A stretch of DNA of 64,000 nt from Guillardia theta CCMP2712 (taxonomy: Eukaryota > Protista > Cryptophyta). Under the pieces are notes generated by a model. The model was not told the DNA's origin and ran no database searches. It saw nothing but the letters and a program-made list of their open reading frames with translations. The stretch is taken from the NCBI RefSeq assembly GCF_000315625.1, contig NW_005434644.1, positions 316,973 to 380,972 of the forward strand, in the 5' to 3' direction. Below are positions 1 through 64,000 of the stretch, piece by piece; position 1 is the first letter of the stretch, and each line of letters opens with the position of its first letter. The position numbers were made by a program, and so were the translations under genes.

Positions 1-250
1 CCTGGATCTCGGCGGAGAGGTTGTTGCCGAGAGCAGCCTTGAGCTCGGCCATGTCGATGCTGCCAGAGCCGTCCGCGTCGAGCTTGTTGAAGAGCTCCTT
101 GGTGAGCTTGACCTCTTGCTCGATCTTGGTGGGAGCGCTCTGCATGCGGAGGGACTCCGGGAGCAGGTGGCAGGGCGGGAGGAGGCCAGGCGGGGGAGGC
201 CCGAGGAGGCAGGGGCGAAGGCAGAGGCAGAAGCGATGGCAGCGAAAGCG
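1..250 (-). pseudogene. 5' part of an EF-hand protein gene with a disrupted plastid-targeting presequence (runs off window start)
   Basis: Minus strand from ATG at 145 reads MQSAPTKIEQEVKLTKELFNKLDADGSGSIDMAELKAALG, a canonical EF-hand loop. Upstream AFAAIASASAFAPASSGLPRLASSRPATCS is an ASAFAP signal/transit peptide, but it is out of frame because of ~8 extra nt and has no visible start Met. Confidence 0.6.
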
Positions 251-406
251 GGAGTGCAGGGGTATTACCTTGGGGTGGGGTGTCAACAAGTACCGGTACG
301 TTTCCCATCACTGTACTGTTTTTGTAAAGGTGGGGTATAGGGGGGCATTTGTTGAGGGGGTACCCTTACCTGGTGTGCATACGCCGAAGTTCCTTTAATC
401 GACAAA

Positions 407-426
407 AGGACTCCCGAAGGAGTCCT
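407..426. other. Perfect subterminal hairpin at the putative left end
   Basis: AGGACTCC-CGAA-GGAGTCCT, an 8-bp stem starting 8 nt after the left TTAA. Confidence 0.7.
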
Positions 427-667
427 GGACCAGCATGACAGGGGTCATTGATAGGTTTCAATCACCCATCCAATGGGGCTGTATGAGGGTCTTAAAAAAG
501 AAAAAAAAATCTTCCCTCCTCCGACGGAAAGTTTGTGGCACTGCTCGTTTCATCTTCCCGCCATTACAGAGTTTGCGGTCCGACAATACACTGAAACGAT
601 GGTAATGAAAAAAATGTAGCGACTACCTGCTATCTAACATGGTTTCGCCAGACTAACATACTATAAC

Positions 668-2733
668 ATGCCGAGGAAGAGAAAACGAATTACAGATGAT
701 TCAGACAACGGTCAAGAAATAAGTTATTCAAAACCATTCACGAGAGTCGTCAAATGTGGGTTATACTCGAGACTCAAGGTAGAGAACAGATCGATTTTAG
801 ACGTGATCGACAGATGGGTATTACATATCAGTCAGATCACATCAAGAGGCAGTATGATATTCAACTGTTTTCTGATATGGGGCAGGGATACAGGGAATTT
901 ACGATATGTAGTAGATGAAATCAAGAGAGCCAAATCGACCTTTTTCTGGAATGTTTTTACACTTGGAATGGAACAACATAGCCGTACAGATAACAAGTAT
1001 CCAACTCTACAACGTTTCTGGTCAGAGAAAAGACATCTTTTCGTTGATTTATGTAGAATTCGAGGAGACTCGCAAGCTATTGTATTCGCTGCAAATCAAT
1101 ATGGAACGAATTTCTACCAAGACCTGAAAGCAAATTTTACAAACCGATTGGAAAAGTTCATTGCCGAATTCTGCAAAGGAGAGTTACATATTAACCATCA
1201 GCAAGAAATCGAAGACGTGAAGAATGTATTGTTTCAAAGGAAAGATTACGAGTTGAAGACAGAAGTGTTTAACAGGAATAATTCACAGCAGATAGGAACC
1301 TTCATCGACCATATGAAACAACTAATTGGATTATCGGGGGACGAAGATCTTTTTAGTTTCAAATATGACAAATTTGATCATAGGTTGCAGAAAAATCTGT
1401 TTGAGATAATCGAGACACACATGTTCATGTTGAAGTTCTTCGAAGATCGTGGTCTCTCGAAAAAAACATTCAAGGCAGCACCAATGTCGAAATTCGGCAG
1501 AAAACATCTAACAATCGATAATGATGTGATGTATTACATTTTGAAAGAAGCGAACAGTTTGAAACCGGGAGAAGATAAAAAATCGTTCATGAGAATAGAT
1601 CAAACTTTGGAGAACTCTAGGAATTTCAGAAGGATTTTCGACTGTTCGAATCTGTTCAGAGATCAGAGAGAGGAGATTACAAGTATCACGACAGACGGTG
1701 TATCGGTTTGTTTTCGCTTCACGTTGATTATCAAAACAATCGATGGACTCGAACAGGAACCTTCATTGCGCACTACCAAATGGCTTGCCGATAGAAAAAG
1801 GGCTGAACGGAAATCGGCGAAGAAGATATCAATATCATACAAAGTATTACATGAAAATTCAGAATACCAAAGAGAGATCGAAGAATGTAAAAATTGCCCA
1901 AGGGTAATTGCGATCGACCCTGGGAGGAGCGTCATTATATCGGCCGTCGAACAATTCAGAGATGATCAACAAATAATCAGAAAAAGATTTCAGTTTTCGA
2001 GAAAACAATATTATCACGAGTCACATCTGAATCGCAATAAAAAGAAAAGAAAGACGTGGGATCAAGATATTCAATCGACATTGCACTATCTCAAGGGGTT
2101 CTCGAGTAAGTCTGGCGGCAGTCTATCAAGATTCGAAGACTATCTTCTTGCAGTTACAAGTCATTGGGAGGAGTTAACTTCGCATTATTCAAAGCGAAAA
2201 TACGCCAGGATGAAATTCGACATCTACATTTCGAAACGAAAGTCAGTCGACAGGTTTATCCGTACAATGAAAGGAAAGGGAGAAATAGAACCTGTTATCG
2301 CATATGGAAATGCAAGGTTCCCGTCTACAGGACGTCGAGGAGAAAGGCCTGTACCGCCGGGTCAGGTGGATAAGAAGAAGATTCGAGAATCACTACAGAG
2401 TCGTAGATGTTGACGAATACCGTACTACCAAGTGCTGTAACGATTGTGGTTCTGAGCTCGATGTGCTTCGACGGATTGAAAATACAGGGAACGAACCAGA
2501 CGAGACCTGTAGGTTGAAAACAAGGAAAAGTGAAGTACGAGGATTGAAATTTTGCAGATCATCGAGGTAATATCAAGTTTTGTATACTCCTGTAATTCAC
2601 CTTTTCATCTAACTGTTATCGTGACAGCTGTAAAGGAAAGCCGATCAAATCCAGGGACTTGAATGCTGCACTGAATATACTCACTTGTTTCAATGTGTTT
2701 CCTGAAAGACCGAATCACCTACGTCGCCCCTGA
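668..2733 (+). CDS. Fanzor (probably Fanzor1-type) TnpB-like RuvC nuclease, ~666 aa reconstructed; frameshifted in this copy
   Basis: RuvC-I VIAIDPGR; VIAYGNARF; after a 4-nt frameshift at 2357-2360, VRWIRRRFENHYRVVDVDEYRTTKCCNDC (catalytic Glu plus Zn ribbon); intron 2567-2627 then joins RGLKFCRSSSC to KSRDLNAALNIL (RuvC-III) and RPNHLRRP*. N-terminal MPRKRKR NLS. Segments 668-2356, 2361-2566, 2628-2733. Confidence 0.92.
2567..2627 (+). other. Spliceosomal intron within the Fanzor gene
   Basis: GTAATA...CTAAC (2609-2613)...GACAG, 61 nt. Removing it restores the second Cys pair and RDxNAAxNI. Confidence 0.88.
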
Positions 2734-2944
2734 GGTGAATTCAATGATTGTTGTCGCCCCCTCCCTACCCAGACTGCGTCCCTCGGGACTCGATGCCTAA
2801 TTCCCTGCCTGCCTGCCTGCCCGGTGCCTGCCTCCATTATGATCCGATGTTTACGACATGTGATCATTGAAGTGACTGACTGGCATCATTTGGTAGGATT
2901 CATGTAAGGCTCCAACAACATCCGAAGACAATTTGGCAAAAAAA

Positions 2945-3125
2945 AAACAACTGCCGTTGTATGACGGAGAGTCGCGGCTCTCAATCATACGACGGCAGTT
3001 CTGTGCGAAAACTTAGTTCGTCGTTCAGAAGGGTATTCACATATTCCGTCACCGTGACATCATGAGGGAGAGTACCCGTGGTAGATAGATTCGTGGCGTT
3101 TATCTATTAAGTGGATTCCTAAACC
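2945..3125 (+). ncRNA. Candidate Fanzor omegaRNA scaffold (to ~3110) plus flank-derived guide (~3111-3125)
   Basis: Long stem 2949-3000 (AACTGCCGTTGTATGA/TCATACGACGGCAGTT, one G-U pair, inner GAGAG/CTCTC). Stem GGGTATTC/GAGTACCC 3031-3077 with a G-U pair. Terminal TAGATA/TATCTA stem 3082-3106. Lies downstream of the ORF at the element end, as expected for TnpB/Fanzor. Exact ends unknown. Confidence 0.65.
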
Positions 3126-3470
3126 TAAACCCCTCCTAGTCCGGGCCCGGCAGGGAGTCCGGCGGGGCGCCGCCCGGCGGCAACTTGCTTCGGATCATCG
3201 GATGGGCCGGGCCCCGGCCGCCCGGCCGCCGCAGGTGATACCTCTTCCCCGCTATGACCACGTCAGTTATTAAAAATGAAGAAAAACCTTGGCATGCAGC
3301 TTGGCATGGCATTTTGCTGCCAAGGGGGAGAAAGGGGAATGGCGGCGTACAAGTAATTGAGGAGCAGAAATCAGCAGCAAAGAAAGAGTTCGACGGCATC
3401 AAGATGTTTTATTTCGGTAAGAGTGATCTGATGTGATCAGAAGATTGTTGCCACCTATCACAGTCGAACG

Positions 3471-6042
3471 ATGAAAAGAGAATATTTGGATCCCGATACC
3501 ATAACTCCTCGTCTCCCTCTTCCTTACCGGATGATAGACAATCTGATCAGATCGCTGGTGGAAGAGGCTCTGGAGCAGACGAGGGACGACAAGGAGCAGG
3601 AGAAGGCGATCGATAGCGTATCGGCAGTGTTCGAGTACCACCAACGGAAGGATATCATCCTATCACAGGCCAGCAGCGATGGCCTCCTCGTGTTTGTCTG
3701 TACGTCTTCTGGCTCCCTTGAGTGCATCAACTCGCTGCGGGGAGCACAGGTCGGGGAGCCGATAGTTCTGGGGGAACCCGCTACATGCCTGACGCTGAGC
3801 TCGGATGGAAGGGCTCTGGCGGTGGGGCTGCGTTCCAAGGTGAACATCCTGCAGGTGATGAAGGACTCTCCTTTCTTGAAGCACTTGTTGAGCATCGAAA
3901 CACGGGGAGTGCCGAAGAATTTGGCCTTCTCCTCAGACAGCACTGTGTTCGTGGTGATTTCTGAAGCCGAGGAGCTTGAGCTATTCAGGATCGCCCTACC
4001 AGAAGTTCCCGTTGTCGAGGAGGAAGAAGAGGCTAAGAACACATCCTCTGAAGCCAGTGGAGAGAAGAAGGAGGAAGCAGAGGGCGAGGAGCTAGTGCCT
4101 ACCATGAAGGATCCGGTGCGAGTGCTGCGGCTCAAGTGCAGCAGGGAAAAATGCAAGAAGATGTTTTTTCTCGGGCTGGCGCCAAAGATCAGAAGAGTCG
4201 GCGAGCTAACAGGAAGAGAGTGTCGTCACCTCAACATCGTCAACGTCGGCACCAACATCCTCGAGAGGTTCGACATTCCGTTGAAGGAGTGGGAGGACGC
4301 AGAGGGCAGCGAGGCGAAGGGGTTGGCGGACGTGTCTATTACCTTGCCAAACCTTGTGACGACAGGCGCCATGGACGACACGACGGCCATGCTGATCATC
4401 GGGATGAAGAACGGGAGCAGCATCATCTGGAACAACCTGCTGAACTCCCACCACGCCACCTTGAAGAAGCACAAGGGCGCCGTCACCTGCTGCGCCTTCA
4501 CCGGGTACTCGTCGGACAAGGAGGCAGTCCGTGCGATCACATGCAGCGAGGTCTGCCGATCACCCCTGGTGCTTCCCTGTGCTGATGATGCTTATTGAGC
4601 AGGACAACTCCATCTACATCCACAACCCCGTCGACGGGAGCATACACCACGTCTACCGGGATGACCATCTCAGGGCAATCGACCTGGTCTGCCCGACCAC
4701 GATCCCTATCTTCCTCCTCGCCTCCGTCTCTCTCCATCAAGTCTGGGTGTTCAGCATCGACAGGAAGGAGGTCGCCGCGACCCTCAAGATGCCCTCCGAC
4801 ACCCTGCGTGCCAACATCAACATCTGCACGACTGGCGGGTTGGCCGGCGAACTCCTTCCCGTCCTTAGCTTGATTCAGAAGCCAGCGGTAGAGGAGGGAG
4901 GAGAAGGAGAGAAGGAGGTGACGGACGACAGCGAAGCCCCCAAGGCAGAGGAGGAGTCGACGCTGCTCGCGTACCGCCTCATCGACGTGTTGAAGATCGT
5001 CTACCCGGACATGGTCCGAAAGCCGCCAGGGCAGTGGATGCAGACGTCAGCGGAGGAGACGTACTGGCAGCAGAGGATGCCTGCGTTTGCGGGGAGCGAG
5101 GCTCCTGCTGTGTCGGAGACGTACCTGAGGTAGGAGGAGAAGGGGTTGTAGAAGGAAGGCAGCGGGGGAAGGTTGGTGTGGTGGGGGTCAGGGTGGAGGG
5201 AGAGGAGGAGGAGCCGGTATGAGAGGGAATAACGAGTTCTCCTTCAAGGCAAGCCCAGCAGGTGTCAGGCCTTGCAGGCGGCAAGTCTCCTCTTCAGAAG
5301 CAGGGCAGCCTAAGAGGCGAGTCCCCTCACCTTCCCCGCTCTTCTCCCCTACCAGCCGGGGTAGCGTCCCCCTTGGAAGTTCACGTTGACCGAGCACACA
5401 AGCGCAACTCCATGGTGGTCCAGCCGACGCAGGTGGCGCGTGCGACGGGGTGCCGGGGGGGTCTGATGTGCGAGCAGGAGACGATCAATCCGATGCTGAG
5501 GAATCGATCGCTGGGGACTTTGCTGTCGAGGAAGAATCAAACTGGCAGGTTCATCCTCCTAACTTCTCTTGTCCTCTTCCTCCTCTTCCTCCTCTTCCTC
5601 CTTCTCCGCCCCCCCCCCCTCCCCACCACCCCCCCCGCCTTCTCCTCCTTCCAACTCAGAGTCCTCACCTTTTTAGCCCCGTGTTGCCCTGCTGCTCGTC
5701 CTCCCCGCTCCCATCCTCCTCTACCCGCACCTGTGTCTCTGACCTCCTCCTCCGGCTTGACTTACTCTTCTTCACTCAGAAACTCAAAGTCTCCGCAATC
5801 CAGCGCTGCGGACTCGTTTCATGTTGTTGTTCGTATCTTTCCCTGCTGGTGAGCTGACAAGAACTCCAGGTGGCGAGTCGGTCGAGCGGGGCGTTGGCTG
5901 ACGCGGGAAGTGGGGGAGGAAGGCCGCCGAGTGCTCGCAAGGACGGCGGTTCTACTCCAGTCCTGGGCAAGGTAAACACCAGAGGAACTGAATTGGGAGG
6001 GGCGGGGAGGAGGAGGAGATGGAGGAGATGGAGGAGGAGATA

Positions 6043-6112
<70 letters not shown>

Positions 6113-6761
6113 TTGATGATGATGATGATGATGTTGATGATGATGATGTTGTTGTTGTTGATGATGATGCTGATGGTGGTGGTGGTGGTGGTGGTGGTGG
6201 TGGTGGTGAAGATGATGATGATGATGATGATGAGGAGGAGGAGATGAAGTGTGATTCTATGCAGGCGCAGAGGCTGAAGAGCGCGAGAAAGGAGAAAGAA
6301 GTGATCACGCTAGCGGAAGTCAGGTGAAGTCTCCTCCCCGTCCAGGGCTGGTCTGACGAGCTCGCAGCTCCATGAGGAGCTCGATTGCTGAGAGAAGCTA
6401 CAACGATCATGTGGAGATCGTCATGCAGGAGCTCAGGAAGCGACAGGTAAATCTGAAGCAGGGGAGGAGGAAGGGAAGGAAGGGAAAAGAGGAGGGGAGG
6501 AGGAAGAGAAGGAGGGAAAAGAGGGGAGGGGAAAGAAAAGGAACGAAATGAGGGAAGGTGTAATGAAATGAACGAGAGGAGCGGAGCAAGAAGAGAAGCG
6601 AGGGAAAGAGAGGAGGGGAGAAGAAGGAGGAAACGAGGTGGAGGTAGGAAGAGGAAGGAATGGGAAAAGCTGATCATCGATTCTGGTAGGAAGAGCGGTT
6701 GACCCTCAAGGCCCATCGAAAGAAGAGAGCAGAAGAGATTTTGACCTCGTTCAACGGATGA
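3471..6761 (+). CDS. WD40-repeat protein, WDR93-like (multi-exon)
   Basis: N-terminal RLPLPYRMIDNLIRSLVEEA resembles the WDR93 LPQPYRMI motif; WD repeats (LKKHKGAVTCCAF, CLTLSSDGRALAVG); probable last exon EERLTLKAHRKKRAEEILTSFNG* ends at 6761. The true start may lie upstream. Confidence 0.7.
6043..6232. repeat. (GAT)n/(GTT)n/(GGT)n intronic microsatellite
   Basis: Direct reading. Confidence 0.95.
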
Positions 6762-7159
6762 TCTCTGTTCTCCTCCCGTTTCGTTTTTTTTCCATCCTAT
6801 GTATGCCTTTTCCAAACCGTCCCCGTCTCCTCCTGCCCACCTCGGTGCACCCCCCTCTCTACCCCTCCGCTCGTCCTCGCTGGAAGTTGCTGGAAGTGGC
6901 TTGACAACTCTCGATCTATCTTCTTCGGACACCGTAGCTGTCATCATTAACTCCATTTTCTTCTCAACGACATTCGATGCTTTTTAAAAGTACTTGTGGC
7001 AATATACATGAAAAGTTCTCACTCAACCGGTGATGTTCTGCCGTTCCTCTTTCCTCCATCCTGTTATGCGGACCGATCTTGTCCTCCGTCTCCCCCACTG
7101 TCCGGACTACTTCAGCATACCACAGATCAGCGGCGATCGGGCTGTGACAGGTGCATTGC

Positions 7160-8378
7160 TCCTACTCGCTTCTTACTATCCGAAAAACCTCAACCAACTG
7201 CGGTCCCAGCGGCAAGGCACTCAGTTCACTTCCCTGATTCGCTTCTCTTCCTTACCTCCCATCCTTCGGCGCTTGCGCTAAGAGTCTCAGTCGCTGTGAC
7301 AAGTTTCAGCATGAGTACCGCATGCCACATAGAACGACTCACCATGATGTTCCAGGGCCCAGGGTGTTTCGGTTTATCCATCAGCTTGAACTTATCGTCT
7401 CTCATGTCGCTGAGCAATCTACTTCCCTTCCTGCGGACGAGAACATGAGCAAGCAAGGGCCAGCCAAAGATCCTTGAACACACTTCTTGTTGCACGAGGA
7501 GCAGGCCGCTACCAGGTTCTCCCATGAGTGTTGCCCACCCTTCGACTTGGGAACCTGAGTGTCTTTTAGCACACGTCTTTCGGAGATCAAGCAACTCCAA
7601 CAATGTGATCCAAGGTTGTCGCCGGGGACCCGCAGTACTGGCAGGTATTGTTGTCCCTTGCAAAAATCTGACAGCTCCTATTAGTGGCGGTGGTGCGCAA
7701 TGAAGCTGTACAGAGCCTCTGCTCGGGCGGAGAAGGGACAGCTTCCTCTTGGAGTTGGGTTTGACTAGTGCATGTGTCACTGACTAATAAGAGTTCACAT
7801 GCCATGCAATCACAATCCAGCTTCACGAATTGTTGAAGCATGATGACGGATGGCACCGGCATTGCGTTGTCTACACTCCTCCACCTGGATCACATCACTT
7901 GTGAGTCAACCTCACGGGTGTTGCGTCTCCATCACTCTCACAACAGCTCAAAGCTCGATGGCGTCTGCTGCTGACTTGGCGTCTCGCGGTGTATCTGTCC
8001 TCGTAATGACATGGTGGAGAACTTTTGAAGCAAGGGTCGCACCGAAACACTCTGGACCATCCTGGCCTTCCCTTGAACAAGCAGTTTGACACCTCTCTGC
8101 ACACAGAGATAATCATCACGAGAGTGTTGAGAACAACCTTGACAGAAATCCCTCCCTTGCCGCCAACCTCCGAGCACTGTGCTTTCTACACTACCGCAAG
8201 ACGCAGTTTCGCTCCTTCTTCTCATAATGCCATATCGTACAATCTTCGCTCTGCCTCACAGTTGCCAGCATCTTCGCCTCCCAGCATGTCTACTGCACGT
8301 GTACTGCATGCATGACATCACCTGTGCTGTCACAACCACCAGCGGCTCCATCGTCGCGTTCAGCACAAGGCAGTGCAT
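7160..8378 (-). CDS. HNH endonuclease, bacterial McrA-like/HNH_5 type (multi-exon)
   Basis: Spliced: MHCLVLNATMEPLVVVTAQ-RGVKLLVQGKARMV-...PVPSVIMLQQFVKL-...[52 protein letters not shown]. The 3' end is approximate. Confidence 0.85.
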
Positions 8379-9336
8379 TTCGAGTAGCCCAACACCCCAC
8401 CCTGCTCTACGACTGTAAAGCAAAAAATCCGGCGTTGCACTTCTTTTCAGATATTTCAAGCTATTCATGGAGTTCATTGAGTTAAATTCAATATTACACT
8501 GGATTTTTTGAACTAAAGATATGAGAAATGTCCAATTACCGAAGTTTTCATGTACCCACCATAGTACCCCATTCGTTCACCCGACATTTTCGTGCTCTTC
8601 CTGCCCGACACCTCCTCTCCTCCTCCTCCCCTCCTCTGCCCCCCCTCCCCCCTCCTCTCCTCTCTCCTCTCTTCTCTCTCCTCTCTCCCCTCGCTTGTCT
8701 TCTCTCCCTCCCCTCGCTTCTCTTCTCTTCCTCCTCTTCCTCTTCTCCTATTATCAAAACTTCTCTGACCTCAGGTCTCCCATGCATTCTCGGAACCCCC
8801 TCTTCCTTCTCCCTGTACCTTAGTTTTGCTGAAATTTGCCGCATGTCTCTAGTTACTGCTTTTGCACCCTTGGGGCCCTGCCCCACCCTCCCGCTCTTCT
8901 CTCCCTGATACTTCTTCACAACCACCTTTCCTACCAGATCCTACTCTCCCCTTCCATGACAACTCGACCTCTGTCCTCTGCTGAACACCGACTCGCTCCT
9001 TTCCCTGCACTTTTCTCCACATTTTTTGCGAGACGTCAATCGAGCCATCCAGCTCCCCTTATCCTGAGTTTCTCTTCACAATAACCTACTGTATTATTTG
9101 GGATGCATGCCCTCCTTGGACTGTATGATCCCGATCAGTTTTCACAGCTCGGTCAAATAGAAGAAACAGGCTGGAAACAGATGATATCGTCTTCACGAGA
9201 GTTTGTTAATCTTTCTTTATTCATGAGGAAAAAATAGTAACGAATAATGACTTGATACAAGCGTGACGAGTATCCCGGATCTGTCATCCCGACGCGTTGG
9301 AGCAGGGGATCTTGCCTATCTCTGTCAGCAACATCC

Positions 9337-10356
9337 TTACTTTACACTGTCCTTGTTGCTCTTGACACGCTGGACGCTCTCTTGTTTGTCCTTGCCATAG
9401 CAGTGAACCAGCCAGTTGTAGACTAACTCGTAAGATACAAACGTGACAGCCGACGAAGGGATGACTCTGAAAACATTCGTGAAGAACGCTCGATACAGTC
9501 CTCGAATCCCAGCCTCCCGCCACAGTTTCACATATTGCAACAGGAGCCCAGACTTCTCGTCAGACTCCATGATCATCCTCGTTCTTACCACCTCGTGCGG
9601 ATAAGTGAAGACGCTCGCAAATATCTTGGAACCTGCAGCCGCCGCTACAAGCGACGGAACCCCCAGCTCTGTGTGGAAATTCTCGTCGATAGGTACCCGC
9701 TGCCTCTTCGCCAGCTCCAGCTTGAGACGCTCATACATGGGATACTGGATTGTAATGTGCGAGACACCGAGCAGCGATGGGCCAAGACCCTTGTACAAGG
9801 CAGCGATCCCTTCCTCCCTTGGGATCTTGAGGAAAGCATCCATGGTTCCGCGGTAGGGGCAGGAGTGCCGAGAGAACATCTGTATCCTCGTCTTGACGAC
9901 CCAGAATGGGTTCGACACGGTGGCAGTCACTATCCCCGCTCCGCAGGCAGAGAGCATGTGCACAAAGATCTGTCCTTTTGAGAACTGCAGCCCCTCCTGC
10001 CGATCATTGGTCTCGAGCATCGACTTGAAGAAGTTGTAGGCTGTGAAATACGTCGTCCAGGTCGGAACCATCCCCAAGAGGGTCGGGCTCAGCCCCCGGT
10101 ACAAGCCCCGTACCCCCTCCTCCTTCATGATGGTATGGATGGTGTCCACAGTCCCTCTGTACTTCACAATGGAAGAGTGCGAGTGAATCTGACCCTGCAG
10201 CCTTGTCTTCACGACATCGAGAGGGCAGACACAGAAGGATGCGCATACACCAGCTGCAGCCCCCGCCAGAGCGGTGAGGTAACGATCTTCAACTGTCCTG
10301 TGCTGGTAGTGCACTACCTCGGAGGAGTGGCTGGTAGGACAGGATGGTACCCCCAT
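9337..10356 (-). CDS. Mitochondrial carrier (SLC25), NAD+/folate transporter-like, intronless
   Basis: Three signature motifs: PLDVVKTRLQ, PFWVVKTRIQ, PHEVVRTRM; GLYRGLSPTLLG. Confidence 0.93.
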   Translation of the reverse strand: MGVPSCPTSHSSEVVHYQHRTVEDRYLTALAGAAAGVCASFCVCPLDVVKTRLQGQIHSHSSIVKYRGTVDTIHTIMKEEGVRGLYRGLSPTLLGMVPTWTTYFTAYNFFKSMLETNDRQEGLQFSKGQIFVHMLSACGAGIVTATVSNPFWVVKTRIQMFSRHSCPYRGTMDAFLKIPREEGIAALYKGLGPSLLGVSHITIQYPMYERLKLELAKRQRVPIDENFHTELGVPSLVAAAAGSKIFASVFTYPHEVVRTRMIMESDEKSGLLLQYVKLWREAGIRGLYRAFFTNVFRVIPSSAVTFVSYELVYNWLVHCYGKDKQESVQRVKSNKDSVK

Positions 10357-11587
10357 GAGGATATCTTGGTGTCTCGACCGCTCACTAGGACATGAAAGGG
10401 CTCTGTTCAGGAGGAGAGAGAAACGACAAGATGCTCAGTCCCGGGTTCCAAGTCGCCTGAAAGTGACGGTTGGTATTGCCTGACCTCCTTGCGAGAACTA
10501 TTCCGCTCGCACAAGGTACATTCGTTCCAAGCTTCGACGCCAGTGCAGAACTATATACTTCTGAAAAACTAATGGTCACTTCGACGAAACACAGAGTTGG
10601 TTGCATCGTTGCTCGGTCACAAAAAGGAAGGCGGAATGCATGTGGACAGATAAGCATTCTTTCTCTAGCTATTGTTTCCCAGACAAGGAAAACCTCAACA
10701 AGTAACTATCTAGTAGAACACAACATCACCGAACGTTCCCTGTCTATGAAGTGCCCATCATGTTGACCTCTTCCTCTTCCTTCTCCTCTTCCTCTAGTTC
10801 ACATTTCTTGCATGTACAACATCTACAACCACTTAACTCACATATATCACATGCTCATGCAATTTTCAAGCACTTGTGTTGCCTCGACTCTTCTTCCAGC
10901 CCTATGTTCTGCCATCTCCTCTCCATCGCACACTTCATATTCTACCGCCTCCCATCCCCCTTCGCATCCCCGCGCCCCTCTGACCCAACCACCGGTGCAT
11001 TGCCAAGAAATCGATTCCTCTTGGGCTTGGTTGGGGGGTTGTACCAATGGATATGGTGGGGTAGCTTTGAGTGGGGGTCCTTGGTAGCATTAGGGAGGGG
11101 TGGGTGAGTTCGCCTACCATGGGTCACTTCACACCACAGAGTTTCATGGGTGGGGTTACGCTTTGTGGAGGGGGTGGTTGAATTGCTGATTCTCTGCAGA
11201 TAGTGGGTAGGGGTCATAACCCCCCACTGTTCTTGGTACACGTTGGTAGAGGTGTAGAACGGAAAGTAGGGGGACGAGGGGCCTCTCAGAACTCAGGTCC
11301 CGGTACGGCGGCCCGCCGGCGCACTACTGCCGCCGCGGCCGGGGGCCGGCCCCGGCCGAAACTCCGACAGTGACTTGGGCCACTGAGGCTCAGAGGCTCC
11401 GACTCTGGTCCAGCGGCTGCCCGGCCCGCGGCGACGGGCAGCTTTAGAACTGTACGCTAGTAAACTGCCATGAGTCAAAGGCTTTACTACTTAGTTACCG
11501 TACAAGTCTTCTTTCCGCTACTGATACACCAACAATGGAGCACTGTCATCGACTTGCCCAGCAGTGGCTCCTACTGCTCAGTGAGGA

Positions 11588-14500
11588 TCACTTCTTCCTC
11601 GCCGGGTTTCTGTTCTGCTGTGCACGAGACGCGTCCTTCTTGCCGGGGGGAGGAGTCCTTCCTTTGTTCCCTCGGCCTCCTCCGTCGATGGCAGGAAGAA
11701 AGCTCTGAGGTTTCCCTGCTGGAGCACAGGGGTAAGAGGACAGTGACGCGTCTCCATCGAGCAACGAGGTACCTGCATGCTCCTGGCTCTGTGCTTCACC
11801 GGGGGCCCTCCACCAGTCGTCCTCCATGAACTGCTGCATGTCCGGATCGAGCGGATGGGCGTTCATCCGACGAGCAGGAGAACCCAACTGCGGATCTCCA
11901 GCGTTGGGCATGTGCTGCAGGCCTGCGGGGGGATGAGAAGCTTCCTCCTCCTCTCTGCCGTCCTTGCCTGCGCTCGCCAGCTGCCCTGGCATCCCGAAAG
12001 GGTTTGCGAGCATCGGCATCTGACATGAAAGGTTACATGATGACGTCTTGCAGGTAGCAGCGGCAAGGGGGGAGGGAGGGAGGGGAGGGAGGGAGGGAGG
12101 GAGTGGGAGGGAGGGAGTGGACCTGTGGGTAGCCGGGAGGAAAGTTGTTGAACATGTGGGGATCATCATAGGGGGGATCCATCCCTCCTCTCCTCATCTG
12201 GGGGTTCTCGTGGCCCATTCCCTGCTGTTTCTCCGGCATCATCATCGGATCCCCAGGCACGTGCGGCATCGAAAAGAAATTCGCCATGGGCATGGGAAAG
12301 CCGAACATGGGACGCTGCTGCTCCGTCAGACGTGAAGGGAGGATACAAGGATGCAGAACCTGCTGCAGCATCGGGAACGGCTGCTCCATCCTCTCTCCGT
12401 GCTGTATCAGGCCCTCCTCCTTCTTGAGCTGACCAGCGCCCTCGTTTGTCGGCTGCAAGACAGGAAGAGAGAGGAGGGGGACGGGAGGGAGGGAGAGGAG
12501 GGAGAGGAGGGAGTAGGGAGGGATAGCGAGAGAGGAGTGCGAGGAAGGGGAGGGGAAGGCGTTGTCATTCATCATATGAGGCTGGAGAGGAGACAAGCAC
12601 CTTCTTTGATGGCGAGATCTTCTGCTTTCCCTCAGGCATCCCCTGCCCTCTCCCTCCTTTCCTCTCTCCTCCTTTCATCCCGTCTTGCCTCCGACGAGGA
12701 GCCAGCCCAGGGCCCAGCGGCCCGCGCGGCTGATTCTCCTCCTCCTCCTCGAAATCTTCTCGGAGCTCCCTGGCTCCCTGCTGCAACGAGTTTTCCTCCT
12801 GCATGTCCGCCCGCATCGCGTTGACAAAATCTTTGTGCTTGTGGTCAAGAGCCTGGAGCTGAGGAGGATCACCATCACAACAAGGAGAGGAGAGGAGAGG
12901 AGAGGAGAGGAGAGGAGAGAGGAGAGGAGAGGAGAGGAGAGGAGAGGAGAGGAGAGGAGAGGAGGAGGGCAAGGGCAAGGGTAGGAGCAAGGGGAGAGGA
13001 AGGGGGAAGGGGAGAGGTGGTGGGAAAGGAAGGGAAGTTGGTAGGAAGGGAGGACGAGTGGGTCAGGGAGTACGAAGAGAGGATGACGGAGGGGGCGGAG
13101 AGTAGGGAGGGAGGAGGAGGAGGAGGACGGGGAGAAGGGAGGGAGAAGGAGGAGGGCAGTGTTACCTGCATCTCGGATTCTTTCTTGATCTCGTCAATAC
13201 TTTGTCTCACGTTCTGACCCACACGCGTTAGGACGAGACTTGACCAGAACACTCCTCTCCTCGCACCTGAAAGTCTCGCAGGAAGCTCTGCTCCTGCACG
13301 AACTGGCGGGTGATGTTCTCCATTTTGCCTGCGCTGCAGTGAGAAGAGGGAGGAAGGGAGGAGGCGAGGAGAGAAGAGGGAAGAGAGCGGGAGGAAAGTC
13401 AAACCAGAGAGGAGAGGAGAGGAGAGGAGAGGAGAGGAGAGGAGAGGAGAGGAGAGGAGAGGAGAGGAGAGGAGAGGAGAGGAGAGGAGAGGAGAAGAGA
13501 GGAGAGGAGAGGAGAGGAGAGGAGAGGAGAGGAGAGCGGGGCAGGAGGAAGAGGAAGGGGGGAGAAAAGACCGAAGAGCCCGGAAATCTTTGTTTTTAGG
13601 AGCTCCGTCTGTCTTCTCTGGTCGCGCAGCTCGTGCAGGTTATCAGCGAGCAGCTCCTTCAGACGAGCCTTCTTTGCATTGGCGATCTCAAGCTCGTGCC
13701 GCATCCTTGCGATCTCCTCCATCGCCATCCTCCGCTGCCACTCTGCGTCCTGTCCGAACGTCAGAGGGAGGGAGAGTGAGTGAGGGAGTGATGGTGGCGA
13801 GGTGTCGAAGGTGGATCCAGGGAACTGCACGGGGAGAGGACGGAGGGGAGAGGACGGAGGGGAGAGGACGGAGAGGAGGGCAACACGCTCTCCGAGTCAC
13901 CTGGCGGATTCTTTCCATCTCCATCTCAGAGCGGAACTGATTCATGTCTTGCGCGCTCCTCAGCTGAGTCTCCAGCTGACCGACCTACAGCCTCTCCGTC
14001 ATCCCCGTCCCCCGACCTCGGGGTCACTCACTTGGATCCGTAGCTCGAGGATCAGCTCGTTCTTCCTCGTCAGCTCCTGCCGCCCTCCCCTCAGCTCTCC
14101 CTCCCCCTCCCTCACGCTCCTCCACGCCTCACCTCCTTCAACCTCTCCCCGGCTCCCTTGCTCCCCCCGTACGCTCCCTCAGCCCCAGCCCCAGCCCCAG
14201 CTGCAGCTCCTGCCTCTGCTCCTCCAGGAAGTTCCTCAGGCATCCCCCCATGTTCTTGCTCCTCCATCCCAGCATGCTGGGGGAGCAGGTGAAGTTGATC
14301 GTCTTCGCCGAACGTGAAGGGCTGATGATGATACCGAGAACGAGGAGGGTCGATGAAGTCGGAGTCTTCCTCCTTCATGCTCGCGCTCGGAGCCTGCTCC
14401 TGCATCCTCTCCTTGGGCTTCCCGCCGTCGTGCACAGCCTCCTCACTCATGTCTGCACGCCTTGCTCAGATCACAGCAGACCTCCATACTCCTCCTCCTC

Positions 14501-16309
14501 CTCCTCCTCCTCCTCCTCCTCCTCCTCCTCACCAGCCCACATCCTGTCAGCAGCCTCGCGCCGGGCATTGAGCTCGAGGTCCATCTGTCCTCGCAGCGCC
14601 TTCACTTCCGCCTGCTCCTTGTCACGCAGGCAGGACGGCAGTCAGGAGTCACCTGCAGCGCGTCCTTCTGCGCCAGCACGCGCGTCATCTCCTCCTGCCT
14701 CTCCCACGCCTCCGTCTCCGCCCTCTCCTTCCCCTGCTCGGTGACCTCCAGTTGAGCCTCCAGCTGGGCTATCCTGCTCTTGAGCTGCTGGGACGAGGCG
14801 CTGGGCCCCTGCTCTGCTCTGCTCGCCGGCTGGGACAGGGGGAGGTCCGAGTCGGAGATTCTCAGCTGCTCCTTCCCAGCTGAGGCCCTGCTCATGACCT
14901 GAGAGTTCTTGTCCAGAGCCGCGTCCACCTGCCCCACAGAGTCTGCTGGAGTCGAGCAGGAAGTGGAGTTACCATCTTGTCCAGGTCGTAGCCGCCTCTG
15001 TCCTCTCCCTCCTCCTCCATGGCCTGTGATGGGCGTCAGGGCAGGGAAGAGGGGCGGGGGCAGGGTGAGGAAAGGACCTGCTCAGCGCCTTGTGCCATGA
15101 CCTCCTCGAACGTTGGCTCCTCCTCTTGCTTCCCATCGCCTACAACGCTGTCATTCCCTCCTCGCACTTCGATGCCGCTCACCCTCACCTCCTCCTTCTT
15201 CCAACTGCTCTGCTCTCCCCTCTTCCCCTCCTCCCGTCTCGTCTGGACCTCCTGCAGGCTCATCGCTCGCAGCCCCTTCCTCCCCTGGAAAGAACCGTCA
15301 CACTTCCTCCTCCCAGCAGTCCCTCTGCTCTGTTCCTGCAGGGTCTTGCTCCCCTCCAGCAGCAGCAGTTTCCCCTCCCTCCCCTTCAGGCTGAGCATCC
15401 GTCTCCTGCCCTCCTTCGCCTCCTCCTTCGACTTCTTCCCCTGTATTCACATCAGCGAGGGCAACCGGCACCATCTATCTGCTGCCTGCTCCTCCTTCGC
15501 CCTTGTCTTCATTACCACCATCTCCTTCTGCTCACATATTCAGTCTCTCAAGCTCCTCCTCCCCTTCCTTCTCATAACCTGGAGGTGCCTCAGGTTCCCC
15601 TCCTCCTCGTTCGTCTCCCTCCGCGGCCGATTCTGCCGCCTCCTCGCCCTCCTCTGGTGCCGCAACTTGAGGCAAATTTCCTCCTGTATCCATCATCACC
15701 GCAGGAAGCAATCAGAACCTGCTCACCTTCACCCTCTTCCTCTCCCTCCTTTGCTTCAGCCTGCTCGTCGCCTGGAGCGGGAGGAGCCGTCTCGGCTTCC
15801 TCTCCTCCTGCTCCTCCTCCTTCAGCAGCACTAGGCGGATCCCCTCCTGTCTTTATCATCAAGGCAACAAGAGTGAAGGGTCTTGGCGTTCACCGGCCTC
15901 TCCATCTGCCGCGTTCGTTTCCTTCACTTCAGCGTTTTCTTCTCCTGCAGGAGAGATGACCAGGCGATGAGTGGAGGACTGGGAGACCTTGAGCTTCTTG
16001 TGCTGGCTCCTCTGCTGCAGCAGCTTCTTGCTGGTCGCCTTGACAGCATGTCACGATCAACCTTGCAAGGAGAAGATTTCAAGGACCTGAGCGCGGCGCG
16101 GCTTGATCCTGCTCTGCACCTGAGGGCGAGAGATCAGCTGGTGAAGATCATGATGGGAACAAGAAGAGTATGTCTGTATAAGGACAACCTTCCTCTGCCG
16201 GAGCTGCCTCCTGCTCATCATTCTACGGGACGACGATCAGACAAGATAAGATCGTAGGTTGTCGCACCTGAACAATGTCCTTGATCGCTTCTTCTTCTGC
16301 TGCAGCCAT
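11588..16309 (-). CDS. Hypothetical multi-exon coiled-coil protein with Pro/Met-rich C-terminus
   Basis: Exon-like segments (MAAAEEEAIKDIVQ; AEWQRRMAMEEIARMRHELEIANAKKARLKELL; MANPFGMPG) separated by GT-AG pyrimidine-rich introns. No recognised domain; could be more than one gene. Confidence 0.5.
12883..12960. repeat. (AGAGG)n microsatellite
   Basis: Direct reading; intronic. Confidence 0.95.
13406..13533. repeat. (AGAGG)n microsatellite
   Basis: Direct reading; intronic. Confidence 0.95.
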
Positions 16310-16842
16310 GGCCGGAAAGATTCAATCGCAACGTCGAACGAGTATCAAACACAGAGAGTCCTGAATGTCATGCGATGAAGATCAATCTGCGGATGAATGA
16401 GTCATGGCAGCTACAGGGTCTCCGATCGGTACGGCACTGAAGCGATTGGTCTAATGGTGATAGATGATTAGCACAAGACCCCTCCCTCAGATCAACTCTC
16501 CTCTCCTCTCCTCTCCTCTCCTCTCCTCTCCTCTCCTCTCCTCTCTCCTCCCCCCTTGACACTGTTCTTCCTCCGCCATTTCCAACGGCCGATAACCCCC
16601 ATCCCCGCTTCGACCCAACTTCTTACAAGTAATTGTATATTGGAGTTAAGTGAAAATTCAAGGATTCGCTAAATGCAGCATAATTTCCGGCCAGGGAGAG
16701 GAGGGTAGGAGGAGGAGGAGCGAAGAAGACGCAGGAGCGCAGCATGGAGATTGTTGTTGGAGTGAGATCAGGAGGATCATCGTGAAGAGTGAAGGACCAT
16801 GGGAAGGCGACTTGCTGGCGCTGATAGTGCGACAAGTGCCGC

Positions 16843-18270
16843 CATGGAGGAGGACTGGTGCGGTGCCCCCTTCCTCCTGGACTGCTTCGACGGCGTGACG
16901 ATCTTCTCCAAGGAGACTGAGGGGACCTGGGGTACAGCACGTTTGTGCCTGAAGGACATACGGCACGCGTCTGCCTTCGTTCGAAAGATCTTGCCCCCTA
17001 AGGTGATCACGGACATAGTGATCAAGTACAAGCTGGTTTCATCCGCAAGGAAGGCAGAAGGCCTCGCGCAGGATCTCAACAACTTGAGGCACCTCTCGCA
17101 CCCTAACGTCGTCAAGTACTACAACGCAGTCCCCTACGAGCACAAGGGGATCCGCCTGGGAGTGCAGGTGGTGTGCGAGTGGTGTGACAAGGGAAGCGTC
17201 CTTGACCTCCTCAAGTATCATAAGAAGCTCCAGCACAAGGGCAAGACTAGCCTGCAGGAGGAGGAGGATGGTAGGAGACCGTTCCTGTCGACTGAGACGA
17301 CGAGAGGGGTGCTGAGAGACGCGGTGAACGCTCTGTGTTACCTGCACGATGTGATCGGGCTGGTGCATGGCGACGTCAAGGCATCCAACATCCTCTTGAC
17401 CTCCTCTGGTCAAGCAAAACTTGCCGACGTTGGGCTGAAAGACTCCCTTGCTAGTGCGGACGACGAGAGCGATCAAGGTTCGCCAGCTGACGTGTGTTGG
17501 CTCTCCTGTCGTAGCTGATGCTGGCCAGCAGTGAGGACAAGCTCAGGTTTGCGCATGACGCGAGAAGATCTAGGTGAAGAGGGCTGGGGGGTGACGAGCT
17601 GGTCTGAGGAGCTGCATGCAGATTGCTTTCACCTCGGCTGTGTGGCGTGTGAGATGCTGACGGGGTCGCTCATGGAGGAACGATTCCATGCAAGATCCTT
17701 CTTCTCGCACTCGGAGCTGGTCAAGGTCAGTGAGCGGAAACATCTGATGTTCGACCGCGTCGTGACATTTGAGCCTTAGGATCGGATCAAAGTGGACGAG
17801 GTGATGAAGGACGTGCGGAAGCGAACGGCATGCCAGAGCTCCTGGTGCACGGTGAGTCGGCAGTTCGGACGGGAGCCTTTTCATGTTTTGCCTTCAGCAT
17901 TGCAGCGGCTGTGTGTTAATCAACTTGGCTGCGAGATTGATCAGTCCAGGTATGTCATCTTCGATGGGGGAGAGAGGGCAAGCCAGGAGAGGGAGGGAGG
18001 GGAGGGGGAGAGAAAAGAGCGAAGTGCTAGAGAGCGGAGGGCAAGGCGGATGGCGCTGAAGGGCATCCAGGGGCGGAGAGGCGGATGAAGGCGAAGAAGA
18101 TCCTAGAAGCCCTTGATGAGGAGAACATCGTCGTCAAGGATGACAACCCGTCACAGATTTCTTTGCCGCATGATAGGACGAGGGAGATGTACGACTCTCT
18201 TGAAATTCCTCCTCTCCTCATCCCTTCATCGCGCAACCACCGGCGGGACTATGCGAACTCGCACCTCAAG
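16843..18270 (+). CDS. Ser/Thr protein kinase (multi-exon, divergent)
   Basis: LRHLSHPNVVKYY, VCEWCDKGSV, ALCYLHDVIGLVHGDVKASNILL, KLADVG, ADCFHLGCVACEMLTG. The 3' end is uncertain. Confidence 0.82.
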
Positions 18271-18580
18271 GTCCCCTCCTCTCCCCTCTCCCCTCCTCTT
18301 CTCTCCTGCCCCCACCCTATAATGCCAAGCATACGGGGGAGGAGGGAGGTACATCGAAATAAATAAGCGGGGCACAGCAAAAAGGTTTTGACGGTATTAA
18401 GACCATAAACACAATATCAAATCGATAGGAAAGATATCATATTCCCTTTCACAATATACACGGATGTTGTACAGAAAGAACTTGTTGTTTACTGCTCATC
18501 TTTTCTGTCTATAGTCTCAATATCCAAACGAGCTCTTCCTGACCGAGGGAGCATGCCACTCGACGGAGTTAGCGCAGAAT

Positions 18581-18706
18581 CCCTCCGAGCTATCGAAGCT
18601 TTCTGATCCTGATCCTCCACCTTCTCCTCCGAGCTATCAAAGCTTCCTGATCCACCTTCTCCTCCGAGCTATCAAAGCTTCCTGCTCCACCTTCTCCTCC
18701 GAGCTA
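18581..18706. repeat. 35-bp minisatellite, ~3.5 copies
   Basis: TCCTCCGAGCTATCAAAGCTTCCTGATCCACCTTC; GAGCTA at 18587, 18631, 18666, 18701. Confidence 0.9.
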
Positions 18707-18949
18707 CCCCATCTTGTCCTGGGATCCTTTCAAGCCTTTAGCTGTCTGTACTCATCCATCCGATCCCCTCTTGTGCGCAAAGACATAGAGATAAAACGCT
18801 TCCCGTCTCGCATGCTTTCATGACCTCAATTGCTGCCCAAAAATGATGGAAAAGCGGAGCACATGACTTGCTTTTATGCATTCATATTCTCTTCTCGCCC
18901 CGTGGATTGCACTCATCTCATCTCTTATCTCATCTCATTTCATCTCTCT

Positions 18950-19049
18950 NNNNNNNNNNNNNNNNNNNNNNNNNNNNNNNNNNNNNNNNNNNNNNNNNNN
19001 NNNNNNNNNNNNNNNNNNNNNNNNNNNNNNNNNNNNNNNNNNNNNNNNN
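18950..19049. other. Assembly gap (100 N)
   Basis: Run of N. Confidence 1.
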
Positions 19050-19333
19050 CCCTCCCTCCCTCCCTCCCTCCTCCTCCTCCTCCTCCCCTCCCCCCCCCCC
19101 CCCCCCCTTCCCTCCCCCAACCACCCGCGCCCGCGAAAATCCTTTGCCTCTCCCTTTCCTCCGCGTCCCTCCCCCTTCACGTCAACTCTGCCTGACCCTT
19201 GCTTCCTGGCTCCTCTCTCGCCTCTTGTCATTTCAATTCTGCTGTGAGTTTGACCTGCCGGCAGGCGGACGCGGCAGGCGAGCTGCGCAAGTTTGAACTC
19301 GGAGCAGAGGCTGACAGGAGAGCAGAAGCAGCG

Positions 19334-22300
19334 ATGAGCTCGAGGGCGAAGGAGGAGCGAGGAGGTATGAAGAAGAGGTCGACCCCTGCCCCTCACTTCC
19401 AGTCAGGCGCTAGGGGAAGATCCGACCTCTCGAGCTTGTCGAGCATGCGGGATGTGGTCAAAATGGTTCTCGAAGATGTCGAAAGGCGATCAGCCGGAGG
19501 AGGAGGAGGAGGAGGAGGAGGAGGGACGGGGGGACGGGGGTTCACTGTGGATGAACTCGTCAAGTCGCTTGGAGAAGCACCCCACAGGAGAGCTTTCAAC
19601 CTGGCAGACGACCAGCTGCAGCACGAGAAATTTCTGTGCACGAAGCTCGCGGAGGAAGCAGCTGCTGTGTGGGCGGGAGGCAAGAAGGCTGCTGCTCTTG
19701 ACCTTCTCCGACGCTCAATCCTCCTCTGTCCAAGGGATCTGCCCCTTCCTGTGCTCCGGCTCTGCGGGCAGGTGAAGAATCTGCTCCTGCTCCTGCTCCT
19801 GCTGCTTTCCTCCCCTCTCCTCTTTTCCGCTTTCCTTCTTTCATCCTATGTTTATCATTAGTTGCTCTCCTCTCCCTGCATCCTTGATCCTTATGTTGCC
19901 TTGTGCAGATGCTTGCACAGTTTGAACAGCAGCCAAAGCGACAGCAAGTTGGCGCGGAAGAGGAAGAGGAGGAGGACACGGTAGGGAATGTAGAAGGCGG
20001 TGCTGCGAAACGGATCTTGAGCTTCGTAGTCCAGAAGGATCCCAGGTGAGGAGGAGGAGACTACTGACGAGCGCGTGACCTGCTGCTGCACAGGGACATC
20101 CAGTCATCTCTCCTCCTGGCCCGGCTCACGCGCACAGCGGGAGAAGTCAGCGAGGAGGAGGAGCTTCTGTATCAGGTCTCGCCCCTTGCTCCCCGCCTCC
20201 GCCTCACCGACATGACGGTGCAAGCAGGTGCTGGAGGAGCGACCACATCACCGGGAGGCCTGGTACTCCCTCGCTCTCCTCATGATCAACCGCGGCGACC
20301 TCAAGGCTGCGGAAGAATACCTCAGGAAGAGGTGCAGACTGAGTCCTTTCCTCCCTACCTCCTTCCTGTCCTGTTGCCGTTCCTCTGTGCAGCCCTCCTC
20401 TTCTCTCCTCCTCCTCGCTTCTGCCGTCGCTTCTCTCCTCACCCCTCTGAATCTTCCTTGTCCCCTTGCAGCTCCCTCCCTCTTGCTCTCTAATGCTCCT
20501 CCCCCCTCCAACGCTCCTCCTCCTCCTCCTCCTCCTCCTCCTCCTCCTCCTCGCCCCCCCCTCTCTTCATTTCTTCCCCTCGTTTGCCCTTTGCCTCCCA
20601 GCATTTCTCACATCCCCGCAGCCTCGAGATTGATCTCGATTTCGAGCCTGCCGTCCAGCTCCTCACCTCTATCCTCCTCAAGTCCTCGAGGACCGAAGAG
20701 GTCACAGAGCTAACGAGGAGGAGGGAGCAGGAGGAGTCGAGGAGGAACCAAGCGTCCTGGACGGGATTTTCCAGAGCACACCAGGGAGTCTCAATGGCAC
20801 CAGCAATTGTTGAGAAAGGGGCAAGAGGAGGAGGAGGAGGAGGAGGAGGAGGAGGAGGAGGAGGAGGAGGAGGAGGAGGAGGAGATGTGGTGATGGGTCA
20901 ACGAGGAGGGGATCGTTCACGTCCTCGACGTACACTCCGAGACTTGTATGACGCAGCGAGACAAGAGCAGAAGAAGCAGGAGGACCATGACGACGAGCAG
21001 CAGGAGAAGCATCGGGAGGAGCATCGAGAGGAGCAGCGGGAGGAGCAGCGGGAGGAGCAGGAGGAGCAGCGGGAGGAGCAGGAGGAGCAGCGGGAGGGGA
21101 AGCTGAGCGGGAGGCTGGAAAAGAAAGTGGAAGAGAAACTGGATGCACGGCAGGAGCAGAGTCACTGGGTGGGTTTGCCTGCTCCTGCCCCTGCTCCTCC
21201 GTCCGCTGCCTCGTCGGATGTGCCGGAGGAAGACTCGGAGTCAGAGAGGGCAGAGAGCTCGCGCTTGAACTGCATCTCCTTCGTCAACAGCCTTGGGAAC
21301 GTCGTACACGTGGTGGGGGCGATGAACCAGCCGCATCGCCTACCGGAGGACCCAGAGTTTGCGCAGGGGAAGTACAGAGACCGGAAGGAGTACAGGAGGG
21401 AGGAGGAGGAGGAGATGATGAGGGACCCCGACAGCGACGAGCTCAAGATCCTCAAGAGGGTGAAGCTGAGCATCGTGGCAACCAAGAAGATCGACGGGAC
21501 CCTGAGCAGCTTCGTGGGCTACGTGATCCAGTGCGAGTGGGGGGAGGCGACGTGGCAGGTCATGCGGAGGTTCTCCGAGTTCGTCAAGCTGGTGGAGCAG
21601 CTGGAGTTGAGGTCGGGGCGGATGCACCTGAAGCACCTGCTCCCCCGCAAGGTGGTGTGGGGGAGCAGGAGAGAGTCGGTCGTGTCCGAGAGGCAGAAGC
21701 AGCTGGAGCAGGTGCTCCTCTTCGTCCTATCCTACAACCACCACGAGATACTCCAGCATGACAACAACCGTAAGCTGCTCCTGCTCTTCCTCGCTGTTCC
21801 AAAGTCCCTCAACGAGGCCTCCTCGCTCCCCCGCGGAGTGCTGAGGAAGAACACCTCATTCTCCAGCTCGGAGATGGTGGCGATAGAGGAGGAGGAGAAG
21901 TCGGACGTGAGCCAGCACGCTGGGAGCGTGCGGAGGATCACGCTGACTGACGGGCATCATCTTGCTCTTTTCGACGACAACGGAATCATTCACAGTGAGA
22001 CGATATTGGGTGCAACCCCGGAGAGGTGTCACCGTAAGTACAAGGGCAAAGGGAGGAGAACACAGGTGGGCTGGGGCTTCGAGGAGGAGGAGGAGGAGGA
22101 GGAGAAGAGGAGGGAGGATACGCTTGACAGCATGCTTGAGGCTGAGAGAGAATTCTTTGCCTCCTTCTGCGATGAGCAAGACCTAGAGGACTTGCAGCTT
22201 GGAGAAAAAGAGTCGGTGCGACGAGAAGGAGGAGAGGGGAGAGAGGGAACAAGAGCAGAAGGAGCAGGGGGGATACAAGAAGGAGAGCAGGAGCATGGGT

Positions 22301-23058
22301 TGATAAGCCACCAGACATCTCTTGACGAAGTTGAAGTTGCTGAACCTTTCAGCAAGCCGAACTTGCCACCTTGTTCGCTCAAGTCAGTCAACCATCTTTC
22401 CGACGAGAATCCTCAGAGAACAGACTTTATTATCTCACAAGCATCTCTCATCGCACAGCAACAAGCTGTTCAGCCTTGCAGGCCACCAGCTGACCACCTT
22501 GATCCTCCTCCTCGTCCCTTTACAGAGAACCCGCAGGAGGAAGACAACAAGCGACCACAAGCAGCAGAAGGGCAGGTGGCTGCGGAGGAGGATGAAGGGG
22601 AGGAAGAATCGTTCAAGGATCTGAAGCAGGTCCTCTCCTCGTCTCCTTGTCGTGTTGCTGATGCCTCACAGCTCGAGGAAGCCCTCAAAGACGCGCACCG
22701 GAGCTTGCAAGAGGCCACCCAGTCAGTCTTCCTCCTTCCATCAGGAGCCGCGTATGAGCTAGGGGACGAGATCGAGGATGCGGAGGAAGAAGAGCAACAG
22801 CTCCGGCGAGACTACAGCGACTTCGAGGTCTTCACTCCTCCCCGCCGTCACTTTGCCGAGGTTTCTTCATCCTTCTCCTCCATTCCTCACATCGTATGAC
22901 CCTCTTCCAAGGCCACAGCAGGAGAAGAGCAGGACCCCTTGAGCTTCCGTGGTCCTTCTACTCCATCCGACCTGCTCCAGCTGCCAGATAAGCTGCTGGA
23001 GGAGGAGAGAAATCACCCGCAGTTGAATCCCAGGATTGGAATGCGGGTAGTGCTCTAG
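19334..23058 (+). CDS. TPR-repeat and PX-domain protein (multi-exon)
   Basis: TPR-like VLEERPHHREAWYSLALLMINRGDLKAAEEYLRK; PX domain VGYVIQCEWGEATWQVMRRFSEFVKLVEQL...LLPRKVVWGSRRESVVSERQKQLEQVL. Confidence 0.75.
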
Positions 23059-23164
23059 GAGGAAGCGTCCTCTTTAAAGACACGCTGTCTCGCGAGTACA
23101 GCAGCGTTCAACTGATGAAACGTCTTTCTCTTGCCTCCTCAAACCCCATCCCCTTCCTCCTCTC

Positions 23165-23268
23165 CCTTCGGCGTTTGGTCAGTTGACTCCTTCGGCGTTT
23201 GGTCAGTTGACTCCTTCGGCGTTTGGTCAGTTGACTCCTTCGGCGTTTGGTCACTTGACTCCTTTGGC
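23165..23268. repeat. 24-bp tandem repeat, ~4.3 copies
   Basis: (CCTTCGGCGTTTGGTCAGTTGACT)n between two convergent genes. Confidence 0.92.
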
Positions 23269-23375
23269 TTCCTCCTCCCCATCACGCTCGCGACTGTGCT
23301 GGAAAGCAAAAATCTCTCCCTCCCAACCTAGAAGGACAAGGGAGTCAGGGAGGCAGCAGGATATGGGAGGAGGAG

Positions 23376-25059
23376 TTACTCTTCTCTTCTCTGTCGTCCG
23401 ACCGAGCAGACTCTGCAGGCATCGACAAGTCCTTCCTTCGGGAGGAACCTGTGCGCACGAGCATGAGCGAGAGAGGAGGAGCACGAGGAGTGGATCGAGA
23501 GCATATCGAGCAACCCACCTCCAGCTGATCCAGGGCATTCCAGACTGAGCAGGTGCAGCGGAGGATCTTGCCCTGCAGCAGCGCTCGTCACTCTCACTTC
23601 CTCTCTCCTCGCCCAGACCTCTCGACTGACGGCACTGCGATGTCCTCCTCGAGCTCGGGGACCTGCTGCCTGCCGTCAGTCCAAGGGGTCGACCATAAAG
23701 TCAAAGACCTTGCGCGAGGACTACATGCTTCCAGGAGAAGGTGGCGTTTGAGTACTTGCTGAGGTTGGGAGCTTGACCTGCACAGATATGAGAGGAGAAG
23801 TAGTTGGGCAAGCAATCGATCCCCCTACCCGTCTTGACATCCGGCAGAGGGATGTCAAAGGGGACGGTGGGACTGAGTTGACGCTCCTTGTAGTACTTGA
23901 GGATCTGACGGCCTATGTCGTCAAGGACCTGCGGTCGCATGTGAGGGCATGAAAGGGGGGACAGAGAAAGCTGGAGAGGAGGGCCCACCTCGGTCCTGGG
24001 AGCCTCCATGGTGTGGATGATGTGGCCCTCTGAGTTCCTGCGGGTGTTGACCTCCTGGAAGTCCTATGCAGGGCGTGAGATTGACAAGGAGGGGGAAGGG
24101 GAGGGGAAGGAAGAGGAAGGACGGAAAGAACTGAGAGGGAGAAAGGATTTTCCAACCTTCTCCACTTTCTTCCACCAACCAGGTTCGCTGGCGAAACCGT
24201 AGAACTTGGCACTCAGCCAAACCACGCCTGCATCCATCGACTTGAGCTCGAACACAATCGACAAAATAGAGGTCACCAATCGCAATGGTCGGCGCGTCAT
24301 ACTCCAGCCACAAGGTGGTATACAAGCTGCAGAGCAGATGTCACGATTGACATACGAGACAAGTAGAGGAGTCGGCGATCTGGCATACCTGTTGTGAACG
24401 AAGCGAACAGCTATGTCCAGAATCTCCTCTCCATGTTCAGACAACTCGAACACTGAATCTTCTTCTTGAGACTGCTTTGGGAGCTCTGTGCCACAAAACA
24501 ATCGCACACAATAAGCAACTTGATTGTAAGCAACTGGTGCCTCAACAATCATGTCGAACTCAATCATTTGCAACACAAGTCGCTCGTATGCAAGTATTGT
24601 GTCTCTCAACATCAAGTCGTTCGAGTTCTCTAGGAGGTCGGCTGTAGCATTCCTATCTTCACGAAGACATTTGATTACAGCTGCGATCTTCTTGGGATTG
24701 TCTTCAATCTTTCCTGCAAGGAACAAGCAAGAAATAGCGACAAACCTCCAGTCGAGGTTCTTGAATCGAGCAGGAAGGAATCCGTACCAATCTGCATCGT
24801 CCCATGAGGCAGGTTTTGTTGCATTGAAGCCATTTCGAGCATAGAAGCGGTTGAACAGAACGCATGCACAGGCACGAGCAGGGCGGAACATGTTGAGCCC
24901 TTCACTCATGCGATCGATCAGGTCGCAGCCATGCCATCGATACATGTCGACTTTGTTCTGATCCATGCCATGAACTGTGCGATGCATCTCTTGAAGATGT
25001 TTCTTGGTGAGCAGGCGAGCCTGACGCGTCTGGGGATCCAACCAAGACATCGTCGTCAT
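23376..25059 (-). CDS. Transcriptional cyclin (cyclin K/T/L family), multi-exon
   Basis: ACVLFNRFY, VAISCLFLAGKIEDNPKKI, ILAYERLVLQMIEFDMIV. Ends approximate. Confidence 0.85.
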
Positions 25060-25664
25060 CTTGATGTGCCCAACTTGCTGAGAATAAGCCGGTAACTGAC
25101 TTACTCAACCTATCAATAGAAGTCAGCAGGCTCTACCTTCGAAAGAAGAGCAGAATCGAAACAACCACCGCTGTGCCATGTTGCTGTCGTCTCATTCACC
25201 ATCCGACCCTCCTCTCTTCTCCTATCCCCTCCTCTCATATCTCATCTCATCCTCCTTTCCTCTTTGCTCTTCTTCCCCTCACACGCATCACATCTTATCT
25301 GATCCCATCCTGCTCACCCTACTCGCCATCCAACCCGCTTCCTCTTGCCTGCTCCATTCCTACCACGAAACAAATTTTCGACCAACACCCCAAGATGGTT
25401 TCAAAATCAGGTGTTTAATTTCAAATATTGAATTAAGTATAATGCCAAGGTTCCAATCTCGAACTGTGGTGGGATCAAGACCATGGTTTTCTGCGGTGAT
25501 AGTCCTCCTCCTCCTCCTCCTCCTCCTCCTCCTCCTCCTCCATTATCGCAACTCATCAACCCCATCATCGCTTACACTTGAAGTGACTGAGACTGCTCAA
25601 GGAGGGGGCAAGGACAGGTGTGGGCTAGCCTGAGCTCCCGCACTTCACGAGCCGAGGCATCAGG

Positions 25665-26294
25665 ATGGTAAACTCTTATGCCATACACGTTGCAAGGGCA
25701 ACTGACATGCTCTCTGCGAAATCTTTGATGTTGAAGCCAGTGAGCAAGACCATCGTCAAGAAGGGAAACGGTGCCGAGGTGATGTAGACAACGCATCTTG
25801 CGACAGCTGTTGTGAACTTGCCCATGCCAATTCCAACATTGCAGGTCTCCCGTGGGCAATATGTTACCGTTCACTGCAAAGGATCTTTTCAGAACGGGGT
25901 CGTGTTTTGGGACACCAAAGACCCTATGTACGATGTGTTCGAATTCCAAGTGGGGAAGCAGCAGGTCATTCAAAATTGTCTCGTTCGGCATGGTTTCATG
26001 CCTCCCAGGTGATCAAAGGCTGGGACGAAGCGATACCCGGCATGCGAGTGGGGGAGGTAGAGTGAAGCAGGAGGCTGTGCATGAGGATCATGGACTTGAC
26101 TTGTGCACTGAAGATCGCGACCATCACTTGTGGCCCCGACACAGCATATGGATCCCAGGGGTTTGAGGCCTGGGGTGAACGCGCTGCTATCCTCAGGGCA
26201 GGAGAGCTTTGACACGTCTGCAGGAATTCCCCCGCATGCAACTTTGGTATTTGAGATTGAAATAGTTGCATGCCGCGAGCAACGATACTTGTGA
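25665..26294 (+). CDS. FKBP12-type peptidyl-prolyl isomerase (multi-exon)
   Basis: Spliced: KTIVKKGNGAE-VSRGQYVTVHCKGSFQNGVVFWDTK...FEFQVGKQQ-VIKGWDEAIPGMRVGE-IATITCGPDTAYGSQGFEAWG-IPPHATLVFEIEIV. Confidence 0.92.
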
Positions 26295-26495
26295 AAGACC
26301 CTGATGAAAACAACAATGAAAGAGGGAACAGGGGCAACGGCCCACCCCGGTTATGATTACAAACTCGTATCATCTCCCTCGGCGGAATAGTAGTTGGAAT
26401 AGTTTTCGAGAATTTTAGGATCATTGAATAAAATAGAATACATCTTAGGTTTATCAAGCTAATATCAACAATTACTTGAGGACAAATGAAACAAT

Positions 26496-26933
26496 TTACA
26501 TGGTACACGTCGGCTGATCATTCAGCAACATCATACAGCAAGTGTGAGCCGATCCACAAAATGCACAGCCCATCCCGGCCATGAAGTTTCTCCATCTCCT
26601 TAACTCTTGCAGATCCATCGCGCACAGGCCTAACAGCAGGGAAGACAGGAGGAGCGACACATTGATGAAATCCTGCTGAATGAGCTCCATTGACGGTGCA
26701 ACATTGTTTTGATCTTGAGAGTTTGCAGCTGTTCTACTGCTAATGTTGTGTATACCTCCGGCCCAATACGCACAAAGCAGTGGGAAAAGAATCATCAAAG
26801 ATAGCAGCAAGCATGAAGCACTTTTGCTTTCAGGCGTTGCCTGCATTGGAGCAGGAAGTGGAGTTAAAGCGTAGCCATTTTGAAATAGAAAGGAAATGAG
26901 AAGGAGAGAATAGGCCTTCCGATGTACCAGCAT
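26496..26933 (-). CDS. Hypothetical small membrane protein
   Basis: 145-aa ORF with a signal-like N-terminus and two hydrophobic stretches; no recognised motif. Confidence 0.3.
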   Translation of the reverse strand: MLVHRKAYSLLLISFLFQNGYALTPLPAPMQATPESKSASCLLLSLMILFPLLCAYWAGGIHNISSRTAANSQDQNNVAPSMELIQQDFINVSLLLSSLLLGLCAMDLQELRRWRNFMAGMGCAFCGSAHTCCMMLLNDQPTCTM

Positions 26934-27869
26934 AGATAGTTAATGCCAAAACAGACTCTTCAAGGAGCTTTATCAACTTGAGCAAATCTGCAAAAACAAT
27001 CAGCAGTATGTTGCACAACTTCAAGTCTTCTTGCCATCATCTGACCATCTCGAAAATTCATCAGAAAAATCCTGACACTATCTTACAATATATCTCCTCA
27101 TCCTATTCCTCACATGAACACAAGTATACTAACAAGAGCCTGTCATTTCCTTGCCGCCCTTTGTCCTGACTGCGGCGCTTCAAATACACAGGGCGGATAA
27201 AGTAGGGCGCAACTCACGTCTGGTAGAATGACGATGTAACACTTCCATACAAGTATTATTAAAATGCATCTATTCCTGGTACTCACAGGAAGAACCAACC
27301 AATGTGAAGGTTTTTTATGTATTTGGGTAGGGTAGGGTCATCATGGGGGCTAACCTTGTTTTTTTCGTGCATCGACATCGCTTTTACTAGGTGGTTCTCG
27401 CTGCGGCCCATCCGATCGGGCCCGCCGGGTCGGATCGCGGGGTGCCACATGGACTGAATGAACAATAATGTAGAGCTATGGGATCTCAGTACCAATTACT
27501 CCTTCTTTTTACTCAAAGTTAAGTTAAAAATTATTAGGAGGGCATTTATTGGTCATTTTTAAGGGAATTATAACACTTTTAAACTCGGATTTCCCCAACT
27601 CCTCAGATTCTAGATCTTATGCACAGCCGGCGGCGCAGCGTCCCGCATGCTGCTCTGACTTGTCATGCGCCTCGGCCCAGGGTTGTCGCCTAGAAACCTG
27701 CCAAAGTTTACACTCTCTTTGCTGCTGCCCCTTTCTTGTGCGAGTGTGAAATCGTGGAAATTTCGTGCACAATTCTAACACGCTGCTTTCGCAGGGTATT
27801 CATTCCATTGAGTGCCGACGCCTCTTTAGCGACAGAGCACTTCTGTGTCTGCGCTCAACGAATCCAAGA

Positions 27870-29162
27870 ATGGATCTTATTCCTAGAACTTCAACCTTGA
27901 AGCGGGACATGGCTTGTGTCCCCTGCAAGAAGAGCAAGATCAAGTGTGACTCCGGGCGCCCCTGTCGACGATGTTTACTCAAAGGAATACCGGAAGAATG
28001 TGTAAATCAGCCATCGGTTCCGGCCGAAATCGTTCCAGGAATAGTGAAGGCCCCGGCATGCGAGCGCTGCCATAGATTGAAGGCCAAGTGCGATGGTCTT
28101 CGACCGTGCATGCGGTGCATGCAGCAAAATGTGGGTGTGGAATGTAGAGACAGGGAGAAGAACCGAGACTACAGCAGTCAGCCTTCAATTCTGTTCGATC
28201 TGAGCAGTTCTTCCTCAGATGACCTTGGGGAGATCGAACGACCCATTGAGTTTTCTTACGATCCCTTTGAGCGCACGGATATATCAGCCGGGTTCTCAGG
28301 ACGTTACTCCTCGTTCCTTCCCAATCTCCTTAGGATTGTTTGGGAAAATCAAGGCGTGTCGGTCGCTGGAGCGGAGAAAATATACACGAACCTTCCGACC
28401 AGCGTCCAGAAAAATTTACATCTGTACCTTGGAGCTTTGGAATATGTACTTGATAGGTCGAGGGGAGAGCAAGGTAACGCGCATACCATTGTTCCTGTTC
28501 GACTGGATGGTTGGCAAAAGTCTGTACGGTGCGGGTTTCAAGCAATCGCCATGGACTCGAGCACAAGCAAGTGGGCAACATGTGCTGTCAACGAGTGGCT
28601 GGCGGAGTTTGCAGGTGTACACAGAGAAGAGATGCTAGCGCGCATGGCGAACCAGAACATGCAGCTTGCTTCGACAGAGCTGCGACAGCTCTGCGGTCAC
28701 CTGATGTTCTTGATCCACATGTCGCAGTATGCATTGGGGAACAAGAAGGTGAATTGCAGCGACAAGACCTACTTTTACTCGAGATGGAACAAGAACTTTG
28801 CGATTGATGAGAACCCGGAGGGAGTCCTCATGAGAGCTTGCTTCACTCTGCACGCAGATGACGATGGCAACGTGACTGGGCTGACTCGTTCGATTGTGGC
28901 AATCTCCGAAGAAGAGTACAACCTCGCTCTCGATACGATGCCTGTTGCTTGCGAATACTTTGTCTCTCAAATCGTGGGCAAGAAGTACGGGAAAGAGCTT
29001 ATGTCGAGAAAGCTGGTCAATGATGAGAAGATAGAGACCATAGCTTCGGATCCACAGGGCTTCAAGAATCTTGAAATCTTGAACGACATCATGGATCGCC
29101 ATCTTCGACACGTTCTCTCAGCTGCAATTGCTCAAGGATTCGAGTTTTCCGATTATCCATGA
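27870..29162 (+). CDS. Zn(II)2Cys6 transcription factor with two zinc clusters
   Basis: ACVPCKKSKIKCDSGRPCRRCLLKGIPEEC and ACERCHRLKAKCDGLRPCMRCMQQNVGVEC; intronless; first ATG at 27870. Confidence 0.9.
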   Translation: MDLIPRTSTLKRDMACVPCKKSKIKCDSGRPCRRCLLKGIPEECVNQPSVPAEIVPGIVKAPACERCHRLKAKCDGLRPCMRCMQQNVGVECRDREKNRDYSSQPSILFDLSSSSSDDLGEIERPIEFSYDPFERTDISAGFSGRYSSFLPNLLRIVWENQGVSVAGAEKIYTNLPTSVQKNLHLYLGALEYVLDRSRGEQGNAHTIVPVRLDGWQKSVRCGFQAIAMDSSTSKWATCAVNEWLAEFAGVHREEMLARMANQNMQLASTELRQLCGHLMFLIHMSQYALGNKKVNCSDKTYFYSRWNKNFAIDENPEGVLMRACFTLHADDDGNVTGLTRSIVAISEEEYNLALDTMPVACEYFVSQIVGKKYGKELMSRKLVNDEKIETIASDPQGFKNLEILNDIMDRHLRHVLSAAIAQGFEFSDYP

Positions 29163-29517
29163 TGAGACTGTTTGATCTTGTCATGAGGTTTTTGTGAATT
29201 TTGATAGTGAGGGAATTGTGGCAAGCATTTGTTTTGATTTTGGGCCGCTCCGAGGATGAGATACTCTGCCGTTTCTGGTGTTTTCCTTCAGAATTTTGGG
29301 TTTGTCCGATTTATTTTTGAGAGGCAGTTTTTAAAACGACTTTCCCTCTTTCGTTTACAATTCTCTGCAGTGTGAATATACCATTAAATGAAAATTGTCA
29401 ATCATGAGTGATTTTCCACCAGCTCAATCATTTATTCCCCTCCAGCCATTTCCATGGTCAAGCACGACAGGAAAGAAGAGTTTCGTCTGCAATCAGAAGT
29501 TTGCGGGCTTCCGGGGC

Positions 29518-30432
29518 TCATCCAACGAACTGGCGGATCTCAGTAGCTGGAGGCTTCCAACCCTGCGGCGTTGGGCCATCGAAGAAGACATGCTCGCACA
29601 AAGACTTGATCTTAGGAGCGAGCATCGCGCCTGCGCAGCTTGTCAGGGATTCACGGATGGCCGTTGCGCAGGACTCGCCTTCAGCTCTCTCCACAACCTC
29701 CCCATCCTTGACGAAGAAAAGGGTTGGGAGTGCAAACGCCTGAGAAGTGAAACAGCATCGTCAGCCTAAGGGAACAGGAGGGTAGAGGGACTGGACCTGA
29801 AGCTTGGTTGTCAGAGCCTTGTTCTCCGATGACTCCTCGGCGTCGATCTTGACGAACTTGATCTTGGATGCGTACTCCTCGGCAACTTTGTCGAGCTGGG
29901 GAGCAATCAGCCTGCAAGGAGCGCAATCCGGCGTGAAGAAGTCAACCACCATGAGCCCTGAATGTGTCTGCCGTGGTAGCCGTTACAACAGGAGCAGGTA
30001 GGAGGGGCGAGAGCATCGTGACAGGACAAGAGCATCGAGACAGGAGGCAATCTTTTGGTATCAGTCACAATGTTCACAAGTGAGTTTGTCTTGAGCAGCT
30101 GGATGATCGAGCGAGCATTACACATTCACGGTCATTACAACCTTCATTTCCTCCACAAGACGGGTGGCATCCACTTTCTCCACGGCGCCCATTCGCAACA
30201 TCGCCGAGCTGATCAGGTTCCTAGCCACTGGTCGAGATGACTGCAACGGCTTCATCGAGGTCCTCAGCATTCCCGGCCTTGTCGCGCTAGGGCGCAAAGT
30301 CGAAATCCCGCATGGTCCGAAGGCAGTGAAGGCGTCGGCCTGTGCGATGAGGGAAAGGAGAAGCAGCGTGCAGACGAGGGATCGGTGTGCTCTCTTGATA
30401 TCTGCATGGAAACCCTCGGCATATCCCGCCAT
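29518..30432 (-). CDS. Plastid-targeted thioredoxin-like protein (multi-exon)
   Basis: Signal LVCTLLLLSLIAQADA-F plus Ser/Arg-rich transit peptide; MVVDFFTPDCAPCRLIAPQLDKVAEEYASKIKFVKIDA; PTLFFVKDGEVVERAEG. Confidence 0.85.
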
Positions 30433-30875
30433 CCCTCCCGTCACGTCGCCTCCTACTGCCCTCCTGTTCCCTTGCGCTGCCCCGACCATCGTCCTTACAA
30501 GGGCCTTTCGGTGTAAACCGAATCGACTCAGAAGCACATTTGGTCTTAATCGATTTAAGTCGAAAGCTGACTCAAATCGAATCAATGCACAGGAACAGTT
30601 AGTTCAGCATGGCCGCAGGATTCTAGGACATGGGCAGGGACATGGGAGGGGAGGGCAGGAGGGGGAGGAGGAGATGAGAGGATGCGTAGCGCAGGAGGAG
30701 GAGCGGAGGAGGAGAGGAGGGGGTTTGGGCTCAGCAGGAGAAGGAGTAGGACTAGTAGGAGGGTAGCTGGAATCTTTGGTGGGCATGCATAACGCGGGTG
30801 GGACCTCGCTCGAGAAGCCGAGCCAGGAGGAGGGCAGTTGAGCTTACAGCGCGATAAGGTCGAACTCCTGACAAC

Positions 30876-36132
<5,257 letters not shown>

Positions 36133-36187
36133 GCTGCACAGCAAGCTTACATGTCACATTATGTTTATCGTTAGAGCAAAGTACACG

Positions 36188-39100
36188 TCATATCAAGAAT
36201 CTCTCATCGACCAGCGTCTTGATGGCCACATTCTTGCTGCCAAAGTGAGACCTCAGCTTCACCACAACCATCGACGTCCCGTACGTGAAGAGAGCAGCGA
36301 AATATACATTCTGGAAGATGAGGTCCCACGTTATGAGGACGAGGAAGTCAAAAATGAGCAGCTGCCACTCGATGCCGTACAGGAGGACCCGAGAGAAGTT
36401 GTTGTTGTTGTCCCGGAGCAGCACCGTGTGCTCGCGCACAGTGCGGGGGGGGAAGCCGAAGATCTTGTGAGCTAGGCTTGGTTCAAGGATCTCACACTTG
36501 CTGTCGGGGGCCTCGATGTCACCGACGAAGTTGACCTGGAGGTACTCGTTGATCTGATGGTGGGCCTTGCACATGGTGACGACACGGTTGCGCTGGTCTG
36601 CGGTCCTTCCTCCTCGAGCTGCAACGCCTCCAGTGGGGAAAAATGAGCTCCGCTTCTGCTGGTAGTTTTCCCTTAGCTTGTCGGTGATGTACATCTCAAA
36701 GACCTGCGAGAGTTCAGGTTAGCCGATTCAAGAGTCTCTGTGCTCAGAGCCACCTGGTCCGAATTCCCCCGCAGCTCCTCCTGGCTCTTGTTCGTCAACC
36801 CCCTTGATGGTGCTTTCCCTTGATTTTCCTCCTGAGCACGTAGTTACAGTCATACAAAGCTCTTCTGTGACTGGCAGGGGTTCAAAGTACCTCGAAATTC
36901 GTTTGCATCTTCAGCATGTTCACGTCCGTGTGAGCGTGGACCGATCGACCGTGTATATAATATCCGTGGAGATATTCGTCCAGGATGAAAGTTGAGATGT
37001 TTGAAAGCTGGAGTAAGAATTCCATCAGTTGGAGGCCAGGATGAGAAGAGAACTTCAACAAACCTGACAGAGGTCAGCAAAAGTGTCGAGCGGGTCCTGC
37101 GCAAGGAATTCAGCGAGGCCAAGATAGTTTAGATCTCTATACCTGAAGGAAGTGATACATCAACTTCACTACAACTAGCTGCAGAGTTGCAATCGTCAAG
37201 CGACCGGACTCGCTAGCACATTCGTATAAATGCAAATCTACCTGGAAGATGACGACGATAGCATACCAAATGAAGTAGACAAAGAATCGCAGGGCAATAT
37301 TAGGTTGCGTGGTGCTCAGGTTTTGCACATCGGGCTGAACAAGAATGAGATGGGAGTCAACAAAAAACTGTCAGAACAACCTGTGGAGAGTCAAGGTTCT
37401 GGAGATTTAGACCTGGGGCATCAATCAGCCTCGGCAACAAAAATTCAGAGACAGGATACCTGCCATGAAAAACAGCACAAACATGAGCGTGAACTCAATG
37501 CTTGTATGACGACATTCTTGCATCTCACACCACTCATTTGCCATGAAGATTGTCCTCCAGACACTGACATTCGGAAGTTCAGCTGCTTCACCCGGGTTAG
37601 TGCTGCTTGTTCTATCCGACGTTCGTTCCTTCTCCCAGTCGATGAAGAAAATGTCCACATTGCATTGCTCGTATATCAGTAAACCAATCTGCAACACTTT
37701 GCAAACAACAGCAGCAATGACAATCGAGAGATACTCCAGAGGGGGGTTGTCTGTAGGCAACATTTCCTTGACCACCGCCTGGAGTTTGTAAAAGCAGAAC
37801 CAATACGCGGTCATGACCACTAGCCACCAAAAGTAGAAATCTCCAACAACACCAACCACATCCGACGCCATTCCAGACAAGGTCACAGAAGTCGATTGGT
37901 TTCGAATCGAGAACTTGAGACCAAGGTATATCACCATTACAATATTGTAGACGATGAACAAAATCATCATCGTTCTCCAGTAAGAGGACAAGTCTTTTGA
38001 GTATGTTGATGAGAAGGAAACCTTGGGGTATCTCAAAGACTGGCCTGCAGATGTTTTGGAAATATAGCCTTGAGGAATGGTAGATGTGACCTGTTGCTGA
38101 TACTGGATGACCAAGACAGGAGGGTATATCCTCATTGCTTCGTCAACGGTGGTCGAGGGATTGTCTTGCTGGAGCCTAACCCTGAGCTGGATTTGCTTAG
38201 CCCACCGCACAACCACCATATTCGAGGTGGATCCTGCCGAACTTTGGGTTGTTGTTGTATCAGGGATTTTCTTCCCGCTCAAGTTATCCCACAAAAAGAA
38301 CCGTCTGTGTAGCACGACTGTATCGAGGAGATCCCACACCGAAGTTCCCGATAACACAGCTTGATTAGGCTTGGTGGATCCCTCTTGGTAATTTGTGATC
38401 ACAATTGGTATTGGGAAAAGGTGAATTCCGTCAGTCCTCAAATTTCCCAGCTTGTCATAAGCATCATCCACCCAAGCCTCATAAAATACAGGCTCCCCAT
38501 ATGTATTGATAACATTCAAAAGGTCGATGGTACAGTCCTTGTAGTCATTATTACCAATCCTCGTAAATTCCAAAGCTATTCTCTCATCCCCTTTGCAAAG
38601 TAGAAGTTGAGAAGTCAAATCCTGAAACCCAAGAAAAGTGCCGTTCAAAGCATATACCGATAATGTAATGTTGAGAAACGAAAGCGGCCCGGACAAAGCA
38701 ACTTGCCGATTGATTGCTGTATCAAGCAAAACAGTTCGAGATGTGTCCTCATAAAACAGCCATGGATAGTAGGCTTGCCATCCATTGAAACCATGCACCT
38801 TGCTTATAGTAGATGCGCTTACATAGGTCTGAAAAGTGGCACACGATGGTGCAGTGGTGTCAAACAATTGCAAAGTGCACAGGTTTGCTAACGTTTGACA
38901 AGCCTCCCATTTCTGATTATTCTGGCACTGGACTGCGGCTTGCAAGAAATATTTGAGAAATGGCTGACTTTTTGCTACACTCATTGATGTGGTGATCGAT
39001 CCATCCACATCAATTACATCATTGAAGGTCTGCTGTCCGTATTGAGAAGGTGTATACTTCACTTGGCTTACTTGACTGCTTTGCAAGCAGACATTGAGGC

Positions 39101-39767
39101 CGACAAATGGAATGTCCTGCGCTATTGTTCCTGCAATCACATTCGAATCTCGGACGTAACCAGCTTTACATGTGCAGCTCCCGCTGTTAGAGTCTCGATA
39201 CATGTGCACATCCGGGCATTGCACACAAACGTATGGATTGCTGGATGCGACATAGGTATTCAGGGGACACAGCAAGCAAGATTTCCCTGTCTCAGATACC
39301 AACCCACTGCTGTTGTAGTCCGTGATGATGTAGCCCGTCGGGCAAGTACACTTCCCTCCAGCGCTGGTCGGTCTAGTGGAGTTGTAGCAAGATGCCGCAA
39401 GCACACTCGAGACGTTCACAGTCACTGATGCTGAACATCTGCCGCACGTGTTCCCATCTTGCGACAGGACCAAGCCCGAAGCTGCGCAGTCAAGACAGAG
39501 AGAAGTGCTGGTTGGGTCGGACCTATAGTTGGGAGGGCAGACGCACCCATAGCCATCGCTGGATGCGATCTTCGCACCTTCACATGTCTCGCAGGATAGG
39601 AGGGGAACGCTGAAGAAAGAAGTCTTTGAGTTTGAGGAACAGGATGAAGGAGCGACTTTTAGCAAGGCCTGAGTGGACAGGTCCGTCGTCTGCGAGCTGC
39701 AGGTTGCAGCGAACAGACCCAGAACAATCAGTGGCAATCGAAGTGGAACTCGAGTGAGAATACACAT
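36188..39767 (-). CDS. TMEM67: Meckelin (ciliary transition-zone membrane protein)
   Basis: Signal peptide, Cys-rich ectodomain, ACQTLANLCTL, RRFFLWDNLSG, QCNVDIFFIDWEK, VSVWRTIFMANEWCEMQ, and C-terminal KNVAIKTLVDERFLI* typical of MKS3. Confidence 0.93.
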
Positions 39768-41023
39768 CCTCCTGAAGAATCTTCACTCACTATCCGTTCG
39801 ATCCCGCCGACAACACATTGCTGCACCTGCAAACGCTTCAGCACACCCAGGACATGGTAAAACACCGACAAGCAACATCAAACATGAAAAGATTTCCAGC
39901 CTCCTACCCCACCTCTTCTCACCCCATCCGCTGCTCTTTTCTCAACTCTCAGCATAACTTAGTATCCTTTCCTGTCCTCTGGCGCTCATCCCCCCCCTGT
40001 CCCCTCGCACCCAGTCGCTTTTTTCGCGCCATTTTCTCTTTGAGGGGTAGAGCTAGACCGTCCACCACCACCCTCTTCTCTTCCCATCGAACTACCCTCC
40101 CTAAAATATCACCCCAGAAAAGACTATGGAATGAAGGGGTACTCGAAAGAATATGTCGGTTGGTAGGGGATGAGGGCGCCTTGGCCCCTCATACAGGATT
40201 TGAACCTTGCGCACTGCCATGCGCAGAGCAATTGGGAGTACCCCATGAAAATATTTCAAAATACCTATTTCATGTTTTCAATATTTGAAATATTGGTGAT
40301 TGAATTTCACCTGCGCCATGAAACAGTTTGTAAGTTGCAGGAACTAAAATATGAGGCTGCGTCATGTTTCGAAACCAAACGAAACGAAAAGGCAAAGAAG
40401 GGAAGGGTGGTGGAGAGGAGAGGATGAGTAGAGAAGAAGGCAGTATGATAGGACAGGAGGTTAGAAGATGCTTGCATGACAAGGGAAGAAGATTTCAAGA
40501 TGGAGAAGATGATCGTGCAACCGGCGAGGTGTGATTGTGGAGAACAAGGCAGTGCAATCAAAGTTCAGGAAAGTACGACAAGGGTACGAGACACGAGAAG
40601 CATAGGTCGACTGAACGAACATCAAACTACGACATTGTGACTAGTCCGTAGTAGAGAGAGGAGAGGCCCCGCCCCTTCGAGGATGACAAACTTGATGTTG
40701 GTTCGTGAGGACCAGGGAGTACTTGTCTTGGTTGAAATAGCCAAGAGCTCGTGCTAGGATCTTCTGCAGTCTACTGAGACTCGCGCTGTGCTGTCGATGA
40801 CTTGTAAGCTCGCTAACTCTCTGTGCAGTTTTGCCCCGAAACCAGCGACTATGGCACTCTAACTGTACAAATGCCATGCTGAAGTTGGTCCGGTGAAACC
40901 TTGGGAGTGAAACAAAGGTTGCCTGCCGGGCCTCAACCGATCTCTTCCTGTTGCCTGTGAGTAGGACAAGTACAAGAGCAGACCTGAGGATCTTGTGCTC
41001 TAACGGGGAGAGAGGATACCAGG

Positions 41024-44000
41024 ATGATGGCGGGGTACCACGTTGCTTCCCTGACTAGCTCCTGGAAGCTCGCGATCCTCTTGGTTTCTCTGCTCTGCTC
41101 GAGCTGCATCGTCCTGGCGAACCAGGAGATGGCTAAGGACGAGGAGGTGAGGAGAAGAGTCGCCTCGATAGCCTCTCTCCTCGAGCAGCGGGATTGCTCG
41201 CACTTGAAGGGCCGGCAACTCTCCGACTGCTCCTGTCGGCTCGTCATGCCTGGAGTCGAGCAGGCATGGCAGCAGGCTGACATCATCGTCGCCAAGCTGC
41301 TCGCCCAGCCGTGCGATGCAGGATCGCCCGGGCTGACCTCGCAGGAGCGAACTCTGCTCCACGCCATCGAGACGACGACGCATCACCTTGAGGCCGCACG
41401 GAAGTTTGACCAGGAGAGGAAGTATCTGGAGGGGGTCGTGGAGTTGATCCATCTGTTCAACAACGCCAAGAGAGTGACGGAAACTACTTGGGCGTTCAAC
41501 CATGAGACCTATCTGGCGATCGAACATTGCAGGCCTGTCAAGAATTCAGTCTAGTCAGCCCTGACTTCCCTACAGTCTCTGGGCCCGGGCGCTTCCTGAG
41601 TATCAGCTGGAGAGCAGCAGCGTGAAGAAGAGATATCAGACCATCTCTGAGGTGAAGAGGAATTGGTTGTGAGCCTCTTGACTCCTCTCGATCAGGACAT
41701 GTACCAAATTTGCAAATCTGCAAGAAGATTTCATGCCCGGAACCCGCACCCCAATCAGGACAGCAGCAGCAACGTCATAGGAGAGCTCGCGCACGAGGTT
41801 GTCGAGGGCTCGGGACCCTCCCTCTCTCTTGTTCCCAAGTCTTCCATCCCCTCCTCGCCCCCTTCCCTTCTCCTCCCGTCTTCCGGTCTTTCTCCCCCTT
41901 GGATTCCCCGGCTCGGTCGCTCGTTGCCCCTCCATCTCCCCTCACGTTTCCTCAGGCTCGTTCAAAGATGGTCAAGGATCTGACCACCTTTGACGCGTGG
42001 TGCGGCAACCGGACGTCCTTCTGCCCAGAGTCATGGATCCTTGGAGGGCAGGTGGGGACGGATTTCCTTCCCTTGCTAGCAAGCATGCTGAAACCTCTCC
42101 AGGTGTTCTCCCTACGGATCGCTCAGAAGTACGAGGAGGCGATGAGTCTACTGTCAAGCTATGGAATCGTGATCTTTCCCAGCAAGTCTCGCACCTCCCC
42201 CGGTCTCCCCTGCTGGCACTGTTGCGCTTGTATGACCCCATCGCCCACAGGCCTGACCGTCAACCTCTGGAAGAACGTCTGGCGGTCCATTCAGGCTATT
42301 CAGAAAGTCTACGTGAGACTCCCGGCCACCAACAGGCTGCTCAGGAGCCGATTCCTTGCCGCTGAGCTAGCGCATCTGATCGTAGAGGTCTGCTACGAGA
42401 CTGAAGGCTCCTCTTCCTCCTCCTCTCCGTCCTCCTGGCGCAGGTCCCAGGGAGTGTGAGGGGTTGGGAGGGTGACGTGGGTCAGGTGGGTCAATGGGAA
42501 CTCGCTGGATGGATGTCTCAACAACGCGCATGCGATCGATCTGGAGAGATCGCTTCTGGTGCAGGTGTGGGGAGACTTGCTAGCTGTAGGGACGCTGAGT
42601 AGCTGCTGCAGATGGAGAAGGACTGGGAGAAGAACCGTCTGTCCTCCTTTCTCTCCTCCTCCTCCTCTCTAGTGTGGGGCAAGTCTTCCGACATAGCATG
42701 GAGGACGTTGAGAGTTTTCAGCTCCGTCTCTGCTCTCTCCCGTGTCAAGCTCCTCCTCTTCTCCTCCACTCGGGCCCTCCTGGCCTCTTTCAACCGCCTC
42801 GTCCTCTCGTCTCACAAGAGCTCCTGGCTCGAGAGAGGCTTGACAGGAATTGCACTAGATCCTGCAGGAAGGAGAATGCTCCCCAATCTACTGAAGGTCC
42901 CTTCCCTCCTCCTCTTCCGCTTTCCCCTCCCTTTCTTCCTCCCTTTCCCTCCCTTCCCTTCCCCTCCTTGTCATCGTCCTCCTCCTCCTGCTCATTCCCC
43001 ACACTCTTCCATTCCTTCCCCCCTCCCCCTCCCTCTCCTCCCTCTGACAACTTCTTCGTGCCTATCTCCCATGGCAGCTGGTGATGCTCTGCCTGCTGCA
43101 GGTTTTCATCCTTGAAGGGCGTCTGGCCGATGCTCTCCTGGTCGCCCAGGTGCTGCAGGGAGAGGAAGGGTCAACCGAGCTGCTGCAGCTGCTGCAGCGT
43201 GCAAAGTCCCTGCTGCAGACGTTGGACGGCAGCCTTGCTGCTGCACGTTCTTCCTCCTCCCCTCCCCCGCCTCGTCCGGATGTTGTTGAGAAGGAGCTAG
43301 CGAAGATGAGTGTCTCGGAGAAGCTCGAAGCTGCCTGGTTGATCTCCCGTTGTTTCTCCTCCTCCCCCTCCCCCCCCCATTGTTCTCATCCCTCCCCCCG
43401 CAATCTCCCCTTCGTCGTCGTTCTCCTCCTTCACGTTCTTCCTCTACCTACACTTGTTCCGCATCATCCTTCTACGGATCATGTCATCATTTTCTGAACC
43501 TTTTCTTCTTCTTCTCTCTTCCTCTCTTCCTCCATCTAGGCCTGGATTGTCGCGCATGCTGCTGGTGGAGAAGAGCAAACTCTTCAGGTGGATAGGGGAC
43601 AAGTCACAGTGCGTAGCCTCCTCGCAAGCTGCCGTCCTGCTGGGCGCTACCACCTCTTCCTTGGAGGTTTGGCCGAAAACATTCTCCTCCCCCTCCCCCT
43701 CCTCCTGACGCAAAGTGAAGGCGATGGGCGACTGTCTGAGGATGAGGGAGGGGGGAGGAGAAGCCTCTCTGCTGGCTGCGATCCTCTCCTACGTGGTGCA
43801 TGCGATGAAGGGAAAGAAGGAGGAGATAGAAACCAACAGCATGCTCTGGTACTTGAGAGCCCTCGGGATGAGCGTCAAGGTGAAAACGCGATATCTCCCC
43901 CGTCCCCCTCCTCTCTGTCCGCCTCCTGCTCCTGCTCCTGCTCCTCCTTCAACGCCATCGTCTCATCATCTCCTCTCCTCTTCGTATGTCCGTCCTGTGG

Positions 44001-44960
44001 TGCTCTTGCTTCTGCTCCCGCGCTGCTTCCTTGTGACTCCATCACTTACTAATCGCGGGTAGACTCGCGGGTTGTCAGGGGTCGGTCAAGTGGCCTCGGT
44101 CATTATTGTCAAGGTACGAGCTTATCCTTCCATCCTCCATCTGCACACCGCCTCCTCCTCCTCCTGCTCCTGCTTCTCCTCCTGCTCCTCCTCCTCAAAA
44201 GGACCAACGGCAGTAGCTGTCCTCTCGCTCCCCCTCCTCATAGTTGCTCACATCCTCCCTCCCTCCCTCCCTCTGACTTGCATCAAAGATTTCTGCCCCG
44301 ATAGTCCGTGAGCTCATTGACCTCGTCAAGAGGAGCTTGTGGGTATTGGGGAAGCAGACTGTGCAAGTGTTCCGTCAGGTCTGAATGCCCTGCTGCTGCT
44401 GCTGCTGCTGCTGCTTCTCCTCCTCCTGAACCTCTTTCTCCACCTGCTCCCCCTCCTTCTCCTCCTCCTCCTGGTCTCTCCTCTCCTCCCGTCCCTCACT
44501 TCCTTGGCAGACTTGCTCCTTCGTGCAGGATCTGAGCTCCTGGATACGTCGAGGTAAACCAAGCTGGACTTTCCCCTTCCTCTTACCTGCTCTCCTTTGC
44601 TCCTTGTTTACCTCCTCCTCTTCCTCCGGGTGCCGGAAGCGATGTCCCTTCCCCCAGTCCTACTTGTGACCTATCCCTGGCCTCCTCCTCGCTCTCTGTC
44701 GCTCCCTCACCTCATGCGCCTTGCTCGTCTCCTCTCGCTGCCCCTCACATGCTCGCAGGAGAGCTTCGCCGTCTGCTTGTCCGTCAGGGGGAGAAACTGA
44801 TGAGCCTCGGAGAGATGGCGAGCTTGCAATGGATGAGGGTGAGGAGGAGGAACGGAGGAAAGGGCGGCAAGTGGCGAGGAGGAAAGCATTGTGTTGACGA
44901 AAGGAGGAAGGGGAGAAGAAAGGGGAGGAGGAGGAGGAGGAGGAGGAGGAGGAGGAGGAG

Positions 44961-44991
<31 letters not shown>

Positions 44992-46065
44992 GCTGTCGGA
45001 TCATTCGGAGCATTGACTTTTGTTTCCTTCACACTGGCAAGGGCCGCGGCTCGTGAGGCGTGGGGGGGAGCAAGCTCGTTGCTCGTCACCGTCTGCTCAC
45101 GCGTGCGAGGAGGATGGGAGGGGCTGGTGAAGCTATCGAAAAAGCTCTCCTTCCCCGCTCGAGTTGAAAAACTTTCGCCTCCTCCTCCTTCGTCACGACA
45201 AAATGGGGCGGCTAGTGCTGTCGAGGATCTTGGAGGACTTGGGGTCGCTTGCCGACGAGTGGAAGTATATCAGCGACGGGCTGCTGTCCTCCCTCCGTCG
45301 CGCATGGAGCTGGTTGAACGCGGCAGAGGCAGGCGGGGGGGGGGGGAGGGAGCGACAGTGGGCATGGAAGGAGACGATGAAGAGATGGAGGGAGCAGGGG
45401 AGATGCGCGCGACCGATGAAGGTGAGCGAGGAGGAGGATGCAAGAGGAGGGGGAAGGAGGAGGGAGCAGAGAAGGAGGAGGAAGCAGCAAGGAGGAGGAG
45501 AGGGAGGAGAGGGGGGAGAGGGAGGAGAGGGGGAGAGGAGAGGTGGTCCAGAGGAGAGGAGCGGGGAGGTGACTTGCTGCTCAGGCTGCGGGGGATAACG
45601 ACATTATCCACTTGTTTGGAGAGAAGTCAGTAATGGGATTCTACCGCTGTAGCAAGACGAGTATCCGGAAAGCTTACCACAAGTGAGAGGAGGAGGAGGA
45701 GGAGGAGGAGGAGGAGGAGGAGGAGGAGGAGGAGGAGGAGAGTTGGGTGGGCGATCCAGAAGAAGGAATATAGAGTTGATGCCATTGGGGAGGAGAGAAG
45801 GAAACCTTTTGACATGGATAGTTGAACTGATCTGAGATCTTGGTTGCAGATTTTCCCTCCTCTATCATCCGGACAAGGCGAAGAAGAATGGTTTCACGAG
45901 GAAGGTGAGGGAGGAAGAGGAGGAGGAGGAGGAGGAGGAGGAGGAGGAGGAGGACAACGGTCAGAGGTGGTTGGGATGAGGATGCTGACCGACTTGCTTC
46001 AGTGCGCCGAAGATAATTTTCTCGACATGCAGAAAGCGTATGAGAGAGCAAAACAGCTCTGTTGA
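41024..46065 (+). CDS. Hypothetical large multi-exon helical protein
   Basis: Consistent + strand exon-like segments (NLWKNVWRSIQAIQK; MLLVEKSKLFRWIGDK; LVLSRILEDLGSLADEWKYIS) between pyrimidine-rich introns. Function not recognised; bounds approximate. Confidence 0.45.
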
Positions 46066-46552
46066 CATGCACGTTGCATCTTAATGTCTCTTCCAGTTAG
46101 ATCGCTCTAGTGTCGATCATGCCATTCTTGTCTCATCTCTTGTAAATTATTCTTTTTTCGTTCTGAGTGAACTTGTGAACAATTCGATCTGACTCCTCCT
46201 CCTCCTCCTCCTCCTCCTCCTCCTCCACCTCCTCCTCTCTCATCCCCGCCATAGGGGTTAACTCTTCTCTTCAGGGGTAGAGGGGGACGGAAAGAACTCG
46301 TCCTCACCGACTCGTGTCTAGGAGACGATGTGACTGGAAATAGCGTCAGCTGGTTCACGTCATGTGCATGTGCAGCAGATATCGGCCTCCTATCTCGCTA
46401 CGATCCGTTCTAGGAAGAGCCACCGGGAGGTACCTTGTGTGAATCAGATAATACAACACCCAATGGAACAGCTTGTGTATAAGGCTCCTCTCCTTCTCAC
46501 CCCCGCACTTCCTCCTGCCCTCCTGCTTGCAAGCTCTGTCTCTCCTGAATCT

Positions 46553-46652
46553 NNNNNNNNNNNNNNNNNNNNNNNNNNNNNNNNNNNNNNNNNNNNNNNN
46601 NNNNNNNNNNNNNNNNNNNNNNNNNNNNNNNNNNNNNNNNNNNNNNNNNNNN
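46553..46652. other. Assembly gap (100 N)
   Basis: Run of N. Confidence 1.
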
Positions 46653-46779
46653 TGTGTATCCTTCCCAAGACCATTAGAAAGAGCATGAAGATGGAACAAG
46701 GAAATTCCGAGGAAGCAGGAGGGGCGGCGGAGGGGGAGGAGGAGGAGGAGGAGGAGGAGGAGGAGAACAGCGGGAGGCA

Positions 46780-47018
46780 GCGGAGCGCATGAGGACAGGG
46801 GGCAAGGAAAGGAGAAGTCAAGTGATGGTTTCACGTCACCTTGAGATGGTCACGCAATTTCTGTCAACGTTCAGTTTCTCTCCTTCCGGCCGCTGAATCT
46901 TGATAACAACCTTGAGATTTGACTTAGTGTGTACCTCCTCCTCCCTCCCTCCTCTTCGTGCACTTGCCCTTGCTCTAGATCTTCCCATTCTCTGCCGTCC
47001 TGCTCCTGCTCTTGCTCT

Positions 47019-47079
<61 letters not shown>

Positions 47080-50000
47080 CAACCTCTTTCCCTCGGTCCC
47101 TCAGTCCCTCGCTCCCTCTCCTGCTCGCCCTCCTCTTCTCCCACGAGCTTCTCACCTTGCTACCTCGCGGGCCCATCATCTTCTCCTTCACCTCCGCAAG
47201 GGACAGCTCAGCCGTCCTCTCCCCGTCCACTGCGAGCACGAGATCCCCCACGTGGATGGCTCCTGCTCCGAGAGAGTCAGGGGAGCTCATGGGTAGTTGG
47301 AGGGTAAGGGAGGAGAGGAGGGGAGGGGAGAGGATGCGATGAAGAAGAGGGTAAGGGCACAACACGGAGGAAGGGAGAGTAGAAAATCAGGAGGAGGAGG
47401 AGGAGGAGGAGAACGATAATGATGAAAAGATATAGGCGGAAACAATTCAGGAAGAGAAACAGCAAGAGCTGCAGAAAACGGAGATGGTAATGGTTGAGAG
47501 AAGACGAGGAGGAGGAAGGAATAGTGGAGGTACAGGGAGGAGGAGGAAGCCCAGAGGAACTGGGAAGAGAGAAGGTCTTGCCTGACAGAGTAGAGGACAT
47601 TCCAGTGACAAGCTCTGTGACCTGGGAGGCGAGGAGATGAGAGGAGTAGAGGAGAGGAACGAAGGACAGCAGGCTAGGAGGAGGGCGCGAGACGAACGAG
47701 AGGGAGAGGGAGGCAGCCAAGGGAGGATGCAGATGTTTGTGACGCTGGGCAAGTACGAGAAGCAGGAAGAGCGAGGAGCAGAAGTAGGTTTGGAGATGGA
47801 AGGGAAGAGCTTAGAGGAAAGAACTTTCGGAGCTCGAGGAAAAAAGAGCAAGAACAAGGAGAAGGAGGAGGAGGAGGAGGAGGAGGAGGAGGAGGAGGAG
47901 GAGGAGGAGGAGGAGGAGGAGAGACACGAAATTACTCTGATCTGCCGGAGGAGGGTCCCTTGGTCGTCCACTGGGATAGTGACTTCATCGAGTCTCATCC
48001 CGACTCCGCAAGGATTCGGAAGTTTCATGAGCCTGAGGAGAGGAAGTGCGAGAGACGAAGGGGAGAGAGGAAGTGGAGGCAGGAGAGAACAGGGGGAGGG
48101 AAAGAAGAGGAAGGGGAGAGGATTGCAAACAAGGAAGGATTGAAGGGGGAAGAGAAAGGGAAAGGGGGAGAAAAATGGCATGAGGAGGAGCAGGAGGAGG
48201 CGGGGGGGGGAGGGGGCAGGGAAGGGAAAGGGGAGGGGGATGTGTCAAGATCAATCGTGCGAGAGAGCGAGAGAGAGGAAGAAATGCAGAGCAAAGAGGT
48301 GAAGAGGAGAATAATCAAATAGTGAGCCAGAGCAAGAGAGGGAGCAAATGTGAATCGAGAAGGAGGGAGGGAAGAGGGAGATGACGGGGAGGAGGTCCAC
48401 CTCTCAAGCTCCTTGAGCAATTCATCTCTCTCGCATGTCAACGCCCAGACCTGCAGCCTGCTGTCAGTCTCCTCCCCATCGTCCTTCTCATTGTCCTCTT
48501 CATCATGATCATCATCATAATCCTCATCATCCTCATCATCATCATCCTCATCATCATCATCACCATCATCACCATCACCATCATCACCATCACCATCACC
48601 ATCCTCCTCCTCCTCCTCATCATCATCATCATCATCATCATCACCTCTTGCTCGTGTTGGATGATCATCTCTCCTATCTTGGCAGCCAGCGAGCTCTCCA
48701 TGAGGTTGTGCTTGTCCAAGAGCGCCTGCCCGTCCTCGTCATACACGAGCTCAACCGATTTTCTCAGTTCCTTGTTCCCTTCGACCAGCTCCTCGACCTT
48801 GCTGCGAAGTTGCTCCGAGGTGCTCTGCCAACGGAAGAGGTTGAAGGGAGGACGGAGGAGGAAGGAGGAAGGAGGAAGGAGGAAGGAGGAAGGAGAAAGG
48901 AGGAAGGAGAGAATGAAGAGAATAGAGAGAATGGAGAGCTGTGCAGAGGAGGATGAAGATATCAAGGGGCAGGGAATCAATCACCTGCGACTGACTCAAT
49001 CGCGACTTGAGATCCTGAAGGTGGAGCTGTTAACAAGAGGAGCAAAACGAGAAGCAGGGGCAGGGGCAGGGGCAGGGGCAGGGGCAGGAGGAGCTCGCGT
49101 GCTCAACCTTGTTGTCTGCTTTCAGCTCGTTGACGAGACTTCGGCTCTTGACCAGCTCCGCCGACGTCTGTCGGGGAAAGACGTCAGACGCCCAGCAGCT
49201 TCCCAGCTGGAGTCCGGGAGGGAGGGAGCCGTGACCTGAGTCTTGTCGTCGTTTGCTCTCTGCAGCACCTGCGAAGGGCATGAGGAGGACGGGGGCAGAG
49301 GAGGCAGCGACCTGGTTGATCGACTTCACCTCCTGCAACTGCGCCTGACATTCGTCCAGCGCGATCTGAAGGCGGGGAAGAGGAGAGCGTTAGAGATGAA
49401 ACAGAAAGGAGGGAGAGAGGGAATGAGGCAGAGGAGGAAGGGAAGAGAGGAAGGGAAGAGAGGAAGGGTAGGAGAGGAGGGAAGGAGAGGAGGGAGGGAT
49501 GGTGAGAAGAATGCAGGAGCATTCAAAGTCTCCTGCTCACAACATCTCAAGACATACCGCCGTTCTCTTCGCTTCCGCCTCAATCCTGCTCCTCCTCTCC
49601 TCCTCTTTGCCTGGCCCACTGACATTCAGAACCTCCACAACCGACCTCGACTCCTCCCACCGAGCTTGTCCCCTCTGATCTCGAGCTGCGTCTTCACCTC
49701 CTTCAACTCCTCCTTCAAGGCTCTCTCCCTTGCCAGACTCTCCCGCACGCGCGTCAGGGCCTGCAGAGTCTCACCCGAGCGATCACCAGCGCATGCGCCA
49801 CCTGCTCCAGCACTCTCTTGGACACGGCGACCTCCTCCTCCAGCCTTCGCTTCTCCGCTGCATGCCAAGCAACTCAGCTGATACCTCAGTCCTCGGTTTC
49901 TACCTCCCTCACCTCCCTCTCTATCTCTGTCCTCCTCTTCGCGCCCCTTCTCTTCCTTTCCCTCCCCCCCCCTTCCCTCCACTCACCTCTCAGATCGGTT

Positions 50001-51900
50001 TCCAGCCTCTGGTTGTCCACCAGGAGCAGCTGCAGGTCGTTCAGCTGCTTTTGCAGCTGCTCCTTCTGTTTCACCGTCTCATTCCCTCCGTCCCTCCGTC
50101 CCTACAGTCTCCTCCCCACCTGTTTGCACTCCGCTGCTTGCGATCGCTCGGCAGACAAAAGTTTCGACTTGAGGTTCGCTTGCTCTTGGTTGTGCTGAAC
50201 GAGTTTGGTCGACATCTCCGAATTTTTCTTCTCCAGCTCGATCATTCCCTGCTGCAGCTCGGCAGCTTTCTTCTCGCAAACTGCATACAGGAATGAGCTT
50301 TACACGCTTATCTATCAGTTGTCCCCCTGTTGTCCCTTCCTCTCCCTGCGCCGTCTCCCCTCCATTCTTCTTTTATTCCTTCCCCCCTCCCTCCTCCCCC
50401 CCCCTTTTTCTCCCCCTTCTTCCCTCCCTTCAGTTGAGGTTTTCCTTTCCTACCTTGCAGCCTCTGCTTGAGCTCCACATTCTCCTTCATATCCGGCGTG
50501 GGCCTGCGAAATGCTCAACATCGAGCAAGCCACCATCGCCCACCTCACTGGCCGTTCCTGCGCACATGGAGGATCTCCTGCTGCAGCTCCTGGATCTTCA
50601 CATCCTTTTCTTTCACTTCACAACATGTCAGGAGCCCCCGCCCCCCCTAGCGTCAGGCAGCGACCTCTGTCTATCTCCGCCAACAGGCTCTCCTGGTTCT
50701 GTCTCTCTCTCTTCTCCGCCAGCTCTCTCAGCTTCACCTGCGGCCCTTGTCCCTCAGACACGCAGCAGACGGACGGCCGCCTCCACCTCCTGCTCGCATC
50801 TGCGCTTGCACTCCAGCAACTCATTCTTCAAAACCTCGTGCTCACTTTGCGATCGGCTGAACCTGAAAGCACCAGAGTCAGGGCGAGCGGCAAGGAACAG
50901 CTGGTCTACTTCTCTCTCTCATCTCTGAAGGACGCTTCCAGAGCTTTCAGCTTGCCCTCCGTGAGGCTCCGGCTTGTCTCCTCGATGCTCAAAGATGTTC
51001 TGCTGCTCTCGTGACCCTCTCGCTCCTTCTTGAGACGATTTCGCTCCTGCTCGAGCTCCTGCTCCTTTTCCTTGAGCTTTGACTCCAAGATGATGAGGCG
51101 GCTCTCGTGGCTCAAGCTCTCAGCCTCCATCTTCTTGCTCAGCGTCTCCATCTCCTTCTTCAGACGGTCCACGTCGGCATGCGACTCCCAGTACCTGCTG
51201 GGGGTCAGCTCAGCTCAGCTCTTCTTCCACTCCCTACAGCGCCGATCCTCGCACGAGCTTCACCCCGACGATCTGACCATCAGGCTTGCGGATCTTGCAG
51301 GTCACGTCCGACCCTGCTAGCCCCCTGCCAGACGGGTCAGCTTCCTTGAGGCGACGAGACTCTCAGGTACCGCAGCGCGGCGCTGACGACGGGAACACCG
51401 ATATGGCTACAGGCCATGCCCTCTACTTCAAGGATCCTGTCCCCTTCCTGGATCTTCCCACTCTCCCAAGCTCCCTGTCAGGCAGGGTGATTCACTCGCA
51501 GGACATAATCGAGCTGTACTTGTCCAGGGAGCACACGGGCGACCGCTGGGCCGCCGCCGTCATTGGAGTCAAGAAGTACCAGGCCTACGTCATGGTAGGC
51601 TTTTCCTCGCGCGCCGAAATGCTCTCTCAGCTCAGTTGGGTCAGACATGTCGGAAAGACTGATGGTGGACAGCTGGGAAAGTCTAAGTACACAAGTCACA
51701 TTCCGCCACTTACTTTCATCTTTTCTCCCCTCTACATCTGTTGCGCCTAAACCTGCTGCGTCTGGCCCTGCCGTGTATACTTAGCTCAGCCTTCTGCCTA
51801 CAGTGGTCTGATACTGTTGACCTCGGAGCTGTCCAAGTCACAAGTTCTGCCTTGTCTTTCCGTATCCCACCTCCCCTTCATCGCCACACTTCCTCTCCCC
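46780..51900 (-). CDS. PDZ - long coiled coil - PDZ protein (multi-exon)
   Basis: N-terminal DVGLVLLDSNDGGGPAVARVLPG..AWESGKIQEGDRILEVEG; central heptad-rich exons (LKKEMETLSKKMEAE); C-terminal CGVGMRL..GAIHVGDLVLAVDGERTAELSLAEVKEKMMGPRGSKV. Ends approximate. Confidence 0.7.
48501..48641. repeat. (CAT)n/(CAC)n microsatellite, intronic
   Basis: Direct reading. Confidence 0.93.
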
Positions 51901-53308
51901 TACGGCATTCTCCCTCCTTCTGTCTCTCGGCCTGCAAGAAACGTACCTCTCGGTGACTCTATTAAAAAAAAATTATTTTGACTTTTTTTCCGTGAAACTT
52001 CATTTTTGTTGGCTACGAACCGCCGCCGGGCGGGCCCGGCGGCCCGGGGGAGGGCCCGCCGCCGGGCGCCCAGGCAACCGTTGAACCGCAACGACGGCGC
52101 GCAGTTAACTAGTAAGTGAAGGTATCAGTCCGGGGGGCAGGATGAGGGGCGGTCACAAGCCTTGAAGTTCTCGCTGTCTAAGTTTCTCTTCTGAGTCTCG
52201 CCGTTTGGCCTGTGCGACAGTGTAATGAAAAGACCTTCCTGTCAGGGTTAAGCCTCCGAGGCTCTCCCTTTTGTCCTCGTACTGATTTTGAACTTAACTT
52301 TGAGTAAACTGTCGTAGTATGACTACTGAGCCCCGGGGCTCAGCCTGACGGTCGGGCCGGGTCTGGCCGCCACTGATTATCATTTTAGGCTACCCGGGGA
52401 CGGCGTCCGACGGTTTCGGCCGCGAACGGAAGTTCGCGAGGCCGTTACTAGTACTGAATGGCTTCCGTGGAAATGATCGCCTCCAAACCTCCGGAGGCTG
52501 CTGGCCAGTCACTACGGCGGTAGGCTAGTTCTGCCATCCTCAAGTCCGACGGAATTGATGAGTCGCTTCTATAAAAAATTCACGGACTGTGACGCTGCCG
52601 AGGTTGCAATGAAGAGCATAGTATCAACTCATTCCCGGTTACTGTAAGGCAAGCCAATGACAGTAAAACTGATTCACAGCTGAAATCTAGCATACAAAGG
52701 TTGATCATCATCAATTTTTCAAAATTTCAGCCAAGGCCGATGCTGACAAAATGAGAAAAGTTTTTTTTCGGAGAGCCAAACTGTACATTCAGCACTTGAG
52801 ATCAGGGAAGATTTTTCATTCAAAAACAACCAGCTTTCTCCTCCAATAATGAATAATACTACCCTCTCCCGTCAAGAACTATTCTAAATGGGTTCCAGAA
52901 ATTCGAAACTGACTATCGCAAGAACGAGTTCAACACAAATCAAGTCTGAGTGTCACCTTACTACAGTCAGGTCGAAGGGTCTTTCGAGACCAATTTCAAA
53001 GCACGTTTCGAATTCTCACAGGGCACACGCATGCAAAGTAAAACGTGAAAGGCCCATCGCATGTTATCTAGGCAGCACTCAAGTTTTCCTGATCTGATGG
53101 TCAATTACAACATTTGGGGGGAGAATGAGGTCAGTGCTAGCTCGAGTGTGACTCCTCGTCCAGACCCATCGCTCAGAGTCATTCCTGCAGGTCAAAATGT
53201 GAACCTCTCCCTAACAAACTTGATCTGGCAGCAAAACATTCATCGCGTTCTTGTTATCTTGGCATTCGACGCAGTGCTCACGATCTTCCTTGCAGGTATT
53301 CTGCCACT

Positions 53309-53424
<116 letters not shown>

Positions 53425-53816
53425 ACCTTCCCTTTCCAATCCTTTACAGTTGGCATTTCCCGATGACGACACTCCCGCCATTTTTTAAAAATTATGCACA
53501 CCCTACCATCCCAATTACTGAATTCACCCCTTCTTTTCTCCTGTGAAGGTACCCCTCCACTGCCCCTGCACTCTTCACCGCCACCCTCTCTGCCATAACC
53601 CTACCCCAATATCCATTACTACCCCACCATTTAACTCAAATTTCATTGTTGAACTCACACCGGTTATAATTAAAAGAAATTACCCTCCATTTCCTATCAA
53701 GCATGGGCTCGACAAAGAACCCCTGCTTATGCCACCCCATCATTTGTGCTACCCACCCCCTCGTTGACTCCTTCTCCTCCCGCCTTTCCATGCCCCTCAA
53801 TATTCACGAGCGCGGC

Positions 53817-53861
<45 letters not shown>

Positions 53862-54214
53862 GTCGATGTGCCATGTCATCTCCTTCTGTCCTCCTTATGA
53901 TACCCCATGAAGCTCATCGCCTCTTTTCCTTTGCTCTTTCCTTTGCTTGCCCTCCTCTATAACCCCTTCTCCCTTCGGTGTGAAGCGAGTTTTGACAAGA
54001 TTCATGCTTGCCTTCACGGTCCTTCAGAGTGCACTTCCGCTTGCATAATCTCTTGATATAGATAAACATAATGAGTATCAAGTCAGGAAGAGGTGAAGAT
54101 TTCTTAGGCAACTTTGAGGGTTATTTTCACTTTCAACCGGTGGCATTCTTAACATGAACGGGGAGGCTGCAGTGGTATGACCATTGTTCTGAATCTTCCT
54201 GGCAGTGATTAGCA

Positions 54215-56863
54215 ATGTCGACTCCCGTCATGGTGATGAGTAAGTGTGCATGAAGCTGAGCTGCGTTGGTTAACACGTCGTTGCAGACGAAGGAACGAAG
54301 AGGGAGACCGGGAGGAATGCGCAGACAGCGAACATAGCAGCGGCGAAGGCAGGGATGCATGGGCACAGTGACATGTGATGTGACGTACTAACAGGCTGTG
54401 GCGGATATCATACGCACCACCCTGGGGCCGAAGTCCATGTTGAAGATGTTGTTGGATCCCATGGGAGGAATCGGTTTGTGCTCGGAGCTCGTGGTGCGAC
54501 TGGAGATGACGGTCTGTGTAGTGATGACGAACGACGGACATGCCATTCTCCGAGAGATCGACGTGAAACATCCCGCAGCTAAGAGCATGATTGAGCTCAG
54601 CAGAGCGCAAGACGAGGAGGTGGATCGGATGAAAGCTGTTAATGTTTTCACTCAAAGGCCCCCTTGCTAGGTTGGAGATGGGACTACTTCCGTCATCATC
54701 CTTGCAGGAGAGATGCTTCATGTTGCCGAGCCTCTCTTGGAGAGGAAGATTCATCCCAGCGTCATCACACAGGCAAGAAGCTCTCGAGCCTGTCCAACCT
54801 CGCAAGTCTAACCGGAACTCCCTCAGTCTTACTTCATGGCCCTCAATGCCGCATTGGCTCATGCAGAGAAGATGTCGTTTCCAGTCGATCTGAACGACAG
54901 GGAGGTGCTGACGAAGATCGTGTCAACGTATCAAACTCTCACTGCTGTACGCGACGCTGCCTCTGACTTTCCTTCCCCAAGGTGCGTGGGGACCAAGTAC
55001 ACCAACAGGTTCGGCCGCCTCATGATCGACCTGGCCATGGATGCCATCACGACGGTCATGGTCGACTCCGATGGAAGGAAGGAGATCGATGTGAAGCGAT
55101 ACGCCAAGATCGAGAAGATTCCTGGGGGTGACATCGAGGATAGCAGAGTGAGCACCCGCACGTAACCGACGCCCAGAGCTGATTGAGGTCCAGGTTCTGA
55201 GCGGCGTTATGATCAACAAGGATATCATCCATCCTAAGATGAAGAGGAAGATCCGTAACCCGCGCGTCGTCCTTCTTGACTGCCCGCTCGAGTACTCCCT
55301 CGCCGCATCGAGTTGGGCCTCCTTGTAACCTTGGGGCAGATACAAGAAGGGAGAGAGTCAGACCAACATCGAGGTCACCCAGGAAGGCGACTGGGAAGCC
55401 ATCTTGAAGGCCGAAGAAGACTGGATCAAGGCGACCGTGGACGATGTGAGTTCATGATAGTCAAGTCTCTGGGGTGCTGACGGGTCTGCAGATTCTTGCA
55501 GTAAAGCCTGACGTAGTCATCACCGAGAAGGGAATCTCGGATCTTGCTCAGCACTACCTCGTGAAGGTGGAGAAGAGCCAGGGCGATACCAGAGCCTGCT
55601 GACGTCTGTTGGTAGGCTGGAGTGACGGCCCTGAGGAGGATGAGGAAGACAGACAACAATCGCATCGCCAAAGTGACAGGAGCGACCATCCTCAACAGGC
55701 CGAGCGAACTGCAAGAGAGCCACGTGGGAACTCAGTGTGGTGTCTTCCAAGTCGAGAAGATCGGCGATGAATACTTCTCCTTCTTCGTCGACTGTGAGAA
55801 GCCGAAGGCCTGCACCATCCTCCTTCGAGGCCCGAGCAAGGATGTCCTCAACGAAGTGCGCACATCTCCTTCCTCCCGCCTTTCTCTCCCTGGACTCCTC
55901 CTTCTCACTCCTTCTCCTCCTCTTCCCCTCCTCCATCCTACTTGATCTTCTTCCTGTCAACACTTTCAAGCTGCTATCCATCGTTTCACTTCTTCCTCGC
56001 CCCCATTCCGTTCTCGTTTTCCTCTCGCTCCCTATCCCTGCCTGCCCATTCTATGTTCATGGCTCTCTAACTCTCTCTGTCAGATTGAGAGAAACCTTCA
56101 TGATTGCCTCGGGGTCGCTCGTAACGTCGCCTTGGAACCCAAGCTCCTACCAGGTGATCCCCATGTGGCTTCTGCTTGTCCGACTGATCCTCCGGTCCCC
56201 GCAGGAGGAGGCGCTGTGGAGATGTCGATCGCTGCTCACCTGCGCAGAGACGCTGCAGCGATCCAGGCGAGGCTGGTCAGGGTGAGAGGATGACGGGCGT
56301 GACGCTTTCGGCAGGGGATCCAGAAGTGGCCCTTCGAGGTCGTGGCGGATGCTCTTGAGGTCATTCCCAGGACTCTTGCCCAGAACTGCGGAGCAGACGT
56401 TGTGCGGCGCATGACTGAGCTGCGTGCAAAGCACAGCAGCCAGGATGAGTACAGCACCTGGGGGATCAATGGCGAGACAGGACAGGTGGGAGCGAGGTGA
56501 AGGCCGGCAGCGTCTGACCTTGTTGCTCGCTGCAGCTGGCAGACATGAAGGAGCTGGGTATCTGGGAGCCATTTGTCGTCAAGAGCCAGGGACTTAAGAC
56601 CGCCGTAGAGTCATCATGCATGCTCCTGAGGTGCTGCGCTCGCCTGCTGCCCTTCCTGTTCGTTTTTCGCTTTCCTTCCTGTGTCGCATCTTGCCAGCCC
56701 TTCGCAGCTTGACGCTTGTGCTCGCAGGATTGACGATGTCGTGGCTGGCGCGAAGAAGGCTTCGGGCAAGAACCGATCGGGTGGAGGAAGAGGAGGAGAA
56801 GGAGGCGGGGACGAAGGGGAAGATGGACCACAGGGACCGGATGAGGATGACAGGATGGGCTAA
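54215..56863 (+). CDS. CCT3: T-complex protein 1 gamma (chaperonin CCT subunit 3), multi-exon
   Basis: [118 protein letters not shown]. Confidence 0.96.
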
Positions 56864-58337
56864 ACGGAGATGAAGGAGGCGCACAGGCTACCGCCGCCTT
56901 CATTGAGTGATGTTGACGACCCGACTGTTCGGATCGGATGGGCCCAGACTGGCAGGTCAGGGAGGCCCTGGCACTTGCTCAAGTTCGGGTACACTGTCGG
57001 TCACAGTGAGGTGCTTGACAGTGAAGGTTGCCACCGGACTTGCGACTCTGATGTAATGAAAGTTAGCCGTAAGAATAGTGTGACTCCGCTTGGCAAGTTG
57101 GGACGCCCATTCTGATTGCTGCCGCGACTGTGCAGTATCACAGCCTGAGGTTCGAAGACTCGGCCTGCCGCCGCCGTAGCCTACTCGGAGTACTAGCGGC
57201 CCCGGCGCCGGCAAACGGTACCGTGTGCTCGTTTACTCAAAGTTAAGTGCTCCCGGCGCTGAGGCTCAGTCAGACCGTCTCTCACGGTCCCGGCCGGCGA
57301 TCCGACGGGCCGCCGGGGCCCCGGGGCCTCGGACGGCCGACTTTTTGACTTCGGAGTATTTGCAGGCGCAAAATTAAGTAAAACATCTCACCGTGACTGC
57401 CGGAGAGCCGACGGTCCGGCGAGGCTCTCCGAAGGAGTCCCAGGCACGCCTGTTCACAACAAAAAAACCTTGGTCATGAATATTTGTTCTAAAATTTGAA
57501 ATGTTGAGTATTCTTTCGAATATCCATTGAAATAATTTTTCAAACCATTTTTGTTTGTTTAGAGGGGATTTCTCAACCCACCCCTCTGGCCGAAGTAATC
57601 CTGCCACCACTACCCCCTGAATTCCCATACTTTACCACTAGATTTGGTACCACATGCTGTCCTGGACCCACCCACAAGACATATGATGTTCTGCCTCTTA
57701 CAACGTGACGTCGCATGACTTTGAGATAGTCACGTTACCGAGAAGGCTCTCCAAAGGCTAGTCACGTTACTGACTGCGTTCCTGTACCCCCTTCTTTCCC
57801 ACAGTGAGATAGGTAGGGTCAGCAAGTGCCAGATCAGGATGCATTTATTCCCCAGTACCTACCCCTACATAATAGCATCAAGTACCCTAGCTAAAGGAAC
57901 ATATCAAAACTACCCGTTCTCGGAATATATAACCCTATTCTACCCACCATTTTCCATGCAAAATCATATGTTTGTACCTAGGGGGTAGTAACCCCCACCT
58001 ACTCCATATCCGCAGATAGTGCACGCGTATCTCAAAATACTATCCTACCCCCCTTTTTACCTTTGACCACCCCAACGTCTGAGCTGCCCCTGATGAATCG
58101 CTGCCAGACACATCTACAACCCACCTCTTGTGCCAGCAGCGTCTCCTGTCCCCTTGATCGCTTCCCTTTCTTGTGTCTCTCCTGTCGATTCTCCTCATCG
58201 TTCCCACCTTAGCCCCTCGTTCTGCATCAACACCAGTGACAGCTCATTTTCCTTGCTCTCTTCGAGCCCTTTGGTACCACTTGAGCTTGCTTGGTTTCTT
58301 CCCATTGGAGGAGTCGCTGATCGAGTGCATGAATTAA

Positions 58338-58826
58338 TTGGAGATGCCGACCAGATTGTTGAGCAAGCTTGAATCTTTGTTCTCCGAAGAAAGCAATTTC
58401 AGCAGAAGGGTCGCAAATGAGAGCAGACTGAAACTCTCTCCCGCAAGCAAAGGATGTCACTTCGGAACAGTTGTCCTGGAAGCATGCGAACCATTTTTCG
58501 TACTCAGTCAAGATGGACACGCGGCATCTATTCTTGGTAGATGTTCCTCTGACATGATGGGGAAAATGTTGAAGTCACTTGAACTGGAGGCTGGTCTTGA
58601 TACCAATCTCCCTGCCGCGGCATGGGAATGTTTGAGGGCAAAGCGTATGACCTATCGAATAGCTAAGCGTAAACACGATCATAGCGGCCTTCTGATGGTT
58701 TTCATGTTTGATGATTCGGGCAAACGACCATGTGTAAGAATGTTCATGCAGCGCCTCGATGGTGTTCGAGATTACGACGCAATCTCTCAAAGATTGCATA
58801 ACATTTGCTTAGAAATCAGCAAGTAG
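58338..58826 (+). CDS. Hypothetical protein with PAS-like segment
   Basis: 162-aa ORF (non-ATG start in the track; true start unclear) containing VVLEACEPFFVLSQDGHAASILGRCSSDMMGKMLKSL, similar to the neighbouring gene. Confidence 0.5.
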   Translation: MEMPTRLLSKLESLFSEESNFSRRVANESRLKLSPASKGCHFGTVVLEACEPFFVLSQDGHAASILGRCSSDMMGKMLKSLELEAGLDTNLPAAAWECLRAKRMTYRIAKRKHDHSGLLMVFMFDDSGKRPCVRMFMQRLDGVRDYDAISQRLHNICLEISK

Positions 58827-59097
58827 ACCTGGTTGTTGAGATGGACGATGATTTTGTATTATTTTCTTCAGTCTCTGCAGAACATGTAAATAAATGTGAA
58901 GTTTACTTTGATGAAGCGCATGGTTTGAGAGCTTGGTGCTGGACTCAAAGAAAGATTTAAGGTGAACATTTCAAGTGAGCAAGATTCTACCAGTTGGTAT
59001 CATGCAAATGTTTATATTCGACTGGTTGCAAACAATCAATTTCACATATCTTAACGATCTAAAATACATGACAACTAACCACACTAAATAGACAGCT

Positions 59098-60090
59098 TCA
59101 GCTCGGATTCTCAGAATTCTCGGGGCAGAAATCCGTGAGCTTGCCCTTCTTGCTTGTCATCTCTTGGGACAAATTGAAGATCGATTCGAGGTTTCCACGC
59201 AAACTAGCCATCTCGTCCTCAGATACTTCGAGATCCTTGTCGGCAGCACTGTCCATGTTTGAAGAAATGCTCTGGAGACGAAAGAATTCGGCACTTTGGA
59301 CCAGACTAACCTCAGGCAGCCGCTGAGGCTCTGAGTACTCCAGGTTTGTCGGATAGATCAGGACCTCAATCCTTTCGTTGCCAGTTGTGCAAATGAATTT
59401 CTCAAGCGCCAGAATCAAGATTTGAGCTTTCTTTGGAACGCGCATGGTCACAAGAGTCGATCTGCCCGTCCTTGCTGCATGTAGCATAGCTCTGCACAAC
59501 TTGAGTTTTTTGTCGCAGCCCCAATCGATCGAGCGGAGCATTCTGCCAGTAATCGCAGAAGAGCTCTTATTGAGCAGTGCCGCTGCTGGGCCGTCACTGG
59601 AGATGACGAAGTATGGTTCCTTGGGCTCAACCACCAGCCTACCCTTCTTTTGTACGAAACTGACAGGAAGCTGACTAACAACCTCCCTGAGACGTTCCTG
59701 AATAGTGTCTTCAAGCTCGAAATCGTCCACAGAGCATAGGAAACGGGAGATGCTGCATGTGAGAGGTGATGGAGTAGAAAGGATGCTGTTGTCCGAGTCT
59801 CCTGGTCCAATCGGCGAGGTCAGGGATGTAGGAGTGTTCTGCGCAGCCATATTCCCTCCATAAGACCTTTTCAAATTTCGACGCGGCTCATCACCAACCG
59901 GGCTACTGCACGTTAGAGATGACTCGGTGGGAACGGTGTATGCCTTTTCCTGTGGACCCGCCACTGCTGCTGCTGCATCCAACTCGCCATCCTTGGTTTC
60001 ATTTGCGTTATTCTCCAAAATTTCGCCTATCACAAACTTCTTCGACGCGTAAGCAGCTACGAGGGATGGATCCATGTCCGTTGCTGTCAT
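59098..60090 (-). CDS. Hypothetical protein with PAS-like segment
   Basis: Intronless 330-aa ORF containing LVVEPKEPYFVISSDGPAAALLNKSSSAITGRMLRSI. Confidence 0.65.
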   Translation of the reverse strand: MTATDMDPSLVAAYASKKFVIGEILENNANETKDGELDAAAAVAGPQEKAYTVPTESSLTCSSPVGDEPRRNLKRSYGGNMAAQNTPTSLTSPIGPGDSDNSILSTPSPLTCSISRFLCSVDDFELEDTIQERLREVVSQLPVSFVQKKGRLVVEPKEPYFVISSDGPAAALLNKSSSAITGRMLRSIDWGCDKKLKLCRAMLHAARTGRSTLVTMRVPKKAQILILALEKFICTTGNERIEVLIYPTNLEYSEPQRLPEVSLVQSAEFFRLQSISSNMDSAADKDLEVSEDEMASLRGNLESIFNLSQEMTSKKGKLTDFCPENSENPS

Positions 60091-60913
60091 AGAATACTTG
60101 AGGGTATTTCTGATACGTGAGAAAGGGTTACAATCTCAGTATCCGATGAAATTGCTCTAGTATCACTGGTTTCCTGTGCTCTTTTATGAGCGTGTATCCT
60201 TGCTTGTCTCTACCGCTTTGCCTCTGTTGAGCGCTACCTGACCGTCCGTAATTCTCTTGCCGATTTGCTGGCAGCTGAATGGGTTTGCTTCTCTCTAAAC
60301 GCCAGCCTCTGCAATTGCCAGCCTTTGAACCACTCTTCCGACTGTCTTCTGATGGTCTCGACGCTTCTAGAGTCAGCTGTCTGGGTTGAGTACCCCTACC
60401 CCTATCATTCCAGAATTTTACATCATGTTTTCTGGGCTGGGTACCATACCTGTCGCCATAGCTGCAAAAATGCAGGATCTGACATGTCAGCATTTTGACG
60501 AAAAGGAGTTGTTTCTGATCTCAGAAATTTCGAGAAGGTCAGAGGCATCCAAGACCTTGTGATTGGGATGTCTTACAAGGAATTGTAGCAGGTTGGGGGT
60601 GGGTGATAGATATAAGACTTGGGGGTGGTATTGACTCCCCATAATTTTGTGGGGGTGGATGTCTTTAAAACGTTTTACCTGTCCGACCCCCCACGCTGAC
60701 ATTTATTAGTAGCAGGGTAACTTTGAGTAAAAGCAGGGATGTGGTACTCTTTTCAGTTTTTACTACGGATTGTGATATGACTGGTACCATGAAGGGGCCG
60801 GGTGCCACTGTGACTGATCGGACGGTCACGGCGTGGCGTCAGCGACAGCGCCCGGCCGGGCGCCGCCGCGCCCCGGCCGGGCCCCTGAAATTACACTCAG
60901 TAACTGTGACTGA

Positions 60914-61240
60914 GACGGAATACAAGTTTGTTAGACTTGTACTAGTCCAAAGTCACGCAGATGTGATGGCACATCGACCTTAGTTGTAACAAGACAGTTT
61001 TTGCTCAAGACCGAGTTTAATGCACACAAAAACAGAATTGAGGAGCACATGAGAGATAGACTGTATGCTAGGATGTGAAACCCAAGCATCCAGACATGAG
61101 AGGACCTTAGCAAGACGGCTAGGAAAGTCCCCTCTTCATTCCATGTACTACATGCCGCCTCGCCACGTAAGTCGTCTTGGTTTACAGGAGAGTTTTTGTT
61201 AACTCGGCGCTATCTGACTGGCACGGCTGGCATACGTTCC
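60914..61240 (+). repeat. Direct repeat copy 1 (327 bp)
   Basis: GACGGAATACAAG...GCATACGTTCC; matches 62136-62457 apart from a 5-bp indel. Confidence 0.95.
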
Positions 61241-62135
61241 GAGCCATCCTCCCCCCGAGTTTCTGAAATAGTACGTTACATCGGACGTCAGAAAGTCACA
61301 CAAACAAGAATGTCAGCAGATCCAAGTCAAGATACGATGATACAACGTCAAGTTCACAGTCAAGCTGAGCGGGCAATAACCATTCAAGGATTGTCCATTC
61401 TGAAGAAGATTTTCATGCAGGGCTATTAGATGTGCAGTGCAGAGATAAGGGAGATGCCTGGCGAGCTGATGCAATGACGAGAGAAGGAGGATAAGATAAG
61501 AGAGTCTGAGGAGAGAACTTCGGAGTTCAGATAACAGAGAGAGAGCCTGAGAGAGAGAGAGAGAGCGTGCACGCCGGCATTTGAAGACCAAAAGATAAAT
61601 TTTGAACCGTAAAGAACTTGTCGGACCAGAGATTGCTGCCGCGAGATGGAACATCCGTTTCAAGGTATTCGAAGATTGTTGTTGTGCAGTTGTACCTTGT
61701 TCGCCGATCCAGAAGTAGCTCCAGTTATGCATGCCACAGCCTAGCTCCATGACATGAAAACTTCCGCCAGATCTCCTGGTAGTTCCATTTGATCCTACTC
61801 AAAGATCAAGAAAAATAAGAATCGAATCAGCTTCAAGTGCGTTTCCACACGGTTAAGCAGATATTCGACCGACCAATCTGGCTGGGGAAAGGCTTGTTTT
61901 TCCTATTCGAAGATCAATCAAACAAATTGAGGCTGAGATGAGAGGCCGCCTAAACAACTTGCGGCTAGAAAGAGAGCCTGATTGAAGAGAGGAGTCATCC
62001 GAATTTGTAAGGCTTGAATTGCATGAATTTTCGACAGTAACGAAACGATACCAAGAAAGAAAAAACTCCAGTAAACAATTCAACTAACCAAATATAAGAT
62101 CAACATGATTGAGCATGTAATCGAGGCTCATAACC

Positions 62136-62457
62136 GACGGAATACAAGTTTGTTAGACTTGTACTAGTCCAAAGTCACGCAGATGTCACATCGACCTTAG
62201 TTGTAACAAGACAGTTTTTGCTCAAGACCGAGTTTAATGCACACAAAAACAGAATTGAGGAGCACATGAGAGATAGACTGTATGCTAGGATGTGAAACCC
62301 AAGCATCCAGACATGAGAGGACCTTAGCAAGACGGCTAGGAAAGTCCCCTCTTCATTCCATGTACTACATGCCGCCTCGCCACGTAAGTCGTCTTGGTTT
62401 ACAGGAGAGTTTTTGTTAACTCGGCGCTATCTGACTGGCACGGCTGGCATACGTTCC
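62136..62457 (+). repeat. Direct repeat copy 2 (322 bp)
   Basis: Matches copy 1 but lacks GATGG. Confidence 0.95.
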
Positions 62458-63245
62458 ATCGGACTGTGATCGGATCGTGCCAGGTGACTCCGGCGGACGG
62501 GCCGGGCCGACCCGGTGAGACTCTCAGAAGTCGGAGAAGAGCCAGATAGCCTGCCTCAGTCCTGTCCGGCCCCCGGCGTCGGCCAGTGACTCAGTGACTC
62601 GTGACGGCAGTGCTCTCGGCCTCGCGGCCGCGCCCGGGCCGGCGGCCGCCGGCAGGCGGCCCGGGGGCTGCAGCCCGGGCCCAGGCCGCTGAGACTCAGT
62701 GATGGGTCGCCGGGGACGGGGCCTCGCCGCCCACTGTAGTATCGGTGATCAAGTTGGGAAACTTGACCCGGCTCAGCCTCCAGGCTCGGAGTTTCCCGTG
62801 GCAACTTTCATGTTGAAACCAGGCTCAGACAGGCTCTGTGTGCGGCCGGGTCGGGCCACATAACTTTGAGTAAAGAAGCCAGTGACGGACGAACTTCCAA
62901 GTTCCGAAGTTGGCACTGCTTCAATGTAGTAATAACTCGTACTGATCTTTAACTTAGCTTTGACTCGAATAACTAGTAGTCAGCCTGTGTGAGCGAGGCT
63001 GGCAGTGGGGCCCGGCGGCGGCCGGCCGGGCGTACCACGGTAGTACGGTAGCGGGCTACCGTACCGGGTCCGCCCGGGCCGACCTGCCACTCAAAGGGCC
63101 CCGGGGGTGCCCCAGCGTCCGTTAAAATGCAGCCTTAGACCGCCAGCATCATCGTCCTCAGTTGCGGCAGTGCAGACTCAGACCAAGAAGCGTTGCAGTC
63201 GCTGAGGGGCTGAAGGGGCCGCCGAGCCTGGGAGACGAACCACTG

Positions 63246-64000
63246 ATGACAAACTCGAGGCCTCTAGTTGCTCCTCGGCCATTCAGCGTCGAACTACCTG
63301 AAGTAGAAGATCGCCATCATGTCGACCGACCGCGCAGTGTTCCCCCACACCTCAGCTCGAGTTGTGGCATGGATGTGAGCCTGAAACTTGCTGGGCCTGA
63401 TATTGAAGGTGTATTTGACCAAAGCTGACAGGACTCTACATCCCAAGCTAGGTCATCAACGCCTGCTCCTGGCTTGTCCAGAACACGGCTGCGAAGACAA
63501 AACCCGAGATCAAGCTCTTCGAGCAACTTCTACATACCGGAAGGCTCTGACGCTCCTGTGAAGTCGGGGGACGAGATAAGGAAGATGATCGATCCTAATT
63601 TCAAGATCAAGCATCAGAAGGAGGTGAGGGCTCGATAGGTAAACAAGATCCACGGTGACTCGCAACATTGGTCAGGTGCTTGAAAGGACCAACTTCTACT
63701 TGGATCAGACCTTCGAAAAGACCATCGAGTCCTACAAGACCGAGTACTTTGAGCTTGACCTCTCCAGTCGCCCTCTCGAGTCGATTCCTCTGAAATGCGC
63801 GAGGATCACCTTCCAAGTGCTCATGGGATCATGCGAGGTCTTTCTGTCCATGAGCGATCATGCCGAGTACCCGTCACGAGAGCAGCACGACTGGGCGCTG
63901 CCCCCTGTAGATCTCTACGACGGCTCCGGAAGGATGGATGAAGTCATAACGCTGATCATAACGCCAGTAGATAAGGCATACGCGAGTTCTAAGGCGAGGA
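63246..64000 (+). CDS. Hypothetical multi-exon protein, runs off window end
   Basis: Exon-like segments NFYIPEGSDAPVKSGDEIRKMIDPNFKIKHQKE|GT..AG|VLERTNFYLDQTFEK and HDWALPPVDLYDGSGRMDEVITLIITPVDK. Confidence 0.45.

Follow-up and report, generated by a model that had tools for sequence, protein, structure and literature searches.

A Fanzor1-type pseudogene within a probable multi-copy DNA element of the cryptophyte Guillardia theta

Guillardia theta is the source of GtFz1, one of only three Fanzor1 proteins whose structures have been solved. The GtFz1 locus has neither inverted repeats nor a transposase and its TAM is TTAAN (PMC10432273); the third catalytic position of the protein is occupied by Asn (N658), and the native guide sequence has been given (PMC11423790). 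Only two G. theta loci, both belonging to the GtFz1 family, are present in the supplement to PMC10432273, and among the papers searched none describes a G. theta Fanzor beyond that family. In the elements carrying SpuFz1 there are inverted repeats, and the TAM is CATA (PMC10432273). The Fanzor1c nuclease CrFNuc, from the alga Chlamydomonas reinhardtii, is intron-bearing and multi-copy, with an NLS and a rearranged glutamate (PMC10530073). Such a rearranged RuvC-II, in which the canonical Glu gives way to Gly or Pro and an alternative Glu lies downstream by the zinc ribbon, is a trait of Fanzors (PMC10530073).

The genome of G. theta contains at least three more Fanzor1 families. One of these, here called family A, is represented in the window, i.e. 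the whole 64,000-nucleotide stretch of DNA that was analysed; the others are families B and C. Positions 391-3110 of the window are very probably a young DNA element that is non-autonomous and multi-copy, here represented by a copy that has been inactivated; its sole gene encodes a predicted omegaRNA-guided Fanzor1 of 666 amino acids. By analogy with described systems, this would be a eukaryotic, TnpB-derived RuvC DNA endonuclease for which cleavage is predicted.

Copies of the repeat unit and their ends

The genome was searched in six frames (87.1 Mb, 669 contigs). The right end of the unit is present in about 14 copies, and near-full copies, the window copy included, number 11; family A copies are spread over at least 11 nuclear contigs. 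The near-full copies are 98-99% identical, and in all of them homology, as measured with blastn and MAFFT, starts at 391/392 and stops at 3109/3110. The GC content of the unit is 41%, compared to 58-62% in its flanks. Spliced translation yields an intact 666-residue protein from four of the 11 (C23, C111, C29 and C87). The remaining seven are broken, the window copy among them, and the others carry different frameshifts, deletions or an assembly gap.

The junctions follow a common pattern. The triplet TTA directly precedes the left end in 10 of the 11 copies, and the copies finish in TTA(A/T). The base following the left TTA, either A or T, recurs as the final base of the unit in nine of 11 copies (A..A in six, T..T in three). 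The most fitting interpretation of this agreement between the two junctions is a target duplication of 4 bp, TTAA or TTAT. Each end carries a hairpin: that near the left end (Table 1) is kept among copies, with one substitution in L004, and that at the right end has a 12-bp stem and stops 1 nt before the end of the unit. There are no terminal inverted repeats in the family A unit. Beyond the reading frames of the Fanzor gene, the unit contains no ORF of at least 100 amino acids, no transposase gene and no IS607 recombinase, and a genome-wide search for the Y1 transposase (PF01797) gave no match, the same search being positive for control genomes. In the reading preferred here, the unit would be moved by a transposase encoded outside it. 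The PiggyBac-like DDE genes that occur in the genome were considered as a possible partner and set aside, since nothing ties them to the unit.

Substitutions among the copies amount to 16 at 1592 nonsynonymous sites and 9 at 406 synonymous sites, a ratio of about 0.45, and to 24 at 709 noncoding sites, the rate in the coding sequence being the lower. These figures are weak evidence that the family A protein was under selection while the element spread.

The window copy itself has non-canonical junctions. Its left end is precise but lacks the preceding TTA, and the 66 bp to the right of the unit, the would-be guide region, are common to the window and C29 copies only, being absent elsewhere in the genome. 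End bypass, templated repair or mis-assembly may each account for these odd junctions. A bolder interpretation, which we consider unlikely, is that family A is a currently mobile Fanzor1 element of undescribed architecture and that the junctions in the window record copying through right-end bypass or nuclease-triggered templated repair. The idea of an undescribed architecture draws on the lack of inverted repeats and transposase and on subterminal hairpins resembling those of IS200/605, features that nevertheless occur together with duplicated TTA(A/T) on either side of the unit. If it were true, the junction pattern in the window, differing from that of ordinary cut-and-paste, would be a genomic footprint of the spread of a Fanzor element.

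Layout of the gene and the four-base insertion

Table 1. Features of the family A copy, numbered by position in the window
Feature	Position	Strand	Details and evidence
Whole Fanzor1 repeat unit	391..3110	+	2,720 bp; compared with 10 further near-full copies by blastn and MAFFT
Perfect subterminal hairpin at left, GGACTCC-CGAA-GGAGTCC	408..425	+	7-bp stem, 17 nt inside left end; sequence reading
Exon 1 before frameshift: NLS-like N-terminus, REC/WED, RuvC-I	668..2355	+	Translation
Private 4-nt insertion GCCG, frame-shifting	2356..2359	+	Premature stop at 2411-2413; missing in 10/10 other copies
Exon 1 after frameshift: alternative RuvC-II Glu, first zinc-ribbon half (CCNDC)	2360..2566	+	Translation
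Spliceosomal intron 1, GT..AG, phase 2	2567..2627	+	61 nt; RNA contig joint
Exon 2: second Cys pair, RuvC-III RDLNAALNI	2628..2733	+	TGA at 2731-2733; spliced translation, intact copies
Intron 2, in 3' UTR, GT..AG	2735..2896	+	162 nt; starts 1 nt past stop codon; joint 2734>2897 in X1 and X2 contigs
Predicted omegaRNA scaffold	2897..3110	+	Hairpins 2950-2999 (long) and 3079-3109 (terminal); end TTAA; fold, RNA contig
Right flank identical to that of C29 copy	3111..3176	+	66 bp; would-be guide region

Between 668 and 2733 the window contains the coding sequence of a 666-residue Fanzor1-type protein, broken by one intron and four extra bases. The longest ORF of the gene, 668-2413 (581 amino acids), has MPRKRKR at its N-terminus; its N-terminal half is long and helical, and it contains IDPGR. 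A second frame occupies 2304-2570. The N-terminal MPRKRKR is NLS-like as read from the sequence and is a putative nuclear localisation signal. The codons of the three residues discussed below are found at 1916-1918 (D417, in IDPG of RuvC-I), 2415-2417 (E582, in DEYRT) and 2656-2658 (D642, in RDLNAALNI of RuvC-III), and the zinc-ribbon motifs are CCNDC and CRSSSC.

An earlier note on this DNA had joined three segments, 668-2356, 2361-2566 and 2628-2733, into a product of about 666 residues. The length is that of the spliced translation of the intact copies, and the motifs that it named (IDPG, DEYRT, the zinc-ribbon Cys pairs, RDLNAALNI and an NLS-like N-terminus) are all present in the translation. 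The coordinates are likewise sound, the first piece terminating in ..GRRGERPVP and the second reading VRWIRRRFENHYRVVDVDEYRTTKCCNDCG...CRSS; all that has to be added to the accompanying statement on frame is a carry-over of two nucleotides. Read in frame 1 with no carry-over, 2628-2733 runs into stops; exon 2 is in frame only when AG (2565-2566) is carried over the intron GTAA..ACAG to 2628, and after splicing it reads S-CKGKPIKSRDLNAALNIL..RRP-stop.

The family A gene has two spliced introns. The first is spliced out at the joint 2566>2628 in an RNA contig of X1 with a depth of 7.2, and its GT/AG boundaries are kept in 11 of 11 copies; the second, in the 3' UTR, is seen as a joint in contigs of both X1 and X2. 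To judge from CT..AC joints, much of the RNA-seq cover on the ORF is apparently antisense. Four antisense GT..AG introns, appearing as CT..AC on the + strand, were observed in contigs or raw reads from three runs.

The first break in the gene is a private frameshift mutation, as indicated by the confinement of GCCG to the window copy and by the continuity of both the intact copies and the paralogs. In the alignment of the 11 copies the insertion at 2356-2359 is equivalent to CCGG at 2357-2360; the uninterrupted copies read ..GERPVPVRWIRRRF.. across the site, and the paralogous families have GEKSVPVKWIKRR there, likewise lacking the four bases. The insertion cuts the protein short ahead of E582, the zinc ribbon and D642, so that in the window copy both E582 and D642 sit behind the frameshift. 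The window copy is a pseudogene, with the 4-nt insertion as its sole disabling lesion; a C at 2492 and an extra A at 2938 are further variants specific to it. The note had proposed that a programmable nuclease could result from the removal of 4 nt, and its count of four is exact. The note's suggested search of the genome for intact copies turned up the four mentioned above and, with such sister copies available, repair of the window copy is unnecessary. The rarity and value that the note implied for this locus are not supported, the copy being a pseudogene and its family having four intact members in the same genome.

Since the insertion lacks independent read support there is a small chance that the four bases arose through an error of assembly or of sequencing, in which case the window copy would be truly intact and the locus would encode a working Fanzor1. 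Such an error would be in keeping with the public runs, which were screened with a 93-nt query and among which none had more than two of the four sampled 31-mers around 2356, and with the X1 and X2 RNA contigs spanning this position, all of which are without the 4 nt. Against this, the other 10 copies may be the source of the RNA and DNA contigs, and rare variants are lost from Logan contigs. Nor is a 4-nt insertion of the homopolymer-error type, and the presence of similar private insertions in other copies suggests a real mutational process.

The copy alignment as a whole contains five private, non-templated, GC-rich insertions, each of exactly 4 nt, across three copies. Their interpretation as scars of TTAW-guided cuts was tried and rejected: spacings of 10, 14 and 19 nt were obtained at three of the five sites, not a significant result with the background at about 10%.

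It is very improbable that family A is a domesticated host gene family, as opposed to a mobile element. The introns, the NLS-like N-terminus, the weak purifying selection and the lack of both transposase and inverted repeats would all be at home in a host gene, but such an origin sits badly with about 14 copies of 98-99% identity having sharp shared boundaries and differing flanks, with the retention of TTA(A/T) at both junctions, with the many decayed or truncated copies and with a GC content 15-20 points under that of the flanks. The annotation of the locus should read Fanzor1 pseudogene within a repeat, not host gene.

Fold, family and catalytic residues

Two profiles were employed, one made from 5 sequences and used on a protein library, the other made from 82 sequences and used on the PDB. 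With the former, 5,746 proteins of the library scored E<=0.001 and 689 clusters E<=1e-30, the matches at the latter threshold being mostly full-length proteins of 550-700 amino acids. The latter matched nothing in the PDB except the three solved Fanzor1 proteins, SpuFz1 (E 1e-31), PpFz1 (4.6e-28) and GtFz1 (1.7e-20). A profile was required for this result: PDB searches with single sequences of family B and family C gave no match. A word-based protein search returned just three proteins, none of them named, and exact look-up yielded neither accession nor annotation. Pfam, applied to the three window pieces, gave nothing except a match to PF07282 (Cas12f1-like_TNB) with an E value of 0.0014, the corresponding value for family B being 2.3e-4; both are under the Pfam cut-off. 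The zinc ribbon of this TNB domain is nevertheless present as CCNDC/CRSSSC, in a region that lies inside the structure alignments described below.

Within the family profile, IDPGR, DEFRT and NRDlNAA align with IDPNK, DEYKT and NRDM (D606) of SpuFz1, and the family consensus around RuvC-III is nRDlNAAlNIl. D417, G547 and E582 are invariant in the 82 sequences, and RD-NAA-NI is nearly so. The canonical RuvC-II position is occupied by the invariant Gly (G547, in AYG) and the invariant Glu, E582, follows 35 residues on in DEYRT. At the level of sequence, the match is far above chance, as the E value for SpuFz1 and the 689 library clusters show.

Structural comparison leads in the same direction. 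The AF2 model of family A is that of the exon-1 product of an intact paralogous copy, comprising 631 amino acids and ending before exon 2, and hence before D642; it has a pLDDT of 85.7 and a pTM of 0.86. Superposition with VIA-align gave Z values of 26.5 for SpuFz1 (504 residues), 25.5 for PpFz1 and 22.4 for GtFz1, with 470-520 residues aligned. For comparison, ISDra2 TnpB yields a Z value of 9.5, Cas12f about 7 and the mimivirus Fanzor2 (ApmFz2) 6.2. The family B paralog, which is full-length, intronless, 642 amino acids long and 31-36% identical to family A, was modelled with a pLDDT of 91.6; its Foldseek TM values to SpuFz1 are 0.69/0.74 and the ranking of structures is the same. Profile and model together show that family A has the Fanzor1 fold, matching the solved Fanzor1 structures over its full length, and its protein is a predicted RuvC nuclease of the TnpB/Cas12 type as found in eukaryotic Fanzor1. 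D417, E582 and D642 would converge on one site; for this site we rely on the alignment with SpuFz1 and on the full-length model of family B.

These results agree well with what had been proposed for the protein in the earlier note. It had taken the shifted Glu as a mark of Fanzors, and the arrangement of G547 and E582 conforms to the published definition of the trait. It had stated that the catalytic D, E and D are all kept, and D417, E582 and D642 indeed align with the SpuFz1 triad. Its preference for Fanzor1 is upheld by Z values of 22-26, against 6.2 for Fanzor2, as well as by the lack of an IS607 recombinase in the unit, and the profile search and structure prediction that it put forward as checks returned Fanzor1 matches, headed by SpuFz1, with TnpB well below. 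Whether the gene belonged to the GtFz1 family or to another it had left open; the answer, as set out below, is another.

A Fanzor2 or a prokaryote-like TnpB, the latter as an IS607 or IS200/605 passenger or a contaminant, is an extremely improbable identity for the gene. The ends of the unit do have a superficial likeness to those of IS200/605, with subterminal hairpins, no inverted repeats and a fixed left-flank tetranucleotide, yet the Z values for the mimivirus Fanzor2 and for ISDra2 TnpB are far from the range of those for Fanzor1, two spliceosomal introns are spliced from transcripts of the gene, copies of it are embedded on at least 11 nuclear contigs, and Y1 transposase was not found in the genome in a search with positive controls. 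A Fanzor2/IS607-type element in particular was rejected on the basis of the 666-residue length of the protein, the absence from the unit of a second ORF of at least 100 amino acids and the Z value of 6.2 to ApmFz2.

The native guide of GtFz1 maps once in the genome, at C7:896590, placing GtFz1 on a different contig from the window; the coordinates on NW_005434667 in the PMC10432273 supplement agree with this position, and the genome is thereby identified as that of G. theta CCMP2712. BLASTP against GtFz1 (XP_005840014, 690 amino acids) gives a sole match, of 35% over 51 residues, at the RuvC-II/zinc-ribbon junction, and family A keeps D642 where GtFz1 has N658, so that the triads are D-E-D and D-E-N, respectively. 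It is hence extremely improbable that the window gene belongs, even in diverged form, to the family of the characterised GtFz1: although the two share an organism, a Fanzor1 fold and a similar TTAA-type flank motif, they differ in contig, in sequence and at RuvC-III, the GtFz1 omegaRNA overlaps the end of its ORF where family A has two introns and 377 nt after the stop region, and the family profile is nearer to SpuFz1 than to GtFz1. On these sequence comparisons family A stands as a family separate from GtFz1, and it is about equally distant from every solved Fanzor1 protein.

Predicted omegaRNA and comparison with known systems

The last 214 nt of the unit fold at -70.8 kcal/mol (z -5.07), with none of 200 shuffles as good. 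One X1 contig comprises 2895-3110 together with 194 nt of the flank of the C40 copy and, since it crosses the right end, transcription reads through into the flank. The terminal motif GTTTANCTANTA is common to families A and B. Metagenomic relatives, many of them on contigs of 60-240 kb, have a conserved 3' RNA of ~100 nt with covarying stems (10 relatives). In one case the metagenomic contig adjoins a ribonucleotide-reductase gene, a typical feature of giant viruses. The covariance model derived from the 3' RNA of the 10 relatives matched its own clade only, with no match in families A and C, and Rfam gave no match in the 3' RNA region of family A, so that the omegaRNA in the 3' region of family A is predicted, on positional and thermodynamic grounds only. 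By the logic of TnpB and Fanzor systems, the TTA(A/T) junctions would point to TTAA/TTAT as the predicted TAM and to the right flank as the guide.

By analogy with SpuFz1, GtFz1 and TnpB, the 3' ~200 nt of intact copies would be transcribed past the right end into flanking DNA, and the read-through transcript would become an omegaRNA with the flank serving as its 3' guide. The nuclease may then cut DNA in which the flank sequence comes directly after TTAA or TTAT, which is to say the empty target site.

Family A is an uncharacterised but typical Fanzor1 family, and knowledge of how Fanzors work is unchanged by it. Its D-E-D triad, its introns, its several intact copies and its predicted TTAA/TTAT motif make it a natural within-genome comparison to GtFz1, an Asn variant which gave no editing in human cells, and it is a further candidate compact editor.

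SpuFz1, from Spizellomyces punctatus (PDB codes 8GKH and 9CEU-9CEZ), is the top match to family A by both profile and structure. The two agree in domain order (REC/WED/RuvC/TNB) and in the D...E(DEY-T)...D triad and are similar in size (about 640 compared to 666 amino acids). Both are encoded in multi-copy elements whose 3' end holds a region of non-coding RNA, that of family A being predicted. Their identity is, however, only about 17% and, unlike SpuFz1, family A has no inverted repeats, has TTA(A/T) junctions and carries a 162-nt intron after the stop codon. GtFz1 (PDB codes 9CER-9CET) shares with family A its genome, the Fanzor1 fold (Z 22.4), a TTAA-type motif and the lack of both inverted repeats and a transposase. 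It is a protein of 690 amino acids with a D-E-N triad, having an intronless characterised locus and two listed loci, whereas family A, present in about 14 copies, has 666 amino acids and combines two introns with a D-E-D triad.

CrFNuc, compared here by description only, resembles family A in its algal origin, its introns, its multiple copies, its N-terminus, NLS-like in family A, and its rearranged Glu. Its setting is Helitron2 elements, whose inverted repeats are asymmetric, whereas for family A a search of the genome, run with no positive control, gave no Helitron Rep. ISDra2 TnpB, with its IS200/IS605 setting, has in common with family A the core RuvC/TNB fold (Z 9.5), subterminal hairpins and a lack of inverted repeats, and its logic, in which a 3' omegaRNA extends into the flank and the left motif is the TAM, is that predicted for family A. 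Family A departs from TnpB in its far larger REC (666 compared to about 400 amino acids for the protein), its rearranged Glu, its introns and its NLS-like N-terminus. It differs also from IS200/605 elements in residing in a genome without Y1 TnpA, and in that its first and last bases co-vary in the manner of a 4-bp target duplication, which IS200/605 elements do not make.

Insertions, junctions and reduced copies of the family A element

Five insertions, each private to a single copy of the AT-rich family A Fanzor1 element, are present in three copies: that of the window, that on contig C40 (L002) and a further one (L014). All are GC-rich, non-templated and exactly 4 nt in length (GCCG, CTGC, CACG, CCAT and GCCA). 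The left-junction TTA is absent from the window copy alone. On the right, this copy is followed by 66 bp (3111-3176) that are 100% identical to the flank of the C29 copy (L005; G000:C29:422223-422288), a sequence with no other occurrence in the G. theta genome. The element of L002 (G000:C40, 187078-189797) has the 11-mer ACACCTAAAGT on either side, followed by AATTA on the left and directly abutting the element on the right. Other copies in the genome are 5'-truncated or internally deleted and retain the right end, one of them being a solo right-end hairpin fragment of 31 nt. PiggyBac-like DDE transposase genes (PF13843, above cut-off) are also found in the genome.

Features of the Fanzor1 elements and of the G. 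theta genome (G000, assembly; C, contig; plain positions, window or window-equivalent)
Feature	Location	Strand	Copy or evidence
Private 4-nt insertion	2356		window copy
Private 4-nt insertion	2520		L002
Private 4-nt insertions (3)	755, 1745, 2859		L014
Antisense intron	1803-1867	minus	X1/X2 contigs
Antisense intron	1920-2157	minus	X1/X2 contigs
Antisense intron	2224-2291	minus	X1/X2 contigs, X13 raw reads
Antisense intron	2628-2684	minus	X1/X2 contigs
Spliced intron, 162 nt	2735-2896		starts 1 base past Fanzor stop codon
Reduced copies, right end retained	G000:C36:78961-78991; C53:368854-369566; C13:42211-43346; C1:720916-721520		
Families B and C	L024-L030 (e.g. G000:C78:48134-50223); L021 (G000:C72)		
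PiggyBac-like DDE genes	G000:C1:917360-918118; C21:234111-235178; about 10 others		PF13843

Transcription across the Fanzor gene

Contigs assembled from RNA-seq runs X1 and X2 reveal four antisense GT..AG introns within the Fanzor ORF, reading CT..AC on the plus strand, and the 2223/2292 joint of one was found again in raw reads of a further run, X13. Antisense transcripts may account for much of the RNA signal in the ORF. The 162-nt intron separates the ORF from the predicted omegaRNA region. Farther along the window, a neighbouring host gene (3471-4598, plus strand) gives weak WD40/beta-propeller matches, and a 334-aa ORF (5952-6956, minus strand) is of low complexity, consisting mostly of Ser, Pro and Leu runs.

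Paralogous families and metagenome relatives

Besides family A, G. theta contains two more Fanzor1 paralog families, B and C, both with D-E-D triads. Family B (642 aa, no introns) has about nine copies at 99% identity, with tandem repeats of about 88 nt upstream and just 161 nt beyond the stop codon; the family C protein is 639 aa long. One copy among L024-L030 lies outside the window, at C30:446292-447866. Relatives at 26-29% identity (L047-L062 and L039) are carried by large, gene-dense, AT-rich metagenome contigs, those of L047-L062 being 60-240 kb in length, and one relative adjoins an RNR small subunit gene. Their genes are followed by a conserved RNA of about 100 nt, with covarying stems and the 3' end GSTGTA, which is likely to be the omegaRNA of a virus-borne Fanzor1 clade.

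Follow-up and report, generated by a model that had tools for sequence, protein, structure and literature searches.

A candidate omegaRNA scaffold in the 3' non-coding end of a probable Fanzor1 transposon from Guillardia theta

The interval 2949-3110 of the window, by which is meant the whole stretch of 64,000 nucleotides that was analysed, is the 3' non-coding end of a Fanzor1 transposon (392-3110), a multi-copy and non-autonomous element, and probably encodes the scaffold of its omegaRNA. This reading is the best supported one, mainly because a boundary that is exact to the nucleotide, with variable flanks beyond it, is found beside a bona fide Fanzor1 gene. A structured non-coding region lies 3' of that gene and ends at the right end of the element. 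An omegaRNA scaffold had been proposed at this right end in the initial annotation, and the boundary, the Fanzor1 gene, the placement known from published systems and the presence of RNA contigs speak for it, while the accompanying argument from G-U pairs fails for the first stem. Fanzors, the counterparts of TnpB and Cas12 in eukaryotes, have guide-RNA systems that have been known since 2023; the natural role of these nucleases is poorly understood. The features on which the argument draws are the following.

392-431, forward strand: left end, consisting of CCTTTAATCGACAAAAG (terminal inverted-repeat motif) and then a perfect 7-bp hairpin, GGACTCC-CGAA-GGAGTCC
668-2566, forward strand: exon 1 of the Fanzor1-type nuclease, frameshifted in the window copy
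2356-2359: 4-bp insertion, GCCG, which shifts the frame of the window copy
2567-2627, forward strand: intron of 61 nt, GT..AG; spliced joint 2566/2628 in two X10 contigs, depth 17.5
2628-2733, forward strand: last exon, beginning CKGKPIKSRDLNAALNIL; stop codon at 2731-2733
2735-2896, forward strand: optional 3' UTR intron of 162 nt, GT..AG, 1 nt past the stop
2949-3000, forward strand: stem 1, a 52-nt near-perfect palindrome of 15 + 6 bp with 2 G-U pairs
3000-3029, forward strand: weak bulged hairpin, -7.5 kcal/mol, absent from the initial annotation
3031-3077, forward strand: hairpin, z -2.1, with a 6-nt indel (3051-3056) at its tip that is absent in most copies
3079-3109, forward strand: terminal hairpin, 12 pairs including 4 G-U; z -3.35
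3107-3110, forward strand: TTAA, the right edge of the repeat, ...CTATTA(A)
3111-3125, forward strand: candidate guide in the flank of the window copy, its start supported by copy-to-copy variation

Four public sequencing runs were compared over 2200-3450 (X1 and X5, DNA; X10, RNA contigs; X26, raw RNA). In X1, the word depth is flat at 49.5 up to 3081 and 4.4 from 3124, a drop of about 11-fold; in X5, it is flat at 991 up to 3081 and 55.6 from 3124, which is about 18-fold lower. The long repeat contigs end at 3109/3110 (2404-3109 in X1, 2450-3109 in X5), and at least four unrelated flanks branch off after 3109/3110 in the k-mer-overlap contigs of the two DNA runs. After 3110, the flanks read GTGGATTCC (window copy), ACACCTAAAG and TGAATCTTAG, and a fourth, (G)GAATAGGCA, follows 3109, where it reads GGAATAGGCA. 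Conservation had been expected to stop sharply near 3106-3110, and this is what the repeat depth, the contig ends and the flanks beyond them display. The start of the guide next to TTAA is likewise supported at 3110/3111 by flanks that differ between copies; a length of 15 nt for the candidate guide is suggested by analogy with SpuFz1. The depth ratios fit some 10-20 near-identical copies of the element, summed depth not being equal to copy number. Copies carrying the scaffold without the ORF, for which the initial annotation had suggested a search, are not in excess over the 3' half of the ORF, since the depth is flat over 2452-3081. A second subfamily of the element, roughly 5-7% diverged, is present and transcribed (2370-2700; X10 contigs). 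X1 has loose ends at 2204 and 2404, and the diverged subfamily is seen without its right end.

Two related sequences, L001 and L002, match the window from 391/392 and run past 3110 to their ends (3367 and 3228, respectively). Beyond 3110 they show a SNP at 3128 and indels in a GC-rich tract, and their left flanks are unlike that of the window and unlike each other. Their continuity past 3110 was considered as a refutation of the boundary and set aside given the branch point in two independent DNA runs. Because the DNA runs branch at 3109/3110, L001 and L002 probably represent this right-hand locus as it stands in a related strain; their left side would be an arbitrary assembly path through the repeat. 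The GC-rich tract itself (3130-3250) shows a strain length polymorphism, with indels of 3, 26 and 23 bp, and lies between the element and a host gene with high expression, whose start is near 3290-3318 on the same strand.

Within the 64-kb window, blastn and tblastn gave no further copies of the element, and there is no second left-end motif and no second match to the guide, the 15-mer at 3111-3125 occurring once. Neither a relative nor an exact right end was found among viral contigs and JGI metagenome contigs. The left-end motif has six matches in viral contigs, which were taken as chance, with no Fanzor nearby. A short C-terminal protein query for right-end fragments returned no candidates.

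The element occupies an AT-richer island (GC 0.38-0.45 versus 0.54-0.61 around it, in a reading of 1-4200) in a window that is GC-rich, rich in low-complexity sequence and eukaryote-looking. Its left boundary lies at (T)CCTTTAATCGAC: homology with L001 and L002 begins at 391/392, and all three left flanks differ. When the right end is reverse-complemented (TTAATAGATAAA), it agrees with the left TTAATCGACAAA in 10 of 12 positions, TTAA included, so that the 3' arm of the terminal hairpin is a degenerate right terminal inverted repeat. A long inverted repeat between the two ends was not found, the alignment score being no better than that of shuffles. The related Logan contig L009, whose protein P0008 is 34% identical, opens with the same left end (29 of 35 nt identical). 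The motif common to both is CCTTTAAnCGnCAAnAGGAyTCCC-N-GGAGTCC; the 7-bp hairpin is kept in L009, with a C-G pair becoming U-G. In L009, the motif stands at 1-40 and, inverted, at the other end (2257-2273), which gives clean 17-nt terminal inverted repeats.

The bases just outside the left end are TTAA/CC in L002, TTAT/CC in L001 and AGTT/CC in the window, and the junctions of L009 read TTAT/CC...GG/TTA. Taken together, these outer bases hint at a TTAA-like target site. A check for a piggyBac-like TTAA duplication had few junctions to draw on, with mixed TTAA, TTAT and AGTT on the left and a right end that stops at a TTAA which may be internal or terminal, and no transposase was seen.

The gene upstream of the stems is, judged by its sequence, that of a Fanzor1-type nuclease. 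A long ORF at 668-2413 continues in another frame at 2304-2570 and then to the stop at 2731-2733. The insertion at 2356-2359 is missing from the X1, X5 and X10 contigs and from L001 and L002, and most copies are without it; the window copy could supply RNA, not protein. An intact and otherwise near-identical version of 632 aa, P0001, was found on two ENA metagenome contigs in a search of 5.8 billion proteins. Among solved structures, P0001 matches SpuFz1 alone (8GKH and related entries, E 1.1e-6), from RuvC-I to the zinc finger, and an exhaustive HMMER search gave 1388 relatives, the nearest cluster representative being 36% identical. In an alignment with 11 relatives, the conserved motifs are AIDPGR (RuvC-I D) and VDEYRTTKCCNDC (RuvC-II E and the first CxxC) before the intron, and FCRSS/S/CKGK (second cysteine pair) and SRDLNAALNIL (RuvC-III D) after it; VDEYRTTKCC in exon 1 is also kept among relatives. 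Splicing of 2567-2627 thus restores the second half of the zinc finger and RuvC-III, and the last exon aligns with the C-termini of P0004-P0012, including the RuvC-III motif SRD.NAA.NIL. A TnpB-type split RuvC domain with D, E and D and a zinc-finger (TNB) insertion of the pattern CxxC..CxxxxC is therefore found in the majority copies, the window copy being frameshifted. The Pfam match to Cas12f1-like_TNB is weak (E 0.0016, below the cut-off). Eukaryotic traits are a spliceosomal intron and a basic, NLS-like N-terminus, MPRKRKR. The nearest relatives, L006 and L007 (35-36% identity), are on gene-dense contigs that also carry PARP, histone-like, dsRBD and YqaJ genes, and these contigs look like giant-virus DNA.

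Folding of 2940-3130 (191 nt) on the forward strand gives a minimum free energy of -67.9 kcal/mol (z -5.39), which none of 200 shuffles equalled, and folding of the reverse strand gives -54.5 kcal/mol (z -3.0). The forward fold has hairpins at 2950-2999, 3000-3029 (weak), 3031-3077 and 3079-3109, with 2, 1, 1 and 4 G-U pairs, respectively. Three stems had initially been described about 210 nt past the stop and ending at TTAA; both statements are confirmed, stem 1 beginning 216 nt after the stop codon. The last stem, described as 3082-3106, is present, but its real extent is 3079-3109. A run of ten A (2939-2948) lies just 5' of stem 1, and most genomic copies have one A fewer at 2938.

The folding signal is uneven: it comes mostly from stem 1, and that of the remaining 110 nt is modest and specific to the forward strand. 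Stem 1 has -35.2 kcal/mol and z -9.0 on the forward strand and -30.9 kcal/mol and z -7.9 on the reverse strand; since it is palindromic and stable on both, it is uninformative on the strand and on RNA versus DNA. In a sliding fold scan of 281-3680, the sole outliers are windows containing all of stem 1. For the last 110 nt (3001-3110), z is -1.9 on the forward strand, with 10 of 200 shuffles as good, versus +0.1 on the reverse strand. The terminal hairpin has -8.8 kcal/mol on the forward versus -2.2 on the reverse strand, where it is weaker because a third of its pairs are G-U. The G-U pairs had been adduced as a sign of selection on RNA rather than DNA structure: the argument is sound for the last stem, with 4 of 12 pairs, and fails for stem 1, as that stem folds on both strands.

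The 6 nt at 3051-3056 are missing from the X1, X5 and X10 contigs and from L002, and the majority variant without them keeps the same fold, with z -6.6 for the whole scaffold. Over 2733-3110, the copies are identical except for the length of the A run and this indel at the hairpin tip, and such near-identity leaves no covariation. The location of the indel at the tip and the strand-specific G-U pairing are indirect hints of selection on RNA stems. Rfam covariance models gave chance-level matches alone (E >1) in window positions 300-3400. The scaffold does not align with the 3' regions of the relatives P0002-P0012 (contigs L003-L009 and L016-L018).

It could be imagined that all stems but the palindrome arise by chance in the folding of a non-coding tail that is moderately GC-rich. 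The z of just -1.9 for 3001-3110, with as many as 10 of 200 shuffles doing as well, would agree with this, as would the unremarkable sliding windows without stem 1. However, chance does not account for the marked asymmetry between the strands (z -1.9 versus +0.1) or for the z of -3.35 of the terminal stem, and it would have to let structure, inverted repeat and exact boundary coincide; we regard it as very unlikely.

A second possibility is that the stems are cis elements of the right end at the DNA level, that is, binding or cleavage sites or hairpins for a transposase, with no guide role. In favour of this, stem 1 is truly palindromic and folds stably on either strand, the degenerate right inverted repeat forms the 3' arm of the last stem, the left end has a conserved hairpin too, and Fanzor1 genes often reside in non-autonomous elements that end in hairpins or TIRs (PMC3627910; PMC10530073). 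Beyond some 12-14 nt, however, the stems have no mirror at the left end and are therefore not simply inverted-repeat DNA, so that about 150 nt of structure confined to the right end would be left unexplained. Moreover, the last 110 nt fold on the forward strand alone, through G-U pairs that are poor in DNA, and the related L009 has its clean inverted repeats and none of these stems. A purely DNA-level role thus appears rather unlikely, and, by analogy with IS200/IS605, roles as cis element and as RNA could coexist.

The interval is covered by RNA contigs. The X10 depth is 18-63 over the ORF, 1.05 over 2746-2787, 11-16 over 2788-2955 and 6-8 over 2956-3123; at the window copy, it is 0 over 3124-3249 and 330-550 from about 3292, in the host gene. 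The contig depth over the scaffold is about one fifth of that over the ORF, and the depth of 6-16 is not DNA carry-over since it is 1 in part of the same repeat. The dip at 2746-2787 was considered as the 5' end of an RNA, an idea that was dropped, as it is a variable (TGCC)n tract that breaks the contigs there. This microsatellite (2799-2830), situated in the 3' UTR of the element, varies by copy and breaks assembly graphs. The joint of the 3' UTR intron, from 2732/2734 to 2895/2897, is found in one X10 contig (depth 3.5), and unspliced contigs occur too; with the intron removed, the scaffold is about 53 nt past the stop codon. An X10 contig of 403 nt extends from 2895 through 3110 and then for 194 nt into the flank of another copy, the contigs carrying no information on strand or ends; this read-through contig could be a host transcript that crosses another copy. 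The raw RNA run X26 contributes 16 reads only. CT..AC joints at 2223-2292 and 2627-2685 are present in X10 contigs, the former also in two raw X26 reads, and they look like GT..AG introns of an antisense transcript across the Fanzor ORF.

These RNA data also bear on a third explanation, in which the stems are an ordinary structure in the 3' UTR of the Fanzor mRNA, involved in stability or 3' end formation, or a hairpin for small-RNA silencing by the host, with no guide function. The interval does lie in the 3' UTR of the mRNA, downstream of a spliced UTR intron and covered by RNA contigs; the 21-bp near-perfect hairpin resembles a Dicer substrate, and the antisense-like splice joints suggest transcription of the element from two strands. 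Yet a promoter and terminator scan gave no terminator-like or poly(A)-like feature, and neither the nucleotide-exact abutment to the element boundary nor the use of the inverted repeat by the terminal stem is explained in this way. Furthermore, nothing in it is peculiar to a gene all of whose relatives rely on a 3' guide RNA, and the explanation is considered unlikely.

For the omegaRNA reading, we infer a mechanism that extends to the ends and strand of the RNA, its binding by protein, its guide role, the TAM and cleavage. Transcription of the element would run through the 3' UTR and over the right end into host DNA, and trimming of the transcript would leave a scaffold of at most about 160 nt. 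This scaffold would consist of the terminal hairpin, with its right inverted repeat, and of the hairpin 3031-3077, and would probably include the long hairpin 2949-3000 as well. Some 15 or more nt of flank would act as the guide, which for the window copy would begin with GTGGATTCC at 3110/3111. Because the window copy is frameshifted, its scaffold RNA would be bound in trans by Fanzor protein from intact copies. The RNP is then predicted to cut guide-matching DNA beside a TTAA-containing motif, in other words the empty insertion site.

A TTAA-containing TAM is a reasonable prediction by analogy, since the TAM of SpuFz1 includes a few conserved bases that lie outside its left inverted repeat (PMC10432273) and the TAM of GtFz1 from Guillardia theta is TTAAN (PMC10432273; PMC11423790). 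With a TAM of TTAA and nothing more, the right junction of the occupied site would be targeted as well; a longer TAM could distinguish the CCTTTAA of the left end from the CTATTAA of the right end. A more far-reaching scheme can be sketched, in which a Fanzor1 family rides on a short-TIR, TTAA-targeting (piggyBac-like) element, the TAM is the TTAA site, perhaps together with the conserved CCT by the left end, the emptied site is cut by the RNP and the occupied one spared, and the omegaRNA is matured from the 3' UTR of the spliced mRNA. As a whole it seems improbable, and piggyBac is not among the Fanzor-associated transposon families of Jiang et al. (PMC10530073).

If an omegaRNA does come from a spliced 3' UTR, the production of guide RNA would be tied to splicing, and the source of the scaffold would neither overlap nor abut the ORF. 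The Fanzor family has been active recently, with its 10-20 or so near-identical copies being mostly intact, transcribed and correctly spliced. The exact right boundary makes the scaffold, the start of the guide and the TTAA-type motif directly testable, in the source organism or in yeast. With the locus comes a further Fanzor1 lineage, whose nearest sequenced relatives share only about 36% identity with it, and no new principle.

Among the systems with which the element can be compared, L009 shares the gene family and the left-end motif; unlike the window copy, it has just 76 nt past the stop, with no similarity to the stems. Bacterial TnpB of the IS200/IS605 type, for example ISDra2, likewise combines a RuvC nuclease gene with a scaffold at the 3' or right end and a guide from the flank, and its TAM is the insertion-site motif, as predicted here. 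In contrast, the present gene is eukaryotic, with spliceosomal introns, the element is of the TIR type and not a hairpin-ended Y1 transposon, and the scaffold is clear of the ORF.

GtFz1 resembles the element in having a long scaffold, of 139 nt and four stem-loops against three to four hairpins here, and in the TTAA of its TAM (5'-TTAAN) against the TTAA ends here. The protein and RNA sequences, however, are unrelated at a detectable level, and the omegaRNA of GtFz1 overlaps the last 17 codons while the present candidate is well downstream of the stop. The element was ruled out as GtFz1 itself, its sequences differing from the supplement of the paper, and neither its protein nor its scaffold sequence occurs in the supplements to Saito 2023 and Yoon 2023. 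Fz1 scaffolds range from 75 nt with two stem-loops to the four of GtFz1, and only the 7-bp first stem-loop is conserved (Xu et al. 2024, PMC11423790). In published Fz1, this 7-bp SL1 contacts RuvC/TNB; none is evident in 2949-3110, where stem 1 has 15 + 6 bp, and SL1 could lie elsewhere in the candidate RNA.

SpuFz1 (PDB 8GKH) is the closest solved protein (E 1.1e-6). Its element, too, has a single ORF, about 2-3 kb, tens of copies, inverted repeats at its ends and conserved bases outside the left inverted repeat, which are CA in SpuFz1 and (T)CCT by TTAA here. Among the differences, the two proteins are similar only in the RuvC and zinc-finger half; the scaffold proposed here has about 160 nt and three to four hairpins against 75 nt and two, and it is 216 nt past the stop, beyond an optional UTR intron. 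Also, the inverted repeats are short and degenerate here (about 12 nt versus 30), and the ends show TTAA instead of TA/CATA. The omegaRNA of SpuFz1 consists of a 75-nt conserved scaffold across the right inverted repeat, followed by a variable stretch of 14-15 nt from the flank (Saito et al. 2023, PMC10432273), and structured, conserved non-coding regions have been described that continue beyond the ORF for about 200 nt, as far as the right end (Jiang et al., PMC10530073). In its placement, boundary and size, the locus described here fits these published Fanzor1 omegaRNAs.
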